From: an uncultured Candidatus Saccharibacteria bacterium
GTDB taxonomy: Bacteria > Patescibacteriota > Minisyncoccia > Phycocordibacterales > UBA9973
Assembly: GCA_964527235.1 (NCBI GenBank)
Contig: CAZGNC010000002.1
Coordinates: forward strand, 146,381 to 210,380
Direction of reading: 5' to 3'
Length of the DNA: 64,000 nt
This document shows, in pieces, positions 1 through 64,000 of the stretch (within the stretch, counting starts at the first letter, position 1; each line of letters starts with the position of its first letter). A model generated the notes under the pieces. That model searched no databases and was not told the DNA's origin. It saw only the letters and a program-made list of their open reading frames with translations. The position numbers and the translations under genes were made by a program.

Positions 1-45
1 TAAGTAAAATATCCACTTATTGCTTGTTTGCTATTGTGGTTTTAA

Positions 46-420
46 GTGCTATTATTTGGTCACATGTTAGATAAACAAAAAATTAAAGATAAGCTTGAAA
101 AAGAGAAGGATATATTACTAGGCCAGTTGAAAGATATTGGTAAATTAAATACTGATAATGGTGAGTGGGAGGCGACCCCTGAAGAGATGGCCTTCCCTGA
201 AACTGACCAAAATGATATGGCTGATAGATTTGAAGATTTCGAATCTCGCAGTTCTATGGTCAAGATTCTAGGCCCAAGACTAAATAATATTCTACGTGCA
301 CTTAAGGGTATAGGTAAAGGATCTTTCGGTGTTTGTGAAGTTTGCAAGAAAAACATTGAAGCCGATCGCCTCGAAGCCAACCCTGCAGCTCGAACCTGCA
401 AGAAACACTTAGAAGGTTAA
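46..420 (+). CDS. DksA/TraR-family C4-type zinc-finger protein
   Basis: 124-aa ORF; C-terminal CxxC-x17-CxxH (CEVCKK...RTCKKH) with a coiled N-terminal part typical of the DksA/TraR family. Confidence 0.55.
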   Translation: MLLFGHMLDKQKIKDKLEKEKDILLGQLKDIGKLNTDNGEWEATPEEMAFPETDQNDMADRFEDFESRSSMVKILGPRLNNILRALKGIGKGSFGVCEVCKKNIEADRLEANPAARTCKKHLEG

Positions 421-430
421 TTTCTCTACT

Positions 431-1984
431 ATGTCCTTCGCCCGAGTATATTCAGCCCAAGTAAATCTACTTTCTGGGGTGATTGTTACTGTGGAAGTCG
501 ATCTTTCGCGCGGATTGCATTCTTTTAATGTTGTAGGACTACCTGATAAAGCAGTCGACGAGTCTAAAGACCGAGTAAGTGGTGCGATAAAGAACTCAGG
601 ATACCAATCTCCAAAAGCCAAAAATCAGAAAATAGTTGTGTCGCTTTCTCCTGCGGACCTCAAGAAAGAGGGTCCGTTTTTTGATTTAGCTATTGCGCTG
701 TCATATATGCTCGCTTCGGGGGATATAAAGTTTAATCCTGAGAAGAAGATTTTCCTTGGAGAGCTTGGGCTTGATGGCACCTTGCGTCGTATTCGTGGGG
801 CACTACCGCTTGCGCAGGAAGCCAAGAAGCGAGGGTTCGAAGAGATATATGTTCCGAAAGAAAATGCCGAAGAAGCAGCTCTGGTAGAGGGGATTAAAGT
901 TTTTGGTGCAGGGAGCTTGGAAGAAGTTGTAGAACACATAGATGAAAATAAGAAATTAGAAAACAAAAAGAAGAAAGAGATACCTCTGCAACCTAAAACT
1001 AAGATAAATTATAACTCTGAGAGAAAAGGTGCAGACTTTCGTGACGTGCGTGGTCAGGAAGGTGCTAAACGCGGGCTTGAGATTGCCGCGGCTGGTGGGC
1101 ATAATATCGCCATGTACGGGCCTCCAGGAACCGGGAAGACCATGCTCGCTCGCGCCTTCTCGGGATTGCTCGATGACTTGAGCATGGAAGAGATTTTAGA
1201 GATTACCGGTATACACTCGGTGGCTGGAGCAACTCAGGGTGAGCTAGTGTGTAACCCGCCCTTTCGAGCGCCTCACCACACGTCTTCTTATGTTTCGATT
1301 ATTGGCGGAGGCACTTATCCCAAACCTGGCGAAGTAACTCTCGCGCATCGAGGAGTACTTTTCTTAGATGAATTTCCTGAGTTTGAGAAGAGAGTAATAG
1401 AGTCTCTGCGTCAGCCACTTGAAGATAACATAGTGTCTATTTCGCGAGCGCGTGGGTCGGCGATATTTCCTTCGAACTTTATTTTAATAGCTGCGATGAA
1501 TCCTTGCCCATGTGGCAACGCTGGCAGTAAACAGAAAGCTTGTATCTGTAAGCCCTCTGACCTCGACCGTTATAAACGTAAACTTTCAGGCCCGATAATG
1601 GACCGTATTGATATATGGGTTTCGGTAGGTAATGTTGATTATAAAAAGTTGGGTGAAGACGGCGGAGAAGGGGAGAAGAGTGATCAAATCAAAGCTCGAG
1701 TCAAACGCGCCAGAGAAGTACAAAGAAATAGATTTAAGAAATTCGGTCGGTCGATTTCTGCAAACAGTGAAATGAATGTAAAAGATTTATCCGCTTTGGT
1801 AAAACTTAGCAAAGAAGTGAGGCAGTTGCTCGACGATAGTGCAGAACGCTTAGCGCTCTCTGCTCGTGCGTATCACCGAGTAATAAAAATAGCCCGCACA
1901 ATTGCGGACCTTGAAGGCTCTGATGAAATAAAACCTAATCACATTCTCGAAGCCATCCAGTATCGGCCGAAAATAAATTCATAG
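431..1984 (+). CDS. comM: YifB/ComM-family Mg-chelatase-like AAA+ ATPase
   Basis: 517 aa; N-terminal Lon-like/ChlI domain; Walker A GPPGTGKTML; C-terminal Mg_chelatase_C-like end (RVIKIARTIADLEG). Confidence 0.85.
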   Translation: MSFARVYSAQVNLLSGVIVTVEVDLSRGLHSFNVVGLPDKAVDESKDRVSGAIKNSGYQSPKAKNQKIVVSLSPADLKKEGPFFDLAIALSYMLASGDIKFNPEKKIFLGELGLDGTLRRIRGALPLAQEAKKRGFEEIYVPKENAEEAALVEGIKVFGAGSLEEVVEHIDENKKLENKKKKEIPLQPKTKINYNSERKGADFRDVRGQEGAKRGLEIAAAGGHNIAMYGPPGTGKTMLARAFSGLLDDLSMEEILEITGIHSVAGATQGELVCNPPFRAPHHTSSYVSIIGGGTYPKPGEVTLAHRGVLFLDEFPEFEKRVIESLRQPLEDNIVSISRARGSAIFPSNFILIAAMNPCPCGNAGSKQKACICKPSDLDRYKRKLSGPIMDRIDIWVSVGNVDYKKLGEDGGEGEKSDQIKARVKRAREVQRNRFKKFGRSISANSEMNVKDLSALVKLSKEVRQLLDDSAERLALSARAYHRVIKIARTIADLEGSDEIKPNHILEAIQYRPKINS

Positions 1985-1996
1985 AAAAAACAAAAT

Positions 1997-2028
1997 GGGC
2001 GACGGATTCCCGAAGGATTCCGTCGCCC
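1997..2028 (-). terminator. Rho-independent terminator hairpin (GGGCGACGGAATCC-CGAA-GGATTCCGTCGCCC) with the U-run on the minus strand
   Basis: Perfect 14-bp stem. An A-run on the + strand upstream means a T-run follows on the minus strand. It terminates leftward transcription from the GC-rich element 2033-2440. Confidence 0.55.
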
Positions 2029-2109
2029 GATACGTCAACTACCAATCAACCGCTTCGCACGCCTACTTGTAGCGTGCTCGTCTTCTCTCAGCTCAAGCCG
2101 CTCAGCGAC

Positions 2110-2319
2110 CTACGAGATCGCGATACGGAGCGTCGTATTGCAGCCACGACAGACGACGACCACTCCTGCCGGAGATCGATCCAGCGGGGCGGATACATTT
2201 TCACCGCACCCACACATCAGGCAGGTGCCACTCATGGTACCTTTCCCGGTGGGGGTTGCGGCGATTGTCATCGTGGCGCGGTCTGCGACACGTCCCGGTA
2301 CGTGTTGAAGCTGGGTCAT
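2110..2319 (-). CDS. Small Cys-rich (CxxCxC...CxxC) hypothetical protein inside a GC-rich island; may instead be a structured RNA
   Basis: 69-aa ORF on the minus strand inside a ~60% GC island. AGGAG lies 12 nt upstream of the ATG. It is bracketed by minus-strand promoter-like TTGACA-17-TAGACT (2422-2450) and terminator 1997-2028. Confidence 0.25.
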   Translation of the reverse strand: MTQLQHVPGRVADRATMTIAATPTGKGTMSGTCLMCGCGENVSAPLDRSPAGVVVVCRGCNTTLRIAIS

Positions 2320-2421
2320 TTCGGTCTGTAGCTCCTGCGATCAATTGTGATGGAACATTGGGAAGTCCACTTCGCTCCGCTCGATACTTGGCTTAGCGGT
2401 TCCCGTGAGTGTTTCGAATAC

Positions 2422-2450
2422 AGTCTAGCATAAAATATGTCAAATGTCAA
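2422..2450 (-). promoter_or_regulatory. Sigma70-like promoter (TTGACA-17nt-TAGACT) reading leftward into the GC-rich element
   Basis: Reverse complement of 2422-2450 gives TTGACATTTGACATATTTTATGCTAGACT. There is a tandem TTGACA. Confidence 0.4.
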
Positions 2451-2532
2451 GCTGATTTTAGCTTTATATTACAATGTTTTTTCTTCGATATTGTTCCTGG
2501 CTGTTTATTTAGGGATATCCACAGCTTATTTG

Positions 2533-2562
2533 TTGACATGTGAACGCTCGTTCACTTATACT
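2533..2562 (+). promoter_or_regulatory. Promoter (TTGACA-18-TATACT) with an embedded LexA/SOS box GAAC-N4-GTTC (2542-2553)
   Basis: tgtGAACgctcGTTCac palindrome of the Gram-positive/Cheo-box type CGAACnnnnGTTCG. It sits in the promoter spacer upstream of the small ORF and lexA. Confidence 0.55.
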
Positions 2563-2612
2563 ATATACATAAGTAAGTAGGGTCGTTTAGTAAAATAATT
2601 ATTAAAAAATAT

Positions 2613-2810
2613 ATGTCACAAGCACAATATTTAAAAACAATAGAAAAGGAGATTCAGAGGTTAAATAAGATTATTGACCAGAAGATATTAAGAGGGGAGG
2701 CTTATTATCGCGAGGCTCGAGATCACAAGCTTCTACTTCAGAAGGTACGATATCATTCTCGCAAGAATTTCTTCCGCAATTTATTCCCTACTTTTTCTGC
2801 AGCTTTCTAA
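2613..2810 (+). CDS. Hypothetical small basic protein co-transcribed with lexA
   Basis: 65-aa ORF between the SOS-box promoter and lexA. Stop is 3 nt before the lexA start. No recognisable family. Confidence 0.35.
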   Translation: MSQAQYLKTIEKEIQRLNKIIDQKILRGEAYYREARDHKLLLQKVRYHSRKNFFRNLFPTFSAAF

Positions 2811-2813
2811 AAG

Positions 2814-3380
2814 ATGCAAAATCTATACAAATCTAAAATAGAATCTTTCTACAAAGAAGAGAAGCGCATGCCGACATACACTGAGATGATGCGCCTCTTC
2901 GGCTTTAAGTCCAAGAATGCTGTTGCACGAATTGTAAACAAGATGCTAGACGCTGGGCTCGTCGCCAAGGATCATTTAGGGAGGCTTGTTCCCAAAGATT
3001 CATTTGGTGAGATTGCCAAGCTCGGTTTCGTAACTGCTGGGCTACCAGCAAGTGTTGAAGAAGAGTCCACAGACACAGTGAGTCTCGAAGATATGCTTGT
3101 CGGTAAGAAAGAGCTTACTTACATGCTCGAAGTTGACGGCGACTCGATGATAGAGGCGCACATCGAAGACGGGGATATGGTGTTAGTCGAGAAGACCGAA
3201 AATGCCAAAGACGGGCAGATAGTTATCGCCGAAGTTGATGGAGAGTTTACCATGAAGTATCTACGCGAGAAGGGTGGCAAGCGATGGCTCGAACCAGCAA
3301 ACAAAAACTACAAACCTATTTATCCCGAGAACAGCCTGAAAGTCATCGCAGTACTAAAGGCAGTTATTAGGAAGTACTAA
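2814..3380 (+). CDS. lexA: LexA repressor (S24 peptidase)
   Basis: N-terminal wHTH (TYTEMMRLFGFKSKNAVARIVNKMLDAGLV); Ala-Gly cleavage site (VTAGLP); S24 domain with GDSM...K (Ser/Lys dyad). A true start at MPTYTEMM (2868) is possible. Confidence 0.85.
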   Translation: MQNLYKSKIESFYKEEKRMPTYTEMMRLFGFKSKNAVARIVNKMLDAGLVAKDHLGRLVPKDSFGEIAKLGFVTAGLPASVEEESTDTVSLEDMLVGKKELTYMLEVDGDSMIEAHIEDGDMVLVEKTENAKDGQIVIAEVDGEFTMKYLREKGGKRWLEPANKNYKPIYPENSLKVIAVLKAVIRKY

Positions 3381-3395
3381 ATTAAAATATATTAG

Positions 3396-3427
3396 AAACA
3401 AAAAACCGCCTTTCGGCGGATTTTTGT
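3396..3427. terminator. Bidirectional rho-independent terminator (A-run, CCGCC-TTTC-GGCGG, T-run)
   Basis: Hairpin flanked by A6 and T5. It lies between convergent lexA (+) and hup (-). Confidence 0.6.
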
Positions 3428-3447
3428 ATTTTATCTCGAGATAAAAA

Positions 3448-3720
3448 TTAAGCAACCATGTCCTTCAAACCTTTTGCAGGTCGGAATTTTGGAACTTTCT
3501 TAGCAGCTACTTTAACTTGCTCTCCAGTTTTTGGATTGCGAGCCATACGTGCTGCGCGTGATTTAACGGAAAAGATTCCGAAACCAGCGATAGATACTTC
3601 GTCACCCTTCTTGAGAGCGCCGACGATTGCATCGAACAATCCATCTACAACTTCTTCTGCTTGAACTTTGGTACCACCTAGCTTTCCGTGTACCAATTCA
3701 GCTAATGCTTGTTTATTCAT
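3448..3720 (-). CDS. hup: HU-family DNA-binding protein
   Basis: MNKQALAELV...GFGIFSVKSRAARMARNPKTGEQV is the classic HU/IHF fold signature. The ORF track extends to 3759 but HU starts at MNKQ. Confidence 0.85.
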   Translation of the reverse strand: MNKQALAELVHGKLGGTKVQAEEVVDGLFDAIVGALKKGDEVSIAGFGIFSVKSRAARMARNPKTGEQVKVAAKKVPKFRPAKGLKDMVA

Positions 3721-3856
3721 AGTACGATAAAAGATTATTGCTAATAACTTTTCGACCATTACTTATAAACCGTCGATAACCCCTAAACACTGTCATTATA
3801 TACTAAGGGTTTTTTAAGGGCAATAGAAATTCTCCGAGGAGAAAATTTGACAAATT

Positions 3857-5386
3857 TTAACGTGCGTATTCTATTACGCGAGTTTCTCGGATCAAAGTTA
3901 CCTTGATTTCACCCGGATACTTCAATTCTTGTTCGATTTTGAGCGCTATGTCGCGAGCCATGAGCTTGCCTTCAGCGTCAGACACTTTCTCTGGGGTTAC
4001 GAAGATGCGGATTTCACGTCCAGCTTGTAATGCATAGGACTTTTCGACACCACCGAAGGCATTTACTAGGGCTTCTAGCTCTTGGAGTCTCTTTAGGTAG
4101 TTCTCTACGCTGTCTCGGCGAGCTCCGGGGCGTCCTCCAGAGATAGCATCTGCAGTCTGGACGATTATGGCCTCGATAGTTTCATATGGGTAGTCTTCGT
4201 GGTGACTCTTCATCGCAGTGATAATGCGTTCATCAGCTCCGAATTTCTGCAGTATGCGTATACCTATCTCGATATGAGTGCCTTGTACCTCGTGGTCTAG
4301 GGCTTTACCGATGTCGTGAACAAGCGCACCAGCCTTCGCAATAGCCACGTCAGCACCAAGCTCTTCAGCTAGCATGCCGGCGATGTGGGCCATCTCGATA
4401 GAGTGCTGTAGAACGTTCTGCCCGTAACTTGTTCTGAAGTACAATCGCCCTATGATAGCCACTATGCGAGGATCGAAGTTGAATATTCCACACTCGTATA
4501 CTGCTTGTTCACCTTTTTCTTTAATTATTTTATTGATTTCTTCTTTAGCTTTGTCTACTAGTTCTTCAATTTTGGCTGGCTGGATTCGTCCATCGAGGAT
4601 CAAGTTCTCAAGAGCCAGACGAGCAACCTGTCGGCGGATAGGGTCGAAAGAAGATATGACGATAGATCCTGGAGTATCATCCACGATAAGCTCTACTCCA
4701 GCAGCACGCTCGAAAGCACGAATGTTTCGGCCTTCTTTACCTATGATTTTACCCTTGATTTCATTGTTTGGGATAGAAACTATAGTAGTCATGAGCTCAG
4801 AAGCAGTACTAGATGCTAGACGCTGGATAGATGTAGCTAGTATATCTTTAGCACGACGATCTAATCTCTCATCGCTATTGTTCTCTAGTTTTTGGATTCT
4901 AACCAATATGTCTTCTTCGTATTTCTTCTCAATGTCTTTCAAAAGCTCTTCTTTAGCTTCGGCTTCTGTTAGGCGAGAGACTCTCTCGAGTTCTGCACGC
5001 TTGTCTTCTTCTATTTTTACTACCTTTTCCTGAATCTTTTTGATTTCTTCAACCTTTAGTTTCACATTTTCTACTTCTTTATCTATTTCTACCTGGCGCG
5101 CATCCAAGAACTCATCTTTCTTGATGAGTCTTTTCTCGGTTTCTTTAAATTCTACTTCCTTCTTCTTCTCTTCTTCTCTTAGTTCTGCCAGTTTAGCTTC
5201 TGACACCTTCTTGGCCTCGTCTACTATCTTCTGGGCTTCCTCCTTTGCCCCGACCATCATCTGCTTGATGTCGATTTCGATAGAGCGACGTTTGCCGAGA
5301 GCTATGATAAGTCGTAGGTAGTAACCTATTAGAACGCCCAAAAGGAGCGCTCCTGCTCCCAAAAGAATTATTGTTATTAAGCTCAT
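3857..5386 (-). CDS. rny: Ribonuclease Y
   Basis: 509 aa; N-terminal TM; coiled-coil; KH domain (GKIIGKEGRNIRAFE); HD domain (HSIEMAHIAGMLA...HDIGK). Confidence 0.9.
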   Translation of the reverse strand: MSLITIILLGAGALLLGVLIGYYLRLIIALGKRRSIEIDIKQMMVGAKEEAQKIVDEAKKVSEAKLAELREEEKKKEVEFKETEKRLIKKDEFLDARQVEIDKEVENVKLKVEEIKKIQEKVVKIEEDKRAELERVSRLTEAEAKEELLKDIEKKYEEDILVRIQKLENNSDERLDRRAKDILATSIQRLASSTASELMTTIVSIPNNEIKGKIIGKEGRNIRAFERAAGVELIVDDTPGSIVISSFDPIRRQVARLALENLILDGRIQPAKIEELVDKAKEEINKIIKEKGEQAVYECGIFNFDPRIVAIIGRLYFRTSYGQNVLQHSIEMAHIAGMLAEELGADVAIAKAGALVHDIGKALDHEVQGTHIEIGIRILQKFGADERIITAMKSHHEDYPYETIEAIIVQTADAISGGRPGARRDSVENYLKRLQELEALVNAFGGVEKSYALQAGREIRIFVTPEKVSDAEGKLMARDIALKIEQELKYPGEIKVTLIRETRVIEYAR

Positions 5387-5596
5387 AAGTCTTGAATCGA
5401 CTTATAAGAACAGACCACTATATTTGCGGTTTCATTGACTCACAGAGATTTTTCTTCCAAACTCGAACACTTTTCAAAACATTTTTCAGTGAAAACTTCA
5501 TAATATATGGGTATTCCTATAAACCAACTATAAATTAATCGAAAATCAATTTCTAAAATACTACCCACATAGTATATCAAATATGAGAGGAATTGT

Positions 5597-6226
5597 CTAA
5601 TCTTGAGATTTGGCGGTTGGAGCCTTGGACTTGGTGACTATCTCGTCGATGATGCCGTACTTTTTGGCCTCTTCGGCGTCCATAAAGAAGTCTCTTTCTA
5701 CGTCCTTCTCTATTTGGGCGAGAGATTTGCCTGTGTTTTTAGCTAAAAGCTTATTTAGGTTGTCTCGGGTCTTCAATATGTGCTTGGCGGTGATGGCAAT
5801 GTCTGTTGCTTGGCCCTCAACACCACCCAGGGGCTGGTGAATCATGACCTCAGCGTTAGGCAGGATGAACCTTTTACCCTTTTTACCAGAAGATAGTATG
5901 ATCGCGCCTCCCGAAGCTGCGAGTCCTACGCAGAAAGTAGCCACGTCCGGGCGTACGTGATTCATAGTGTCTACTATAGCCATAGTTGATGTTACTGAGC
6001 CACCAGGGGAGTTAACATAAAGGAATATGTCTTTCTTTGGGTCTTCAGATTCTAAGAAAAGTAGCTGGGCTATGACGATGTTGGCTGTATGGTCGTCTAT
6101 TGGTCCACCCAGGAAGATAATGCGCTCACGCAAGAGGCGAGAGTATATGTCATAAGCTCGCTCGCCGAATTGGCTTTTTTCTATTACGGTTGGGATTAAC
6201 ATGTCTGGATTATAGCAGTTTTCCAC
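5597..6226 (-). CDS. clpP: ATP-dependent Clp protease proteolytic subunit
   Basis: 209 aa; [12 protein letters not shown], catalytic Ser in [15 protein letters not shown]. Confidence 0.9.
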
Positions 6227-6365
6227 ATTTTCGCAATAAAATTTTTCTTGCTTCTAATTTTTAAAGTGGTACCATTCTACCTAATGTCTAATGACAAGTA
6301 TAAATTTAAGACTCGCGATACCCGAATAATTATTTCTCCCAATTTTATATTCTCAGTTTATTCCA

Positions 6366-6390
6366 AGCCCTCCGAAGGGGCTATTTTTTT
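6366..6390 (+). promoter_or_regulatory. Terminator-like hairpin plus T7 run in the pyr operon leader (candidate attenuator)
   Basis: AGCCCT-CCGAA-GGGGCT followed by ATTTTTTTA, 16 nt before the pyrC ATG. There is no upstream + strand gene to terminate. Confidence 0.3.
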
Positions 6391-6405
6391 ATCTGAATTA
6401 AATTT

Positions 6406-7659
6406 ATGTTAAGCATCGAAGGAAACATTGTAAATACTTCTAGCACAAAAAGAGGTCGCGTTGAGATCGACGAGGTGAGTGGGTTGATTGTTGGGGTTAC
6501 CGAGCCGACGGGGGTTGCTGACAGGGTTCTCAAAGAAGAATTAATTTTCCCAGGATTTATAGATTTACACGTACATGCCCGGGAAGACATGAGCCACACT
6601 CAGGAATACAAAGAGGATTTCATTACGGCAGGAGCTGCGGCGATAAATGGTGGGGTGGTGGCATTTGCGGATATGCCAAACAATAAAATTCCGCCGATAG
6701 ATGACACAAGTCATGAGGCCAAAAATAATTTAGCCAAGCGTGCTCCCGTAGAGATTGTTCTCTATGCAGGTGTTGGGGCACAGACTAATCCACTAACCCT
6801 CGGCCATAGCCCTACGGGCGAGGCTAAAAAAGTTCCATACAAGGTGTTCATGGGGCAATCAATTGGAGATTTGTTTTTTACTTCACGTGAGGCGCTAGAG
6901 AGGGCGATAGAAAAATACAAAGGTCAGCATGTGAGTTTTCATTGTGAAGATCCAGAAATTTTAGAAAAAAATATCACTCAAGAAACTCACGAGAGTAAGC
7001 GTCCACCCGAAGCAGAAATCTCTGCGGTGGATTTCGCGCTCGAACTTATCGAGAAATACAAAATTATCGGCAAGATTTGTCACGCCTCGACAGTAGAGGG
7101 GATAGAGAAAATTATAAAAGCGAAAAATCGCGGAGTGAACGTAACTGTCGAAGTTACTCCTCACCATCTGTATTTCGACGAGACGATGCTGAAAAACAAC
7201 AGAACTGAGTTTCAAGTAAATCCTCCTATTCGGCAGACTCAAGAAAACAGATTGGCGCTTATTAAATTTTTAAAAGATGGACACATAGATTATCTCGCCA
7301 CCGATCATGCCCCACACTCTAAAGAAGAAAAGCAGAAGGGAATTTCAGGGCTAACTCATTTGGATACTTACGGTTCTGTGGCGACTTGGCTTATGTCAGA
7401 GCACGGATTTACTCCAGAAGATATCGTTAGAGTGTGCGCGCAAAATCCGGCAAAATTTTTCAACGAATTTACGACTCATAAATATGGAGAAATAAAAGAA
7501 GGTTTTGTTGGGTCGCTGACAATTTTGGACCCTAAAAAATCAGTAAAAATAACGGAAGATTTTCTTAAGACAAAGTGTGGCTGGTCGCCATTTCTGGGGG
7601 TGACATTTCCCGGCAGTGTTGTTGCAACAATAATCAAAGGAAAAATTTATGAAAAATAA
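6406..7659 (+). CDS. pyrC: Dihydroorotase
   Basis: 417 aa; DLHVHARE metal-binding motif; TDHAPH; amidohydrolase fold. Confidence 0.85.
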   Translation: MLSIEGNIVNTSSTKRGRVEIDEVSGLIVGVTEPTGVADRVLKEELIFPGFIDLHVHAREDMSHTQEYKEDFITAGAAAINGGVVAFADMPNNKIPPIDDTSHEAKNNLAKRAPVEIVLYAGVGAQTNPLTLGHSPTGEAKKVPYKVFMGQSIGDLFFTSREALERAIEKYKGQHVSFHCEDPEILEKNITQETHESKRPPEAEISAVDFALELIEKYKIIGKICHASTVEGIEKIIKAKNRGVNVTVEVTPHHLYFDETMLKNNRTEFQVNPPIRQTQENRLALIKFLKDGHIDYLATDHAPHSKEEKQKGISGLTHLDTYGSVATWLMSEHGFTPEDIVRVCAQNPAKFFNEFTTHKYGEIKEGFVGSLTILDPKKSVKITEDFLKTKCGWSPFLGVTFPGSVVATIIKGKIYEK

Positions 7660-8716
7660 TCAGCAAAAAAGTTTAGCTAAATTAGTTCTCAAGGATGGTA
7701 GTAAGTTTGAAGGGAAAAGTTTTGGGGCAAATGCATCAATGGCTGGTGAAGTTGTTTTTGCCACCGGCATGGTGGGTTATCCTGAAGCGATAACTGATCC
7801 ATCTTTTAGAGGTCAGATTTTAGTAATGACTTATCCATTGATTGGTAATTACGGAGTGCCAAAGAAAGAACTCTGGGAGTCTGAGAAAATTCAAATAGCG
7901 GGGCTGGTAGTGTCTAGTTACATAGATACTCCATCGCACCATGCAAGTACTATGACTCTAGCTACATGGCTCAAGAGCGAAGGAGTGCCCGCGATTGAAA
8001 TAAAAGATACCAGAATGCTAACCCAGAAACTTCGTAGTGAAGGAGTGTCCTTGGGTAAGGTTGTTGTTGGTGGTAAGGATGTAAAATTTGAAAACCCTGA
8101 TCTTCGGAACTTAGCTTCAGAAGTTTCTACAAAGAAAATAATTTTTTATGGTGATGGAGATAAAACTATCGTGCTCATAGACTGTGGGGCAAAGAGAAAC
8201 ATAGTGCGCAGGCTCTTAGCGAGAGGGCTTAAGGTAGTGGTGGCGCCTTGGGATACCGATGTTACACAGTTAACTTTCCCGTTTGACGGAGTGTTAATCT
8301 CAAATGGTCCCGGAGATCCAACCCGAGTAAAGCAAACTATTAAAAATGTAAAAAAGATTCTCGATCGTAAAATTCCCACTCTAGGAATATGCCTAGGGAA
8401 TCAAATTCTGACTCTGGCGTCTGGAGGTTCTACGTTCAAACTCAAGTTTGGGCATCGAAGTCAGAATCAGCCAGTGATAGAAAAAGGCTCGAAAAAGTGT
8501 TATCTCACAACACAAAATCATGGTTTCGCAGTGGGTACAATTCCGAAAGGATTTAAGGAATGGTTTCACAACGCTAATGATAAAACCAATGAAGGAATAA
8601 TTCATGAGAGCGAGCCATTCATGTCAGTGCAGTTTCATCCTGAGAGCTCACCGGGACCTACAGACACCGACTGGATATTCGATTACTTTTTAAAGCGTGC
8701 TGGAATCATAAAATAA
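7649..8716 (+). CDS. carA: Carbamoyl-phosphate synthase small (glutaminase) subunit
   Basis: 355 aa; N-terminal CPSase_sm_chain; GATase1 with GICLGNQ and HPE. Confidence 0.9.
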   Translation: MKNNQQKSLAKLVLKDGSKFEGKSFGANASMAGEVVFATGMVGYPEAITDPSFRGQILVMTYPLIGNYGVPKKELWESEKIQIAGLVVSSYIDTPSHHASTMTLATWLKSEGVPAIEIKDTRMLTQKLRSEGVSLGKVVVGGKDVKFENPDLRNLASEVSTKKIIFYGDGDKTIVLIDCGAKRNIVRRLLARGLKVVVAPWDTDVTQLTFPFDGVLISNGPGDPTRVKQTIKNVKKILDRKIPTLGICLGNQILTLASGGSTFKLKFGHRSQNQPVIEKGSKKCYLTTQNHGFAVGTIPKGFKEWFHNANDKTNEGIIHESEPFMSVQFHPESSPGPTDTDWIFDYFLKRAGIIK

Positions 8717-8720
8717 AATT

Positions 8721-11700
8721 ATGCAAAAAGAAAAAAAATCACCAAAGTTCAAAAAGATTCTAGTGCTAGGTTCTGGTGCGCTCATGATCGGGCAAGCAGG
8801 GGAGTTCGACTATTCTGGAAGCCAGGCAATCAAGGCACTTAAAGAAGAGAATATCAAAGTTGTTTTAATCAATCCCAACATCGCTACTTATCAGACTTCT
8901 AAAACTCTAGCGGATGAAGTTTATTTCCTCCCAGTTAACGACCACTTTGTCGAAAAGGTTATCGCTAAAGAAAGACCTGACGGCGTGATGCTTTCCTTCG
9001 GTGGACAGACTGCACTTAACTGCGGACTTTCAATGTCAGAAAAAGGAGTTTTCAAAAAATACAATGTAGAAGTTTTAGGGAGCCCTATTTCATCTATCGA
9101 GCTTACTGAAGATCGCGAACTTTTCGCGAGACATCTGAAAAGTATCGGCATTCCTGTGCCACAGTCAGATACAGCTGTGAGTATGAAAGAAGCAAAAGTT
9201 GTTGCAAATAAAATAGGCTTCCCGTTAATGGTGCGCGCAGCTTTCGCTTTGGGTGGGCAGAAGTCTGGAGTGGTGCACAACGAAAAAGAATTAGAAGAAA
9301 TAGTAAAAGGAGCTCTGGCGGTTTCGCCACAAGTTTTGATAGAGAAATATCTGCATCACTTTAAAGAAGTTGAGTACGAGGTTGTTCGCGACAAAAATGG
9401 TAACACGATAACTGTGTGTAACATGGAAAATCTAGATCCTCTCGGGATTCATACGGGGGACTCTATAGTTGTTGCTCCAAGTCAGACACTAAGCAATGAA
9501 GAGTATCATGGACTACGACAAGCAAGTATAAAAATCGTTGAGAGTTTGAAAATTGTTGGTGAGTGTAATGTGCAGTATGCCCTAAACCCAAATCCTAAAA
9601 ACGGTGAGTTGGATTATTTTGTGATTGAAGTAAACGCACGACTCTCACGCTCTAGCGCGCTTGCTTCAAAGGCCACTGGATACCCACTAGCGTATGTCGC
9701 TGCCAAGCTCGCACTGGGACAGACTCTAAGTGAGATAGATAATAAAATTACAAAAGTAACCCAGAGTTTTTTTGAGCCGGCGCTTGATTATGTGGTTGTG
9801 AAAATGCCACGTTGGGATTTGGAGAAATTCAAAGGTGCTGAAGAGCACATCAACAGCGCGATGAAGTCTGTTGGTGAAGTTATGTCTATCGGTAGGTCTT
9901 TCGAAGAAGCACTACAGAAAGCCGTGCGTATGCAAACCGGGCTTATTGAAGGTGTGACTGATAATGGATTTAAAGATAAAAAAGATTTAAATAAATTTAT
10001 AAATACTCCGACACCACGGAGGCTATTCGCAGTGGCTCTAGCACTAAAGAATAATATGAGTGTCGAGTCACTGTATAAAATCACTGGCATCGATCCGTGG
10101 TTCTTGCACAGGATCAAAAACATTGTTGACGTTGAGAAGAAATTTACAAAGAAGAAAATACTCAATAAAGAAACAATGCAAGAATTGAAAGAAGTCGGAT
10201 TCTCAGACAAGAAGATAGGTTTGCTCTGTGGTAAAACTGAATTTCAAATTCGTAAATTGCGTAAAAGCCTAGGAGTTCTGCCTGCTGTGTTTGCTATAGA
10301 TACACTTGCGGGGGAGGTGCCAGCCAAGACGAACTATCTATATCTTACTTATCATGGTAGCCACCATGATGTGACTCCTTTGGGTGGCAAGTCTGTGGTG
10401 GTGCTAGGCAGTGGCCCGTATCATATCGGTTCCTCGGTGGAGTTCGACTGGTCGTCTGTGCACGCAGCTATGGCACTTAAGCGACACAAAAGGGAGTCAA
10501 TAATCATAAACTGCAACCCTGAAACTGTTTCTACTGATTATGATATGTCAGATCGTTTGTATTTTGAAAATCTTTCATTTGAAACAGTCGCAGATATTTT
10601 TGAATTCGAAAGTTCTTCTGGCTTGATTATTTCAGTAGGGGGACAGCGACCGAACAACCTAGCTCAGAAGCTTTCTCGCGAAGGGTTTCACATATTTGGG
10701 ACACAGGCAGAAAATATCGATAGAGCTGAAGACCGCAATGCTTTCTCGGCGTTGCTCGACAAACTCAGTATCCTTCAGCCGAAGTGGTCTAGTTTCACAA
10801 GCATGAATGAAGCCAAGAAATTTGCTAAAGTCGAAGGTTTCCCAGTATTAGTGCGTCCTTCTTATGTGCTTTCGGGGGCTGCGATGCGGGTATGCTATGA
10901 CGAGGTGCAGTTATCTAGTTTCATAACTAAGGCTGCTGTTTTGTCACCTGAATACCCAGTAACAATTTCTAAATATATAGAAAATGCGAAAGAACTCGAG
11001 TTCGACGCAGTGGCTCAGGATGGCGAGTTGGTTATTTATGCTATTTCTGAGCATGTCGAAAATGCAGGAGTGCATTCGGGCGACGCGACCATCGTATATC
11101 CAACTCAGAGAGTTTATGCTTCGACCGAATTTCAGCTTAGAGAAATTTCTAGAAAGATTGCGAAAGAGCTCGCCATAACTGGTCCTTTCAATATTCAGTT
11201 TTTGGTTAAAGACAACAAACCATACGTCATCGAAGTGAACTTGCGTGCAAGTCGAACATTCCCTATGCTCTCGAAGGCTATGGATGTAAATTTCCCAGAG
11301 ATGGCAGTCGACAGTTTCTTCGGTAAAGCTGTGAAGCACAAATTTGTGTATCCAAAATATGTGGTGGTGAAGTCCCCACAGTTTTCTTTCTCGCGATTGC
11401 TTGGTGCTGATCCGGTGCTTCGTGTTGAAATGTCTTCCACTGGAGAGGCTGCTTGTTTCGGCAAAGATTATGATGAAGCTCTACTTAAGTCAGTCCTCAG
11501 CACCAACAGATTTGATTTCGATAAAAAGACAGTGCTACTGTCTCTTGGAGGGGATATAAATAAAGCAAAGTTTATTGAAGCTGCACGAACGTTACACAGT
11601 CTTGGATATAAAATTTTCGCGACAGATACGACAGCTGAATTTCTAAATCACCACAAGGTAGCATGTTATAGTGTCAGGAAAGCCCACGAGGAGTCACCTA

Positions 11701-11954
11701 ATGTGCTTGATATAATTGAAGGTAAGAAGGTTTCCTTTGTGGTAAATTTAAGCAAGGATGGTTCGCTAGATGGCATAAGTAAACGCTCTGCGACACAAGT
11801 AACTGATGGCTTTAGAATTCGTCGGGCTACTGTAGATAACCAAATCCCGCTGTTTACCGATCTGCACCTTGCTCGAGCATTTATAAAGGCGCTCGCGCAC
11901 CACAAAGTGGAGGACTTAGAAATTAAATCTTATAAAGAATATTTAAATGGATAA
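8721..11954 (+). CDS. carB: Carbamoyl-phosphate synthase large subunit
   Basis: 1077 aa; duplicated ATP-grasp halves; oligomerisation domain; MGS-like C-terminus. Confidence 0.95.
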   Translation: MQKEKKSPKFKKILVLGSGALMIGQAGEFDYSGSQAIKALKEENIKVVLINPNIATYQTSKTLADEVYFLPVNDHFVEKVIAKERPDGVMLSFGGQTALNCGLSMSEKGVFKKYNVEVLGSPISSIELTEDRELFARHLKSIGIPVPQSDTAVSMKEAKVVANKIGFPLMVRAAFALGGQKSGVVHNEKELEEIVKGALAVSPQVLIEKYLHHFKEVEYEVVRDKNGNTITVCNMENLDPLGIHTGDSIVVAPSQTLSNEEYHGLRQASIKIVESLKIVGECNVQYALNPNPKNGELDYFVIEVNARLSRSSALASKATGYPLAYVAAKLALGQTLSEIDNKITKVTQSFFEPALDYVVVKMPRWDLEKFKGAEEHINSAMKSVGEVMSIGRSFEEALQKAVRMQTGLIEGVTDNGFKDKKDLNKFINTPTPRRLFAVALALKNNMSVESLYKITGIDPWFLHRIKNIVDVEKKFTKKKILNKETMQELKEVGFSDKKIGLLCGKTEFQIRKLRKSLGVLPAVFAIDTLAGEVPAKTNYLYLTYHGSHHDVTPLGGKSVVVLGSGPYHIGSSVEFDWSSVHAAMALKRHKRESIIINCNPETVSTDYDMSDRLYFENLSFETVADIFEFESSSGLIISVGGQRPNNLAQKLSREGFHIFGTQAENIDRAEDRNAFSALLDKLSILQPKWSSFTSMNEAKKFAKVEGFPVLVRPSYVLSGAAMRVCYDEVQLSSFITKAAVLSPEYPVTISKYIENAKELEFDAVAQDGELVIYAISEHVENAGVHSGDATIVYPTQRVYASTEFQLREISRKIAKELAITGPFNIQFLVKDNKPYVIEVNLRASRTFPMLSKAMDVNFPEMAVDSFFGKAVKHKFVYPKYVVVKSPQFSFSRLLGADPVLRVEMSSTGEAACFGKDYDEALLKSVLSTNRFDFDKKTVLLSLGGDINKAKFIEAARTLHSLGYKIFATDTTAEFLNHHKVACYSVRKAHEESPNVLDIIEGKKVSFVVNLSKDGSLDGISKRSATQVTDGFRIRRATVDNQIPLFTDLHLARAFIKALAHHKVEDLEIKSYKEYLNG

Positions 11955-12879
11955 ATTTATGAAGCACATAATTTCTGGTAAACAATTTGCAAATAAAAAA
12001 CTTCTAGAAAAAATATTGAAAAGGGCTAGTGCTTTTGAGCTCTCTGATAAAAAAGGCAAGGTGCCTAAATTATTGAAAGACAAAATCGTGGCATGTATTT
12101 TCTTCGAGCCTTCGACTCGCACCAGACTTTCGTTTGAGACTGCAGCACTTAAGCTGGGTGCGCAAGTTATCTCAGTAGAGAATGCGCTTGCTAGTTCTTC
12201 GGCTTACAAAGGCGAGACGTTAGAGGATACCACTAAGATAATAAATGGTTATGCTGATATCTTCGTACTTCGCCATCCCGAAAGTGGCGCCGCTGAGAGG
12301 GCTTCGAAGGTTTCTAAAATTCCAGTGATAAACGCAGGGGACGGCGCCAAAGAACACCCCACACAGGCTCTGCTTGATCTATACACTATAAATAAAGAAC
12401 ATAAAAAATTAGAAAATCTAACTTTAGTTTTTGTGGGGGATCTTCTGTACAGTCGAACTATTCATTCTTTGCTTCCACTTCTAGCTGAGTACAAAAATAA
12501 CAAATTTATTTTTGTTTCTCCTTTAGAGCTTGCGTTACCCAAAGATTACACGAATTTACTTGATGAAAAGGGAATTGGGTTTACTCAGTCGAGAGATTTA
12601 GATTCTGCGTTAAAAGTCGCAGACGTGGTGTATATGACACGAGTACAGAAAGAAAGGTTTAGTAAGGTCGCTAGTTATAATAAAGTTAAAGATATATTTC
12701 TTCTCAAAAAAGAGCATTTAAATATAATGAAAAAGAACGCTATCATTATGCATCCATTACCTAGGATAAACGAGATTGATCCTGAGATAGATCTAGATTC
12801 TCGGGCAGCTTACTTTCGCCAAGCAAAAAACGGCCTCTATGTAAGAATGGCCGTTTTGCTAGAGTCGCTTGGTCTGTAG
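11947..12879 (+). CDS. pyrB: Aspartate carbamoyltransferase catalytic subunit
   Basis: 310 aa; STRTR carbamoyl-phosphate motif; HPTQ; HPLP. Overlaps the carB stop. Confidence 0.9.
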   Translation: MDKFMKHIISGKQFANKKLLEKILKRASAFELSDKKGKVPKLLKDKIVACIFFEPSTRTRLSFETAALKLGAQVISVENALASSSAYKGETLEDTTKIINGYADIFVLRHPESGAAERASKVSKIPVINAGDGAKEHPTQALLDLYTINKEHKKLENLTLVFVGDLLYSRTIHSLLPLLAEYKNNKFIFVSPLELALPKDYTNLLDEKGIGFTQSRDLDSALKVADVVYMTRVQKERFSKVASYNKVKDIFLLKKEHLNIMKKNAIIMHPLPRINEIDPEIDLDSRAAYFRQAKNGLYVRMAVLLESLGL

Positions 12880-13938
12880 TTATTTGACGCTCTCTAAGAA
12901 TTTAAATATTTGTTCGTTGGTGAGTACGTTTTCAGCATGCATTCGAGCGCGCTCTGGGTCAGCTTCCTTGTAGTGTTCTAGAATCATAGCTACTTCGTTG
13001 GCGACTTGTTCTGGGTCTGCTGTGATGTTCTCAGCTTTACCGATGTGGTGCAGGACTAGAGCAAGTTTTGCCCTTTTCTCACCGTCGTTTCTGAATTCTT
13101 TCCTTAGGTCCTCAGTGGTTTTGTTTATATGCTTGATATAATCCTCGAATTTTAGACCCATCTGAGCTATGTCAGACTCCATTCTTTGCAAGATTTTTTC
13201 AATCTCTGAATCGATTAATATTTCAGGAAGTTCTACCTTGGTCCCTTCGATAATTTTCTCTACTATCTTTAGGCGAGTTTTCTCGCGTTTTTGATTTTCT
13301 TTTTCAATTTTTATATTTGCTTTAAGCTTATCTTTGAAATCTGCCACATTTTCGAATGGACCAAGCCCTTTCACGAAGTCATCATTGAACTCTGGAAGCT
13401 CTGGTTCTGGAGCTTTGTCTGTTTCTCCTTCTTTCTTTTCTACACTTTCTGCCATATGGATTTTAGGAGCACGAGATTTCCTTATATCCATGATAGTAGT
13501 CTCCACCTCTTCGTCGGTGACAGTAAGCTCCTTTTCTTCTTCAGATTCTTTGACTATCTTTTTCGCTATGTCTTTATAGTCGGGGAGTTCTACTTTAGGC
13601 AGTGTCGCAGTTTTTATCTTAAAACCCAGTGGGTTATTTCGAGCGAGCTTGGTTATAAATATTTCAGGTCGGCCGATTGCGTCTATCTTTTCTTCTTCGA
13701 GAATCTTGGGGTAGTGTTCACCGAGCGCTAGCTCTGCCATCTCTTCTAAGATGTGCATTTCACCAACTTTCTCTATTAGGACTTTCTCTGGGACTTTTCC
13801 TTTTCTGAACCCGTCTATTTCGATTTTTTCGCTAACGTGCTCTAACGCTTTTTTGAAATAAGATTCAAAAATGTCACCAGGAAGTTCGCCCTCGATTTCT
13901 ATCTCGCTTTTAGGTAAATTCTTTATATTTAATTTCAT
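12880..13938 (-). CDS. tig: Trigger factor (no PPIase domain)
   Basis: 352 aa; N-terminal ribosome-binding domain (GFRKGKVP signature) and C-terminal chaperone arm. No FKBP segment is present. Confidence 0.75.
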   Translation of the reverse strand: MKLNIKNLPKSEIEIEGELPGDIFESYFKKALEHVSEKIEIDGFRKGKVPEKVLIEKVGEMHILEEMAELALGEHYPKILEEEKIDAIGRPEIFITKLARNNPLGFKIKTATLPKVELPDYKDIAKKIVKESEEEKELTVTDEEVETTIMDIRKSRAPKIHMAESVEKKEGETDKAPEPELPEFNDDFVKGLGPFENVADFKDKLKANIKIEKENQKREKTRLKIVEKIIEGTKVELPEILIDSEIEKILQRMESDIAQMGLKFEDYIKHINKTTEDLRKEFRNDGEKRAKLALVLHHIGKAENITADPEQVANEVAMILEHYKEADPERARMHAENVLTNEQIFKFLESVK

Positions 13939-13939
13939 T

Positions 13940-14188
13940 TTATATTTCAGAGTCTAGGCTTTCTAGGTCCATGGTGTTTAGTTCGGCTTCGACTTCAGTA
14001 GTATCAGTTGTTGTGTTGCTCTGTGTCTGTGTCTCTGTGCCTGTTGTGGTGTCCTCGGTTGTTGGCACGACTGGTTCTTTATCCATGTTTGTTTTTAAAA
14101 GATATAAACCACCAAGGATCAAGATTATGATAATCACTATCGAACCCACTAATGCACCATTTGAATTTGTTTGTTGTTCTGGTTCCAT
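13940..14188 (-). CDS. Small single-pass membrane protein with a Thr/acidic-rich tail
   Basis: 82 aa; one TM (LVGSIVIIIILILGGLYLL); low-complexity T/E-rich C-terminus. Confidence 0.4.
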   Translation of the reverse strand: MEPEQQTNSNGALVGSIVIIIILILGGLYLLKTNMDKEPVVPTTEDTTTGTETQTQSNTTTDTTEVEAELNTMDLESLDSEI

Positions 14189-14212
14189 GTTATTTATTTA
14201 ACTAATAATAAT

Positions 14213-15127
14213 TTATTCAGATTTTGATGAATCATCTTCTGAATCATCTATGTCTGAACTAGTTGCTTTTAGGTTTTTAATAGCCTCGATTGAGCTTTTA
14301 AGGTTGGTGTGAGATTCTTTCAGTAAATCCTTTGCCTCTCGAGCTTTGAGTTTTATCTGTTCGAATATTTCAGGTGTTATGCTTGAGCCATCTGCGGGAA
14401 CTAATGCTTTGATTTCAGCAACCTTAGCCTTTGCCTCGCTTAATTTAGTCTTAGAGAGAGTTAGGTATTCTTCAGCGGTTTTGGTATCCTTACCCTCAGC
14501 CTTTAGCTTAGTTAGTATTTCTCCGACTCTTGTCTGAACTTTTTCTAGCTCAGCTACCGCGTTTTGAAATCTCTCACTTAGCATTGCTTTCGCCTTGTTC
14601 AAGAAATCCTCTTTTCGTTCCTTGTTGGCACTTTTCCATTCTTCTTTCTTTGCTTGCAACTCTGTCTTGAAAGTTTCGCGTTTAGTCTTAAGCTCTGTAA
14701 TTAATGCCTGACGCTCAGCTTCTGTCTTGGTTCTAAATGCTTCTCTCTTGGCTTTCATTTCGGCTTCGAGCTTAGCTCGTTCGTCTTTCATTTTTTGTTC
14801 GAAAGCAGCCTTTTCTTCTGGAGTAGTTAAGCTTTCTCTCTCGGCCTTAAATGCTTCTCTCTTAGCCTTCATTTCAGCTTCTAGTGCTTTTCTTTCCTCA
14901 TCAGTTTTGCTCTTCTGTGCCTCTCTTTTAGCTTTGAGCTCTGCCTCGAGGTTTGCCCGTTCGTTTTTCATCTTTTGCTCGCGCGCGCGTAGCTCGTCTT
15001 TGTTAGTAGTTGTGGTGGTGGTTGTGGTTTTAACCTCATCCTCTGATTCATTTGCTAATACTAAGTTGAAAGATAGGGCTAGCATCAAAACCATAGAGGA
15101 AACTATATATTTATTGTATTTTTTCAT
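14213..15127 (-). CDS. Secreted coiled-coil repeat protein
   Basis: 304 aa; signal peptide; T9 tract; about 2.5 tandem ~40-aa repeats (EMKAKREAFK...). Underlying ~120-bp DNA tandem repeat. Confidence 0.55.
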   Translation of the reverse strand: MKKYNKYIVSSMVLMLALSFNLVLANESEDEVKTTTTTTTTNKDELRAREQKMKNERANLEAELKAKREAQKSKTDEERKALEAEMKAKREAFKAERESLTTPEEKAAFEQKMKDERAKLEAEMKAKREAFRTKTEAERQALITELKTKRETFKTELQAKKEEWKSANKERKEDFLNKAKAMLSERFQNAVAELEKVQTRVGEILTKLKAEGKDTKTAEEYLTLSKTKLSEAKAKVAEIKALVPADGSSITPEIFEQIKLKAREAKDLLKESHTNLKSSIEAIKNLKATSSDIDDSEDDSSKSE

Positions 15128-15233
15128 ATTTTTAATTAAAAACTAATAATTAGATAACTTTTTAAACTACCATATAAATTATGATAGCGTTAGACGTATT
15201 ATACCCTAGAATTAAGAAAGAAACTAAATATGA

Positions 15234-15818
15234 TTATTCAAACTTAGGTAGGTAGATTTCTGTGTATCTTTGCTCACAATCCTCTATGATTTTCACAGCT
15301 TCTTTGGTGTCGAAGAAGCCTTTGGTTACACCAGTTCCTGGCTTTTTCAAGAATTTTATATTCTCCCAGAAATAAGTAGTTTCTTTTTTAAATTGTTCGC
15401 CGAGATCTTCTATGGATTGGATGTGGTCACTGCGTCGGTCGTCAGCAAGAACTGCTATTACTTTGTCATCTATTTCTTTGTTGTCTTCGAATTTCATTAC
15501 GCCGATTACTCGAGCTTCAACCAGACATCCTGGCACTAACGGCTCGGTGACATTCACAATACAGATATCTAATGGGTCGTTATCATAATCCCAGGTTTGT
15601 GGTATCGCACCGTAAGTGAAAGGGTATGCGAGTGAAGAGTATCCCACGCGATCAAGCTTGAGTTGTCCTGACTCAGTTATAATTTCATATTTATTCAAGC
15701 TTCCTGTTGTTGTCTCTACTATTGCATTCACGACTACTTTATCTTTATCAGCGAATGCAGGCAGTGCGTGAAGCAAGTTCAGCATTGTCTTCGAAGGTTT
15801 ATGGTTTATGTTTGCCAT
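15234..15818 (-). CDS. ppa: Inorganic pyrophosphatase (family I)
   Basis: 194 aa; DNDPLDICIV matches the DGDPLDVLV active-site motif. Confidence 0.85.
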   Translation of the reverse strand: MANINHKPSKTMLNLLHALPAFADKDKVVVNAIVETTTGSLNKYEIITESGQLKLDRVGYSSLAYPFTYGAIPQTWDYDNDPLDICIVNVTEPLVPGCLVEARVIGVMKFEDNKEIDDKVIAVLADDRRSDHIQSIEDLGEQFKKETTYFWENIKFLKKPGTGVTKGFFDTKEAVKIIEDCEQRYTEIYLPKFE

Positions 15819-15870
15819 ATATTTATTTAATTATTATAACAAGCGATAGTAATACAAGCAAAATTGCTTT

Positions 15871-17010
15871 TTATTCTGCGACTTCAGAAGAAGCCACCTC
15901 ACCACCTTTGCCCTTGATGTCTATCTTCCATCCAGTGAGCTTTGCTGCTAGGCGTACGTTCTGTCCGCCCTTGCCGATAGCTAGCGAGAGTTGGTCTTCG
16001 CCGACTTCTACGGTCGCTTTGTGTTCTTTTTCGTCTATGTCGATAGAAATGACCTTAGCTGGAGAAAGTGCATTAGAGACAAGGGTTTTAGGGTCTTCTG
16101 ACCAAGGGATTATGTCGATTTTCTCACCTCCGAGTTCTGCGGTTATTGTATTTACACGAGTACCTTTCTGCCCGACACATGAACCTACTGGGTCGATATG
16201 GTCGTCATTAGAGTGAACACTTATCTTAGATCTTGCCCCAGCTTCTCTTGCAACTGCTTTGATCTCTACGATACCGTTGGCAACTTCTGGAGCTTCAACC
16301 GCGAAAAGCTTTTCTAAGAATTTAGGATGGGTACGAGAAAGTCGTAGAGAGATTCCTCTTGGTGTATCTTCTACTTGATAGAGATATGCACGTAGACGTT
16401 GACCACGCTGTAGATACTCTCCTGGGATTTGTTCATCACCAGCAAGTATACCTGTAGCACGATTGAAATCTACGAAAACATTTCCGCGTTCGATTTTCTG
16501 AACAATACCAGAAACTATTTCACCTTCTTTGGTTCCGTACTCATCGATGATAGAAGTTCTTTCTGCTTCACGAATTTTCTGCACGATAACTTGCTTGGCA
16601 GTTTGGGCTGCGATACGACCGTAGTCGTCTTTTGGTTCGAGAGGGAACACGACTTCGTCATTTAGCTCGACACCCTTCTTTATCTTCTTGGCATCTTCGA
16701 GCATGATGTGGTGCTCACTGTTGAAACGAACGCGCTCATCGCCTTCGTCTTTGACAGAGTATTCTGCTTCTTCGTCTTCGGCTTCATCTTTGGTTATGGT
16801 TTCATCTACTACAATTTTCACCTGGTAGAAATCAACCTTGCCTGTATCGAGGTCGAATTTTGCGCGGATGATTTGCCCCTTTTTCCCGTAGTCTTTCTTG
16901 TATGCTGCCGCCATAGCTTGCTCGATAGCATCTAGTATCTTTTCTTTTGGAATTTTCCTCTCTTCTTCTAATTGTTCGAGAGCTGATTTGAATGTTTTTA
17001 GGTCTAACAT
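15871..17010 (-). CDS. nusA: Transcription termination/antitermination factor NusA
   Basis: 379 aa; NusA_N, S1 and two KH domains; no C-terminal AR repeats. Confidence 0.9.
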   Translation of the reverse strand: MLDLKTFKSALEQLEEERKIPKEKILDAIEQAMAAAYKKDYGKKGQIIRAKFDLDTGKVDFYQVKIVVDETITKDEAEDEEAEYSVKDEGDERVRFNSEHHIMLEDAKKIKKGVELNDEVVFPLEPKDDYGRIAAQTAKQVIVQKIREAERTSIIDEYGTKEGEIVSGIVQKIERGNVFVDFNRATGILAGDEQIPGEYLQRGQRLRAYLYQVEDTPRGISLRLSRTHPKFLEKLFAVEAPEVANGIVEIKAVAREAGARSKISVHSNDDHIDPVGSCVGQKGTRVNTITAELGGEKIDIIPWSEDPKTLVSNALSPAKVISIDIDEKEHKATVEVGEDQLSLAIGKGGQNVRLAAKLTGWKIDIKGKGGEVASSEVAE

Positions 17011-17216
17011 AATTGATTTTTATTAAATTTTGCTAAAAATAAAAGCCCTGGTTGCACAGGACGTTTATACGGTAATCATATCATAGTAGGGGGTAGGGAG
17101 CAAGCTTTATAGAAAATCGTAGTTTTTGGTGGTTTTTTAGCCTTATTTTGCAAGGTTTTTGAAGAGTCTTCGGTTATTCACAGTTTGTCCACTTTACTTG
17201 CTTTTTGTCCATGTTT

Positions 17217-17254
17217 TGTGGTATAATCCCCTTAGATGTGCGCACTCTGCGCAC
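17217..17254 (+). promoter_or_regulatory. Extended -10 promoter (TGTGGTATAAT) followed by a 7-bp inverted repeat GTGCGCA-N3-TGCGCAC (17238-17254)
   Basis: Read directly. The palindrome sits at the predicted transcription start of the GC-rich lipoprotein gene, a candidate operator. Confidence 0.35.
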
Positions 17255-17327
17255 TGACTGTTGTTCGTCAACGTTGTTAAGAACCTTACTCTCTTCCATT
17301 TGCCGATGAGTCGGCAAGGAGCTTCTG

Positions 17328-18263
17328 ATGACTGCTACAATGCTTGCTCGTCGTATGACGGCCGCACTAGTGGCCGTCGTCAATCTCGTCTTTCTCGTCG
17401 CTTGCGGCGGGTCTGACGGGGGACCCGTTAGCCCAGTGGTGGTGACTCCACCACCGACACCTGTGCTTACCTCTTTCTTGGTTACCGTTGACTCGGTGAT
17501 CACTGAAGGGGGCGCTTCGCCAGTGCGTTTCTTTTGCGCATATGACGGAGGGGCTTCCTATGACTGCACTGCTGAAGTGCAATCATGGTCGGCTGAAAGC
17601 CCCTTGGAGAAAAGGGGAACCACTGTCGTTGGGATGACCGTAGGAGTTGGCAAGATTTCGGCCAGCTTCAAGGGCAAGATTGCGGAAGTTTCTGTTCGCG
17701 TAAAGCCCGACGGCACGCCGTGGGACTCCCTCCCGGTTCAGACTACCGAAGAGCAGAGGAAGTTCATCTCCTCGACTCTCGTCGGAGGCCGGGTGACTCC
17801 TTGGGGGAAAAAGTCCCCAACTGTTTGGGTCAACCCTGGGCTGTCGTCTACATGGAAGGCGGACTTTGATAGTGCGTCTTCCTACTGGAAGGACATGACC
17901 GATGGGCAGGTTTCTCTCGTCTTGGTCGCAGACTCTGCTCAGGCCGACATCACGGTCTCGTTCAACCCCTCCCTCGACTCCCTTGTGGCGTCAACAGGAG
18001 CATGTGGCGAGGCCCGTTGGAGTGTGTCCAACGGGTACCTGGTTAAAGGGGTGATCAATTTCTCCACGATAGCATCGTGTAGAAATTGGTTCTTCATCCA
18101 GCTGGCACATGATTTCGGTCATGTGCTACTGGGGACACGCTCTCACACCCCTGGTTGTGGGGATGTCCTCGGGAGCCCCTGTGCTCCTTGGCAGAAGTCC
18201 GAGTTTTTGAGGGGGGTTTCCAAGTTCGTGTATCTCGTGCCCCATGGAACAAAGCCTATCTAG
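17328..18263 (+). CDS. GC-rich lipoprotein with a Big_2-like domain and a zincin-like HDFGH motif (probably horizontally acquired)
   Basis: 311 aa; AAGGAG SD; lipobox LVAC-GG; Pro-rich linker; ~58% GC against ~40% background. Confidence 0.6.
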   Translation: MTATMLARRMTAALVAVVNLVFLVACGGSDGGPVSPVVVTPPPTPVLTSFLVTVDSVITEGGASPVRFFCAYDGGASYDCTAEVQSWSAESPLEKRGTTVVGMTVGVGKISASFKGKIAEVSVRVKPDGTPWDSLPVQTTEEQRKFISSTLVGGRVTPWGKKSPTVWVNPGLSSTWKADFDSASSYWKDMTDGQVSLVLVADSAQADITVSFNPSLDSLVASTGACGEARWSVSNGYLVKGVINFSTIASCRNWFFIQLAHDFGHVLLGTRSHTPGCGDVLGSPCAPWQKSEFLRGVSKFVYLVPHGTKPI

Positions 18264-18283
18264 GCAAGGAGGTGTTTCATATC

Positions 18284-18335
18284 GCGCCCCGTGCGTTGAC
18301 CTAACTGGTCTTCGCTCGGGGCGTTGTTGTTTTTA
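18284..18335 (+). terminator. Rho-independent terminator (CGCCCCG...CGGGGCG plus T-run)
   Basis: Hairpin with T-rich tail downstream of the lipoprotein stop. Confidence 0.45.
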
Positions 18336-18425
18336 TCCACAGTTTTTCCAACCATCAATTTTTGAATTTGTTTGTGTGATATAATACTAAGTACTATTAA
18401 TTGGTATTATTATTTTTATAATTAA

Positions 18426-21400
18426 ATGAAAAAAATTATTTTCAATAAAAAGTTTTTTAAATTTTCTACTTTCGTTTTGGCTTTGTTTTTAGTTTTTGGT
18501 AGTTATTCAAACAAAGCAGAAGCTTATGCTTGGCAGAATGGTTACTGGACTACAGGTAACGTCACAAGCTCTCAGATTGTTTGTGTCGGCCCTACCCCTG
18601 ATGCTGTGAATCTGGCGTGGAATAATGTTCCTGGAGCATTGAGCTACACCATTGCTAGGAATAATGGTTCTCCTTTTGCAATGTTCAATAATTCTGTGTT
18701 TTTCGGTACCTATACTGACTGGAATCCTGTACCCAATATACAAAACACGTATCAAATCCAAGCTTTTGCTGGGCTGAACGGGTCAGGTTCTGTTATTGAT
18801 TTCGTAGATCATACTTCTGATGTTGCAAACTGTCCAAGTATTACCGTTGGGACGTCTTCTGGGGGTCCATTCGGTGAGGGACCTCTTACTCTTTTAACTG
18901 GACAAAGTTTATATATTTTCCTAGATCAGACTCAAATTTTTACCGGTGCTCAAGGTAATATGTTTAACTGTACTTTCAGTATTCCATCGGGAACTCCATC
19001 AGGTGTTATCTCTAGTGGGTCTGTGGCTAGTGGTTTTACTCCTACTCCTATAGACAGTAGTCATCCTTTCTATCCTTCTACTTCTGGTTCAACTTATCTT
19101 TTGTCTTGCACTAGAAGTACTGGAACTGTGGTTTCTGATAGTGTGGTGGTTTCAGGGGCTTCTGCCTCAACCCCTCCATCACCGCCAGTCATAAGTTCTG
19201 CCACTCCTGGTCTATGTGGAACCAGATCTATAAGTGTTGCTTGGGGTACAACCACAGGAGCGACATTGTATGAGATAAATGATGGTAATCCATTTCCTCC
19301 GGCTAATATTGCAAACATAGTATATTCTGGAACCTCAACTTCTTTCGTGCACGGTCTTCTCACCGCAGGTTCTAGTCATAGTTATTATGCAAGAGTTACA
19401 ACTGCTAGCGGAACTTCATCGTGGTCTCCAGCACCCACAAACGCTACCGCACCCGCGAATTGTGGATACACCGTCACCCCAAGTGCTGGTCCTAACGGTT
19501 CAATAAGCCCAAATACTCCACAAACTGTAAGCTCCGGAGGTACTACAAATTTCACCGTCACACCAAATGCCTCATACACAGCATCAGTTGGAGGTACTTG
19601 CGGGGGTAGTCTAGTAGGTACTAATTATACTACTAACCCTATTAACGCAGACTGTACAGTAATAGCATCATTCGCGCTAGGAGCTGCTCCAGATCTTACT
19701 GCCTCTGCACCTACTCCTACTAGTGCTATATTGAACTCTGCCACCACATTTAACTCAGTAATAAGTAATGTTGGATCTGCGTCTTCTGGCGCTGCATTTA
19801 CAAATATATTTCAGTTTGATGATGATGCGAACCATGCAAGCGTGGCAGGAATTAGGTTGCCTACCGCAGGACCTGTAGCAGCTTCTGCAAATGTACCCGT
19901 GTCTACTAGTTACACTTTTGCAACTACTGGAACTTGGTACGTTCGTGTGTGTGCTGATAACAATGCTTCCTTTGTTGGGGGAATTGCTGAGTCAGATGAA
20001 GGAAATAACTGTAGTGGTTGGACAACTGTTACAGTGGGCTTGGGGTCAGGAGGCCCTTATACGGTTACAGCGAACGCCGGAGCTAACGGTACTATTTCAC
20101 CATCTAGCCAAAGTGTGGCTAGTGGTAACACTACGACATTCTCTGTTTCACCTAACTCTGGCTATACAGCTACAATGAGCACTACTTGTGCTGGTGGAGT
20201 TGGTTCTCCAGCTTCTGGTTCTTCAGCTTTTACTTATACTACTCTTGGAATTAATTCTAACTGTTCAGTTACTGCAACTTTCGCTGCTACTTCTGCAACG
20301 GGTTTCGTAACTGCTAACAGCTGTACTATTCCTCTAAATGCAAGCAGTTGTAATACTACCGTGATATGGGGTACTACTAATCCTATCGGAATTCCTCAAG
20401 TAACTAGTAATAAAAACAATAGCGGTGTTGCTTCTCCTGGATTTGTTATAGGAAATGGTAATTCTGGAGGACCAGTAACTGCTGCAATATATGGAGGTAC
20501 TCCTTTTGGTACGAGAAGTTTCTTCTTATATCATAACAGTGGATCTTTGCTTGATTCAGTAAATCCAACGGCGAACTGTATTGCTGGTAGTACATGGAAC
20601 ACCACTAGTTCAAGTTGTCTAGCTAACGCCCCAGACTTGACTGCAGCAGCTCCGACAACAAACTCTGCTACGCCGGGTACACCCGTTACTCTTTCTTCTC
20701 CTGGTGTCTCAAACATAGGTACAGCTACTACTGGTGTAGGGTTTAACAATTTATGGCAAGTGAATACTGCAGCTAACGGTGGAGGTACAACTTCCGTAGT
20801 TTCAGTAAATGCGATGGCTGCATTGCCACCTGCGAGTACCTATACAGCTACTTCTTCATATACATTTACTTCAGCAGGAACCTATTCTGTGCGTTTATGT
20901 GCAGATATGAATAGTAGTATGGTGGGTACAATTGCCGAATCAAATGAGGGCAATAACTGTAGTTCTTGGACAAATGTGGCAGTGGGCACACCTTCTTCTC
21001 CTGACCTCGTTGTGCCAGCAATTAATGATCCTTCTCTCACACCAGGGTTTAGTGTTACAGCTGGACAGTCAAGTATATTTTTCTCAGGTATGCAGAATAT
21101 TGGTACTGCAACCACAGGTGTAAGTGCTTTTAATAACCTATTCCAGTATGATGATGATGCAAATCACGCGACAGTATATGCTAATCAAATTCAATCTGGT
21201 GGCCCAGTAGCAGCTGGAGCTCCGACATATGGTCTCTCTGATTCTTTTGCAGTCCCCGTTTCTTTTTCTTCTTTGTATGTTCGTTTCTGTGCTGATAATA
21301 ACGCCTCATTTGTAGGAGTTGTGACTGAATCTGATGAGAATAACAATTGTAGTAATTGGGTTTTGTTCCCTGTTACGCCGAGTGGAGGTTCAGGTCCAGA

Positions 21401-22076
21401 CTTGACTGCAGGCTCTGCTTCTCCGACCACTGCCACTGGCAGTGTGGGGCAGACATATACAGCTTCTATTTCCAACATAGGCACTACCACTACTGGTGCC
21501 CCATTCTCATATTTCTGGCAAAGAGCCTCAGCCGCAGCTGGAGGAGGGACTATAATATCTTTGGCTTTTAGCAATATGTCTGCTTTGACTACAGGTTCTA
21601 GCGCTACGGCAACATCTCCATCTATATCTTTTGGGGTGGGCACAAGATCCGTTCGCGTGTGTGCTGACTTTACTGGTCCTGGTGTTGGGGCTGCTATTAC
21701 AGAAACCAACGAGGCCAATAACTGTGGACCTTGGACTGACATAACAGTAAATGCGGTACAGCCAGCACCTACTGTAACACTTACTGCGACCCCATTAAAT
21801 GTTGCCCCGCCAGCTACAACTACCAGTTCTCTTTCGTGGTCTACTACTAACCTTGCAGATCCTGATTACTGTACATCAAATTTCTTTGCAGGAAATAGAT
21901 TGATTTCTAATAGTGCTACGCCGGGTTCCCCTATAGTGGTAACTCCAGTTGCTCCATCGAGTACATATACTATTCAGTGTTTTAGATTAAGTGACAGTCA
22001 AGCATCGGCACCAAGCTCTCAGACTGTTAACGTAGGTTCAAGTGGCCCCAAGAAACCAATCTTCATAGAAAATTAA
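18426..22076 (+). CDS. Giant secreted surface/adhesin protein with multiple CARDB-like and Ig-like repeat domains
   Basis: 1216 aa; signal peptide; at least 4 repeats ending in E(S/T)(D/N)E(G/N)NNCS.WT (CARDB-type E.NE.NN); alternating Ig-like modules (GYT.T...G.NG.ISP). Upstream TTGAAT/TGTGATATAAT promoter. Confidence 0.7.
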   Translation: MKKIIFNKKFFKFSTFVLALFLVFGSYSNKAEAYAWQNGYWTTGNVTSSQIVCVGPTPDAVNLAWNNVPGALSYTIARNNGSPFAMFNNSVFFGTYTDWNPVPNIQNTYQIQAFAGLNGSGSVIDFVDHTSDVANCPSITVGTSSGGPFGEGPLTLLTGQSLYIFLDQTQIFTGAQGNMFNCTFSIPSGTPSGVISSGSVASGFTPTPIDSSHPFYPSTSGSTYLLSCTRSTGTVVSDSVVVSGASASTPPSPPVISSATPGLCGTRSISVAWGTTTGATLYEINDGNPFPPANIANIVYSGTSTSFVHGLLTAGSSHSYYARVTTASGTSSWSPAPTNATAPANCGYTVTPSAGPNGSISPNTPQTVSSGGTTNFTVTPNASYTASVGGTCGGSLVGTNYTTNPINADCTVIASFALGAAPDLTASAPTPTSAILNSATTFNSVISNVGSASSGAAFTNIFQFDDDANHASVAGIRLPTAGPVAASANVPVSTSYTFATTGTWYVRVCADNNASFVGGIAESDEGNNCSGWTTVTVGLGSGGPYTVTANAGANGTISPSSQSVASGNTTTFSVSPNSGYTATMSTTCAGGVGSPASGSSAFTYTTLGINSNCSVTATFAATSATGFVTANSCTIPLNASSCNTTVIWGTTNPIGIPQVTSNKNNSGVASPGFVIGNGNSGGPVTAAIYGGTPFGTRSFFLYHNSGSLLDSVNPTANCIAGSTWNTTSSSCLANAPDLTAAAPTTNSATPGTPVTLSSPGVSNIGTATTGVGFNNLWQVNTAANGGGTTSVVSVNAMAALPPASTYTATSSYTFTSAGTYSVRLCADMNSSMVGTIAESNEGNNCSSWTNVAVGTPSSPDLVVPAINDPSLTPGFSVTAGQSSIFFSGMQNIGTATTGVSAFNNLFQYDDDANHATVYANQIQSGGPVAAGAPTYGLSDSFAVPVSFSSLYVRFCADNNASFVGVVTESDENNNCSNWVLFPVTPSGGSGPDLTAGSASPTTATGSVGQTYTASISNIGTTTTGAPFSYFWQRASAAAGGGTIISLAFSNMSALTTGSSATATSPSISFGVGTRSVRVCADFTGPGVGAAITETNEANNCGPWTDITVNAVQPAPTVTLTATPLNVAPPATTTSSLSWSTTNLADPDYCTSNFFAGNRLISNSATPGSPIVVTPVAPSSTYTIQCFRLSDSQASAPSSQTVNVGSSGPKKPIFIEN

Positions 22077-22084
22077 TTCTTGAA

Positions 22085-22116
22085 ATCAAAAAATCCCCCG
22101 ATTGGGGGATTTTTTG
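22085..22116 (+). terminator. Rho-independent terminator AAAAAATCCCCCGATTGGGGGATTTTTTGATT
   Basis: Perfect hairpin flanked by A6 and T6. A near-identical copy lies at 57310. Confidence 0.7.
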
Positions 22117-22153
22117 ATTCTTGTTTTGTTTTATCGTGTTATAATAATAATCA

Positions 22154-23905
22154 ATGCAACTCGATGAGGAACAATTAAAAAAATTTATTCTAGAATCTAA
22201 ACTCATTTCTCGTTCTGCCTTAGATGAGATTGTAGAAAAAGCTGAAAAGAAGAAGCAATCTCTTTCTGATATGTTGCTCTCAGAAGGAAAAATTCCTGAA
22301 AGTGATTTGAAAAAGATGCAGGCCTATGTCCTAGGTATTCCTTTCATAACCTTGGCTGATAAAAAGATTGAGCCTGATGTGTTGTCCCTTATTCCTGAGC
22401 CTATCGCTCGCAACCACAACATCGTCGCATATGCTAAAAGCTCTACCTCTCTAGAGGTGGCTATGCTCGACGTGGATGATTTGCCAATAATTGATTTCAT
22501 AAAGAAGCACTCAGGGCTGCGCATTTTACCTCGGTTGACTGATACTCCGTCTGTGAAGTCTGCCCTAGTTCAATATCGTAAAAGTTTACAGTCCGAATTC
22601 GATAGTATTATTCAGAAAGAGACTTCGTCTATCAAAGTCTCTGCTGATGAGGCAAGTGGAGAAGAGAAGTCTGAGCAGGAGCTGAAAGAAATGGCAGAAG
22701 ACTTGCCAGTGGTAAAGATTGTGGATTCTCTAGTTTCGCACGCAATATTGCAAAATGCTTCTGACATACATATTGAGCCCGGTGACAAGACCCTGACCGT
22801 GCGTTATCGTATAGACGGTATACTTCATGACGCCATGGTGCTAGATAAGACTGCAGCATCTGGTATTACTGCACGTATTAAAGTGTTGTCGAATCTCAAG
22901 CTCGATGAGAAGAGATTGCCTCAGGACGGTAGATTTAAGATTGAACAAGACGGGGAGAAGTTTTCTTTCCGTGTTTCGACTCTGCCGATATTTTTCGGAG
23001 AGAAAACGGTTATAAGAATATTGCGCGAAGATTCTCACGGTTTTACTTTAGAGTCCCTGGGTTTTCATGGTGATGGTCTAGAGAGGATATACTCCTCTTT
23101 GAAGTTGCGTACTGGCATGGTGCTAGCCACAGGACCTACTGGTTCTGGAAAGACCACAACGCTCTATACTATGCTTGAAATTCTTAACAAGCCTGAAGTA
23201 AATATTTCTACTGTCGAAGACCCTATCGAGTACCAGATGCCTAGGATAAATCAAACTCAAGTGAAACCAGAGATCGGGCTAACTTTTGCTAATGGGCTTC
23301 GATCACTTTTGCGACAAGACCCAGATATATTGATGGTGGGAGAGATCCGCGACGGTGAGACGGCTAGCTTGGCCGTGAATGCGTCGCTCACTGGGCACTT
23401 GGTGCTCTCTACGATACATACCAACTCAGCAGCGGGAGCCATTCCTAGACTTATAGACATGGGAGTAGAGCCTTTTCTTATTACCTCTACGGTAAAGACT
23501 ATAATTGCCCAGAGATTGATGCGTAGGTTGGTAAGTAAGGAGAAATATTTTTTGTCCGCAGATGAGATAAAAAATTTAGGAAAAATTGTAGACCTAGATC
23601 GAATGTTGTCACTCCTTCAGAAAGAGAAAATTGTGGGCCCTAAAGATACCTGGGAGAAAATTCCTTTTTATAAAGCAGTTAAAAGTGACGAATCTCCTGA
23701 TGGCTACTCTAACCGTGTTGGTATGCATGAGGTTATGTCAGTTACTACAACTATACGAGAAATGATATTAAAAGGGGCTTCTCAGGACCAGCTTGAGGCT
23801 CAGGCAAAGAAAGAGGGGATGATGACAATGCTAGAAGATGGTATTTATCAGGCAGTGCTTGGGGTTACAACCCTAGAGGAAGTCTTTAGAGTTGTGTCTG
23901 AATAA
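22154..23905 (+). CDS. pilB: Type IV pilus assembly ATPase PilB/GspE
   Basis: 583 aa; T2SSE_N domain; Walker A GPTGSGKTTTLY; Asp/His boxes. Confidence 0.9.
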   Translation: MQLDEEQLKKFILESKLISRSALDEIVEKAEKKKQSLSDMLLSEGKIPESDLKKMQAYVLGIPFITLADKKIEPDVLSLIPEPIARNHNIVAYAKSSTSLEVAMLDVDDLPIIDFIKKHSGLRILPRLTDTPSVKSALVQYRKSLQSEFDSIIQKETSSIKVSADEASGEEKSEQELKEMAEDLPVVKIVDSLVSHAILQNASDIHIEPGDKTLTVRYRIDGILHDAMVLDKTAASGITARIKVLSNLKLDEKRLPQDGRFKIEQDGEKFSFRVSTLPIFFGEKTVIRILREDSHGFTLESLGFHGDGLERIYSSLKLRTGMVLATGPTGSGKTTTLYTMLEILNKPEVNISTVEDPIEYQMPRINQTQVKPEIGLTFANGLRSLLRQDPDILMVGEIRDGETASLAVNASLTGHLVLSTIHTNSAAGAIPRLIDMGVEPFLITSTVKTIIAQRLMRRLVSKEKYFLSADEIKNLGKIVDLDRMLSLLQKEKIVGPKDTWEKIPFYKAVKSDESPDGYSNRVGMHEVMSVTTTIREMILKGASQDQLEAQAKKEGMMTMLEDGIYQAVLGVTTLEEVFRVVSE

Positions 23906-23911
23906 TTTAAA

Positions 23912-25129
23912 ATGCTTTTTCACTATCGAGCAAAAACTAAAACTGGAGAAGTTATCGAGAATCTTGAAGAAGCCAAGGATCGATTTGCCTTGGCGCGTGA
24001 TTTGCGGGTGCGGGGCAACACGCCTCTTTCGATAGAAGAGAAAAAAGAAAAAGGAGATGTTTTTATGCGGATGTTTCAGGGTATTTTCGGTAGGGTTAAA
24101 ATTGCTGAGTTGATAATTCTGACAAAGAATCTAAGTGGAATGTTGAAAGCTGGGTTATCTTTGTATCGCGCACTATTGGTGCTTGAGAAACAAACAAAAA
24201 ACAAAAGCTTAAATAAGATATTGGTGGCGATTAGTAATGATATCAATGCGGGAGACACTCTGTCATTAGCATTCTCTAAATTTCCTAATACTTTTTCCAA
24301 ACTTTTCGTATCTATGACTCGTGCAGGGGAGGAGTCTGGTAATTTGGCTGGAGCTCTCACCGAAGTAGGAATGAATCTAGAAAAAGCACATTCGTTGACT
24401 AAGAAAGTTAAAGGCGCTTTGATGTACCCGAGTGTTATACTCTCTGCGATGGTTGTGCTTGGCATTTTGATGTTTGCTTTTGTGGTTCCTACTCTAGCGG
24501 GGACTTTCAAGGAGCTAGGTGTAGTGTTGCCACCATCAACACGGGCTTTGATTTTCTTTGGTAATTTCTTTTCTGATAATTTGCTACTCACCTTTGTCCT
24601 TCTTGGGGTGTTTGTTTTTGGTACTGTTAGCTTGCTCCGTGCGAAATTTATGGATAAGTATGTGGATTTTACAATACTGCATTTACCCATAGTAAGTAAT
24701 TTAGTAAAAGAAATAAACACAGCGCGTACTGCTCGAACCATGTCCTCGCTTTTACTCTCAGGTGTATCTATCGTTCGTGCTGTCGAAATAACTGAAGATG
24801 TGGTACAGAATGTTTATTATAAAAATGTTTTGCAAGAAACTAAAAAGGTGCTAGAAAAAGGAGCCCCTTTTTCTAGTGTGTTTGTCGATAATCCCAACCT
24901 TTATCCAGTTATGATGGCTGAAATGATTCAAGTCGGTGAGGAGACAGGAAAACTTTCTGATATGTTACTTCAAGTCGCTTTGTTTTACGAGGAAGAGGTG
25001 GAGAATAAGACTAAAAACCTCTCAACCATTATCGAGCCTTTCTTGATGATTATAATAGGAGCTGGAGTAGGATTCTTTGCTATTTCGATGATATCTCCTC
25101 TGTACTCTATTCTAGATAACATTAACTAA
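23912..25129 (+). CDS. pilC: Type IV pilus platform protein PilC/GspF
   Basis: 405 aa; two T2SSF repeats; 3 TM segments. Confidence 0.9.
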   Translation: MLFHYRAKTKTGEVIENLEEAKDRFALARDLRVRGNTPLSIEEKKEKGDVFMRMFQGIFGRVKIAELIILTKNLSGMLKAGLSLYRALLVLEKQTKNKSLNKILVAISNDINAGDTLSLAFSKFPNTFSKLFVSMTRAGEESGNLAGALTEVGMNLEKAHSLTKKVKGALMYPSVILSAMVVLGILMFAFVVPTLAGTFKELGVVLPPSTRALIFFGNFFSDNLLLTFVLLGVFVFGTVSLLRAKFMDKYVDFTILHLPIVSNLVKEINTARTARTMSSLLLSGVSIVRAVEITEDVVQNVYYKNVLQETKKVLEKGAPFSSVFVDNPNLYPVMMAEMIQVGEETGKLSDMLLQVALFYEEEVENKTKNLSTIIEPFLMIIIGAGVGFFAISMISPLYSILDNIN

Positions 25130-26574
25130 TTTGGTACTTCTTGCCAGGATATTATCTGGTATTGGTCTGAAGTGAGTGGGAAGTTTGGTGGTGGAGCATA
25201 GAGCAAACTTGCATCATAGGTGATGTTTCTTGTTGCGTAACCCGTGCCATCTGTATAAGCGAATCCGTAACGAGCAAACGATGCGATCATCCCATATAAT
25301 GAAATAACTGAACGATTTTTATAAGCACAGCTTCCACCTCCGAAATAGTATCTTCCGATCTTGTCATTTTGGGCTATTAGCGCAGCGTCTATTTTTAAAT
25401 TGTTGTCACTAATAAGACCAACCATTATCGCGCCTTGGCCTATTAATCCCAGAGAGTCTGTACCATCATAGAATGTGTATGATATGTCGTTGTTGATGAT
25501 TATATTTTTATTCACTATAGGAGCTATCAAGTCTGCTGCTGTTATTGTAAGCCTAGCTCCATTTATTGTTCCGTCTATTACGATATGGTCTTCTATGAAT
25601 ATTGTTCCATTGGACGGGAAAGGGTAGTTGCCCTGAAGTGTTTGAGTTCCTATACTCCAGCTCGAAGTATTCGGAGATTGAGTTGAGCAACTTCCCATAC
25701 CTGCCCAAGAGTTGATTTTATATAAATCAAAAGTATCGTTGGTTTTTAAAACTATGTGATATCCAAGATAACTTCCTCCAGCGGCTCCGCGATAAAATCC
25801 ATTTGCGGATTGTGCATTGGCTTTTAGAACTGCCAGGTCGGCTGTGAAGCCAGCAAAGTTAATAGAAGGCTGACTTATCAATCGTCCAATTTCGAATACG
25901 TCTGTGCGAGAAGGTATGGCGGTAGGAGGAGAAGGGTCCATGGGGGATATGCATGTGTGTACTCCCCAGGAATTACCAGTACAAGCATCACTATCTGTGT
26001 CGTTGTATGTTGTTGAGGCGCTCGTTACAACATTGTGTGCTAGGCCGTCAAAGCGAATACCGCCGTTGACGTGTATTGGTCCGAAAATTTCTGTTCCAGC
26101 ACCAAAGCGCATAGAGTTGTTTCCTGCTACAGCGTATTTCGCTATTGAAGGTTTAGCTACAGAAGTTTCTATTATTCTAGTGTATGCTGAATCAGATGCT
26201 GAGGCACCGGTAGATCTAATCTTAACTAATGTTGAACCCAGAGCAGGGGCGGTGATTTCTAGGGCAAATTCTCCCGCGACATTACCATTCTTGTCATTTA
26301 CAGAATGAACATAAGGTCCAGCTCCTCCTGTGCCATCTTGGTAGTCTGCTGGGGCGTGTGCTAGATGCCAGCGATAATAGTCTATGCCTGCTTCAGCAAG
26401 TTGGAATGCCTGCTCTCTGTTGAAAGTTATTCTACCTGCTTTGATCGTTGTGGCAGTCCATCCAGCCAGTGCGCCAATAAGAACAACTATTATTGAAGAA
26501 AATACCAAGGTTTGCACCACTATCAGACCACTCTTATTTGAAATTCTATTATTGTTGGTGGGTTTGTGAATCAT
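25126..26574 (-). CDS. PilX-like pilus-associated protein
   Basis: 482 aa; N-terminal TM then REQAFQLAEAGIDYY (PilX_N-like). No GFTLIE prepilin motif. Confidence 0.5.
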   Translation of the reverse strand: MIHKPTNNNRISNKSGLIVVQTLVFSSIIVVLIGALAGWTATTIKAGRITFNREQAFQLAEAGIDYYRWHLAHAPADYQDGTGGAGPYVHSVNDKNGNVAGEFALEITAPALGSTLVKIRSTGASASDSAYTRIIETSVAKPSIAKYAVAGNNSMRFGAGTEIFGPIHVNGGIRFDGLAHNVVTSASTTYNDTDSDACTGNSWGVHTCISPMDPSPPTAIPSRTDVFEIGRLISQPSINFAGFTADLAVLKANAQSANGFYRGAAGGSYLGYHIVLKTNDTFDLYKINSWAGMGSCSTQSPNTSSWSIGTQTLQGNYPFPSNGTIFIEDHIVIDGTINGARLTITAADLIAPIVNKNIIINNDISYTFYDGTDSLGLIGQGAIMVGLISDNNLKIDAALIAQNDKIGRYYFGGGSCAYKNRSVISLYGMIASFARYGFAYTDGTGYATRNITYDASLLYAPPPNFPLTSDQYQIISWQEVPN

Positions 26575-27212
26575 AAATTGTCTTTTAGGTTTCTTATTGA
26601 AACTTGTGTAGAGAATGTGTTTACAGTAGGTGCGTGATTTGGATCATCGTCTATCGTAATATTTATTTTGACAAGGCGAATCGATGAAATGTTTACAGGT
26701 GATGGTAGGGGAGCTTCGGTGCCAGCATAATCTTTATCGAAATATTCAAAAGTAGATGCATTTGTTACATAATCTATCAATACTGATATTTTCTCATTGG
26801 CAAGATTGTAGCCTAGGGGGCTTCCTGTAGGCTTGGTAACCCCTTTACGTAGAGCCCCGTTGGATAAAAAGTATCGCACTCTTTCTTTTAGTGAGTCTCC
26901 GTCGATATCTGAGAAAAATATTAAATCAGTGGCAGTTGCTTGGGCTATAACATAGGCGCCTGTATCTGCAGTGGATGCAGTTCGTATCTCTGAAGACATT
27001 GTTTTAAGAGCTTTTCTGATACTATCAACATTATTTACACCAGAGGAGATAAAGGAGTTATAAATCCAGGTATTTCTAGATAGTAAAGTAAGTGCAATCA
27101 TTATCATGACGAAAACGCCGATACCCACCATCGTTTCAATCAAAGTAAATCCTTGTTTGTGTTTTAAATATCGCATGATTATGGGTTCAAAATAATTCTT
27201 TGGTGTTGCCAA
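26571..27212 (-). CDS. Type IV prepilin/pseudopilin
   Basis: 213 aa; class III signal KQGFTLIETMVGIGVF. Confidence 0.75.
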   Translation of the reverse strand: MATPKNYFEPIIMRYLKHKQGFTLIETMVGIGVFVMIMIALTLLSRNTWIYNSFISSGVNNVDSIRKALKTMSSEIRTASTADTGAYVIAQATATDLIFFSDIDGDSLKERVRYFLSNGALRKGVTKPTGSPLGYNLANEKISVLIDYVTNASTFEYFDKDYAGTEAPLPSPVNISSIRLVKINITIDDDPNHAPTVNTFSTQVSIRNLKDNL

Positions 27213-28555
27213 GATGAAGCGGGGAAATTTACGATGGTGGTTTGGTAGCCAGCTTTAGATACAGTCAGTGTGTATGTGCCACCTTCTAAGCTATTCCAGA
27301 AAACTTGGCCAGGGGTTGGGCAGGTGCCTAGCAGGCTGGTTGTCTTGGTCTCATCGAAAATCCCTTTTTGTAATTGAACAGTAGCACCATCTATTGCTAC
27401 ACCTGATGGATCTTCAACTGAAACAAGCAAGGCATTTGATGCGTGTGGAACAGCTATGATGTTGATATTTTTAACTTCGTTAGGGCTGACAGTGAATGTA
27501 GGTAGTACTGACATACCAGCTAAGTCATAAGTACCTGGAGATGTGAGCTCTGTGTCGTATGTATCCCACTCTACGTTTGGAATAGTTGTGTTGCCAGAAG
27601 CATCAGTAGTAAAGTTGTGGGCTATGTATTTTAGATAGTCTGGTAGTCCTATTAATTTTTCTCCAACGAGAGAGAATCCAATATTTGGTAGGGCTACGCA
27701 CGAAGCATCTACTGATGACACTACCAGGGAGCTGACTTGGTCTATAGATAGGCTTGTTTGGGTGACTTGTTGTACCACCACTGTTGCGTCTGGGTTTAAT
27801 GGATCTGGTCCAGCAGTGCCATTGAGAGGATAGGTCTGGTCTGTGGTATATCCAGTTTTGGTTGCAGTGATGCTGTATGCATTAACCCCAGGAGGAGCGT
27901 CTATTATTTTTATCCAGCCACCGTTGTCTGTCGTGTCATCTATTATGGTGTCTGGGTTGGTTTGAGTATTTACTATATGTACTGAGGCTCCTTGGACTGG
28001 TGTACCAAGAGCATCAAATACCTGAATGAAAAGTGCTCCATTAGTAGAAGCAGTCTCTAGCGCGTATGGTGCAACCAATGTGGTGAATTTTAGCGGAGCG
28101 AAGAACTTACAGTTAGAGCAGGTGATATCTAGATACGCTGCTCGATAGTCTGAGGGGGAAGTGTCAGAAGGTGTGCCACCTATTGTGCCGTCAAAGGGAT
28201 CGTCGACGTTTCTTATGGTGGTTTGCACATTGAAGGAGTAATTGTCTCTCGTTACTATTTTTTCACGCTGGAGTCTTCCGCTTGGCAAGCCGTTTATTAT
28301 ACCCACGTCCTCGTAGGCTAGGTTGCGGATAATTTCAAATTGTTCATTTGCCACAGAAGTAGCAGCTATCTTAGCACGAGATGCCATTACGGCACCCATG
28401 AGGCCTGAGAAAGCTTGATATGCAGACAGGGCGACTAATGCGAAAACTACGCTTCCAACTAAAGTTTCTACTAGGGTAAATCCACCATTTTGTGTAAGAA
28501 AGTTACTATTACTTTTTCTTTTACGGTAGATCATCTCTTGGGAATATTCTAACAT
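27179..28555 (-). CDS. Large type IV pilin-like protein (458 aa)
   Basis: N-terminal NGGFTLVETLVGSVVF prepilin motif; long beta-rich C-terminal region. Confidence 0.7.
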   Translation of the reverse strand: MLEYSQEMIYRKRKSNSNFLTQNGGFTLVETLVGSVVFALVALSAYQAFSGLMGAVMASRAKIAATSVANEQFEIIRNLAYEDVGIINGLPSGRLQREKIVTRDNYSFNVQTTIRNVDDPFDGTIGGTPSDTSPSDYRAAYLDITCSNCKFFAPLKFTTLVAPYALETASTNGALFIQVFDALGTPVQGASVHIVNTQTNPDTIIDDTTDNGGWIKIIDAPPGVNAYSITATKTGYTTDQTYPLNGTAGPDPLNPDATVVVQQVTQTSLSIDQVSSLVVSSVDASCVALPNIGFSLVGEKLIGLPDYLKYIAHNFTTDASGNTTIPNVEWDTYDTELTSPGTYDLAGMSVLPTFTVSPNEVKNINIIAVPHASNALLVSVEDPSGVAIDGATVQLQKGIFDETKTTSLLGTCPTPGQVFWNSLEGGTYTLTVSKAGYQTTIVNFPASSWQHQRIILNP

Positions 28556-28575
28556 GTTGTGTTATAATCCGCTAT

Positions 28576-29346
28576 ATGGCAAAGAAGAAAATAATCATTG
28601 GAAATTGGAAAATGAACCCATTGTCAACCAAGGAAGCAGATAAATTGCTTGGTGGTGTGGCAAAAAATATCCCAACACTTAAAAATACTGAAGTTGTGGT
28701 TTGTTCCCCGTTTATTTATATAGATAGACTTAAAAAAGTTTCAAAAAAAATATCCCTAGGTGCCCAAGATGCTTTCTTGGGTGATGTTGGCGCTTTCACT
28801 GGTGAAATTTCTCCAGCAATGCTCTATGAACTAGGAGCACGTTATGTAATATTGGGGCATTCTGAAAGACGGGCAATGGGGGAGACAGATGAACTCATAA
28901 ATAAAAAAGTTAAAGCTGCATTGGCTAGTAGTTTGACTCCAGTGCTGTGTGTGGGTGAGCTATTACGTGACGATACTCATGGGCATTTTGAAATTGTTAA
29001 ATCTCAAATTAAAGAATGTCTAAAGGGCATACCAAAGAATTCTATTTCTCGCGTAATTATTGCTTACGAGCCAGTTTGGGCAATATCTTCAACACCCAAT
29101 CGTAGAGATGCAACACCAGCGGACTCACTAGAAATGGCTATTTTTATTCGCAGAGTTCTCTCAGACTTGAGTAATCCTGTTGTTGCGAAAGAAACTAGAG
29201 TTATATATGGTGGTTCTGTAAATGAACGCGATGCAGGTGATTTTCTAGACAATGGGGGAGTAGATGGACTTTTAGCTGGTCGGGCGAGTTTAGACCCAAA
29301 GAAATTTTCTGAAATTGTAAAAAAATGCGAAGCATCGAAAAAATAA
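28576..29346 (+). CDS. tpiA: Triosephosphate isomerase
   Basis: 256 aa; IIGNWKMN; AYEPVWAI; GGSV. Confidence 0.9.
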   Translation: MAKKKIIIGNWKMNPLSTKEADKLLGGVAKNIPTLKNTEVVVCSPFIYIDRLKKVSKKISLGAQDAFLGDVGAFTGEISPAMLYELGARYVILGHSERRAMGETDELINKKVKAALASSLTPVLCVGELLRDDTHGHFEIVKSQIKECLKGIPKNSISRVIIAYEPVWAISSTPNRRDATPADSLEMAIFIRRVLSDLSNPVVAKETRVIYGGSVNERDAGDFLDNGGVDGLLAGRASLDPKKFSEIVKKCEASKK

Positions 29347-30389
29347 AAAATTTAAAAGGCAAAAAAGTTTTACTCCGAGTAGATTTCAACGTGCCAGTCG
29401 TGGACGGCAAGGTAGTAGACGATTTTAGAATCAAGAAATCTCTACCTACGATTAAATACCTACTCAAGCAGGGTGCAGTTGTGACGCTGGTGACTCATCT
29501 AGGCAAAGATGGATCTGAGAGTTTGGCGCCTGTGGTTGCGCGTTTCTTTGAAATATCTAAAATTCAGCAATCAAAAATCAAATTTTATGAAAATGTAAGA
29601 AAGTTTTCCGGGGAAGAGAGTAATGACTCTGAGTTTGTAAAAGAGCTTGCTAGTGAGGGGGACATTTTTGTTAATGATGCTTTCTCAGTGTCACACAGAA
29701 GTCATGCTTCAGTGGTTGGGGTTGCTAAGCTTTTACCTTCATATGCTGGCTTTCAGCTTGAGGCTGAGGTAACAAATCTTTCTAAAGCAATAAAAAAGCC
29801 GGCTCACCCATTTGTGTTTATTCTCGGTGGCGCCAAGTTCTCTACAAAGATGCCTTTAATACAAAAATACCTAAAGTCGGCGGATTTCGTCTTTGTCGGC
29901 GGGGCTTTAGCGAATGATTTCTTTAAAGCACAGGGTTACGAAGTTGGGCGTTCACTCGTCGATGATGCTAGATATGATTTAGCTAAAATTTTAAAGAATA
30001 AAAAATTAATTTTACCAGTTGATGTAGTGGTAGAAAATGGAGGTAATCTATCAAATAAAAAGTTAAACGAAATCAGTCCCGAAGATAAAATAATAGATGT
30101 CGGCAGTGAATCTATAGAAAGATTAAAACCTATAATACAGAAAGCGAAATTAGTGCTTTGGAATGGCCCGATGGGTGTGTATGAGTCTGGTGGCGATGTG
30201 TACTCTAAAAAACTTTTGAAAATAATAGCTGGAAGTAAGGCAGAAAGCATCATTGGCGGGGGAGACACTGTTGCTCTGGTCTCTGAAATGAAAATCGAGA
30301 AAAAAATATCTTTTGTATCCACCGGTGGTGGCGCTACTTTAGACTTTCTGGCGAACGGTACTTTGCCTGGGATTAAAGCTCTTGGCTAA
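29325..30389 (+). CDS. pgk: Phosphoglycerate kinase
   Basis: 354 aa; RVDFNVP; GGGA; C-terminal LPGIKAL. Confidence 0.85.
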   Translation: MRSIEKIKNLKGKKVLLRVDFNVPVVDGKVVDDFRIKKSLPTIKYLLKQGAVVTLVTHLGKDGSESLAPVVARFFEISKIQQSKIKFYENVRKFSGEESNDSEFVKELASEGDIFVNDAFSVSHRSHASVVGVAKLLPSYAGFQLEAEVTNLSKAIKKPAHPFVFILGGAKFSTKMPLIQKYLKSADFVFVGGALANDFFKAQGYEVGRSLVDDARYDLAKILKNKKLILPVDVVVENGGNLSNKKLNEISPEDKIIDVGSESIERLKPIIQKAKLVLWNGPMGVYESGGDVYSKKLLKIIAGSKAESIIGGGDTVALVSEMKIEKKISFVSTGGGATLDFLANGTLPGIKALG

Positions 30390-30831
30390 TTGCCTTTGCC
30401 ATTTCGTCTTTTTCTCCTTCTTTATATTTATCTTTACCAACCCAGACGCCGAATCCGTCGTCTTTGAATCTAGGAATTATGTGTATATGTGAGTGAAATA
30501 TGACCTGCCCAGCGCTAGCGTCGTTGTTCATTATTACGTTTATTCCATCAGCATTTCGGGCTTTTTTGATTGCCGTAGCTAGGGTTTTTGAGATTTTTAT
30601 CATGTGGACCAGTGTGTCTTCGGGGGTTTCGTGTATGTTTTCGAAGTGTTTTTTAGGTATTACTAGAGTATGACCTAGATTTACTGGGTGTATGTCTAAA
30701 AATGCTAAGATTTCGTCATTTTCATAGACTTTACTTGAGGGAAGTTCACCTCTAACTATTTTACAGAAAATGCAGTTTTCATTATTCATAATAATATTGT
30801 AGCAAACTATGTTAAAATTGCATTTATGCAA
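30373..30831 (-). CDS. HIT-family (histidine triad) nucleotide hydrolase
   Basis: 152 aa; HSHIHIIPR histidine triad. Confidence 0.8.
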   Translation of the reverse strand: MHKCNFNIVCYNIIMNNENCIFCKIVRGELPSSKVYENDEILAFLDIHPVNLGHTLVIPKKHFENIHETPEDTLVHMIKISKTLATAIKKARNADGINVIMNNDASAGQVIFHSHIHIIPRFKDDGFGVWVGKDKYKEGEKDEMAKAISQEL

Positions 30832-32475
30832 AAGTATGGAGATTTACTGCAAGAGATTTTCCTTAAAAGAGGGATTACGGATGTTGTGCAAGCTCAGGCT
30901 TTTATAGATCCAAGTTATGAGAGGGATATGCACGATCCATTCAAGATGCGAGATATGGAGAAGGCATGCGTGAGAGTCTTCGAAGCAATAGAAGGCGATG
31001 AAAAAATAGTAATTTATGCAGACTATGATTGTGACGGCATTCCCGGAGCAGTAATTTTGCAGGATTTATTTAAAAAAATAGGTTATAAAAATTTTGAAGT
31101 TTATATTCCGCAGAGAAATTCAGAGGGTTACGGTTTGAATATGTCGGCGATAAAACAGTTTGTAGAAGCGGGGGTTAAACTTTTGATAACTATCGACCTA
31201 GGTATCACTGCGGTGGATGAAGTGGCGCAGGCAGAAGTGGACGGGATAGATGTGATTATTACTGATCATCACTTACCTCATGAAATTTTACCCCGTGCAT
31301 ATGCAATTCTTAATCCTAAGGTTGATGATTATCCTGAGAAGATGCTCTGCGGGGCAGGGGTGGCGTTTAAACTTGCTCAAGGGTTTATAAAGAAATATGG
31401 TGAATACTTTAAATTAAAAGATGGGGTTGAGAAATGGATGCTCGATATGGCAGGACTCGCTACGCTCTCTGACATGGTCCCACTATTGGGTGAGAATAGG
31501 GCTATCGCTCACTTCGGGCTCAAGGTGTTGCGTAAATCTCCACGACCAGGGTTGCAGAAGCTTCTCAAGAAAATGAGCATAGATCAGAGATATCTAACCG
31601 AAGACGATGTGGGGTTTATGATTACCCCTAGACTCAACGCTGCTTCACGTATGGATAACCCAATGCGAGCCTTCGAACTTCTCTCGACAGAGGATGAAAT
31701 AGAAGGTGATGCACTCGCAACCCACCTGTCTAAGATAAATGACGATCGCAAGACAATAGTTACTAGCATAATGCGTGATGTGAATAAGAAATTTGAAACA
31801 CGAGAGATGCGAGAGGTTGTTGTGGTGGGTAATCCATCGTGGCGGGTGGGAGTTCTAGGATTGGTGGCGGGTAAAATTTCAGATTTATACAGCAAGCCTG
31901 TGTTTGTGTGGGGCAAAGACGAAAATGATTGTATTAAAGGTTCTTGTCGCTCTGATGGCTCAGTCTCAGTGGTAGAGCTTATGACTGATGCTAGTGAATT
32001 CTTCGTTGATTTTGGCGGACATGAGTTGGCGGGAGGGTTTACTGTGCATAGTGATAAGATTCATTTTCTCGAAGAAGCTCTGTCGAGTTCTTATAGTAAG
32101 GTGAAAAAAGATAAAGCTGAAAGTGATGTGGCTTGTGATGTTAAAACTGCTCTTAGTGTGGTTAGCATGAAGAACTGGCGAGAGCTAGAGAAGTTAGCGC
32201 CATTTGGTTTTGGTAATCCCAAGCCAGTTTTTCTTTTCGAGAATGTGAAAATAGAGAAACTGAAAAAGTTCGGCAAGAATGGTTCAGGGGAGCATCTGGA
32301 AATAATTTTCTCTGATGCAAGCCAACGGGTGCCAGCTATTTCGTTTTTCTCTAATCAAGATTCATTTCAGAAGCCCCTAGCTGAGGGTCTATCGGCGAAT
32401 CTGCTGGCAACTTTTGACCTATCGAGATTTAGAGGCAGGGAGGAGCTAAGGCTTCGAGTTGTTGATATAATGTAA
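30826..32475 (+). CDS. recJ: RecJ-like DHH-family single-stranded-DNA exonuclease
   Basis: 549 aa; DHH motifs (YADYDCDG, ITDHH); DHHA1 domain. Confidence 0.8.
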   Translation: MQKYGDLLQEIFLKRGITDVVQAQAFIDPSYERDMHDPFKMRDMEKACVRVFEAIEGDEKIVIYADYDCDGIPGAVILQDLFKKIGYKNFEVYIPQRNSEGYGLNMSAIKQFVEAGVKLLITIDLGITAVDEVAQAEVDGIDVIITDHHLPHEILPRAYAILNPKVDDYPEKMLCGAGVAFKLAQGFIKKYGEYFKLKDGVEKWMLDMAGLATLSDMVPLLGENRAIAHFGLKVLRKSPRPGLQKLLKKMSIDQRYLTEDDVGFMITPRLNAASRMDNPMRAFELLSTEDEIEGDALATHLSKINDDRKTIVTSIMRDVNKKFETREMREVVVVGNPSWRVGVLGLVAGKISDLYSKPVFVWGKDENDCIKGSCRSDGSVSVVELMTDASEFFVDFGGHELAGGFTVHSDKIHFLEEALSSSYSKVKKDKAESDVACDVKTALSVVSMKNWRELEKLAPFGFGNPKPVFLFENVKIEKLKKFGKNGSGEHLEIIFSDASQRVPAISFFSNQDSFQKPLAEGLSANLLATFDLSRFRGREELRLRVVDIM

Positions 32476-32479
32476 ATCT

Positions 32480-32944
32480 ATGCAGAAAGATAAAATAATA
32501 ATTTACACAGACGGCGCAGCTAGGGGGAACCCTGGTAAGGCAGGCTGGGGGGTAGCAGTGCTTAAAGATGGCAAGGAGCTCTTTGAAGCTGGGGGGCGAA
32601 GTGAGCACGCGACCAATAATCAGATGGAACTAACTGCTGCGATAGAAGCGTTGAAATATTTAAAAAATCATAAAATTAATGAGGCTGTAATTTTTGCCGA
32701 TTCTAAATATGTGATTCTAGGCATAACGGAGTGGATTTTCGGCTGGCAGAAAAACAATTGGCGCAATGCGGCCAAGAAGCCAGTGGTAAATCGTGAACTT
32801 TGGGAAGAGTTGTATGATTTGGCAAAAGACTTAAATTTAAAGTGGGAATACGTCGAAGGGCACAGTGGCGATAAATGGAACGACCGGGTTGACCTTATCG
32901 CTACGAGCTTCGCCGACAATGAGCCAGTCGAGCTAAAGAAATAA
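32480..32944 (+). CDS. rnhA: Ribonuclease HI
   Basis: 154 aa; IYTDGAARGNPG; NNQMEL; DEDD carboxylates. Confidence 0.85.
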   Translation: MQKDKIIIYTDGAARGNPGKAGWGVAVLKDGKELFEAGGRSEHATNNQMELTAAIEALKYLKNHKINEAVIFADSKYVILGITEWIFGWQKNNWRNAAKKPVVNRELWEELYDLAKDLNLKWEYVEGHSGDKWNDRVDLIATSFADNEPVELKK

Positions 32945-32948
32945 ATTT

Positions 32949-33506
32949 ATGGAAGGCCCAATTAACAGACAAGAGAACCTAGACATAAAAGTAAGGATTG
33001 CAGGGCCTGAGGATTGGCAATCTTATCGCGATTTAATTTTAGAAGCCATAGATAGCCCAGACCAAGAAATGTTTAACTTAACACCCGGAGAAGAAGAGTC
33101 AGAACAGAGAAAAAAAGAAGATAAAGAAAAAACTGAAGAAAAATGGAGAGCAGAGGTTTCAGATACAAATGAAAGATTCGTTGTTTTGTCTTTTGTTAAA
33201 GAAGAAGGTGTCGGTATGGGGGTTGCTATGAGATACGCTGTAGAGGATGAAAAAGATACATGGAAGATTAGTTTTGGCTATGTAAAGAACAAATTTAGAA
33301 ATTTAGGAATTCAAAAAAAGATTATTGAAGCTAGGTTAGATGAGATAAAGAAAAGAGGTGGCAAGAAAGTTGTTGTGCTAGTAAAGGCTCATAATGCGGC
33401 ATCGATCGGTAATTTAGAAAAATTTGGGTTTGGAAAGGTAAGGCCCACTAGGTTAAAGTCTGATGGTAGCCCCATTGGGTATGTTATGGTATTAGAACTA
33501 AGTTAA
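32949..33506 (+). CDS. GNAT-family N-acetyltransferase
   Basis: 185 aa; acetyl-CoA-binding R-x-x-G-x-G/A-like motif (RNLGIQKK); Glu/Lys-rich insert. Confidence 0.5.
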   Translation: MEGPINRQENLDIKVRIAGPEDWQSYRDLILEAIDSPDQEMFNLTPGEEESEQRKKEDKEKTEEKWRAEVSDTNERFVVLSFVKEEGVGMGVAMRYAVEDEKDTWKISFGYVKNKFRNLGIQKKIIEARLDEIKKRGGKKVVVLVKAHNAASIGNLEKFGFGKVRPTRLKSDGSPIGYVMVLELS

Positions 33507-33512
33507 GTTTTC

Positions 33513-34988
33513 ATGAGGGATAAAATTTTCTATTCATCTTGTTTCGGCTTTGTGTTTGGGGTGCTTTTGGGTTCTTTCTTCTATTTAGATATATTTATTG
33601 TTTTGCTGATTGCCTTGTTGGTCTTGGCTTCGGCTTTTTTTATAAAAAATAAATTAGGCATACTTAGCAGTATTTTTATCATTGCCTTTGCCGTTGGAAT
33701 TTTTAGATTTCATTTGGCAGACAGACATGCATCTCAATTTTTTGAATCGCGTGTAGAGGAGAAGGCAGAGTATGTTGGGGATATTGTAGATGAGCCTGAT
33801 AAGAGAGTAGATAATCAGAAAATAGTTGTCGCTGTGGGGAGTGGTGATGAGGGGGCAAAAGTTCTAGTAACTACGGATTTTGATTTAAATTTTCATTATG
33901 GCGACCAGGTGAGTATTTCTGGTAAATTAGTGAAGCCTGAGAACTTCACTACTGATCAAGGGAAAGATTTTGACTATATAAATTATTTACGCAAAGATGA
34001 GATAGAGTATGTGATGTTCTATCCAAAGTTAGAAATTCTTGCATCTGGTGGTGGGAATTTTATAAAAAGAAATTTATTTTCCCTGAAAGGGAAATTTGTC
34101 GAGAAAATAAATTCTGCAATCCCGAACCCAGAATCTACTTTGATGGGTGGGCTTATTTTAGGGGAGAGGTCTGCGTTCGATGATGATCTGAGGCAGGCTT
34201 TTGTCGATACTGGGACTATACATATAGTGGCGCTCTCGGGTTACAACGTCACGATAGTGGCTGAGTGGATAATGAAGATGTTTGCTTTTCTACCCAAGAA
34301 CTGGGCTTTTGGTTCGGGGATAATAGGCATTTTGCTTTTTGTGATGATGTCAGGTGCGTCTTCTACGGCGGTGCGGGCGGGGATTATGGCATCTCTCGCT
34401 TTAGTGGCTCGTGCCACTGGACGTACTTATGATGTTGCTAGGATATTGGTTTTGACTGGAGTGGTTATGATTTTATTTAATCCTTTCATATTAGTTTTCG
34501 ATGTTTCTTTTCAGCTTTCGTTTATCGCGACTGTTGCTGTGATATTTCTAGCGCCCAAGATTGAGAAGTATTTTGCTTGGGTGCCAAAGAAGTTTGGTCT
34601 TCGTGATGTGGTGGCTGTTACGTTCTCTGCTTATATCTTTGTTTTGCCTTTCATTCTTTACAAAATGGGTAATCTTTCTCTGGTAGCACTTCCAGCCAAT
34701 ATTTTGATACTACCTTTTATCCCTGTTACTATGCTATTTGGTTTCTTAACTGGAGTTGCTGGCTTCGTCTCTCAGATAGTATCAGTGCCACTAGGTATGA
34801 TATCTTCAGTTTTACTAAAGTATGAGCTACTAGTTGTAGGATTTTTCTCAAGTATTCCTTTCGCGTCTTTAGTAATTCCCAATTTTCCGCTTGTGCTGAC
34901 GCTAGCAATTTATGCCTATTTCGTTTATAGGTTGTTCGGTAGAAGTATAAAAAGTTTCTTTGAGTTTAAAACTACTGAGCCTGCTTAA
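33513..34988 (+). CDS. comEC: ComEC/Rec2 competence channel, N-terminal DUF4131 plus competence domain (split gene, part 1)
   Basis: 491 aa; polytopic; signature MGGLILGERSAF...DTGTIHIVALSGYNVT. Confidence 0.75.
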   Translation: MRDKIFYSSCFGFVFGVLLGSFFYLDIFIVLLIALLVLASAFFIKNKLGILSSIFIIAFAVGIFRFHLADRHASQFFESRVEEKAEYVGDIVDEPDKRVDNQKIVVAVGSGDEGAKVLVTTDFDLNFHYGDQVSISGKLVKPENFTTDQGKDFDYINYLRKDEIEYVMFYPKLEILASGGGNFIKRNLFSLKGKFVEKINSAIPNPESTLMGGLILGERSAFDDDLRQAFVDTGTIHIVALSGYNVTIVAEWIMKMFAFLPKNWAFGSGIIGILLFVMMSGASSTAVRAGIMASLALVARATGRTYDVARILVLTGVVMILFNPFILVFDVSFQLSFIATVAVIFLAPKIEKYFAWVPKKFGLRDVVAVTFSAYIFVLPFILYKMGNLSLVALPANILILPFIPVTMLFGFLTGVAGFVSQIVSVPLGMISSVLLKYELLVVGFFSSIPFASLVIPNFPLVLTLAIYAYFVYRLFGRSIKSFFEFKTTEPA

Positions 34989-35613
34989 AGTTCTCTTCTA
35001 CTACTTCCCAGTTTAGATTTGCGAAGAATGCTTCTACGTATTTCTTCTTCTCTGAGGTTGGGTAGTCATATACATATGCGTGTTCCCACATGTCGAGCGC
35101 GATGATTGGCGTGCATCCTTGGAGCTGACCTAGGTGTTGTTCGTCTACCCAAGAAGCCAAGAATCTTCCACCATCTCTTTTGTCATACCAGAGCATTGCC
35201 CAACCTATTCCTCGAGTTAGGGCCAAATAAGTAAACTCGGAAATAAATTTCTCCATTGAGCCAAACAGACCCACAAGGCTCTTTTTAAGTTCACTATCAT
35301 CTCCTAGAGGTTTTGCTCCACCAGATAGAGAAGAGAAATATAATTCATGGTTGCGGATACCGTTATACTCGAAACTAAATCTTCGAAATAATTCTCCAAC
35401 GATGTAGGGCTCTTTATCGCTATCAAGTACTGCCATCTTCTCCATTATGCCGTTCGCATTTTTCACATACCCCGCATAGAGCTTTAGATGTTCTTCGATG
35501 TTCTTCGCAGAGATACCTTTTAATTCTCCTATATTGAATTTTTTCTCTTCAAATTTTTTCATTTCTATTTTGTATGACCTAATAATGTTAATGTAGTGGT
35601 CATGTGATAACAT
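34972..35613 (-). CDS. sodA: Fe/Mn superoxide dismutase
   Basis: DMWEHAYVYDY matches the D-x-W-E-H-[STA]-[FY]-Y signature. The true start is probably MKKFEEKKF (about 35562). Overlaps the comEC part-1 stop by 17 nt. Confidence 0.8.
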   Translation of the reverse strand: MLSHDHYINIIRSYKIEMKKFEEKKFNIGELKGISAKNIEEHLKLYAGYVKNANGIMEKMAVLDSDKEPYIVGELFRRFSFEYNGIRNHELYFSSLSGGAKPLGDDSELKKSLVGLFGSMEKFISEFTYLALTRGIGWAMLWYDKRDGGRFLASWVDEQHLGQLQGCTPIIALDMWEHAYVYDYPTSEKKKYVEAFFANLNWEVVEENFKQAQ

Positions 35614-35619
35614 TATACC

Positions 35620-36492
35620 ATGCTTTCTACTGCTAAGAACTATGGATTATTTTGGCTCGCGATCATACTTCTCTGCCTGGTTGGTTTGATTTTCTACCTT
35701 GATTTTACTGAGGCTCATCGCAAGTTTACCTTCGCGATGCTTGATGTCGGGCAGGGTGATGCTTTGTTCATCGAGTCGCCCACAGGTACGCAGATTCTCG
35801 TCGATGGAGGCCCGCCTCGTAGGATACTTGGGCGCCTAGCTCGCGTTATGCCACTTTTTGATCGGACTATTGATGCAATTATTATTACCAACCCCGACCG
35901 AGATCACATGGGTGGGTTCTTGGATGTTTTGAAAACTTATAAAGTAAAGCAAGTTATTGAGCCGGGAACTTCTAATGATGACTCTGCTATCTATCGAGAA
36001 TTAAAAGAGGTGATATCTAAGAAAAATATTCCAACCACTTTAGCGAAAAAGGGCATGCAGATGGACCTAGGTGGGGGAGTATTTCTAGATATATTGTTTC
36101 CTGATAGAGATGTATCTACTTGGACAACCAATGACGGCTCGATTGTCGCGAGACTTTCATACGGCGAGACCTCGATAATGCTTACCGGGGATACTACAGC
36201 TGACACTGAGGAAATAATTCTTAGAGAAAACTCGAAAGCAGTTTTAGATAGCGATATTTTGAAAGTCGCTCATCATGGGTCTAAGACTTCTTCGTCAAAG
36301 TCTTTTGTCGAAGCTGTTTCACCTCAATATGCATTAATTTCAGACGGCAAGAATAATACTTACGGGCATCCTCATCAGCAAACTCTCGATACATTGAGTT
36401 CTCTGGGTGTAGAGGTGTGGAGGACGGATATTTTAGGCACTGTTATTATGAAATCTGATGGGCAAAATGTCACTTTTACGACCCGCAGGTAA
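35620..36492 (+). CDS. comEC: ComEC C-terminal metallo-beta-lactamase domain protein (split gene, part 2)
   Basis: 290 aa; own N-terminal TM; MLDVGQGDALFIE...VDGG; HHGS. Confidence 0.75.
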   Translation: MLSTAKNYGLFWLAIILLCLVGLIFYLDFTEAHRKFTFAMLDVGQGDALFIESPTGTQILVDGGPPRRILGRLARVMPLFDRTIDAIIITNPDRDHMGGFLDVLKTYKVKQVIEPGTSNDDSAIYRELKEVISKKNIPTTLAKKGMQMDLGGGVFLDILFPDRDVSTWTTNDGSIVARLSYGETSIMLTGDTTADTEEIILRENSKAVLDSDILKVAHHGSKTSSSKSFVEAVSPQYALISDGKNNTYGHPHQQTLDTLSSLGVEVWRTDILGTVIMKSDGQNVTFTTRR

Positions 36493-36521
36493 TTGGTTTT
36501 TGTTTGTGATAAAATACTAAT

Positions 36522-37766
36522 ATGAAAGATAAAAAGATAGAAAAATTAATAAAGGGCGAAGCATTGAGGCAGAAGGAAGGGCTTGAATTAATCCCTTCAG
36601 AAAACTATGTCTCGGCAGATGTGTTGGAAGCTAATGGTTCTATTTTTACTAACAAATACTCAGAGGGCTACCCAGGTCGTCGTTACTACGGTGGGCAAGA
36701 ATGGACTGATCAAGTCGAGACTCTGGCTATAGAGCGCGCGAAGAAACTTTTTAAATGTAAATTTGCTAATGTTCAGGCGCATTCTGGTGCTCCGGCAAAT
36801 CTCGCAGTCTACGCTGCACTTCTACAACCTGGAGATACTGTGCTCGGCATGGATCTCTCTCACGGCGGACACTTGACTCATGGACACCCGATGACCCTAC
36901 CTGCGAAGATATATAAATTCGTAACTTACAAAATGAAAAATCCGGAAACAGGTGAAATAGATTACGAAGATATGCGACGCGTGGCGCTAGAGACCAAACC
37001 AAAATTAATTATTGCAGGATTCTCAGCTTATCCGAGAACGCTTAACTATAAAAAGTTCGTAGATATTGCGAAAGAGGTAGGAGCGATAACTATGGCAGAC
37101 ATGGCGCACATCGCTGGGCTTATCGCAGCGGGAGCGCTACGCAATCCATTTGATGATGGCTTTGATATTATAACTTCGACAACCCACAAGACTCTACGTG
37201 GCCCACGCGGGGGACTAATACTTACTCGCGACAACGAAGAGATTGCAAAGAAGATAGATAAAACAATTTTCCCAGGAATTCAGGGTGGCCCACATATGCA
37301 CACCATCGCCGCGAAAGCTGTGGCCTTCGGCGAAGCTATGACACCAGGATACAAAAAGTATGCCAAGCAAATACTGAAAAATGCGAAAGCGATGGAGAAA
37401 GTATTTCATAAAAACAATGTGCGCATGATTGGTGGGGGAACTGACAACCACCTTATTTTGGCTGATGTTTTCGGGTCTCTCGGTGTGACTGGTAAAGAAG
37501 CCCAGACAGTGCTTGATGAAGTAGGTATGACACTTAATATGAACTCTATCGCAGGGGACACTCGTAAGCCTATGGACCCATCTGGTATTCGTTTCGGTAC
37601 TCCGGCTATAACTACGAGAGGATTCAAAGAGAAAGACTGCGCGCAGGTAGCAGAGCTTATAATCCGTACTCTAAAGAACAAAGACAACAAAAAAGAAAAA
37701 GAATTAATTCACAAAGAGATCAAGAAGCTGGCTAAAAGATTCCCTATTCCTAAGAAGTTCGTATAG
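36522..37766 (+). CDS. glyA: Serine hydroxymethyltransferase
   Basis: 414 aa; PLP site TTHKTLRGPRGG. Confidence 0.95.
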   Translation: MKDKKIEKLIKGEALRQKEGLELIPSENYVSADVLEANGSIFTNKYSEGYPGRRYYGGQEWTDQVETLAIERAKKLFKCKFANVQAHSGAPANLAVYAALLQPGDTVLGMDLSHGGHLTHGHPMTLPAKIYKFVTYKMKNPETGEIDYEDMRRVALETKPKLIIAGFSAYPRTLNYKKFVDIAKEVGAITMADMAHIAGLIAAGALRNPFDDGFDIITSTTHKTLRGPRGGLILTRDNEEIAKKIDKTIFPGIQGGPHMHTIAAKAVAFGEAMTPGYKKYAKQILKNAKAMEKVFHKNNVRMIGGGTDNHLILADVFGSLGVTGKEAQTVLDEVGMTLNMNSIAGDTRKPMDPSGIRFGTPAITTRGFKEKDCAQVAELIIRTLKNKDNKKEKELIHKEIKKLAKRFPIPKKFV

Positions 37767-37772
37767 AAATTT

Positions 37773-38507
37773 ATGCTACAAGGAAAAACTATTCTAATTA
37801 CTGGTTCTTCTCGTGGGATCGGGGCAGAAACCGCTAGACTCGCGAAAGGTTATGGTGCTACTGTGATAGTGCATGGTAAGGAGCCATCTCCTGAACTAGA
37901 TGCAATTGCACAAGAACTTGGTGCTGAGAAAATAATTTGTGATATCGGAGATCGCGAGGCTGTATTTCGGGAAGTTAATAAATTGCTTGAAAAAAATATT
38001 CAGATACATTGCCTTGCAAACGTAGCTGGAGCTGCCAACTCTATGCCATTCATGGATACTAAAGAAGAGGACTGGCTATTTTCTTACAAGACAAATGTAT
38101 TAGGTGTGGTGTACATGTGCCAAGCGACAATTCCTTCTATGCAAAAGCATGGCTACGGAAGAATTGTGAATGTAAGTTCTGTAAGAGCGCACACACAAGG
38201 TACACTTTCTTCTCGATTACCGTATTCGTCTTCTAAGGCGGCCGTATTAAATATCACCGCAGCTTTGGCTAAGGAATATGCGAAAGATGGAATACTTATA
38301 AATTCAGTTTCACCCGCGGGAGTAAATACAGATATTGCGAAAAAATGGGATGAAGCTACTCGAAAAAGAAATTCAGATGTATTGCTTGGGCGCATCGCAG
38401 AGCCGAAAGAAATAGCAGAAGTTATTTGTTTTTTCTTGAGCGACAAGGCGAGTTATGCAACTGGGCAGGATTTTGCCATTGATGGTGGCTATTTAATAGG
38501 GAAGTAG
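37773..38507 (+). CDS. SDR-family short-chain dehydrogenase/reductase
   Basis: 244 aa; TGSSRGIGAE Rossmann motif; Y..xK. Confidence 0.8.
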   Translation: MLQGKTILITGSSRGIGAETARLAKGYGATVIVHGKEPSPELDAIAQELGAEKIICDIGDREAVFREVNKLLEKNIQIHCLANVAGAANSMPFMDTKEEDWLFSYKTNVLGVVYMCQATIPSMQKHGYGRIVNVSSVRAHTQGTLSSRLPYSSSKAAVLNITAALAKEYAKDGILINSVSPAGVNTDIAKKWDEATRKRNSDVLLGRIAEPKEIAEVICFFLSDKASYATGQDFAIDGGYLIGK

Positions 38508-38520
38508 ATAAATAACATCT

Positions 38521-38940
38521 ATGGAGCAGAAACCAAAAGTCGGTGTTGGAGTAATGATCTTGAGAGACGGCAAGGTTCTGCTTGGTAGACGCAAGGGTTC
38601 TCATGGGAGCGGGGATTACGCTTTTACTGGAGGTCACCTAGAGTATATGGAGTCATTTGAAGAGTGTGCCAAGCGCGAGACGCGCGAGGAGGCGGGTATA
38701 GAGATAAAGAATGTGCGTTTTAATTGTATTTCAAACATAACTTCACACAAGCCCAAACACTATGTGCACATAGGGGTGGTGGCGGATTGGGCGAGTGGCG
38801 AGCCGAAGGTTATGGAGCCAGACAAACGTGAGGACTGGGGTTGGTATGATTTAGACAATTTACCAACACCGCTTTTTGATTTTTGTATTTTCGAAATCGA
38901 GGCTTATAAGACAGGGCAGAGGTATTTTGATAAAAAATAA
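38521..38940 (+). CDS. NUDIX hydrolase
   Basis: 139 aa; Nudix box GGHLEYMESFEECAKRETREEAGI. Confidence 0.7.
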   Translation: MEQKPKVGVGVMILRDGKVLLGRRKGSHGSGDYAFTGGHLEYMESFEECAKRETREEAGIEIKNVRFNCISNITSHKPKHYVHIGVVADWASGEPKVMEPDKREDWGWYDLDNLPTPLFDFCIFEIEAYKTGQRYFDKK

Positions 38941-38941
38941 T

Positions 38942-39346
38942 ATGGAACTACAAGTCGGGGTTAAAATTTTATTACAGAATAAAGAAGGGAAATTTTTATT
39001 ACTGCAGAGGAACCTAGATAAATACACTGAAATCAAGAAAAATGATTCCCTGGATATTGTGGGAGGCAGGATAAATATTGGAACCCCGCTTTTAGAAAAT
39101 TTAAAAAGGGAAGTTTTTGAAGAGACTAAGCTAGATTTAAGAGATACCCCTAAGCTTGTGGCTGCACAGGATATTTTAAGACCAGATAAACATGTGGTCA
39201 GGCTTACATACATAGGGCAGATAGAGGGTGAGCCCGAGTTGGATTTCGAGCATACAGAGTATAGATGGCTATCAAGAGATGAAGTTTTGAAACAGCCTGA
39301 CTTAGATCCTTACACCAGAGAGGTTTTTAATAATTTAGATTTCTGA
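38942..39346 (+). CDS. NUDIX hydrolase (second paralog)
   Basis: Nudix box GGRINIGTPLLENLKREVFEETKL. Start taken at MELQVG (38942) rather than the ORF-track 38876. Confidence 0.65.
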   Translation: MELQVGVKILLQNKEGKFLLLQRNLDKYTEIKKNDSLDIVGGRINIGTPLLENLKREVFEETKLDLRDTPKLVAAQDILRPDKHVVRLTYIGQIEGEPELDFEHTEYRWLSRDEVLKQPDLDPYTREVFNNLDF

Positions 39347-39358
39347 TATAGTTTCCCT

Positions 39359-40051
39359 ATGGCAAAAGGGAAATTAATTGTTTTAGATGGGACGGACGGA
39401 TCTGGTAAGGCAACACAGGTTGAGCTTTTGCGGGCACGACTAGTAAAGGAGGGGTATAAAGTTAAAGTTTTGGATTTTCCCGAGTACTATAATAATTTTT
39501 TTGGTAAATTTGTTGGACACTGTCTATCAGAGCAGTACTATAATTGGATAAAAGTTCATCCCAAAATAGCTTCAGTTGTTTATGCTGCAGATAGATGGGA
39601 GTCCAGTGAGAAAATAAGAGGATGGCTTAAGAAGGGCTACATAGTTCTTTCTAATAGGTATGTTTCTGCAAATCAAATTCATCAAGGCGGTAAAATTGCT
39701 AATGCTAAGAAGCGCGCTGCATTCATTGAGTGGCTTGAGGAGATGGAGTATGGGGTGTTTAAAATTCCTAAACCAGACATAGTGGTTTATTTAAGTGTAC
39801 CGATGAAAGTTATCTTAAGGTTAATCAAAGAAAGACAGGAGAAAACTTCACGTGCGTATTTAGGTAAGAGGAAAGACATAGTGGAAGGCGATTTCTCATA
39901 TTTAGAAAATTCGAATAAAGCAGCACTTTGGCTTGCTGATACCCAGAAAGGTTGGGTCAAAATAGATTGTGTTAAAAATGGTGAGATTGATTCTAGGGAG
40001 AATATTCACGAGAAAATTTTTGCAAATATTAAAAAAGTAATTAGAAAATAA
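39359..40051 (+). CDS. tmk: Thymidylate kinase
   Basis: 230 aa; P-loop LDGTDGSGKATQ; DRW/DRY. Confidence 0.85.
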   Translation: MAKGKLIVLDGTDGSGKATQVELLRARLVKEGYKVKVLDFPEYYNNFFGKFVGHCLSEQYYNWIKVHPKIASVVYAADRWESSEKIRGWLKKGYIVLSNRYVSANQIHQGGKIANAKKRAAFIEWLEEMEYGVFKIPKPDIVVYLSVPMKVILRLIKERQEKTSRAYLGKRKDIVEGDFSYLENSNKAALWLADTQKGWVKIDCVKNGEIDSRENIHEKIFANIKKVIRK

Positions 40052-40052
40052 A

Positions 40053-40385
40053 ATGGAACTAAACGAATATCAAAAACAAGCTTTAACGACTGCAGCGTAT
40101 GATGATAAATATAAAATCATTTATCCTGCACTGGGTCTTGCAGAGGAGACTGGGGAAGTCGTCGGCAAGGTCAAGAAGTGGTTACGTGGAGATGATGGGG
40201 TAGGAGAGATGAGCGCTGAACGCAAGGAAGCACTTAAGGGCGAGCTCGGAGATGTGCTCTGGTACTTGTCGGTGCTTGCTAGTAACTTAGATATGACACT
40301 TGAGGAGGTTGCTAAGTGGAACGTAGATAAACTACAATCAAGGAAGGCTCGAGGTTTGATAAAGGGCGATGGGGACACAAGGTAA
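40053..40385 (+). CDS. MazG-like nucleotide pyrophosphohydrolase
   Basis: 110 aa; EE..E and ELGDVLWYL motifs. Confidence 0.7.
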   Translation: MELNEYQKQALTTAAYDDKYKIIYPALGLAEETGEVVGKVKKWLRGDDGVGEMSAERKEALKGELGDVLWYLSVLASNLDMTLEEVAKWNVDKLQSRKARGLIKGDGDTR

Positions 40386-42018
40386 TATGCAGATGGAAGA
40401 TAAAATAAAAAAATTAATAAATAAAGCGCTTGAAAATCTTGGCATGGGAGATGTGTCTTTTGTCGTTGAGCATCCTGGAGATGTAAAGATGGGGGACTAT
40501 TCGACTAATGTTGCTATGGCACTAGCCAAGACTGCTAAGTCTAACCCGCGTGAACTCGCAGGTAAAATAGTAGATGAATTAAAAAAAGATTTACCGAAAG
40601 AAATTGAAAAAGTAGAATCCGCAGGTGCAGGTTTTATAAATTTCTATTTATCTCCAGAGTTTTTCTCTAATGCCACAGAAGAAATTTTACAAGATGAGAG
40701 ATTTGGTGCAAACGAGAATTTAAATAAACAAAAGATAATGGTTGAGCATACTGACCCGAATCCTTTCAAGGAGTTTCACGTGGGTCACTTGATGCCCAAC
40801 GTCATAGGCTCTACTATAGCGCGAATCTTAGAATGGAATGGTGGAGAAGTTAGCCAGGCATGTTATCAGGGCGACGTCGGTATGCATGTGGCGAAAGCAG
40901 TTTGGGCCTTGATGCAAGGCTCTGACATCAAGACCGCTTATGCTGATGGATCACGAGCATTTACAGAAAGCGAAGAGCACAAGAAAGAAATTCAAGAAAT
41001 AAACAAGAAGATATATCAGAAGACAGACAAAGAAATAAATAAAATTTACGAAGATGGACGCAAGGAGAGCCTTGAGTATTTCGACTCAATGTACAAGATG
41101 CTCGGGCAGAGCTTCGACTATTTCTTCTTTGAGTCTGAGGTCGCGGGTAAGGGTAAAGAAATAGTAGAGCAAAATATTGGTAAAGTCTTCGAAAGTGGGG
41201 ATGGTGGAGCGGTAGTGTTCAAAGCAGAGAATTTCGACAAGAGTCTTCACACTCGTGTGTTCATAAACGGCGAAGGTCTGCCGACTTATGAGGCGAAAGA
41301 GCTGGGTCTCGCTGAAATAAAATACGAAAAATATAAATATGATAAATCAATAGTAATAACTGGTAACGAGATAAATGATTATTTTAAAGTTTTGCTTTGT
41401 GCAATGAAGCAGATTTTCCCGGAGCTTGCTTCGAAGACTCTGCACTTCTCGCACGGTATGCTCCGCCTCCCTACAGGCAAGATGAGTTCTCGCACTGGCG
41501 ACGTCATAACCGCAGAAAGTTTGATAGAAATGCTTAAAGATAAAGTGAAAGGCGATGAGAGAGTGGCGATAGGTGCTATCAAGTATATGATCCTCAGGCA
41601 GTCTGTCGGCGGAGATATAATTTTCGATATTGAGAAGTCTGTATCTACCGAAGGTGACTCGGGCGTGTATCTACAGTACTCTCACGCGCGTGCGCATTCG
41701 ATACTAGAGAAAGCTAAAGAAGAAAGTATAAAGCCTGATGCCACTATCCCAGACGGCTGGGCAACGACCGAAGTCGAGAGACTGCTTTATAGATTTCCTG
41801 AAGTCGTTACTCGTGCAGGAGAAGAGTTCGCTCCGCACTATATAGTGAACTACCTCACCGAGCTTGCACGTGCTTATAATAGCTTCTATGGCAACAACCT
41901 AATAGTGAAAGCAGGGGATGATACTTCGCCTTACAAAGTCGCTCTAAGTGAGGCCTTCGCTACTGTTATGAAAAACGGGCTCACAATTCTCGGTATCGAT
42001 GCCCCAGATAGGATGTAG
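40369..42018 (+). CDS. argS: Arginyl-tRNA synthetase
   Basis: 549 aa; Arg_tRNA_synt_N; class I HVGH; DALR anticodon-binding domain. Confidence 0.9.
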   Translation: MGTQGNMQMEDKIKKLINKALENLGMGDVSFVVEHPGDVKMGDYSTNVAMALAKTAKSNPRELAGKIVDELKKDLPKEIEKVESAGAGFINFYLSPEFFSNATEEILQDERFGANENLNKQKIMVEHTDPNPFKEFHVGHLMPNVIGSTIARILEWNGGEVSQACYQGDVGMHVAKAVWALMQGSDIKTAYADGSRAFTESEEHKKEIQEINKKIYQKTDKEINKIYEDGRKESLEYFDSMYKMLGQSFDYFFFESEVAGKGKEIVEQNIGKVFESGDGGAVVFKAENFDKSLHTRVFINGEGLPTYEAKELGLAEIKYEKYKYDKSIVITGNEINDYFKVLLCAMKQIFPELASKTLHFSHGMLRLPTGKMSSRTGDVITAESLIEMLKDKVKGDERVAIGAIKYMILRQSVGGDIIFDIEKSVSTEGDSGVYLQYSHARAHSILEKAKEESIKPDATIPDGWATTEVERLLYRFPEVVTRAGEEFAPHYIVNYLTELARAYNSFYGNNLIVKAGDDTSPYKVALSEAFATVMKNGLTILGIDAPDRM

Positions 42019-42038
42019 TTGCTTTTTAGTGTAGAGTG

Positions 42039-42077
42039 TGTTATAATATACGTGAACCATTCACAGGAGTTTTTTGC
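42039..42077 (+). promoter_or_regulatory. Promoter-like TGTTATAAT and AGGAG SD for the small GC-rich ORF
   Basis: Extended -10 at 42039-42047. AGGAG at 42064-42068 is 8 nt upstream of the ATG at 42078. Confidence 0.4.
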
Positions 42078-42305
42078 ATGCTGATCGGGCTCGACGCTAA
42101 GGGAGTGGAGGAAATCGAGGAGATGGATAGGATGGGGCGCAGAAACCCACGGCTTGTTGCCGCTGCGGTTCGACGCACCAACCCTCCGGTAGACGACCCG
42201 CGGTTCGCAGCGCAGGTCGTTCGGGCAGCAAATGCCACCGTTGTCTTCAAGCAGGCCGTGCTGATCGCGATCAGTGCAGCGCTGGCGCGGCGAGGCAGTA
42301 AGTAG
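42078..42305 (+). CDS. Small GC-rich hypothetical protein (76 aa), probably horizontally acquired
   Basis: ORF with a good SD inside a ~60% GC island. The internal 14-bp palindrome CTGATCGCGATCAG lies at 42262-42275. It ends at a strong terminator. Confidence 0.35.
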   Translation: MLIGLDAKGVEEIEEMDRMGRRNPRLVAAAVRRTNPPVDDPRFAAQVVRAANATVVFKQAVLIAISAALARRGSK

Positions 42306-42318
42306 GCAACATCAAGAT

Positions 42319-42356
42319 GGGGGCAGTCGCAGTCGCGACTGCCCCGTTTGCTTTTT
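42319..42356 (+). terminator. Rho-independent terminator (GGGGGCAGTCGC-AGTC-GCGACTGCCCCG plus T-run)
   Basis: Perfect 11-12 bp stem followed by TTTGCTTTTT. Confidence 0.65.
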
Positions 42357-42399
42357 ATATTTACTTTAAGTTTAATTTTGCTACTATATTATGTATAAG

Positions 42400-42565
42400 C
42401 ATTGAAGGGGCTATCACCCCTGAGCTTTGGGAAGAAAGCCGAAAGGTGAGTAGAACCCTTAAATGAGAAGCCCCGCGAGAGGCGGGTAACAAGCAAGGTG
42501 GTACCACGGGGAAACTCGTCCTTGAGTTATAACTTAGGTTGTAATTCGTGGACGAGTTTTTTTAT
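42400..42565 (+). promoter_or_regulatory. T-box riboswitch leader (Ile-responsive) upstream of ileS
   Basis: T-box core AAGGUGGUACCACGG. Terminator AAACTCGTCC...GGACGAGTTTTTTT. Candidate AUC specifier in the GGGGCU-AUC-ACCCC hairpin. Confidence 0.55.
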
Positions 42566-42575
42566 TTTTAATAAT

Positions 42576-45500
42576 ATGGAAGAAAAAAATATAACAAAAA
42601 AGAGTGATGTAGTGCTTCGCGAGGAGCGTGTTTTGAATTTCTGGAAGGAGCAAAGAATTTTCACAAAGTCAGTAGAAGCAAATGAAGGCAAGCCAGAATT
42701 TGTATTCTATGAAGGTCCACCTACAGCCAACGGCAAGCCTGGCATTCACCACCTCGAAGCTCGCGCATTTAAGGATGCGATACCTAGATACAAGACCATG
42801 CGAGGATTTCATGTGCGCAGGAAGGGTGGCTGGGATACGCACGGGTTGCCGGTAGAGCTTCAAGTAGAGAAGAAGCTAGGGCTTAATTCCAAGAAAGCCA
42901 TAGAGGAATTCGGCATTGATAAATTCAACCAAGAGTGCAAGAAGAGTGTCTGGGAGTATCTAGAGATTTGGAATAAATTTACCGAGCGTATTGGTTACTG
43001 GGTGGATCAAGATAATCCATATGTGACCTATCACAACAATTACATCGAGTCTGTCTGGAGTATTCTTGAGAAAGTTAACAATCAGAAATTACTTTATAAA
43101 GATTATAAAGTTGTGCCTTGGTGCCCACGTTGCGAGACCGCTCTTTCTTCTCACGAGCTCGCCCAGGGGTACGAAGATGTGAAAGATCTTTCTATCACGG
43201 CGAAATTTAAACTTACCAACTCCGCCAGTGAAAAATTTTTTCAGGTCCTCGGAAAAAATCCCCAGACCGTTCAAAAATCTTCCCCTGGCTCCGTTTTCAT
43301 ACTTGCTTGGACCACGACTCCTTGGACATTGCCTGGCAACATAGCGCTTGCTGTAGGGGAAGATATAGATTATGTGTTAGTTAAAGTCGAAAATGATTTT
43401 GTGATTTTGGCGAAAGAGCGCCTAGCGAAAGTTGCAGAAGGACATGAAGTTCTAGGTGAATTAAAAGGTAAGGATTTGGTGGGTTTAGAATACGAACCAC
43501 TTTTCCCATATCTTAGAAATTTATTACAGCAAGAAGGTGAGTCTATAGAGAAAGCTTTCAAGGTTTATTCTGCTGACTTTGTGACTACTGAGGACGGTAC
43601 TGGTGTGGTGCATACTGCTGTTATGTACGGGCAGGACGACTTCGAGCTTGGTACGAAATTAGGTTTGCCCAAGATTCATTTAGTTAGTCCTGATGGTAAA
43701 TTTGTGAAAGGCACAAGCTTCCTAGAAGGTAGATTTGTGCGCGAAGAAATAGATGGCAAGCCAACTTTAGCAGTTGATCTTATTAAAGAATTACAAGCTA
43801 AGAATTTATTCTTTAGTAAAGAAAATTATCTGCACTCATATCCGCATTGCTGGCGTTGTCACACTGCACTTATCTACTACGCTAGAGATTCTTGGTACAT
43901 TAGAATGTCTGACCCAGATGTCAAAGGCAGGCTGATCAGTGAAAACAAGAAGATAAACTGGGAGCCAGAGCATACTCGCGAAGGGCGTTTCGGTGAGTGG
44001 CTCAAGGATATAAAAGATTGGGCCGTGTCTCGTGAGCGTTATTGGGGAACTCCGCTTCCTGTATGGGAGTGTTTTCGATGTGATAATAGAAGCGTCATCG
44101 GCGGGCTCGAAGATTTGAAAAATAAGTCCAAGAAATCTGGTAATAAATATTTCGTAATGCGTCATGGTGAAGCCGAGAAGAATGTTAAAAATATAATAAA
44201 TTCTACCAACGATAATCCTTCGCCTCTGACTGCGAAAGGTAGGGAGCGTGCCAAAGACGGCGCTAAGAATATAGGAGAAAAGATTGATCTTATTTTTGCT
44301 TCACCACTTTTACGCACTCAAGAAACTGCGAAAATAGCTGCCGAAGAACTCGGCCTATCTCCAAAAGAAATAATAACTGACGACAGGCTTATAGAAATTC
44401 AGTCAGGAGTTCTGAATGATAAACCAATAACAGAATTCAGAAGTTTCTTCGCTTCGCACTCTGATCGTTTCCATCAGGCCCCAGATGGTGGAGAGAACTT
44501 AACCCAGGTTAAAAGACGAATGGGGGAATTCTTGTACGACATAGACAAGAAGTATGCTGATAAAAATATTTTAATTGTGAGCCATGAAGATTCTATATGG
44601 ATGCTTGAGGCTGCTGCCAAGGGTCTCGATAGTTACGGCAGTAGCTTGTTGTGGTTGCCTGGAGGTAAGAACTTTATAGACATGGGAGAGGCGCGAGAGA
44701 TAGAATTCACACCAATACCTCACAACCAGGATTGCGAGCTTGATTTCCATCGTCCATTTATCGACGAGATAAAGCTTGTATGTGATTGTGGAGGAGAGAT
44801 GACTCGCGTGAAAGAAGTTATGGATGTATGGTTCGACTCAGGTGCGATGCCTTTCGCCCAGGATCATTATCCTTTCGAGAATAAAAAGTGGGTAGATGGT
44901 GATGGTTTCCCTGCAGACTATATCTCTGAGGCAATAGATCAGACTCGAGGCTGGTTCTATACTCTGCATGCTATTGGGGTGCTGATGGGTAAAGGTCAGG
45001 CATATAAGAATGTTATTTGCTTGGGACACTTGCTAGATGCTAATGGGAAGAAGATGTCTAAGTCTTTGGGCAACGTAGTGGACCCTTGGGATATGATAGA
45101 GAAGTACGGTGTAGATACCTTGAGACTCTGGATGTATTCAGTGAATCAACCTGGTGAGTCAAAGAACTTCGATGAGAAGACCGTGGCGTTACTAAATCAG
45201 CAAGTGTTCGGTTTGCTCTACAACGTCTTGGCTTTTTATGAGCTTTATCGAGATAAAAGTTTAGAAAATAAAACTGAAAACATTGAGCCAGATAATATTC
45301 TGGATCAATGGATTTTGGTACGTTTAGTTGAGCTGTCTAATCTCTGTACTGAGAATATGGATGAGTACAGGCTTCTCGAACCTGTGCGTGCCATAAGGGA
45401 TTTCGTAAATGATTTGTCGACTTGGTACCTACGACGTTCTCGCGACACAATAAAAGGAGGAGATGAGAGCACCAAGCAGACATTGTATTTTGTGCTTAAA

Positions 45501-46115
45501 ACCTTAGCTAAAATCATGGCTCCATTTGCTCCACTCGCATCTGAGGATATATGGATAAAGTTAAGAAATGAAAGTGATGTAGAAAGCGTGCACCTAGCCT
45601 CATGGCCAGACGTGGCAGATATGGGTCGCTATGATGTTGTAGAATTTATGCAGAGGACTCGCGAGATAGTGTCTCTTGGTCTTGAAGCGCGACAACAAGC
45701 CAAGATTCAAGTTCGTCAGCCACTAGCGAAAATAACTGTAAAGAATTTGAAATTAAAAGAAGAATTTATTGCTCTAATCAAAGAAGAATTAAATGTTAAA
45801 GAAGTTGTTGAAGACAATAGTATCGAGAAAGAAGTAGAGCTTGATACTGTTATAACTCCTGAGCTAAAAGCTGAAGGGGATTATCGCGAGTTCGTTAGAG
45901 CGCTACAAGAAGCTCGCAAGAAGCAAGGACTCAACCCTAGCCAGCCAGTGAAGATAACTATAAATGCTACCAAAGAAGGCAAGGAGTTACTTAAGAAATT
46001 CTCTAAAGATTTACAGAAAGTCGTACTCGCGGTGAAGATAGAGGTAAAGAAAACTGAAGGTGAAGAGATCAAAATAGGTAAAATTGTTTTTAAGGTAAAA
46101 ATTGAGAAGAAATAA
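42576..46115 (+). CDS. ileS: Isoleucyl-tRNA synthetase with a nested histidine-phosphatase (PGAM-like) domain
   Basis: 1179 aa from MEEKN. The ORF-track start at 42498 lies inside the T-box. HIGH-like PPTANGKPGIHH; CP editing domain; KMSKS at ~45050. A ~200-aa insert (nt ~44090-44730) carries RHGE...SPLLRTQETA...IVSHEDS between WECFRCDN and LVCDCGG. Confidence 0.9.
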   Translation: MEEKNITKKSDVVLREERVLNFWKEQRIFTKSVEANEGKPEFVFYEGPPTANGKPGIHHLEARAFKDAIPRYKTMRGFHVRRKGGWDTHGLPVELQVEKKLGLNSKKAIEEFGIDKFNQECKKSVWEYLEIWNKFTERIGYWVDQDNPYVTYHNNYIESVWSILEKVNNQKLLYKDYKVVPWCPRCETALSSHELAQGYEDVKDLSITAKFKLTNSASEKFFQVLGKNPQTVQKSSPGSVFILAWTTTPWTLPGNIALAVGEDIDYVLVKVENDFVILAKERLAKVAEGHEVLGELKGKDLVGLEYEPLFPYLRNLLQQEGESIEKAFKVYSADFVTTEDGTGVVHTAVMYGQDDFELGTKLGLPKIHLVSPDGKFVKGTSFLEGRFVREEIDGKPTLAVDLIKELQAKNLFFSKENYLHSYPHCWRCHTALIYYARDSWYIRMSDPDVKGRLISENKKINWEPEHTREGRFGEWLKDIKDWAVSRERYWGTPLPVWECFRCDNRSVIGGLEDLKNKSKKSGNKYFVMRHGEAEKNVKNIINSTNDNPSPLTAKGRERAKDGAKNIGEKIDLIFASPLLRTQETAKIAAEELGLSPKEIITDDRLIEIQSGVLNDKPITEFRSFFASHSDRFHQAPDGGENLTQVKRRMGEFLYDIDKKYADKNILIVSHEDSIWMLEAAAKGLDSYGSSLLWLPGGKNFIDMGEAREIEFTPIPHNQDCELDFHRPFIDEIKLVCDCGGEMTRVKEVMDVWFDSGAMPFAQDHYPFENKKWVDGDGFPADYISEAIDQTRGWFYTLHAIGVLMGKGQAYKNVICLGHLLDANGKKMSKSLGNVVDPWDMIEKYGVDTLRLWMYSVNQPGESKNFDEKTVALLNQQVFGLLYNVLAFYELYRDKSLENKTENIEPDNILDQWILVRLVELSNLCTENMDEYRLLEPVRAIRDFVNDLSTWYLRRSRDTIKGGDESTKQTLYFVLKTLAKIMAPFAPLASEDIWIKLRNESDVESVHLASWPDVADMGRYDVVEFMQRTREIVSLGLEARQQAKIQVRQPLAKITVKNLKLKEEFIALIKEELNVKEVVEDNSIEKEVELDTVITPELKAEGDYREFVRALQEARKKQGLNPSQPVKITINATKEGKELLKKFSKDLQKVVLAVKIEVKKTEGEEIKIGKIVFKVKIEKK

Positions 46116-46146
46116 AGTCTTAAAAGTTTTGTGGTAAAATAGAGGA

Positions 46147-46539
46147 ATGAAGACGATTTTGGTTGATGGAGCTTATACTTTTACTATAGAAAAAGATGGG
46201 CATTTTGTGATTTTTTCGGAGATGCAGGATTTATTAGAAAGATATCCAAATAGAAAGATAATTTTAACCGGGGCAGATAAAGAAAAACAAAAATTCTACG
46301 CCTTAGATCAGGTCCCTTATGAGCTTTTTACACTCAATCATAATCCACCTAAAACTAACCCAGAATATTACAGGACCATGCTCAACACACTTCAACTAGA
46401 TCCTGCTGATTTGGTTTACTTTGAACACACCCTCGAAGCTGTAAAAAGCGCCCAGTCTGTTGGCATTAATACTTATTTTTACGATGATAACAAGAAAGAT
46501 TTAGTAGGACTAAAGAAATTTCTCGACGAGAATTTGTAA
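46147..46539 (+). CDS. Hypothetical protein, possibly a HAD-like hydrolase fragment
   Basis: 130 aa; ILTGADK and YFYDDNKKD reminiscent of HAD-superfamily motifs III/IV. Confidence 0.35.
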   Translation: MKTILVDGAYTFTIEKDGHFVIFSEMQDLLERYPNRKIILTGADKEKQKFYALDQVPYELFTLNHNPPKTNPEYYRTMLNTLQLDPADLVYFEHTLEAVKSAQSVGINTYFYDDNKKDLVGLKKFLDENL

Positions 46540-47120
46540 TGCACCACATTTATCACACAGAAGGCATAATACTAAGTAGCAGGAATTTCGGAGAATCGGG
46601 GAAGTATTATCATATCCTCACTCGAGATTTGGGGCTTGTGATGGCTTCGGCTTCAGGCGTGCGCAAGATGTCATCGAAATTGCGATTTATATTGCAGGAC
46701 TTTTCTTATTTGAAAATTGATTTAGTGAAAGGCAAAGACTTCTGGCGAGTCACCAGTGCTTCTAAGACTAATGTTTTAGAAGACATCACCAAGAAGCCTG
46801 AGATATTTGCGATCTTAGCGAACATATCGCGCTTGCTCAAGCGACTTCTCCCAGGAGAAGAATTTAACGAAAGTTTATTTACTGATTTAGTGCATGGTCT
46901 AGATGTTTTAGCTAAAGCCAAGACTAAAGAAGAATTGCGCAACATCGAAGCGGTTATGGTTTTGCGTATTTTGAATAGTTTGGGATATATAGGGGACAGT
47001 GAAGCATTGAAAGATCTAGTAAGTTCGCCTTTCGTGTATGACATTCTCCACGAAGTTGGTGCTAAGAGGGTGCATATACTCTCAGAGATAAACAAAGCCC
47101 TAAAGGAAACTCAGCTTTAA
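46539..47120 (+). CDS. recO: DNA repair protein RecO
   Basis: 193 aa; N-terminal OB fold (TEGIILSSRNFGESGKYYHILTRDLG); short. Confidence 0.6.
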   Translation: MHHIYHTEGIILSSRNFGESGKYYHILTRDLGLVMASASGVRKMSSKLRFILQDFSYLKIDLVKGKDFWRVTSASKTNVLEDITKKPEIFAILANISRLLKRLLPGEEFNESLFTDLVHGLDVLAKAKTKEELRNIEAVMVLRILNSLGYIGDSEALKDLVSSPFVYDILHEVGAKRVHILSEINKALKETQL

Positions 47121-47160
47121 GACATTTTTTAAATCTCTTTTAGAGTGTTATAATTAACCA

Positions 47161-49089
47161 ATGACTCAGCCTGGTGAAGATAATTTAAGTAAAGTTGAAG
47201 AATTAAAGAAGAGATTGTTCAGTCGTAACTACCAAATGAAGGTAGAGCATCGCGACAATTTCTCGCCATTGCCCACAAAGGAAGTTCCTGAGGATTGGCA
47301 GGGTGAGCCCGAGAAGCCTAGATTGGGTGAGCAAATTTTTATGAAAACTTCATTCTTTAAGAAATTCTTTCTTTTTTCCTTGGCCTTTTTCGTTTTGGCT
47401 GCAGGGTATGCTGCCTATATGTTCTTTGCTCAGGGCAATACTGTTTCTAACAAAAATATAGATATAGCAGTTCTTGGCAATACTTTCACTGCAGGGGGAG
47501 AAGAGCTCTCACTTGTTGTTGAGATAACCAACAGGAACAGCCTTCCTCTAGAGTCGGTAGATTTGATAGTTGAATATCCGAAAGGTTCTGAGGGTGGGTT
47601 GCTTCAAGATTCTGAAAGAATTCGCGAGACATTAGAGGGCATACCGTCTGGAGAGGTAGTAAGCAAAAATATTAAAATAGTGCTTTTCGGAGAGCAGGGT
47701 AGCATTCGTCCAGTTAGGATAGCTATGGAATACAGAATGGAAGGCTCGAATGCAACTTTCGTTAAAGAAAAATTATATGAAGTCACTATCAACTCTACGC
47801 CACTTAATGTATCTATAACTGGGCCTAGTAGTGCAAGCCCGAACCAAAATGTAACCCTAGAAGTCAAAGCTTCTTTAAATGCTACGAAATCATTGCCAAA
47901 GGTTTTGATTCGAGTGGATTACCCAACAGGCTTCCAGTTCGCTTCTGCTAACCCAGCACCTTCATTTGGAAGTAATATTTGGAATTTAGGTGACTTGGCT
48001 CCAGGGGCAGAAAAGATCATATCTATTAATGGTAAAATGATTGATGTTTTCGATGGTGAGGAAAAGTCATTTCGCGCTTGGAGTGGCTCGCAATCTACTG
48101 CAGACAAGGCGGTCATAGATGTTGTGTTTAATTCTGTATTACATACATTAGCCATAAAGAAACCTCTAATAACCGCAGATATATTTATCGAAGGCGATCG
48201 TGCACGCGAGCACGCGTTAGATTCTAAGACTAACATCACCGGAGAAATTCGTTGGTCCAACAATCTGGATACTAAGATAAATGACTTCGTTATCAAAGCA
48301 GAAATTTCAGGTAATGCCGTTAATCGTAAGACAATAAGCGCTCAGCAAGGTTTCTATGAATCCTCAACCGACACCATTATCTGGGATAAGAATTCTATGA
48401 ATAAATTCAAGGAAATAAATCCTGGTGATTCTGGTTCAGTGGTTTTCTCGCTTTCACCAAATTCATTGTTCGGTGCATCTAACGGCATGCTATCTAGCCC
48501 TACGATAAATATAGACGTTACTATTGAAGGCAAGCAACCACTAGTAGAATATGCCTTGCAGAGTTTGAGTACCAAGGAGTCAACTTCGATAAAGATTATT
48601 TCTGATCTAGGATTCTCAGCTAAGGCGCTTTATTTCTCTGGTCCTCTTACCAACAAGGGTCCCATACCTCCAAAAGCTGAACAAGAAACTACCTATACCG
48701 TGGCTTGGTCGCTTTCAAATACCGCGAATAATATTTCTAAGGCCAAGATAGTTGCTAGCTTGCCAAACTGGGTGTCCTTCGGTGGGGCGGTTTCCCCAAC
48801 AGGTGAGGACATAACTTATAACCAAGCAACCAGAGAAATTACTTGGAATATTGGTTCTATACCTCAAGGCACAGGTATAACCAACAAATTCCGAGAGGCA
48901 TTTTTCCAAATAAAGTTGAAACCTTCTCTATCTCAAGTCAACAATTCTCCTACAATAATTAATGATGCAGTTTTGACTGGACACGATGATTTTGCTAACG
49001 TGGATGTAAAGGTTAAAAAAGGTGTATTAGATACCAGGCTTTCGAGTGATCCAGGATTCCCTCTAAGCGGAGATCGAGTGGTTGAATAG
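47161..49089 (+). CDS. Membrane-anchored surface protein with repeated beta-rich (CARDB/DUF11-like) modules
   Basis: 642 aa; ~60-aa cytoplasmic N-terminus; one TM; large Thr/Ser/Asn-rich ectodomain. TGTTATAAT promoter upstream. Confidence 0.5.
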   Translation: MTQPGEDNLSKVEELKKRLFSRNYQMKVEHRDNFSPLPTKEVPEDWQGEPEKPRLGEQIFMKTSFFKKFFLFSLAFFVLAAGYAAYMFFAQGNTVSNKNIDIAVLGNTFTAGGEELSLVVEITNRNSLPLESVDLIVEYPKGSEGGLLQDSERIRETLEGIPSGEVVSKNIKIVLFGEQGSIRPVRIAMEYRMEGSNATFVKEKLYEVTINSTPLNVSITGPSSASPNQNVTLEVKASLNATKSLPKVLIRVDYPTGFQFASANPAPSFGSNIWNLGDLAPGAEKIISINGKMIDVFDGEEKSFRAWSGSQSTADKAVIDVVFNSVLHTLAIKKPLITADIFIEGDRAREHALDSKTNITGEIRWSNNLDTKINDFVIKAEISGNAVNRKTISAQQGFYESSTDTIIWDKNSMNKFKEINPGDSGSVVFSLSPNSLFGASNGMLSSPTINIDVTIEGKQPLVEYALQSLSTKESTSIKIISDLGFSAKALYFSGPLTNKGPIPPKAEQETTYTVAWSLSNTANNISKAKIVASLPNWVSFGGAVSPTGEDITYNQATREITWNIGSIPQGTGITNKFREAFFQIKLKPSLSQVNNSPTIINDAVLTGHDDFANVDVKVKKGVLDTRLSSDPGFPLSGDRVVE

Positions 49090-49109
49090 AGCTCGAGCAT
49101 AATAATAAA

Positions 49110-50417
49110 ATGAAAAACGAAAAAGAAAATAATGATGGTTTGATGGAGAAGATTGTTTCGCTTTGCAAAAGACGAGGTTTTATTTTCCCTGGTTCTGAGG
49201 TGTACGGGGGACTAGCTGGTACTTATGATTGGGGGCATTTCGGCTTGGCTCTAAAGAACAACATCAAGCAAAATTGGTGGAAGAAGTTCGTAGATTCACG
49301 TCGTGATATGTATGGTATCGATGCTGCGATCATAATGAACGGGAAAGTCTGGGAAGCTTCTGGACACGTAGCAGGATTTGCGGATCCTATGGTTGAGTGC
49401 GAGAAATGCAAACGTAGATTTCGTGCAGATCAAATAGAAGACAAAGAAAAGTGTGCAGAATGCGGTGGCAAACTTGGTGAACCGAAGCAGTTCAACATGA
49501 TGTTTGTCACCAAGATCGGTGCTTCAGAAGATAGTGCTTCGACTGTGTATCTTAGACCTGAAACTGCACAGGGAATATTTGTGAATTTTAAAAACACAGT
49601 AGACGCGTTTCATCCCAAGCTACCTTTCGGTATTGCTCAGATTGGTAAGGCTTTCAGGAATGAGATTACTCCACGAGACTTTATCTTTCGTCAGCGAGAA
49701 TTCGAACAGATGGAAGTAGAGTATTTCGTGAGACCCGAAGATTGGGAGAAATATTTCGAATATTGGAGGGGCGAAATGGTTGGTTGGATGGAAGAAATAG
49801 GCATAGACATGAACAAGCTTCATGAAGTCGAAATAGGTGACGGCGATCGTGCTCACTACTCTAAGCGCACTATTGATTTCGAGTTTGAATATCCGTTTGG
49901 ACAGAAAGAGCTTTTTGGCTTGGCTTATAGAACTGATTTCGATCTAACTAATCACAAACTAGACTATATAGATGAAGAAAGGGCAGAGAAGATCGTACCT
50001 CACGTAATAGAGCCTTCAATGGGAGTAGACAGAGCGGTGCTTTCCGTACTTCTTTCTGCTTATGCAGAAGATGAGAAGGATGGCGAAGTGCGTTCATACT
50101 TTAAATTTAAACCTAACATGGCTCCGGTAATTTGTGCAGTGTCTCCACTACTAAAGAACAAGCCCGAACTCGTAGAGTACGCCAATACGAAAGTATTCGC
50201 TCCGCTTAAGGCTGAGTTCGGCCGGGTTATCTGGGACGACAACGGCAACATCGGCAAGCGCTACCGAAGACAGGATGAGATCGGTACGCCGTTTTGTATC
50301 GTAGTTGACTTCGATACCTTAGAAGACAATACAGTTACTGTTCGAGATCGAGATACTGGAGAACAAGAGAGAGTGAGAGTAGCAGATTTAGAGAAGTATA
50401 TAAAAGATAGAATCTAG
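49110..50417 (+). CDS. glyQS: Glycyl-tRNA synthetase (alpha2 type)
   Basis: 435 aa; class II motifs; Cys-rich insertion CEKCKRRF...CAECGG. Confidence 0.9.
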   Translation: MKNEKENNDGLMEKIVSLCKRRGFIFPGSEVYGGLAGTYDWGHFGLALKNNIKQNWWKKFVDSRRDMYGIDAAIIMNGKVWEASGHVAGFADPMVECEKCKRRFRADQIEDKEKCAECGGKLGEPKQFNMMFVTKIGASEDSASTVYLRPETAQGIFVNFKNTVDAFHPKLPFGIAQIGKAFRNEITPRDFIFRQREFEQMEVEYFVRPEDWEKYFEYWRGEMVGWMEEIGIDMNKLHEVEIGDGDRAHYSKRTIDFEFEYPFGQKELFGLAYRTDFDLTNHKLDYIDEERAEKIVPHVIEPSMGVDRAVLSVLLSAYAEDEKDGEVRSYFKFKPNMAPVICAVSPLLKNKPELVEYANTKVFAPLKAEFGRVIWDDNGNIGKRYRRQDEIGTPFCIVVDFDTLEDNTVTVRDRDTGEQERVRVADLEKYIKDRI

Positions 50418-50849
50418 ATGAAAAAAGGAGAAGATTATACTGGGGTTGCTGTCGTATTTTTGTGTCATGATGGTAATGGCAGTTTTCTCCTGAGTAAAAG
50501 GGGTATAAATTCTCGTGATGAGCACGGGACTTGGGACCCAGGGGGAGGTAGTATTGAATTTGGTGATACTGCTGAGAACACTCTAAAGAAAGAAATAAAA
50601 GAAGAGTACTGCACAGATGTTTTGAGTTATGAATTCTTGGGCTATCGTGATGTGCATCGAGAACACGGTGGTAGAAAGACACATTGGGTGGTGCTGGATT
50701 TTAAAGTATTAGTGGATAGATCTCAAGCTAAAAATGGTGAACCACACAAGCTGGATGCAGTTGATTGGTTTACTTTAGAAAATTTACCGTCACCAGTGCA
50801 TTCACAGTTCCCAAATTTTTTGAATTTATATAAAGATAAAATAAAATGA
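50418..50849 (+). CDS. NUDIX hydrolase (third paralog)
   Basis: 143 aa; Nudix box GGGSIEFGDTAENTLKKEIKEE. Confidence 0.7.
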   Translation: MKKGEDYTGVAVVFLCHDGNGSFLLSKRGINSRDEHGTWDPGGGSIEFGDTAENTLKKEIKEEYCTDVLSYEFLGYRDVHREHGGRKTHWVVLDFKVLVDRSQAKNGEPHKLDAVDWFTLENLPSPVHSQFPNFLNLYKDKIK

Positions 50850-52114
50850 AATTTACAAAAAAAGTTCTACATAATGGTTTAAGGGTAGTCACAGTCCCTA
50901 TGAAGGATAACCCTACGGTGACGGTTTTGGTGTTGGTAGAAGCTGGTTCGAAATATGAGACCAAGAAGTTAAACGGTATTTCACATTTTCTTGAGCACAT
51001 GTGTTTCAAGGGTACAGCCAAGAGACCTAAGGCCATTGATATATCCAAGGAACTAGATGCCCTAGGGAGCCATTACAACGCCTTTACAGCTCAAGAATAC
51101 ACAGGATACTATGCCAAAGCCGAAGCTAAGCATTTCGGGCAGATTCTAGATATTGTCTCAGATGTTTACCTAAATTCGACATTCCCAGAGGCTGAAATGC
51201 AGAAAGAAAAAGGCGTGATTATAGAAGAGATAAATATGTATGAAGACACGCCCAGTAGACATGTGCAGGATTTGGTTATGCAACTTCTGTATGGCGACAC
51301 CCCAGCAGGGTGGAACATCGCAGGCGAGAAGAAAAATATTCTTGCGATGGAGCGAGAAGACTTCGTGAAGTACAAAAGCGAGCATTATCTTCCCGAAGCA
51401 ACTACTCTGGTGGTTGCGGGCAAGGTCACCGAGAAGAATGTACTAAAAGCTGTAGAGAAAATATTCGGCCATATTCCACGTGGAGGTAAGCAACCTAAAA
51501 TCAAAGTCATCGAGAAGCAGACCAAACCTGAAGCTTTAGTGAAGTTCAAGAAAACTGACCAGACGCATTTCGTGCTAGCGATGCGGTCTTATGATTTGTT
51601 TAATAAAAACAATCCTGTGCTTTCCGTTCTAAGCGGTGTGTTGGGTGGGGGTATGAGTTCTAGGCTCTTCCAGAAACTTCGCGAGGAAATGGGGGTAGGT
51701 TATTATGTGAATGCTTACAACGATACATATACTGATCACGGATTTTTTCAGATTTCAGCAGGAGTAGATAATAAAAGAATCCATGAGGTCATCAAAGCAG
51801 TTTTGGAAGAATGTAAAAAGCTAACCACTGAGAAAGTTTCTGAAGAAGAATTAAATAAAGTTAAGCAACTTTTGGTGGGGAACTTGAAGCTATCTTTAGA
51901 ATCTAGTGATTCCTTGGCAAATTTCTTTGGAGGACAAGAACTTCTACGACATGACATCAAGAGTGCCGAAGATAAAGCGCGGGAGATCAATAAAGTTACC
52001 AGTGCGCAGGTGCAGATAATGGCTAGGGAGATATTCCAAAACCAGAAACTTAACCTTGCCCTTATAGGTCCTTTTAAAGACAAGAAAGAATTCTTGAAAA
52101 ACCTGAAATTCTAA
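50846..52114 (+). CDS. M16-family (pitrilysin/insulinase-like) zinc peptidase
   Basis: 422 aa; inverted zinc motif HFLEHMCFKGT (HxxEH). Confidence 0.8.
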   Translation: MKFTKKVLHNGLRVVTVPMKDNPTVTVLVLVEAGSKYETKKLNGISHFLEHMCFKGTAKRPKAIDISKELDALGSHYNAFTAQEYTGYYAKAEAKHFGQILDIVSDVYLNSTFPEAEMQKEKGVIIEEINMYEDTPSRHVQDLVMQLLYGDTPAGWNIAGEKKNILAMEREDFVKYKSEHYLPEATTLVVAGKVTEKNVLKAVEKIFGHIPRGGKQPKIKVIEKQTKPEALVKFKKTDQTHFVLAMRSYDLFNKNNPVLSVLSGVLGGGMSSRLFQKLREEMGVGYYVNAYNDTYTDHGFFQISAGVDNKRIHEVIKAVLEECKKLTTEKVSEEELNKVKQLLVGNLKLSLESSDSLANFFGGQELLRHDIKSAEDKAREINKVTSAQVQIMAREIFQNQKLNLALIGPFKDKKEFLKNLKF

Positions 52115-52153
52115 AGAATTCTAATTTATTAGGTTTTGTGATACTATAATCTC

Positions 52154-53227
52154 ATGTTTAAGTCATCTGAGGTTACTCCTGTTGCCATATCGACTGGGAC
52201 CATGGTCCGTGCGATTTTACTCGCAGTGGGAGTTTTTGCTATATGGGTTCTACGTGATTTAGTGCTAGTGCTTCTTACAGCAATTATTATTTCTTCTTTC
52301 GTTGAGTCTTCTGTGCCGTATTTCAAGAAGATAGGTATAGGCAGGGTACCTGGCATCGTTGTTCTTTATGTAGCCATTATTGGTTTTTTTGCCGGGATGT
52401 TCTATCTTTTTGCTCCGCTTCTAATTACCGAAATTTATAATTTCTCTACGTTCCTAGCGTCTTATTTTCCAGGTGTGAGTTTCTTAGATTATTTTAAAGA
52501 TGAAGCGTTTTCTGGGGCGAAAGACATAGTTTCAGGGTTGTCAGGTGAATTTTCTTTGGCATCTTTGATGCTAGTTTCTAAAGCGTTTCTTGAGAACCTA
52601 TCAGGAGGTTTCGTGAAGACTCTTTCAGTAGCTTTTGGTAGTATATTCAACTTCATGCTTATCGTGCTCATTTCATTTTATCTTTCAGTGCAAGAAAACG
52701 GCATTGAGAATTTCTTGAGAATAATTTTACCGATAGAACACGAGGAATATGTGGTGGGGCTTTGGAAGCGTTCTCGCAGGAAAATCGCATTATGGTTCAA
52801 GGGTCAGTTGCTTCTGAGCGTTATTATCACCGTGCTGACTTATCTAGTGCTTGCACTTATGGGCATCAAGTACGCACTATTGCTATCTATTATCGCTGGG
52901 ATCATGGAGCTTGTGCCTTATGGAGTCTTGGTTGCTCTAGTGCCGGCTGCAGCATTTTCCTATCTCTCGGGTGGATTGGCTAGTGCACTAATGGTTTCTG
53001 GAGCATATCTCATAATTCACCAGTTCGAAGTATTTCTTTTTGCTCCGCTTGTGATAAAGGGAGTAGTCGGGCTTTCTCCAATAGTGATAATCCTAGCCGC
53101 TATTATAGGCTTTGAGCTGGGTGGTTTCTGGGGCGCTCTTATTTCTATACCACTAACAGTGTTTATTATTGAGCTCATGGACGACATGGAGAAGAAGAAA
53201 ATTTCTCACAAAAACACTCATGCCTAA
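52154..53227 (+). CDS. AI-2E-family (UPF0118/PerM-like) transporter
   Basis: 357 aa; ~8 TM; family-typical topology. Confidence 0.6.
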   Translation: MFKSSEVTPVAISTGTMVRAILLAVGVFAIWVLRDLVLVLLTAIIISSFVESSVPYFKKIGIGRVPGIVVLYVAIIGFFAGMFYLFAPLLITEIYNFSTFLASYFPGVSFLDYFKDEAFSGAKDIVSGLSGEFSLASLMLVSKAFLENLSGGFVKTLSVAFGSIFNFMLIVLISFYLSVQENGIENFLRIILPIEHEEYVVGLWKRSRRKIALWFKGQLLLSVIITVLTYLVLALMGIKYALLLSIIAGIMELVPYGVLVALVPAAAFSYLSGGLASALMVSGAYLIIHQFEVFLFAPLVIKGVVGLSPIVIILAAIIGFELGGFWGALISIPLTVFIIELMDDMEKKKISHKNTHA

Positions 53228-54674
53228 GAAAAGTTTCTACCTAACAACCACGCTTCCTTATGTTAATGCAGATCTTCACATGGGTCATGCGCTCGAATTC
53301 GTGCGCGCAGATGTAATAGCTCGTTACAAAAAGCTTCAAGGTTTCGATGTGTTTTTCAATACTGGTACCGATGAGCACGGAATGAAGATATACGAGAAGG
53401 CGCAAGCACAGGGTGTGAGTGCGCAGGAGTTTGTTGATGAGAGTTTTAAGAGTTTTCGAGAATCGGTAAAGATATTCGGTATGGACGAAGAGATACTGCA
53501 TTTCACTCGTACTACTGACCCGCACCATGTTGCTTCGGCACAAGAATTTTGGAAGAGAGTCTATAATAATGGCTATATATATAAGAAGAACTATGAAGCC
53601 AAGTACTGCGTTGGTTGCGAAGAAACCAAGAGCGATTCTGAGCTTGTGAATGGGGAGTGTGCGATACATCCTGGCAGGGCGCTCGAAATAATTCAAGAAG
53701 AAAATTACTTTTTTAAATACAGTGAGTTCGGAGATAAGTTGCTTGATTTCTATAAATCTAATCCTGATTTCGTAGTTCCTGATTTTCGTTTCAATGAAGT
53801 GAAGGCCTTTGTGGAGAGGGGGTTGCAAGACTTCTCTATTTCTCGACTGAAGTCCAAGATGCCTTGGGGGATAGATGTTCCCGGAGACTCCGAGCATGTT
53901 ATGTATGTTTGGTTTGATGCGCTAACTAACTACATATCTACACTAGGCTGGCCAGAAAATGAAAGAGATCTAGAAGGGGACTTTCAGAAATATTGGGTGC
54001 ATGGTACGCCCACACAATACTGTGGGAAAGACAACACGCGCTTTCAATCAGCTATGTGGCAGGCGATGCTCATGGCCTCTGATGTGCCAGGATCAAACAA
54101 AATAGTGGTAAATGGTTTCATTACTGCGGACCAGGGAGTGAAGATGTCTAAGACACTAGGCAACGTGGTTGACCCTAAGGATATAGTCGCCGAATACGGC
54201 ACAGATGCACTGCGTTACTTTTTGTTGCGAGAGATTTCTTCTTTTGAAGACAGTCCTTTTACAATGGAGAGATTTAAAGATGCTTACAACTCAGGGCTTG
54301 CGAATGGTTTGGGGAATTTAACTAGTAGAATTTTAACCTTGTCAGAAAAACATTTAGGTTCGATCCCGGAAATGGATCACCGCTTTGTATCTCAGATTCC
54401 TGAATTTATAAATGAATTTAAAATTCAAAATGCCGTTAACGTAGTTTGGAGTTTAGTTGATGAACTAGATAGATACATCCAAGACACCGAGGCTTTTAAG
54501 GTTATCAAGATAGATGAACAAAAGGGGAGAGAACTTATCTTAGAGTATGTTCAAAAGTTGTTTACAATAAGCCAAGCGTTGGGTCCATTTCTTCCCGAAA
54601 CCTCAAAAACAATTCAGGAATTAATCAGAACCAACAAAAAACCCGAAAAACCCTTATTTTTAAGGAGGGATTAA
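53220..54674 (+). CDS. metG: Methionyl-tRNA synthetase
   Basis: Start at MPKKSFYLTTTLPYVNADLHMGH (HIGH = HMGH); KMSKTLGN; CxxC...C knuckle. Confidence 0.9.
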   Translation: MPKKSFYLTTTLPYVNADLHMGHALEFVRADVIARYKKLQGFDVFFNTGTDEHGMKIYEKAQAQGVSAQEFVDESFKSFRESVKIFGMDEEILHFTRTTDPHHVASAQEFWKRVYNNGYIYKKNYEAKYCVGCEETKSDSELVNGECAIHPGRALEIIQEENYFFKYSEFGDKLLDFYKSNPDFVVPDFRFNEVKAFVERGLQDFSISRLKSKMPWGIDVPGDSEHVMYVWFDALTNYISTLGWPENERDLEGDFQKYWVHGTPTQYCGKDNTRFQSAMWQAMLMASDVPGSNKIVVNGFITADQGVKMSKTLGNVVDPKDIVAEYGTDALRYFLLREISSFEDSPFTMERFKDAYNSGLANGLGNLTSRILTLSEKHLGSIPEMDHRFVSQIPEFINEFKIQNAVNVVWSLVDELDRYIQDTEAFKVIKIDEQKGRELILEYVQKLFTISQALGPFLPETSKTIQELIRTNKKPEKPLFLRRD

Positions 54675-55211
54675 ATGATTTCGATGAATTTACTTGTTGT
54701 AGATAATCAGACTAAACACCTCGATGCTCTAGTGCAATTTCTTCCTGGCACAGTGTCAGTGGTAAAGAAAAATGACATAGATATAAGTGATTTAGAATCA
54801 TATGATCTTATAGTTTTTTCTGGTGGTTCAGGGGTTCCGACGGTTGCAGAAAACCCAGAGGTGTATTTTTCTGAAATTTCAATAATACAAAATTTTTCTA
54901 AACCGATTTTAGGTGTTTGTCTTGGGGCTGAGATTATAAATGTTGCCTTAGGTGGCACAGTTAGAAGGTTAGAAGAGAGAGTTGCAGGTAATTACGAAAT
55001 AAATATTTCAGGACGGTATTTTTCTGTTGTTGAAGCACATATTATGGCAATAGATAATTTAGCAGAGACCTTAGAGCCACTTGCAGATTCTAAATTTGGA
55101 GTTGAAGTTTTTAAACATAAAACCAGGCCCATAGTTGGTGTTCAGTTTCATCCAGAAATTAGCAATAATCCAGAATTGAGAGATTTAATATTTAATTTCT
55201 TGATAAAATAA
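54675..55211 (+). CDS. Standalone class-I glutamine amidotransferase-like protein
   Basis: 178 aa; GVCLGAEI nucleophile elbow; VQFHPE. Confidence 0.55.
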   Translation: MISMNLLVVDNQTKHLDALVQFLPGTVSVVKKNDIDISDLESYDLIVFSGGSGVPTVAENPEVYFSEISIIQNFSKPILGVCLGAEIINVALGGTVRRLEERVAGNYEINISGRYFSVVEAHIMAIDNLAETLEPLADSKFGVEVFKHKTRPIVGVQFHPEISNNPELRDLIFNFLIK

Positions 55212-55215
55212 TATT

Positions 55216-56055
55216 ATGCCCAAATACATAGACATACACAGCCATGTTAATTTCAAGGCTTTCGATGAGGATCGAGACGCTGTTATTAAGCGTGCCTTAG
55301 ATAGCGATACTTGGGTGATAAATGTAGGTACTCAAGTAGATACTTCTCGCGATGCTGTTGCTTTGGCAAACAAATATTCTGAGGGAGTCTATGCAATTAT
55401 TGGTCTGCATCCTATTCATACTGGTGCATCGTATCACGATGAGAAAGAGCTAGGCGAGGGCGGGAAAGAATTTACTTCCCGTGGAGAAATTTTCGATAAA
55501 GATTTTTACCGAGAGCTTTTGAAAGATCCTAAGGTGGTAGCGATAGGGGAATGCGGGCTGGATTATTATCGCATGGATGCAGAATCTATCGAGAAACAGA
55601 AAGTTGCATTTATTGCGCAGATTGATCTTGCTAATGAATTCAATAAACCTCTAATGCTTCATATAAGAAATAACCCTAAAGATAACACCCATGATGCTTA
55701 TATGGATTCTCTCGAACTTCTGAAACAGCATGCCAAAGTAAAAGGTGATGTGCATTTCTTCGCTGGCAGTTGGGATGTGGCGAAAGCTTTCTTAGATTTT
55801 GGATTCACTCTATCTTTCACTGGAGTTGTAACTTTCACCCATGATTACGATGAGGTCGTCAGAAATACTCCACTTAATATGATAATGTCTGAGACTGACT
55901 CTCCGTACATCACCCCAACTCCTCATAGGGGTAAAAGAAACGAGCCTGTGTATGTACAAGAAGTAGTGAAGAAAATAGCCGAGATAAAGGGCCTATCTCT
56001 CGAAGAAGTAAGCTCTGCTTTAGTGGCCAACGCCCGCCGAGTTTTCTCTATTTAG
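55216..56055 (+). CDS. tatD: TatD-family metal-dependent DNase/hydrolase
   Basis: 279 aa; IDIHSHVNF; ECGLDYY; SETDSPY. Confidence 0.85.
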   Translation: MPKYIDIHSHVNFKAFDEDRDAVIKRALDSDTWVINVGTQVDTSRDAVALANKYSEGVYAIIGLHPIHTGASYHDEKELGEGGKEFTSRGEIFDKDFYRELLKDPKVVAIGECGLDYYRMDAESIEKQKVAFIAQIDLANEFNKPLMLHIRNNPKDNTHDAYMDSLELLKQHAKVKGDVHFFAGSWDVAKAFLDFGFTLSFTGVVTFTHDYDEVVRNTPLNMIMSETDSPYITPTPHRGKRNEPVYVQEVVKKIAEIKGLSLEEVSSALVANARRVFSI

Positions 56056-56145
56056 GCTCTAGGGGCACCCTCCTTGCGTTTTCTCTACCTTTTTGTTATT
56101 ATGCACCTTATGCGAAACAAGGCAGATGAAGCTAAAAATGAAGAT

Positions 56146-56619
56146 ATGACGACTAAAGAACCCAAGGTTTACGAGGTGGGCTACCTTCTGGTCCCTAGTA
56201 TGTCCGAAGAGGAAGTACCAGCGGTTTATGGTAATTTGAAAGATCTTATTGCTAATCTTGGAGGAGAGGTTATTTCTGATGAAATGCCTAAAATGATGAA
56301 CCTCGCTTATACTATGTCTAAAGTTGTTTCTAACGTACGCAGTAAGTTCGATTCTGCCTACTTTGGTTGGACTAAGTTCTATATGTCTCCAGAGAAAGTT
56401 GTAGAATTAAAGAAGGCTCTCGATCTAGATACTAAATTCATAAGATTCTTGACTATCAAGACTGTTAAAGAAAATACTGTAGCCTCAAGGAGATTTGTCG
56501 GCAAAGACACTATTCGTCGCAAGACTCCAGGTACTAAGGTTGAAGGCGAGGAAGAAGTAGTTATGCCTATCAACAAAGAGGAGATAGACAAGGAGATAGA
56601 CGCCCTAGTGCAAGCTTAA
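56146..56619 (+). CDS. rpsF: 30S ribosomal protein S6
   Basis: YEVGYLLVP...LAYTMSK S6 signature. Start chosen at MTTKEP (the ORF track extends to 56074). Acidic tail. Confidence 0.7.
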   Translation: MTTKEPKVYEVGYLLVPSMSEEEVPAVYGNLKDLIANLGGEVISDEMPKMMNLAYTMSKVVSNVRSKFDSAYFGWTKFYMSPEKVVELKKALDLDTKFIRFLTIKTVKENTVASRRFVGKDTIRRKTPGTKVEGEEEVVMPINKEEIDKEIDALVQA

Positions 56620-56627
56620 ATTTAAAT

Positions 56628-57083
56628 ATGTTTCTAAACAAAGCAATTCTAATAGGAAATCTAACCCGCGACCCAGAGTTGCGATCACTTCCTTCTGGTA
56701 TTAAAGTTTGTTCATTCTCTATTGCTACTAATCGTGTCTGGAAAGATAAGAATGGTGCAAGACAAGAATCAGCTGATTATCACAATGTTGTAGTCTTCGG
56801 TCGCCAAGCAGAAACAGTTGCTCAGTATATGAAGAAAGGCAACTCGATATTAGTAGAAGGTAGAATTCAGACTAGGAGTTGGGATGACAAGGGAAGTGGT
56901 GAGAAGAAGTATCGCACTGAGATCGTCGCCGACAGAACTCAGTTTGGTCCGAAGGGAGGAGGAGCTCCTATGGCCTCAGCAGGACCTGCAACAGGCACCA
57001 AGAATTCACCTCAGAGTCCTGAAGAAGTCGATACTATCGAGTATCCCGAGGAAGACATTAACCCAGAAGACATTCCGTTTTAA
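56628..57083 (+). CDS. ssb: Single-stranded DNA-binding protein
   Basis: 151 aa; OB fold; C-terminal acidic tip DIPF. Confidence 0.9.
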   Translation: MFLNKAILIGNLTRDPELRSLPSGIKVCSFSIATNRVWKDKNGARQESADYHNVVVFGRQAETVAQYMKKGNSILVEGRIQTRSWDDKGSGEKKYRTEIVADRTQFGPKGGGAPMASAGPATGTKNSPQSPEEVDTIEYPEEDINPEDIPF

Positions 57084-57104
57084 TCGCAATTTAATTAAAA
57101 ATAT

Positions 57105-57305
57105 ATGAAACAAGATTACTTTTCAGCAAACAATATAAAACACATAGATTACAAGGATATCGAGATCCTAACTAAGTTCATCAACCCTAACGGCAAGATA
57201 ATGAACCACAAGCGCACTGGTGTTACCCTCAAGAATCAACGCCAGCTAGCTTCTGCAATCAAGAACGCTCGCTTCCTAGGACTTCTTCCTTTCGTAGCAA
57301 AATAA
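57105..57305 (+). CDS. rpsR: 30S ribosomal protein S18
   Basis: 66 aa; [13 protein letters not shown]...GLLPF. Completes the classic rpsF-ssb-rpsR operon. Confidence 0.85.
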
Positions 57306-57309
57306 GACT

Positions 57310-57341
57310 CATCAAAAAATCCCCCGTATGGGGGATTTTTT
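57310..57341 (+). terminator. Rho-independent terminator AAAAAATCCCCCGTATGGGGGATTTTTTGATT
   Basis: Same hairpin as at 22085 (30/32 identical). Confidence 0.7.
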
Positions 57342-57360
57342 GATTTAACGGCTTTATTAT

Positions 57361-57942
57361 TTAAACTCGCTCTACGTATTCGCCAGTTTCAGTGTTGATG
57401 CTCACTGTGTCGCCTTCGTTGATGAACATAGGTGCGTTTAGTGTGGTGTCATTCTCTAGAGTGATTACTTTGTTGCCTCCCTTTGAGGTGTCTCCACGTA
57501 CGGCAGGGGGAGCCTCTTTAACTTTGAAGTTCATTTTGATAGGTAAGGTAATCTTAATGATTCTCTCTTCGTCATCATCGTTGGTCCAGACTAGGGCAGT
57601 GACGTTACCGTTGGCCTTTAGAAATTTCGCAGTGTTACCCATTAGGGATTCCTCCAGTTTAAATCGGTTACTTTTATCGTTTGGGTCGCAGAACCAATAT
57701 TCACCTTTGTTTTGATAAAGGAATGTTACCTCACGCTTAGCGATATCAGCCTCATCTGCGGTGTCAGACACGTGAAAAGTCGCCGCTATGGTCTTGCCTG
57801 AGATTAAGCTTTTAAGCTTTACCTGGTTTTGAGGCTTACGCTGTTGGGTGCGAGCGACGTGAGACTCTACTACTTCTGCAGGTTCATCATCGTGAATGAT
57901 TATTTTCTTCTCGCGAATTTCATTGTATTGAAGTTGTGACAT
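57361..57942 (-). CDS. efp: Elongation factor P
   Basis: 193 aa; KOW domain plus two OB domains. Confidence 0.85.
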   Translation of the reverse strand: MSQLQYNEIREKKIIIHDDEPAEVVESHVARTQQRKPQNQVKLKSLISGKTIAATFHVSDTADEADIAKREVTFLYQNKGEYWFCDPNDKSNRFKLEESLMGNTAKFLKANGNVTALVWTNDDDEERIIKITLPIKMNFKVKEAPPAVRGDTSKGGNKVITLENDTTLNAPMFINEGDTVSINTETGEYVERV

Positions 57943-58017
57943 GTGGATATACTATCAAAAAATATTTTAAAAGCAAACTGAAAAGGCCTTCTATATACAA
58001 GACAGCAGGGAAGGATG

Positions 58018-59055
58018 TTACACTTCTTCTGCGAACTTCTTGCGGATTTCTTTGAGTATTTGATCAGCTATTTTCTTGTTTTCTCTCAAGAATGTTCGAG
58101 TGTTGTCGTATCCGACACCGAGCTTCACTTTCTCTTCCTTCTCACCAGCTGGTTTATAGAAATATGAGTTTCCAGTTTTTTCGACTATCTTGTATTTCTC
58201 ACCTAGAGCCATGACTTCGCCTTCTTTAGATATGCCCTCGTTATAGATGATATCGAATTCTGTTTGTTTGAAAGGTGCAGCAACTTTGTTTTTCACCACT
58301 TTGACGCGAGTGCGAGAGCCGACGACATCTTCACCCTTTTTAATCTGAGCGATTTTCCTAATGTCGAGTCTGATAGATGTGTAGAACTTTAAAGCCTTAC
58401 CTCCTGGGGTAGTCTCAGGGTTGCCGAACATTACACCTATCTGCATACGAATCTGGTTGATGAATATAACAACTGTCTTTGAGCGAGATACTATAGCAGT
58501 GAGCTTGCGAAGGGCTTGAGACATTAGTCTGGCTTGTTTGCCTACGTGGTATGCTCCCATGTCGCCCTCGATTTCGTCTTTTGGGGTAAGTGCGGCGACT
58601 GAGTCTATTACTATGACATCGATTTTGCCTGTTCGAACTAGGCTTTCTACTATCTCGAGAGCTTGTTCGCCTGTATCCGGCTGAGATACTAGTAAGTTCG
58701 CAATATTTACTCCGAGCTTCTTAGTGTATTCAGGGTCCATTGCGTGTTCGGCATCTATATAAGCGCAGACTCCGCCGAGTTTCTGAGCTTCAGCTACTAT
58801 ATGACTAGCGAGAGTTGTTTTACCAGAAGATTCTGGTCCGAATATCTCAATTATTCTCCCGCGGGGGATACCACCGACACCGAGAGCCATATCAAGCCCG
58901 ATAGAGCCAGTAGGGATAACATTTAAATCTACTCTAGGAGTGTCGCCCATTTTTATTATTGCTCCTTCACCGAATTTTGCCTGAATAGACTTTAAAGTAT
59001 TTTCAAGCGTTTCGTCTCCTGTGGTCTTTGGTTCTTTCACTTCTTTCTTTTTCAT
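58018..59055 (-). CDS. recA: Recombinase RecA
   Basis: 345 aa; Walker [12 protein letters not shown]; L1/L2 loops; no intein. Confidence 0.95.
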
Positions 59056-59066
59056 AGTTTTTTGGG

Positions 59067-59426
59067 TTACTCCGTTTTCGTGGAGTAGATTAATTGATAA
59101 TTTTTCTCATCTACATTCCCAAACTTGTCTTCGGCTTTAATATTAATAATATTATACCCCGAAAGCAAGCCGATAGTTTCAAAGAAATTTCCTTGCTGAT
59201 CTATCGAAATTTCTCTGCCATTTAGGGTCAATTTTAAAGCATTTTTAGCGTTTCCAGTGACTTCGAGCACACTTTTATCTGTCTTAGAGCCATCTACTAT
59301 GTTTACATCCACAATTTTGACTCCCCATATCAAGTCTTTTGAACGAGCAAATGAATATATGACAATAAACAGGAACAAAGTGCCAAGTAGAACCATCTTT
59401 ATTGTTTTCTTGGCATCTCTATCCAT
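59067..59426 (-). CDS. Hypothetical membrane-anchored protein
   Basis: 119 aa; N-terminal TM ([16 protein letters not shown]); beta-rich ectodomain. Lies between ftsK and recA. Confidence 0.4.
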
Positions 59427-59430
59427 GTTT

Positions 59431-61689
59431 TTAGATTATATTGCTTCCAGTATCATCTCTATTAATTTTCTCTAATACTTCTCTAGGTTTGGCTCCTTCG
59501 CCGGGGCCTATGACTCCGCGTTCTTCGAGTTTGTCTATTATTCGCGCCGCTCGAGCGTAGCCTAATTTTAGTTTTCTTTGTAGGTATGAGGTCGATGCTT
59601 TTCCTGTTTCTACTACTATTTGTCTTGCTTCTTCGTATATCTCATCATCTTCCTCACTGTCTTCTTCGTCTAGTGTACTTTCAAATATACTCTTGTCATG
59701 AGAGATGCTACCTTGGCTTAGGTTTATTTCTTCAGTTATTTCGTCCATGTATGCATCTGATAGGTATTTCACAACTTTCTTAACCTCATTTTCAGATATG
59801 AATGCACTCTGTAGACGTTCTGGCTGAGCTTCTCCTGAAGAATAGAGCATATCTCCCGCTCCTAGGAGTTTCTCAGCACCACCGGCGTCCAGGATGGTTC
59901 TAGAGTCTATCTGGGATGATACCTTAAGCGCTACGCGGGCAGGGATGTTGGCTTTAATCAATCCTGTGATGACGTTTACCTCAGGGCGCTGGGTGGAGAG
60001 TATGAGGTGTATGCCCACGGCTCGAGACATCTGAGCTAGGCGAACGATAGCTGACTCGAGTTCTCGTGGGTAGGCAGTCATTATGTCTGCAAGTTCGTCT
60101 ATTATAATGACTATATATGGCATTCTGTCTGCCTCGACTTCAACTTCTTCACCTAGAGCGTTTACTTTAGTTCTCTTCTCATTCTTGCCTAGGATGTTGT
60201 TATGATAAGACTCGATATCTCGCACTGATTCAGACTCGAGGATGTCGTAACGTCTATCCATTTCCTTCGCTGCCCACTTTAGGGCTAGAATTGCTTTCTT
60301 AGCATCAGTGATAACAGGGGTGAGTAGGTGAGGGACCTTGTTGTAAAGCGTTAACTCAACACGTTTAGGGTCGATCATGATGAACTTCAAATCATCAGGT
60401 CCATTGCGGTAGAAAAGGGAGACAACGATAGAGTGGATTGTTACCGACTTTCCAGATCCAGTAGTTCCTGCGACTAGAGCATGAGGCATCTTTGCTAAGT
60501 TGCCGAACACTGCACGTCCAGATATTGCACGACCGAGTGCTATGGTTAGAGGCTTCGGAGAATTCTGGAATTTGTCATCTCCAAGCATTGTAGCAAGTCC
60601 AACTATCGATTTAGATTTGTTCGGTATTTCGATACCGACTAGCGACTTGCCGGGGATAGGGGCTTCGATACGAATAGGGTGAGCAGCTAGAGCTAGAGCC
60701 AGGTCATTTTGTAATCCTAGTATTCTCGAGAGTTTTATACCTTCTGCAGGTTTAAGTGCATATCTAGTGATAGTAGGTCCCACAGTGACTTCATCCATTT
60801 CAACTTCGATGCCGAAGTTTGCTAGTGTGCGTTTTATAATATTTGAATTTGCTTTTATGTCACCCGTGTTTGGTTTACCTTTATCTTCTTCAAGTAGCGA
60901 CAGGGAAGGGGGTACGTAGGTCGATGCAGTGTGCCTGCGTTTCTTGATAGGCATTTCTTCTTCTGGCTCAGGTTCGGCCATCTTTGGTGTGTCGTCTTTT
61001 TTGCCTACTCCGAGTGCGTTCTTTATCTTACTACTTGTAGATTCTGTTGGTTCTGGGACTTCTTCCTCCTCTTCGTCTTCATTAGTTTCTTCCTCATCCT
61101 CATCTTCGTCTTTACCCCCAAATACTGAGTACCAGATATTTTTCAAGAATTGTGGCCACTCTAACTTCGCATCAAACATTATCAGTATTGATATCACTAA
61201 CACTGCTATCAAGAAAACAATGCTAGCTGAAGAATCAAATAATGTCACCAACGGTGTCGCTGTTACATACCCCAGTATTCCTCCAGCATGCGTGTTCACT
61301 ACTTCAGTTACTCCCTCGACTGTAGTCTCAGAAGAAGCGCTTGAGATGATGTCTAAAATTCCAAGCCCAGAAAGTAGAAACATCACTGAGCTTATGGTTC
61401 TGGTTAGTCCGATGTTTGGGGTAACTGATTTTATGAAAGATGATCCAAGTAGAAGGAAAAGTGCCGGCAATAATATGTAACCCATACCCAACAAGTAGTG
61501 AAGTTTCTCGTAAGTAAATTCTCCAGCCATACCAGCCTTGTCGAAGGCCGACATTACCAAAAATAAAGCCAAAACAAAAAAGACTACTGCGAGTATTCCA
61601 TGCTTAGTCTCTGTTCTTAGTTTTAAGAAATCTCCTTCGTTTACTTTAGTAGATTTAACAATTTTTTTCTTGCTCACGTTTTTTGCCAT
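59431..61689 (-). CDS. ftsK: DNA translocase FtsK/SpoIIIE
   Basis: 752 aa; 4 TM N-terminus; acidic linker; motor with Walker A GTTGSGKSV; gamma wHTH (YLQRKLKLGYARAARIID). Confidence 0.9.
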   Translation of the reverse strand: MAKNVSKKKIVKSTKVNEGDFLKLRTETKHGILAVVFFVLALFLVMSAFDKAGMAGEFTYEKLHYLLGMGYILLPALFLLLGSSFIKSVTPNIGLTRTISSVMFLLSGLGILDIISSASSETTVEGVTEVVNTHAGGILGYVTATPLVTLFDSSASIVFLIAVLVISILIMFDAKLEWPQFLKNIWYSVFGGKDEDEDEEETNEDEEEEEVPEPTESTSSKIKNALGVGKKDDTPKMAEPEPEEEMPIKKRRHTASTYVPPSLSLLEEDKGKPNTGDIKANSNIIKRTLANFGIEVEMDEVTVGPTITRYALKPAEGIKLSRILGLQNDLALALAAHPIRIEAPIPGKSLVGIEIPNKSKSIVGLATMLGDDKFQNSPKPLTIALGRAISGRAVFGNLAKMPHALVAGTTGSGKSVTIHSIVVSLFYRNGPDDLKFIMIDPKRVELTLYNKVPHLLTPVITDAKKAILALKWAAKEMDRRYDILESESVRDIESYHNNILGKNEKRTKVNALGEEVEVEADRMPYIVIIIDELADIMTAYPRELESAIVRLAQMSRAVGIHLILSTQRPEVNVITGLIKANIPARVALKVSSQIDSRTILDAGGAEKLLGAGDMLYSSGEAQPERLQSAFISENEVKKVVKYLSDAYMDEITEEINLSQGSISHDKSIFESTLDEEDSEEDDEIYEEARQIVVETGKASTSYLQRKLKLGYARAARIIDKLEERGVIGPGEGAKPREVLEKINRDDTGSNII

Positions 61690-61800
61690 AGAGATATTTT
61701 AGCATAAATTTATTATAAAATAATATTATTTTTTGATATTTGAAAAATAAAAATAAATTTCAAGTCGCAAGAAAATTTAGGTGTTGATATCTATACAACT

Positions 61801-62679
61801 TTGGTTTTTAGGTGTTTTGCTCGCAGGGGGAGCATTTGCTTTTTTAGGTGTCCTATATATAATGGACGTATGTTCAAGGAGTACCAAAACTCTCAAAGTC
61901 ACTTAAAGGACGATTCAAATCTTCCAGTTCTGTATCCTCCTAAGAAGTCCTATACTAAGTTCTCTAACAAACTAAATAAGCTTGTAACTGCTCTATATAT
62001 GGTTACGGACATAATGGACAAAGATGAACCACTAAGGAATAAGCTACGAATTTTAGGAACAAATGTCATATCAGACACATACCAAGAGACCAGGGGTATA
62101 ACGGCCAAGCTAGATGAAATTCTGTCCTTTTTAGAGATAGGCGTTACCCTCAATATGATATCTCAGATGAATCACAGTATTCTCAAGAAGGAGTTCATTT
62201 CACTCAAGCAGTCTATTTTAGAATCCGAGCAAAGTCATGGTTTTTGGGGTGATGGTACAACTCTCTCAGATTTTATAAAAGAAGATCCTTCGCCCGAAAC
62301 AAAGTCCGTTATAAGCACGCCAAAGTATATCGGACATATAAAGCAGGCTAGAATCGGTGTCCAAAAGGGAAGTACCCTTATGCAAGCTTTGTCCGATAGA
62401 CTACCAAGCTTGTCCGATACCAAAAATGCATACTCTGAAAATCGAGATGTCCTTAAAAAATCTAGACAAGAAGAGATTTTAAAGATAATAAGAAACAAGG
62501 CTGAGGTCGTTGGTGCGGGCTTCAACGGTCTAACCATAACGGACATACGGACATCAGCTACGGGGGCTCTGGCGTCTTGCGGTGAGAAGACCATACAGCG
62601 CGAACTTGTCTCTATGGTTAAAGATAATGTCCTTAAAAAGACTGGGAGTAAGCGCTGGAGTAGGTACTCTATATTATAG
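61801..62679 (+). CDS. Hypothetical protein with a C-terminal winged-helix DNA-binding domain
   Basis: 292 aa; C-terminus CGEKTIQRELVSMVKDNVLKKTGSKRWSRYSI resembles wHTH tails of Fic/Schlafen-like regulators. Start may be MFKEY (61873). N-terminal ~220 aa unassignable. Confidence 0.4.
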   Translation: MVFRCFARRGSICFFRCPIYNGRMFKEYQNSQSHLKDDSNLPVLYPPKKSYTKFSNKLNKLVTALYMVTDIMDKDEPLRNKLRILGTNVISDTYQETRGITAKLDEILSFLEIGVTLNMISQMNHSILKKEFISLKQSILESEQSHGFWGDGTTLSDFIKEDPSPETKSVISTPKYIGHIKQARIGVQKGSTLMQALSDRLPSLSDTKNAYSENRDVLKKSRQEEILKIIRNKAEVVGAGFNGLTITDIRTSATGALASCGEKTIQRELVSMVKDNVLKKTGSKRWSRYSIL

Positions 62680-63255
62680 CTAGGCAGTGTATGTCTAGAT
62701 TGTTTGTCGCTTCTGTTACCACTTCTCTTTATGTAATGTTTTAGTATGTTAATGGTATATACATATTGATCCGTGCTAAGTTGCATTTTGTCTCAAAATA
62801 TGTAATGATGTACGGACAGTGGAATGGGGACAATGCTTTAAAGCCCCAGCTCAAAGTACCTAGTTTTTACTAAAGTATGAGAGTTATCCACATAATATAT
62901 TGTCGTGTTTTATGGCTATATATTATAATAATTCTGTGTTAGCGAGATGCGTAATTTTATGCATTTTGTGAGCACAGGTTTATTGCATTTATTTTCGTTC
63001 ATGATTTCGTCGAAAAGATCGTGCTCGAAAATAAGCCCACTTGAGCTCTCGAAAGAGGCAACAGTTGGGCAAATGAAAGGTCATTGAAAACTAAATAGTA
63101 TTTTGTTTTCAATGTTTGTTTATCTCTGTTCATTATTTTTGTCTGCACCATTATTACTTATTATTAATTATTGGCGGATGAAAGTAGTGATAAGAAAAAT
63201 ACGCTTTTAGTTTTGTCGAAACTAACTTAATGGCGTAAAAAAATTAGAAAATATT

Positions 63256-64000
63256 ATGAGTAAATTATTAAAATCAAAATTCTTTTTTGGAGTTATGATT
63301 GTTGCTGTTATGTTCGCAGTAGTAGGAGTTTCTACAGCTGCTGCATACACACACATGGGAACTCTTAAAATGGGAATGAGAAGTGCTCAAGTAACAGACC
63401 TACAGGCAACTCTTGGAGTTACCCCAATGTCTGGCTACTTTGGCCCTATTACTAAAGCAGCTGTTATGGCTTTCCAAGCAGCTAATGGTCTTACTGCTGA
63501 CGGTATCGTTGGTGCTATGACTGGCGCAAAGCTTAGTGGTGCAGTTTCTGGTGGTACTTACCCAGCAGGATGTACTTCTTCAGCTGGCTACAGTACTGTA
63601 ACTGGCATGCCTTGTACTTCAACTGGATCAACACTTCCAGCAGGATGTACTTCAACCGCTGGCTACAGTTCAACAACTGGTAAGAAGTGTGACAGTACAA
63701 CTGGTTCAACTGGTCCTTTGACCGGTGGAGCAGGATCTGTTGACTCTTACAACCTAGTTTCTGGACTTGGAAATGAAGAAGTTGGTGAAGACACAGAAGA
63801 TGTAGAAGTAGCTGGCCTTGAAATCGAGGTTGGTGAAGATTCTGATCTTGACTTCACAGCTGTACGTCTTGTTTTCAACGAGGGTACTGCTACTTCTGAT
63901 TTTGAAGACTATGCAGATGAAGTTTCTGTATGGTTGGATGGACAAGAAGTTGGACGTGTTGACGCAACTAAATTCAATGACAACAATGACTGGACAGCAA
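63256..64000 (+). CDS. Secreted peptidoglycan-binding-domain protein with Cys-containing PAGCTS.AGYS repeats (3' partial)
   Basis: Signal peptide; PG_binding_1-like LQATLGV...ADGIVGAMT; two PAGCTSSAGYSTVTG repeats; acidic region. ORF runs off the window end and is not in the ORF track. Confidence 0.55.
   Translation, partial: MSKLLKSKFFFGVMIVAVMFAVVGVSTAAAYTHMGTLKMGMRSAQVTDLQATLGVTPMSGYFGPITKAAVMAFQAANGLTADGIVGAMTGAKLSGAVSGGTYPAGCTSSAGYSTVTGMPCTSTGSTLPAGCTSTAGYSSTTGKKCDSTTGSTGPLTGGAGSVDSYNLVSGLGNEEVGEDTEDVEVAGLEIEVGEDSDLDFTAVRLVFNEGTATSDFEDYADEVSVWLDGQEVGRVDATKFNDNNDWTA

What the first reader, a model, noticed from the sequence alone, without database searches (positions are those of the whole stretch)
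44088..44732. Complete histidine-phosphatase (PGAM/SixA-type) domain nested inside isoleucyl-tRNA synthetase
The sequence shows a ~200-aa segment with the full His_Phos_1 signature between WECFRCDN (CxxC) and LVCDCGG (CxC). The motifs are FVMRHGE (catalytic RHG), SPLLRTQETA and IVSHEDS (second catalytic His), in correct order and spacing. These two Cys pairs normally form one zinc knuckle about 40 aa apart. Here they flank the inserted domain, so its termini would be clamped together. This is the geometry expected for a domain inserted into a loop. HIGH, the CP editing domain and KMSKS are all intact around it. I am not aware of any aaRS carrying a histidine phosphatase. It could act on a phosphorylated nucleotide, tRNA end, Ap4A-like product or inhibitor, which is speculative.
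Basis: partly seen in the sequence, partly recalled or inferred. Interest (0 to 1): 0.88.

Follow-up and report, generated by a model that had tools for sequence, protein, structure and literature searches.

The report
Phosphatase domain nested inside isoleucyl-tRNA synthetase
A complete, apparently active histidine-phosphatase enzyme sits inside a zinc-knuckle loop of the essential isoleucyl-tRNA synthetase of a tiny "candidate phyla radiation" bacterium; sister lineages encode the same phosphatase as a separate gene just upstream of ileS or nest it in valyl-tRNA synthetase, which points to an undescribed accessory activity of these synthetases.

Summary
One uninterrupted ORF (42576-46115) encodes a type-2 IleRS. 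About 200 aa (44118-44717) score as Pfam His_Phos_1 (E 2e-31) and replace about 5 residues of the CP3 zinc-knuckle loop (C499/C502...C736/C738 = T. thermophilus C461/C464...C502/C504).

It is not a chimera. The identical protein occurs in independent assemblies, and all 120 best homologues (61-70% identical, Paceibacteria/Nomurabacteria) share the architecture.

The catalytic Arg-His...Arg...Glu...His set is kept in about 280 of 293 domain copies, while the cap region that normally selects the substrate is unconserved.

New here:
- In Staskawiczbacteria the same phosphatase family is a free-standing 189-195 aa gene directly upstream of an insert-less ileS, in the same argS-ileS-recO synteny.
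- Other IleRS carry one or two copies at three different sites.
- ValRS of Gracilibacteria/Peregrinibacteria carry 1-4 copies, mostly in the homologous CP3 loop.

The domain is therefore an active phosphomonoesterase repeatedly coupled to class Ia synthetases. Its substrate is unknown. I found no literature on it.

A compact T-box leader with an AUC specifier precedes the gene.

The parts
42393..42563 (+). Compact T-box-like leader of ileS. It has an ultrashort stem I, GGGG(42407-10)-CUAUCA-CCCC(42417-20), with an AUC Ile specifier at 42413-42415. The T-box sequence AAGGUGGUACCACGG is at about 42497-42511. A terminator hairpin ACTCGTCC (42514-21)/GGACGAGT (42550-57) is followed by a U-run.
   Evidence: RF00230 scores 43 bits, below the gathering score of 93, with E 1.5e-8 in the local search. 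An 80%-identical leader with an AAAUCA loop lies upstream of the 64%-identical ileS in L087.
42576..46115 (+). ileS, a type-2 isoleucyl-tRNA synthetase of 1179 aa with a nested phosphatase domain.
   Evidence: TIGR00392 scores 875 bits. Best solved relatives are PmIleRS2 8c8w and Tt IleRS 1ile. P0001 is 100% identical over 1179 aa.
42741..42752 (+). Class I signature motif in the swapped, non-canonical form G-I-H-H.
   Evidence: (G/A)XHH occurs in 109 of 120 homologues. The motif is described in PMC10485003.
43122..43859 (+). CP1 editing domain bracketed by CPRC (43122-33) and CWRC (43848-59). It contains the editing motifs WTTTPWTL and GTGVVHTAVMYGQDD.
   Evidence: The sequence is. All four Cys and the editing motifs are invariant in the homologues.
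44070..44081 (+). First half (CFRC, C499/C502) of the CP3 zinc knuckle.
   Evidence: It aligns to Tt IleRS C461/C464. Each of these two Cys is present in 108 of 120 homologues, and all four CP3 Cys together in 107 of 120.
44118..44717 (+). Nested histidine phosphatase (His_Phos_1) domain, aa 515-714. Catalytic residues: RHG 44160-44168, N536 44181-83, R580 44313-15, E607 44394-96, H670 44583-85. A family-specific N-x-Y is at 44142-50.
   Evidence: Pfam scores 109-114 bits. The AF2 insert-only model has pLDDT 89.5 and pTM 0.87. Its fold matches PspA, PhoE and CobC.
44781..44789 (+). Second half (CDC, C736/C738) of the CP3 zinc knuckle.
   Evidence: It aligns to Tt IleRS C502/C504.
45051..45065 (+). 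KMSKS loop.
   Evidence: Invariant in 120 of 120 homologues.
40369..42018 (+). argS, the upstream member of the conserved argS-(His_Phos)-ileS-recO block.
   Evidence: ORF. ArgRS Pfam families are recorded for the identical upstream gene of L001. The synteny is seen.
46539..47120 (+). recO, the downstream member of the conserved block.
   Evidence: Pfam RecO_N and RecO_C. The synteny is seen.

Best explanation
SHOWN:
- The window encodes the housekeeping, T-box-preceded, type-2 (GXHH) IleRS of a Paceibacteria-class Patescibacteria (CPR) bacterium.
- A complete branch-1 histidine phosphatase domain of about 200 aa is nested at the tip of the CP3 zinc-knuckle loop, so its two ends are clamped by the zinc site.
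- The phosphate-binding and catalytic set is under strict purifying selection: Arg529-His530 (nucleophile), Asn536, Arg580, Glu607 (general acid), His670.
- The same phosphatase family exists in three arrangements. It is a free-standing gene immediately upstream of an insert-less ileS in the same synteny. It is nested at three or more sites of IleRS. It is nested in ValRS, mostly in the homologous loop.

INFERRED:
- The domain is an active phosphomonoesterase that works together with the synthetase, not a passive spacer.
- It most likely arose by relocation of the neighbouring gene into a permissive surface loop.
- The phosphate pocket is invariant while the cap and loops that normally choose the substrate are unconserved. 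I therefore infer that the substrate is either recognised only through its phosphate or is positioned by the synthetase body.

MY BEST GUESS at the substrate class is a phosphorylated nucleotide-type species at the aminoacylation/acceptor-end site. Candidates are a 2'/3'-(pyro)phosphorylated tRNA CCA end, or a nucleotide product such as AMP. This last step is speculative.
For: Architecture and scores.

Not a chimera:
- The identical protein is found on two independent Logan assemblies plus NCBI.
- All 120 best homologues carry PF00133+PF00300.
- GC is flat across the junctions.
- There are no flanking repeats.

Selection:
- The insert is only about 40% identical between homologues, against about 74% for the IleRS body.
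- Even so, R/H are kept in 286 of 286 aligned copies, R580 in 293 of 293, E607 as E or D in 290 of 293, and H670 in 284 of 285.
- Cap residues 608-637 have 0 of 30 positions conserved at 90% or more.

Coupling to IleRS:
- Free-standing relatives are 37-45% identical, as close as nested copies are to each other.
- In 78 species-representative loci, 18 copies are nested in ileS, 39 lie 200 nt or less upstream of ileS, and 15 lie upstream with 350-1950 nt between. Only 5 are unlinked, of which 3 are distant hits at 24-30% identity.
- Each locus has either a nested copy or an adjacent copy, never both.
- The empty CP3 knuckle is intact in IleRS encoded next to the free-standing gene.

Independent recurrences:
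- IleRS carries the domain at sites A, B and C, and as tandem copies.
- 71 of 120 listed ValRS from Gracilibacteria/Peregrinibacteria carry 1-4 copies. 73 of 87 copies lie in the homologous WGHxIP...TWFSS loop.
- There are no simple end-to-end fusions, although the free gene ends a few nucleotides before ileS.

Genuine ileS: a T-box leader with an AUC specifier precedes it.
Against: - No activity or substrate has been tested.
- The closest solved folds are ordinary small-molecule phosphatases: PspA, PhoE, TIGAR, GpgP, CobC.
- The nested copies are not basic (median pI 6.3), which does not favour an RNA substrate.
- The adjacency of free-standing genes to ileS comes mostly from one related group (Staskawiczbacteria), where the whole argS-ileS-recO block is conserved. 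Those loci are therefore not independent observations.
- The same IleRS loops also tolerate unrelated inserts: a RAYT transposase, GNAT and HD domains. Tolerance plus co-expression could explain nesting without any mechanistic coupling.
- Two insert-less ValRS loci have no phosphatase gene nearby.
- Inter-domain geometry could not be assessed. The full-length model has pTM 0.51 with a poorly modelled Rossmann core, and no coordinates were available.
Confidence: 0.6

Rival explanations
1. Hitch-hiking or gene economy. The phosphatase is a housekeeping small-molecule enzyme whose only link to IleRS is co-expression. A neighbouring gene slipped into a permissive surface loop of an essential protein in a minimal genome and is retained there, with no mechanistic interplay.
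For: - The free-standing form is evidently functional on its own.
- The closest folds are small-molecule phosphatases.
- The same IleRS loops hold unrelated domains: a RAYT transposase in CP1, GNAT at site B and a C-terminal HD.
- The whole argS-ileS-recO block is syntenic, so adjacency may reflect descent.
Against: - The same family recurs at three or more IleRS sites, in tandem copies, and in ValRS of other CPR classes in the homologous loop.
- No trivial end-to-end fusions were seen, although the genes are 0-20 nt apart.
- The catalytic core is kept in every copy, including second to fourth copies.
Confidence: 0.3
2. Non-catalytic module. The domain is a pseudo-enzyme used as a structural or tRNA-phosphate-binding appendage of CP3.
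For: The domain evolves fast outside its core. CP insertions in class I synthetases often serve structural or tRNA-binding roles (general knowledge).
Against: Not only the phosphate-binding Arg/His but also the general acid Glu607 (E or D in 290 of 293), Asn536 and the GES Glu640 are conserved across nested and free-standing copies. Pseudo-enzymes normally lose some of these.
Confidence: 0.05
3. Assembly chimera or recent mobile insertion.
For: None found.
Against: - The identical protein occurs in independent assemblies.
- More than 100 diverged homologues have the same architecture, on contigs up to 600 kb.
- Composition is uniform.
- No target-site or terminal repeats were found.
- The insert-only protein has no match to PADLOC defence models.
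Confidence: 0.01
4. It is the organism's cofactor-dependent phosphoglycerate mutase (dPGM), or another named enzyme (PspA, CobC, SixA), merely fused to IleRS.
For: The best NCBIfam match is dPGM_arch NF038349. Some sources name the free-standing relatives 'putative phosphoglycerate mutase' or 'PhoE'.
Against: - All named models score far below their cutoffs: dPGM_arch 85 vs 225, PspA 58 vs 350, CobC 58 vs 163, SixA 33 vs 74.5.
- No conserved basic residues occur in the cap where dPGM binds the distal phosphate or carboxylate (the dPGM residues are from my own knowledge).
- Up to four copies in one synthetase is odd for a glycolytic enzyme.
Confidence: 0.04

Closest known systems
Type-2 isoleucyl-tRNA synthetase (IleRS2), e.g. 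T. thermophilus 1ILE and P. megaterium IleRS2 8C8U/8C8W
   Same: It has the same overall domain order: Rossmann fold, CP core, CP1 editing, CP2, CP3 with a four-Cys zinc motif, KMSKS, anticodon domain and a type-2 C-terminus (DUF5915). It shares the (G/A)XHH signature described for hyper-resistant IleRS2.
   Different: About 200 aa of a foreign enzyme domain replace 4-5 residues at the tip of the CP3 knuckle. No solved or described IleRS has this.
Branch-1 histidine phosphatases of about 200 aa (PhoE/YhfR 1H2E, PspA 4IJ5, CobC 6NRU, Rv2419c 4QIH)
   Same: It has the same fold (TM 0.7-0.77), the same size and the complete catalytic set RHG...N...R...E...H.
   Different: Identity is only 20-29%. 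It is below the cutoff of every named NCBIfam model. It has a family-specific N-x-Y before strand 1. It is nested in, or operonic with, a class Ia synthetase. The cap is not conserved.
NCBIfam NF040702 'isoleucine--tRNA ligase, N-acetyltransferase domain-containing' (ileS_w_GNAT)
   Same: It is a precedent for an IleRS carrying an extra enzyme domain. One relative here (P0184) carries a GNAT domain at site B together with the phosphatase at site A.
   Different: The enzyme class is different. The window protein scores 325 bits against a cutoff of 1999 and is not a member.
Bifunctional RNase H / acid phosphatase (NCBIfam PRK07238; Rv2228c/RnhC type)
   Same: It is a His_Phos_1 domain covalently joined to a nucleic-acid enzyme. 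It is the second-best NCBIfam hit of the insert at 76-80 bits.
   Different: That protein is an end-to-end fusion, not nested, and has a different partner. The score is below its cutoff of 326.
Small alarmone hydrolases that remove the pyrophosphate put on the tRNA CCA end by toxSAS toxins
   Same: They give a functional precedent: phosphorylated tRNA 3' ends block aminoacylation, and a phosphohydrolase restores chargeability (bioRxiv 10.1101/2021.04.30.441581; PMC11559606).
   Different: They have an unrelated fold (HD/RSH), they are free-standing, and no evidence links them to this domain. This is an analogy only.

Membership tests
Isoleucyl-tRNA synthetase (TIGR00392 ileS) | The whole-protein score reaches the curated equivalog cutoff. 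| tested here: met
   875 bits against a cutoff of 621.4, despite the split by the insert.
Isoleucyl-tRNA synthetase (class Ia) | Class I signature motifs HXGH and KMSKS. | tested here: met
   KMSKS is present and invariant. HXGH is replaced by GIHH, the functional non-canonical (G/A)XHH variant documented for IleRS2 (PMC10485003).
Isoleucyl-tRNA synthetase (class Ia) | CP1 editing domain with a Thr-rich peptide and the GTG.VH...D motif. | tested here: met
   WTTTPWTL and GTGVVHTAVMYGQDD are present and invariant in 80 homologues.
IleRS type 2 (IleRS2) | Closest to IleRS2/Tt IleRS rather than IleRS1. It has a type-2 C-terminal domain and no C-terminal zinc-binding domain. | tested here: met
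   8c8w and 1ile score about 750 bits, against 308-317 bits for IleRS1 structures (8c9e, 1ffy). The DUF5915 C-terminus is present.
Histidine phosphatase superfamily branch 1 (Pfam PF00300) | The score is above the gathering cutoff. | tested here: met
   109-114 bits against a cutoff of 21.7; E 2e-31 to 9e-33.
Histidine phosphatase superfamily branch 1 | Catalytic RHG His nucleophile, second Arg, general-acid Glu and second His, in order. | tested here: met
   R529-H530-G531, R580, E607 and H670 are present. They are conserved in about 280 or more of 293 domain copies.
Histidine phosphatase superfamily branch 1 | Phosphomonoesterase or mutase activity. | not testable with these tools
   This needs an enzyme assay.
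dPGM (NF038349 dPGM_arch; TIGR01258) | The score reaches the curated cutoff. | tested here: not met
   85-87 bits against 225; 27 bits against 81.7.
PspA phosphoserine phosphatase / CobC alpha-ribazole phosphatase / SixA | The score reaches the curated cutoff. | tested here: not met
   PspA 58-62 against 350; CobC 58-62 against 163; SixA 33-36 against 74.5.
ileS_w_GNAT (NF040702) | The score reaches the cutoff and a GNAT domain is present. | tested here: not met
   325 bits against 1999. No GNAT domain is present in the window protein.
T-box leader (RF00230) | The score reaches the Rfam gathering score. | tested here: not met
   43 bits against 93. Stem I is reduced from about 76 nt to 6 nt.
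T-box leader (RF00230) | A specifier codon matching the regulated gene, the conserved T-box sequence, and a terminator/antiterminator. | tested here: met
   AUC lies in the stem I loop, followed by a purine. AAGGUGGUACCACGG is present. A terminator hairpin plus U-run follows. All are conserved in L087.

The most novel reading that the evidence does not exclude
Class Ia synthetases of CPR bacteria (IleRS, ValRS) have repeatedly recruited a dedicated phosphatase as a third catalytic site. This site would act on a substrate held by the synthetase itself. The most exciting possibility is removal of a 2'/3'-phosphate or pyrophosphate from the tRNA CCA end. That would be a built-in tRNA-end repair or anti-toxin activity that makes blocked tRNA chargeable again.
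Probability: 0.15. Interest if true: 0.92.

Novelty: new variant of a known kind. Interest (0 to 1): 0.75.

Why it matters
Aminoacyl-tRNA synthetases are among the best-studied enzymes. Their known accessory catalytic modules are hydrolytic editing domains. A phosphatase wired into the catalytic body would be a new kind of accessory activity.

Three features make the case here:
- The domain is nested in an essential IleRS.
- It recurs in ValRS in the homologous loop.
- It is interchangeable with an operonic free-standing gene.

The finding supplies natural 'split' and 'fused' versions for experiments. It gives an example of how a neighbouring gene can become a nested domain. It shows that current annotation pipelines name many of these proteins only 'class I tRNA ligase family protein'. 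It also adds to the picture of CPR bacteria packing extra functions into essential genes.

If the substrate turns out to be the tRNA end or a product of the charging reaction, that would reveal a new layer of translation quality control or defence.

Tried and rejected
- Assembly chimera or recent mobile insertion: rejected.
- Assignment to a named phosphatase (dPGM, PspA, CobC, SixA, GpmB): all below cutoffs. The fold search gave only generic relatives.
- Defence-system models (PADLOC) for the insert, the free-standing homologue and the neighbouring small ORFs: no hits.
- HD add-on of the 1324-1365 aa variants as a small-alarmone-hydrolase relative: only a weak, generic HDIG/HD match. The best PDB hit is 1xx7 at E 0.18. 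This gives no support.
- Basic charge as a hint of RNA binding: not found.
- Full-length AF2 model to locate the phosphatase pocket relative to the active sites: pTM 0.51, catalytic core poorly modelled, no coordinates returned. It was not usable.
- T-box in loci with the free-standing gene, and in five other nested loci: none found. It was found only in the window lineage and in L087.
- Free-standing phosphatase next to insert-less valS: not seen in two loci.
- Domain tree to count insertion events: the NJ tree is star-like and poorly resolved. Only coarse statements are possible.
- Literature searches for an aaRS with a histidine phosphatase: nothing found.
Full report
**1. What is in the sequence**

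Window 42498..46115 (+) is one open frame. The true start is the ATG at 42576, for two reasons. The database holds an identical 1179-aa protein, P0001. The 180 nt upstream form a leader that ends in a terminator hairpin and U-run just before this ATG.

Pfam finds tRNA-synt_1 split in two, His_Phos_1 at aa 552-711 of the long ORF (109 bits, E 2.3e-31, cutoff 21.7), Anticodon_1 and DUF5915. NCBIfam calls the whole protein ileS: TIGR00392 at 875 bits against a cutoff of 621.

GC content is flat across both junctions, and no repeats flank the insert.

**2. Where exactly the domain sits**

The closest solved relatives are P. megaterium IleRS2 (8c8w) and T. thermophilus IleRS (1ile), so this is a type-2 IleRS.

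In the alignment to 1ile, window C499/C502 match Tt C461/C464 and window C736/C738 match Tt C502/C504. Window residues about 521-721 take the place of Tt residues 483-487. Against 8c8w, residues 515-714 take the place of 475-478.

This four-Cys site is the zinc motif of the CP3 subdomain of Tt IleRS (PMC7191050).

All four Cys are present together in 107 of 120 homologues. The editing motifs and KMSKS are intact and invariant.

One correction is needed. The class I signature is G-I-H-H, not HIGH. (G/A)XHH is found in 109 of 120 homologues. It is the non-canonical motif shown to give mupirocin hyper-resistance in IleRS2 (PMC10485003).

**3. It is real and old**

The identical protein is encoded on two independent Logan assemblies and in NCBI. 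All 120 best homologues are 61-70% identical and carry PF00133 plus PF00300. Where named, they are Candidatus Paceibacterota, Nomurabacteria, Minisyncoccia or 'Patescibacteria group'. Their contigs reach 600 kb. The assembly-chimera reading is excluded.

**4. The domain looks catalytically alive**

Between homologues the insert is only about 40% identical, against about 74% for the synthetase body. Even so, N523, Y525, R529, H530, N536, G555, S576, R580, E607, E640, R648 and H670 are invariant in an 80-sequence alignment.

Across 293 domain copies (nested, free-standing, and second to fourth copies):
- the RH dyad is present in 286 of 286 aligned copies;
- R580 is present in 293 of 293;
- the general acid is E or D in 290 of 293;
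- H670 is present in 284 of 285.

By contrast, the cap (aa 608-637) and the 538-550 loop shape the substrate pocket in this superfamily, and they have no position conserved at 90% or more.

The insert-only AF2 model is confident (pLDDT 89.5, pTM 0.87). It resembles the ~200-aa phosphatases PspA, PhoE, TIGAR, GpgP and CobC at TM 0.67-0.77 and 20-29% identity. It reaches the cutoff of none of the named NCBIfam models. It is therefore a distinct subfamily with no assignable substrate.

**5. The key new evidence: the same phosphatase is a partner of ileS in three arrangements**

An exhaustive search with the insert alone found 898 proteins at E<1e-10. Among the best 150:
- 72 have IleRS flanks on both sides;
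- 26 are IleRS fragments;
- about 40 are free-standing proteins of 185-210 aa that start with Met and share the N-x-Y...RHG start, at 37-45% identity. This is as close as nested copies are to one another.

These free-standing proteins are mostly from Candidatus Staskawiczbacteria. They are encoded immediately upstream of an insert-less ileS (972-990 aa), in the same argS-[phosphatase]-ileS-(variable)-recO order as the window. The window's own close relatives keep argS-ileS[nested]-recO.

In 78 loci from species-representative genomes:
- 18 copies are nested in ileS;
- 39 lie 200 nt or less upstream of ileS on the same strand;
- 15 lie upstream with 350-1950 nt between;
- 5 show no ileS in the locus. 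Three of these are distant hits at 24-30% identity in other phyla;
- 1 is a fragment.

No locus has both a nested and an adjacent copy. The IleRS that sits next to the free gene has an intact, short CP3 knuckle, i.e. the empty site. No simple end-to-end fusion was seen among the best 150, even though the free gene often ends within 0-20 nt of the ileS start.

**6. Recurrence elsewhere**

More divergent IleRS (35-42% identical) carry two copies at different places:
- site A is the CP3 knuckle;
- site B lies between WFDSG and QxRGWF;
- site C lies about 70 aa after KMSKS;
- one group has two tandem copies in site A.

Copies within one protein are not each other's closest relatives.

Among 120 ValRS retrieved with one such protein, 71 carry one to four His_Phos_1 domains. 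Where named, these are Candidatus Gracilibacteria or Peregrinibacteria. 73 of 87 copies lie between WGHxIP and (D/E)TWFSS, the loop homologous to IleRS site A. Eight or nine lie before DWxISRQ.

Two paralogous class Ia synthetases in different CPR classes have thus acquired the same kind of domain in the same loop.

**7. Interpretation**

Shown:
- a complete phosphatase domain under purifying selection;
- nested in a genuine housekeeping IleRS;
- exchangeable over evolution with an operonic free-standing gene;
- recurrently nested in IleRS and ValRS.

Inferred:
- It is an active phosphomonoesterase whose function is tied to the synthetase.
- The invariant phosphate pocket combined with an unconserved cap suggests one of two things. 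Either specificity is broad, or the host enzyme presents the substrate.

My preferred but speculative class of substrate is a phosphorylated nucleotide-type species at the acceptor-end or aminoacylation site. Phosphorylated tRNA CCA ends that block charging, and hydrolases that reverse this, are documented. That is an analogy, not evidence.

Against this reading:
- the nested copies are not basic;
- the nearest folds are small-molecule enzymes;
- the HD add-on of some variants shows no specific relation to alarmone hydrolases.

The main rival is hitch-hiking in permissive loops for co-expression only. It is helped by the finding that the same IleRS can also hold a RAYT transposase domain, a GNAT domain and a C-terminal HD domain. 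It is also helped by the non-independence of the Staskawiczbacteria loci. It is weakened by the recurrence of one family at several sites and in ValRS.

Three other readings are rejected or unlikely, for the reasons given under the rival explanations:
- pseudo-enzyme;
- assembly chimera;
- a plain dPGM, PspA or CobC enzyme.

**8. Novelty**

Nine full-text searches were run, and one recent preprint on IleRS domain evolution was read. None gave a description of a histidine phosphatase in or next to an aaRS.

The architecture is visible in databases, but many sources name these proteins only 'class I tRNA ligase family protein'. NCBIfam has a special model for a GNAT-bearing IleRS but none for this one.

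I rate it a new variant of a known kind: a synthetase with an added catalytic module. It carries an unusually strong comparative signal and has an unknown mechanism.

**9. Side finding**

The leader at 42393-42563 is a compact T-box. It has:
- a six-nucleotide stem I loop, CUAUCA, carrying the Ile codon AUC;
- the canonical GGUGGUACC box;
- a terminator hairpin.

It scores 43 bits, below Rfam's gathering score of 93, because stem I is almost deleted. An 80%-identical leader with an AAAUCA loop precedes the 64%-identical ileS of L087. This supports the view that the fused gene is regulated as a true ileS.

Noticed in passing
window 42393-42563 (+); L087 3798-3950: A compact T-box leader lies upstream of ileS. 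It has an ultrashort stem I whose loop (CUAUCA in the window, AAAUCA in L087) carries the Ile codon AUC. It also has the GGUGGUACC box and a terminator. It scores below Rfam's gathering score (43-44.5 bits against 93). I know of no described T-boxes in CPR bacteria. It is absent from the other loci checked.
   Followed up: partly
window 42741-42752: The class I signature motif is GIHH, the swapped (G/A)XHH motif that confers mupirocin hyper-resistance in IleRS2 (PMC10485003). Among 120 relatives, 9 have VLHT and 2 have PLHS, variants that fit neither HXGH nor (G/A)XHH.
   Followed up: partly
P0396-P0513; e.g. L091 5001-8270: Valyl-tRNA synthetases of Gracilibacteria/Peregrinibacteria carry 1-4 nested His_Phos_1 domains, up to 1626 aa in total. 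Most are in the loop homologous to the IleRS CP3 knuckle. That loop has no Cys in these ValRS.
   Followed up: partly
P0184 (JGI, 1066 aa; contig 11293 nt): One IleRS carries three inserted domains. A Y1/REP-associated tyrosine transposase domain sits inside CP1 (aa 326-472). His_Phos_1 sits in CP3. A GNAT acetyltransferase sits after WFDSG (aa 921-1065).
   Followed up: no
window 46147-46539; L086 7515-8153; L088 (C-terminus of P0064): The slot between ileS and recO holds a different hydrolase-like gene in each relative. The window has a 130-aa HAD-IA-like ORF that seems to lack the DxD nucleophile motif. L086 has a metallo-beta-lactamase-fold protein. L088 has an HD/HDIG domain fused to the IleRS C-terminus. 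L087 has nothing there.
   Followed up: partly
window 42036-42352: A GC-rich island (0.53-0.55, against about 0.41 around it) lies between argS and the ileS leader. It holds a 75-89 aa ORF with no Pfam or PADLOC match and ends in a strong hairpin, GGGGCAGTCGCAGTCGCGACTGCCCC, plus a T-run. No Rfam family reached its gathering score.
   Followed up: partly
P0121 (538 aa): This ORF starts with Met, runs directly into the His_Phos domain, and continues into the C-terminal half of IleRS. It may be a split ileS or a frameshifted gene call.
   Followed up: no
L003 8573-11491, L005 8669-11641, L007 8576-11539: The insert-less Staskawiczbacteria IleRS next to the free-standing phosphatase is divergent (37-38% identical). 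It reads EMHKS where KMSKS is expected and GQFKNWFY where DQTRGWFY is expected.
   Followed up: no
L003 3740-4089, L005 2490-2840, L007 3005-3351, L011 840-1169, L047 1046-1372 (all - strand): A tmRNA gene next to smpB lies a few kb upstream of the argS-ileS block in both nested and free-standing lineages. In the three loci with gene calls (L003, L005, L007) infC, rpmI and rplT lie beside it.
   Followed up: no
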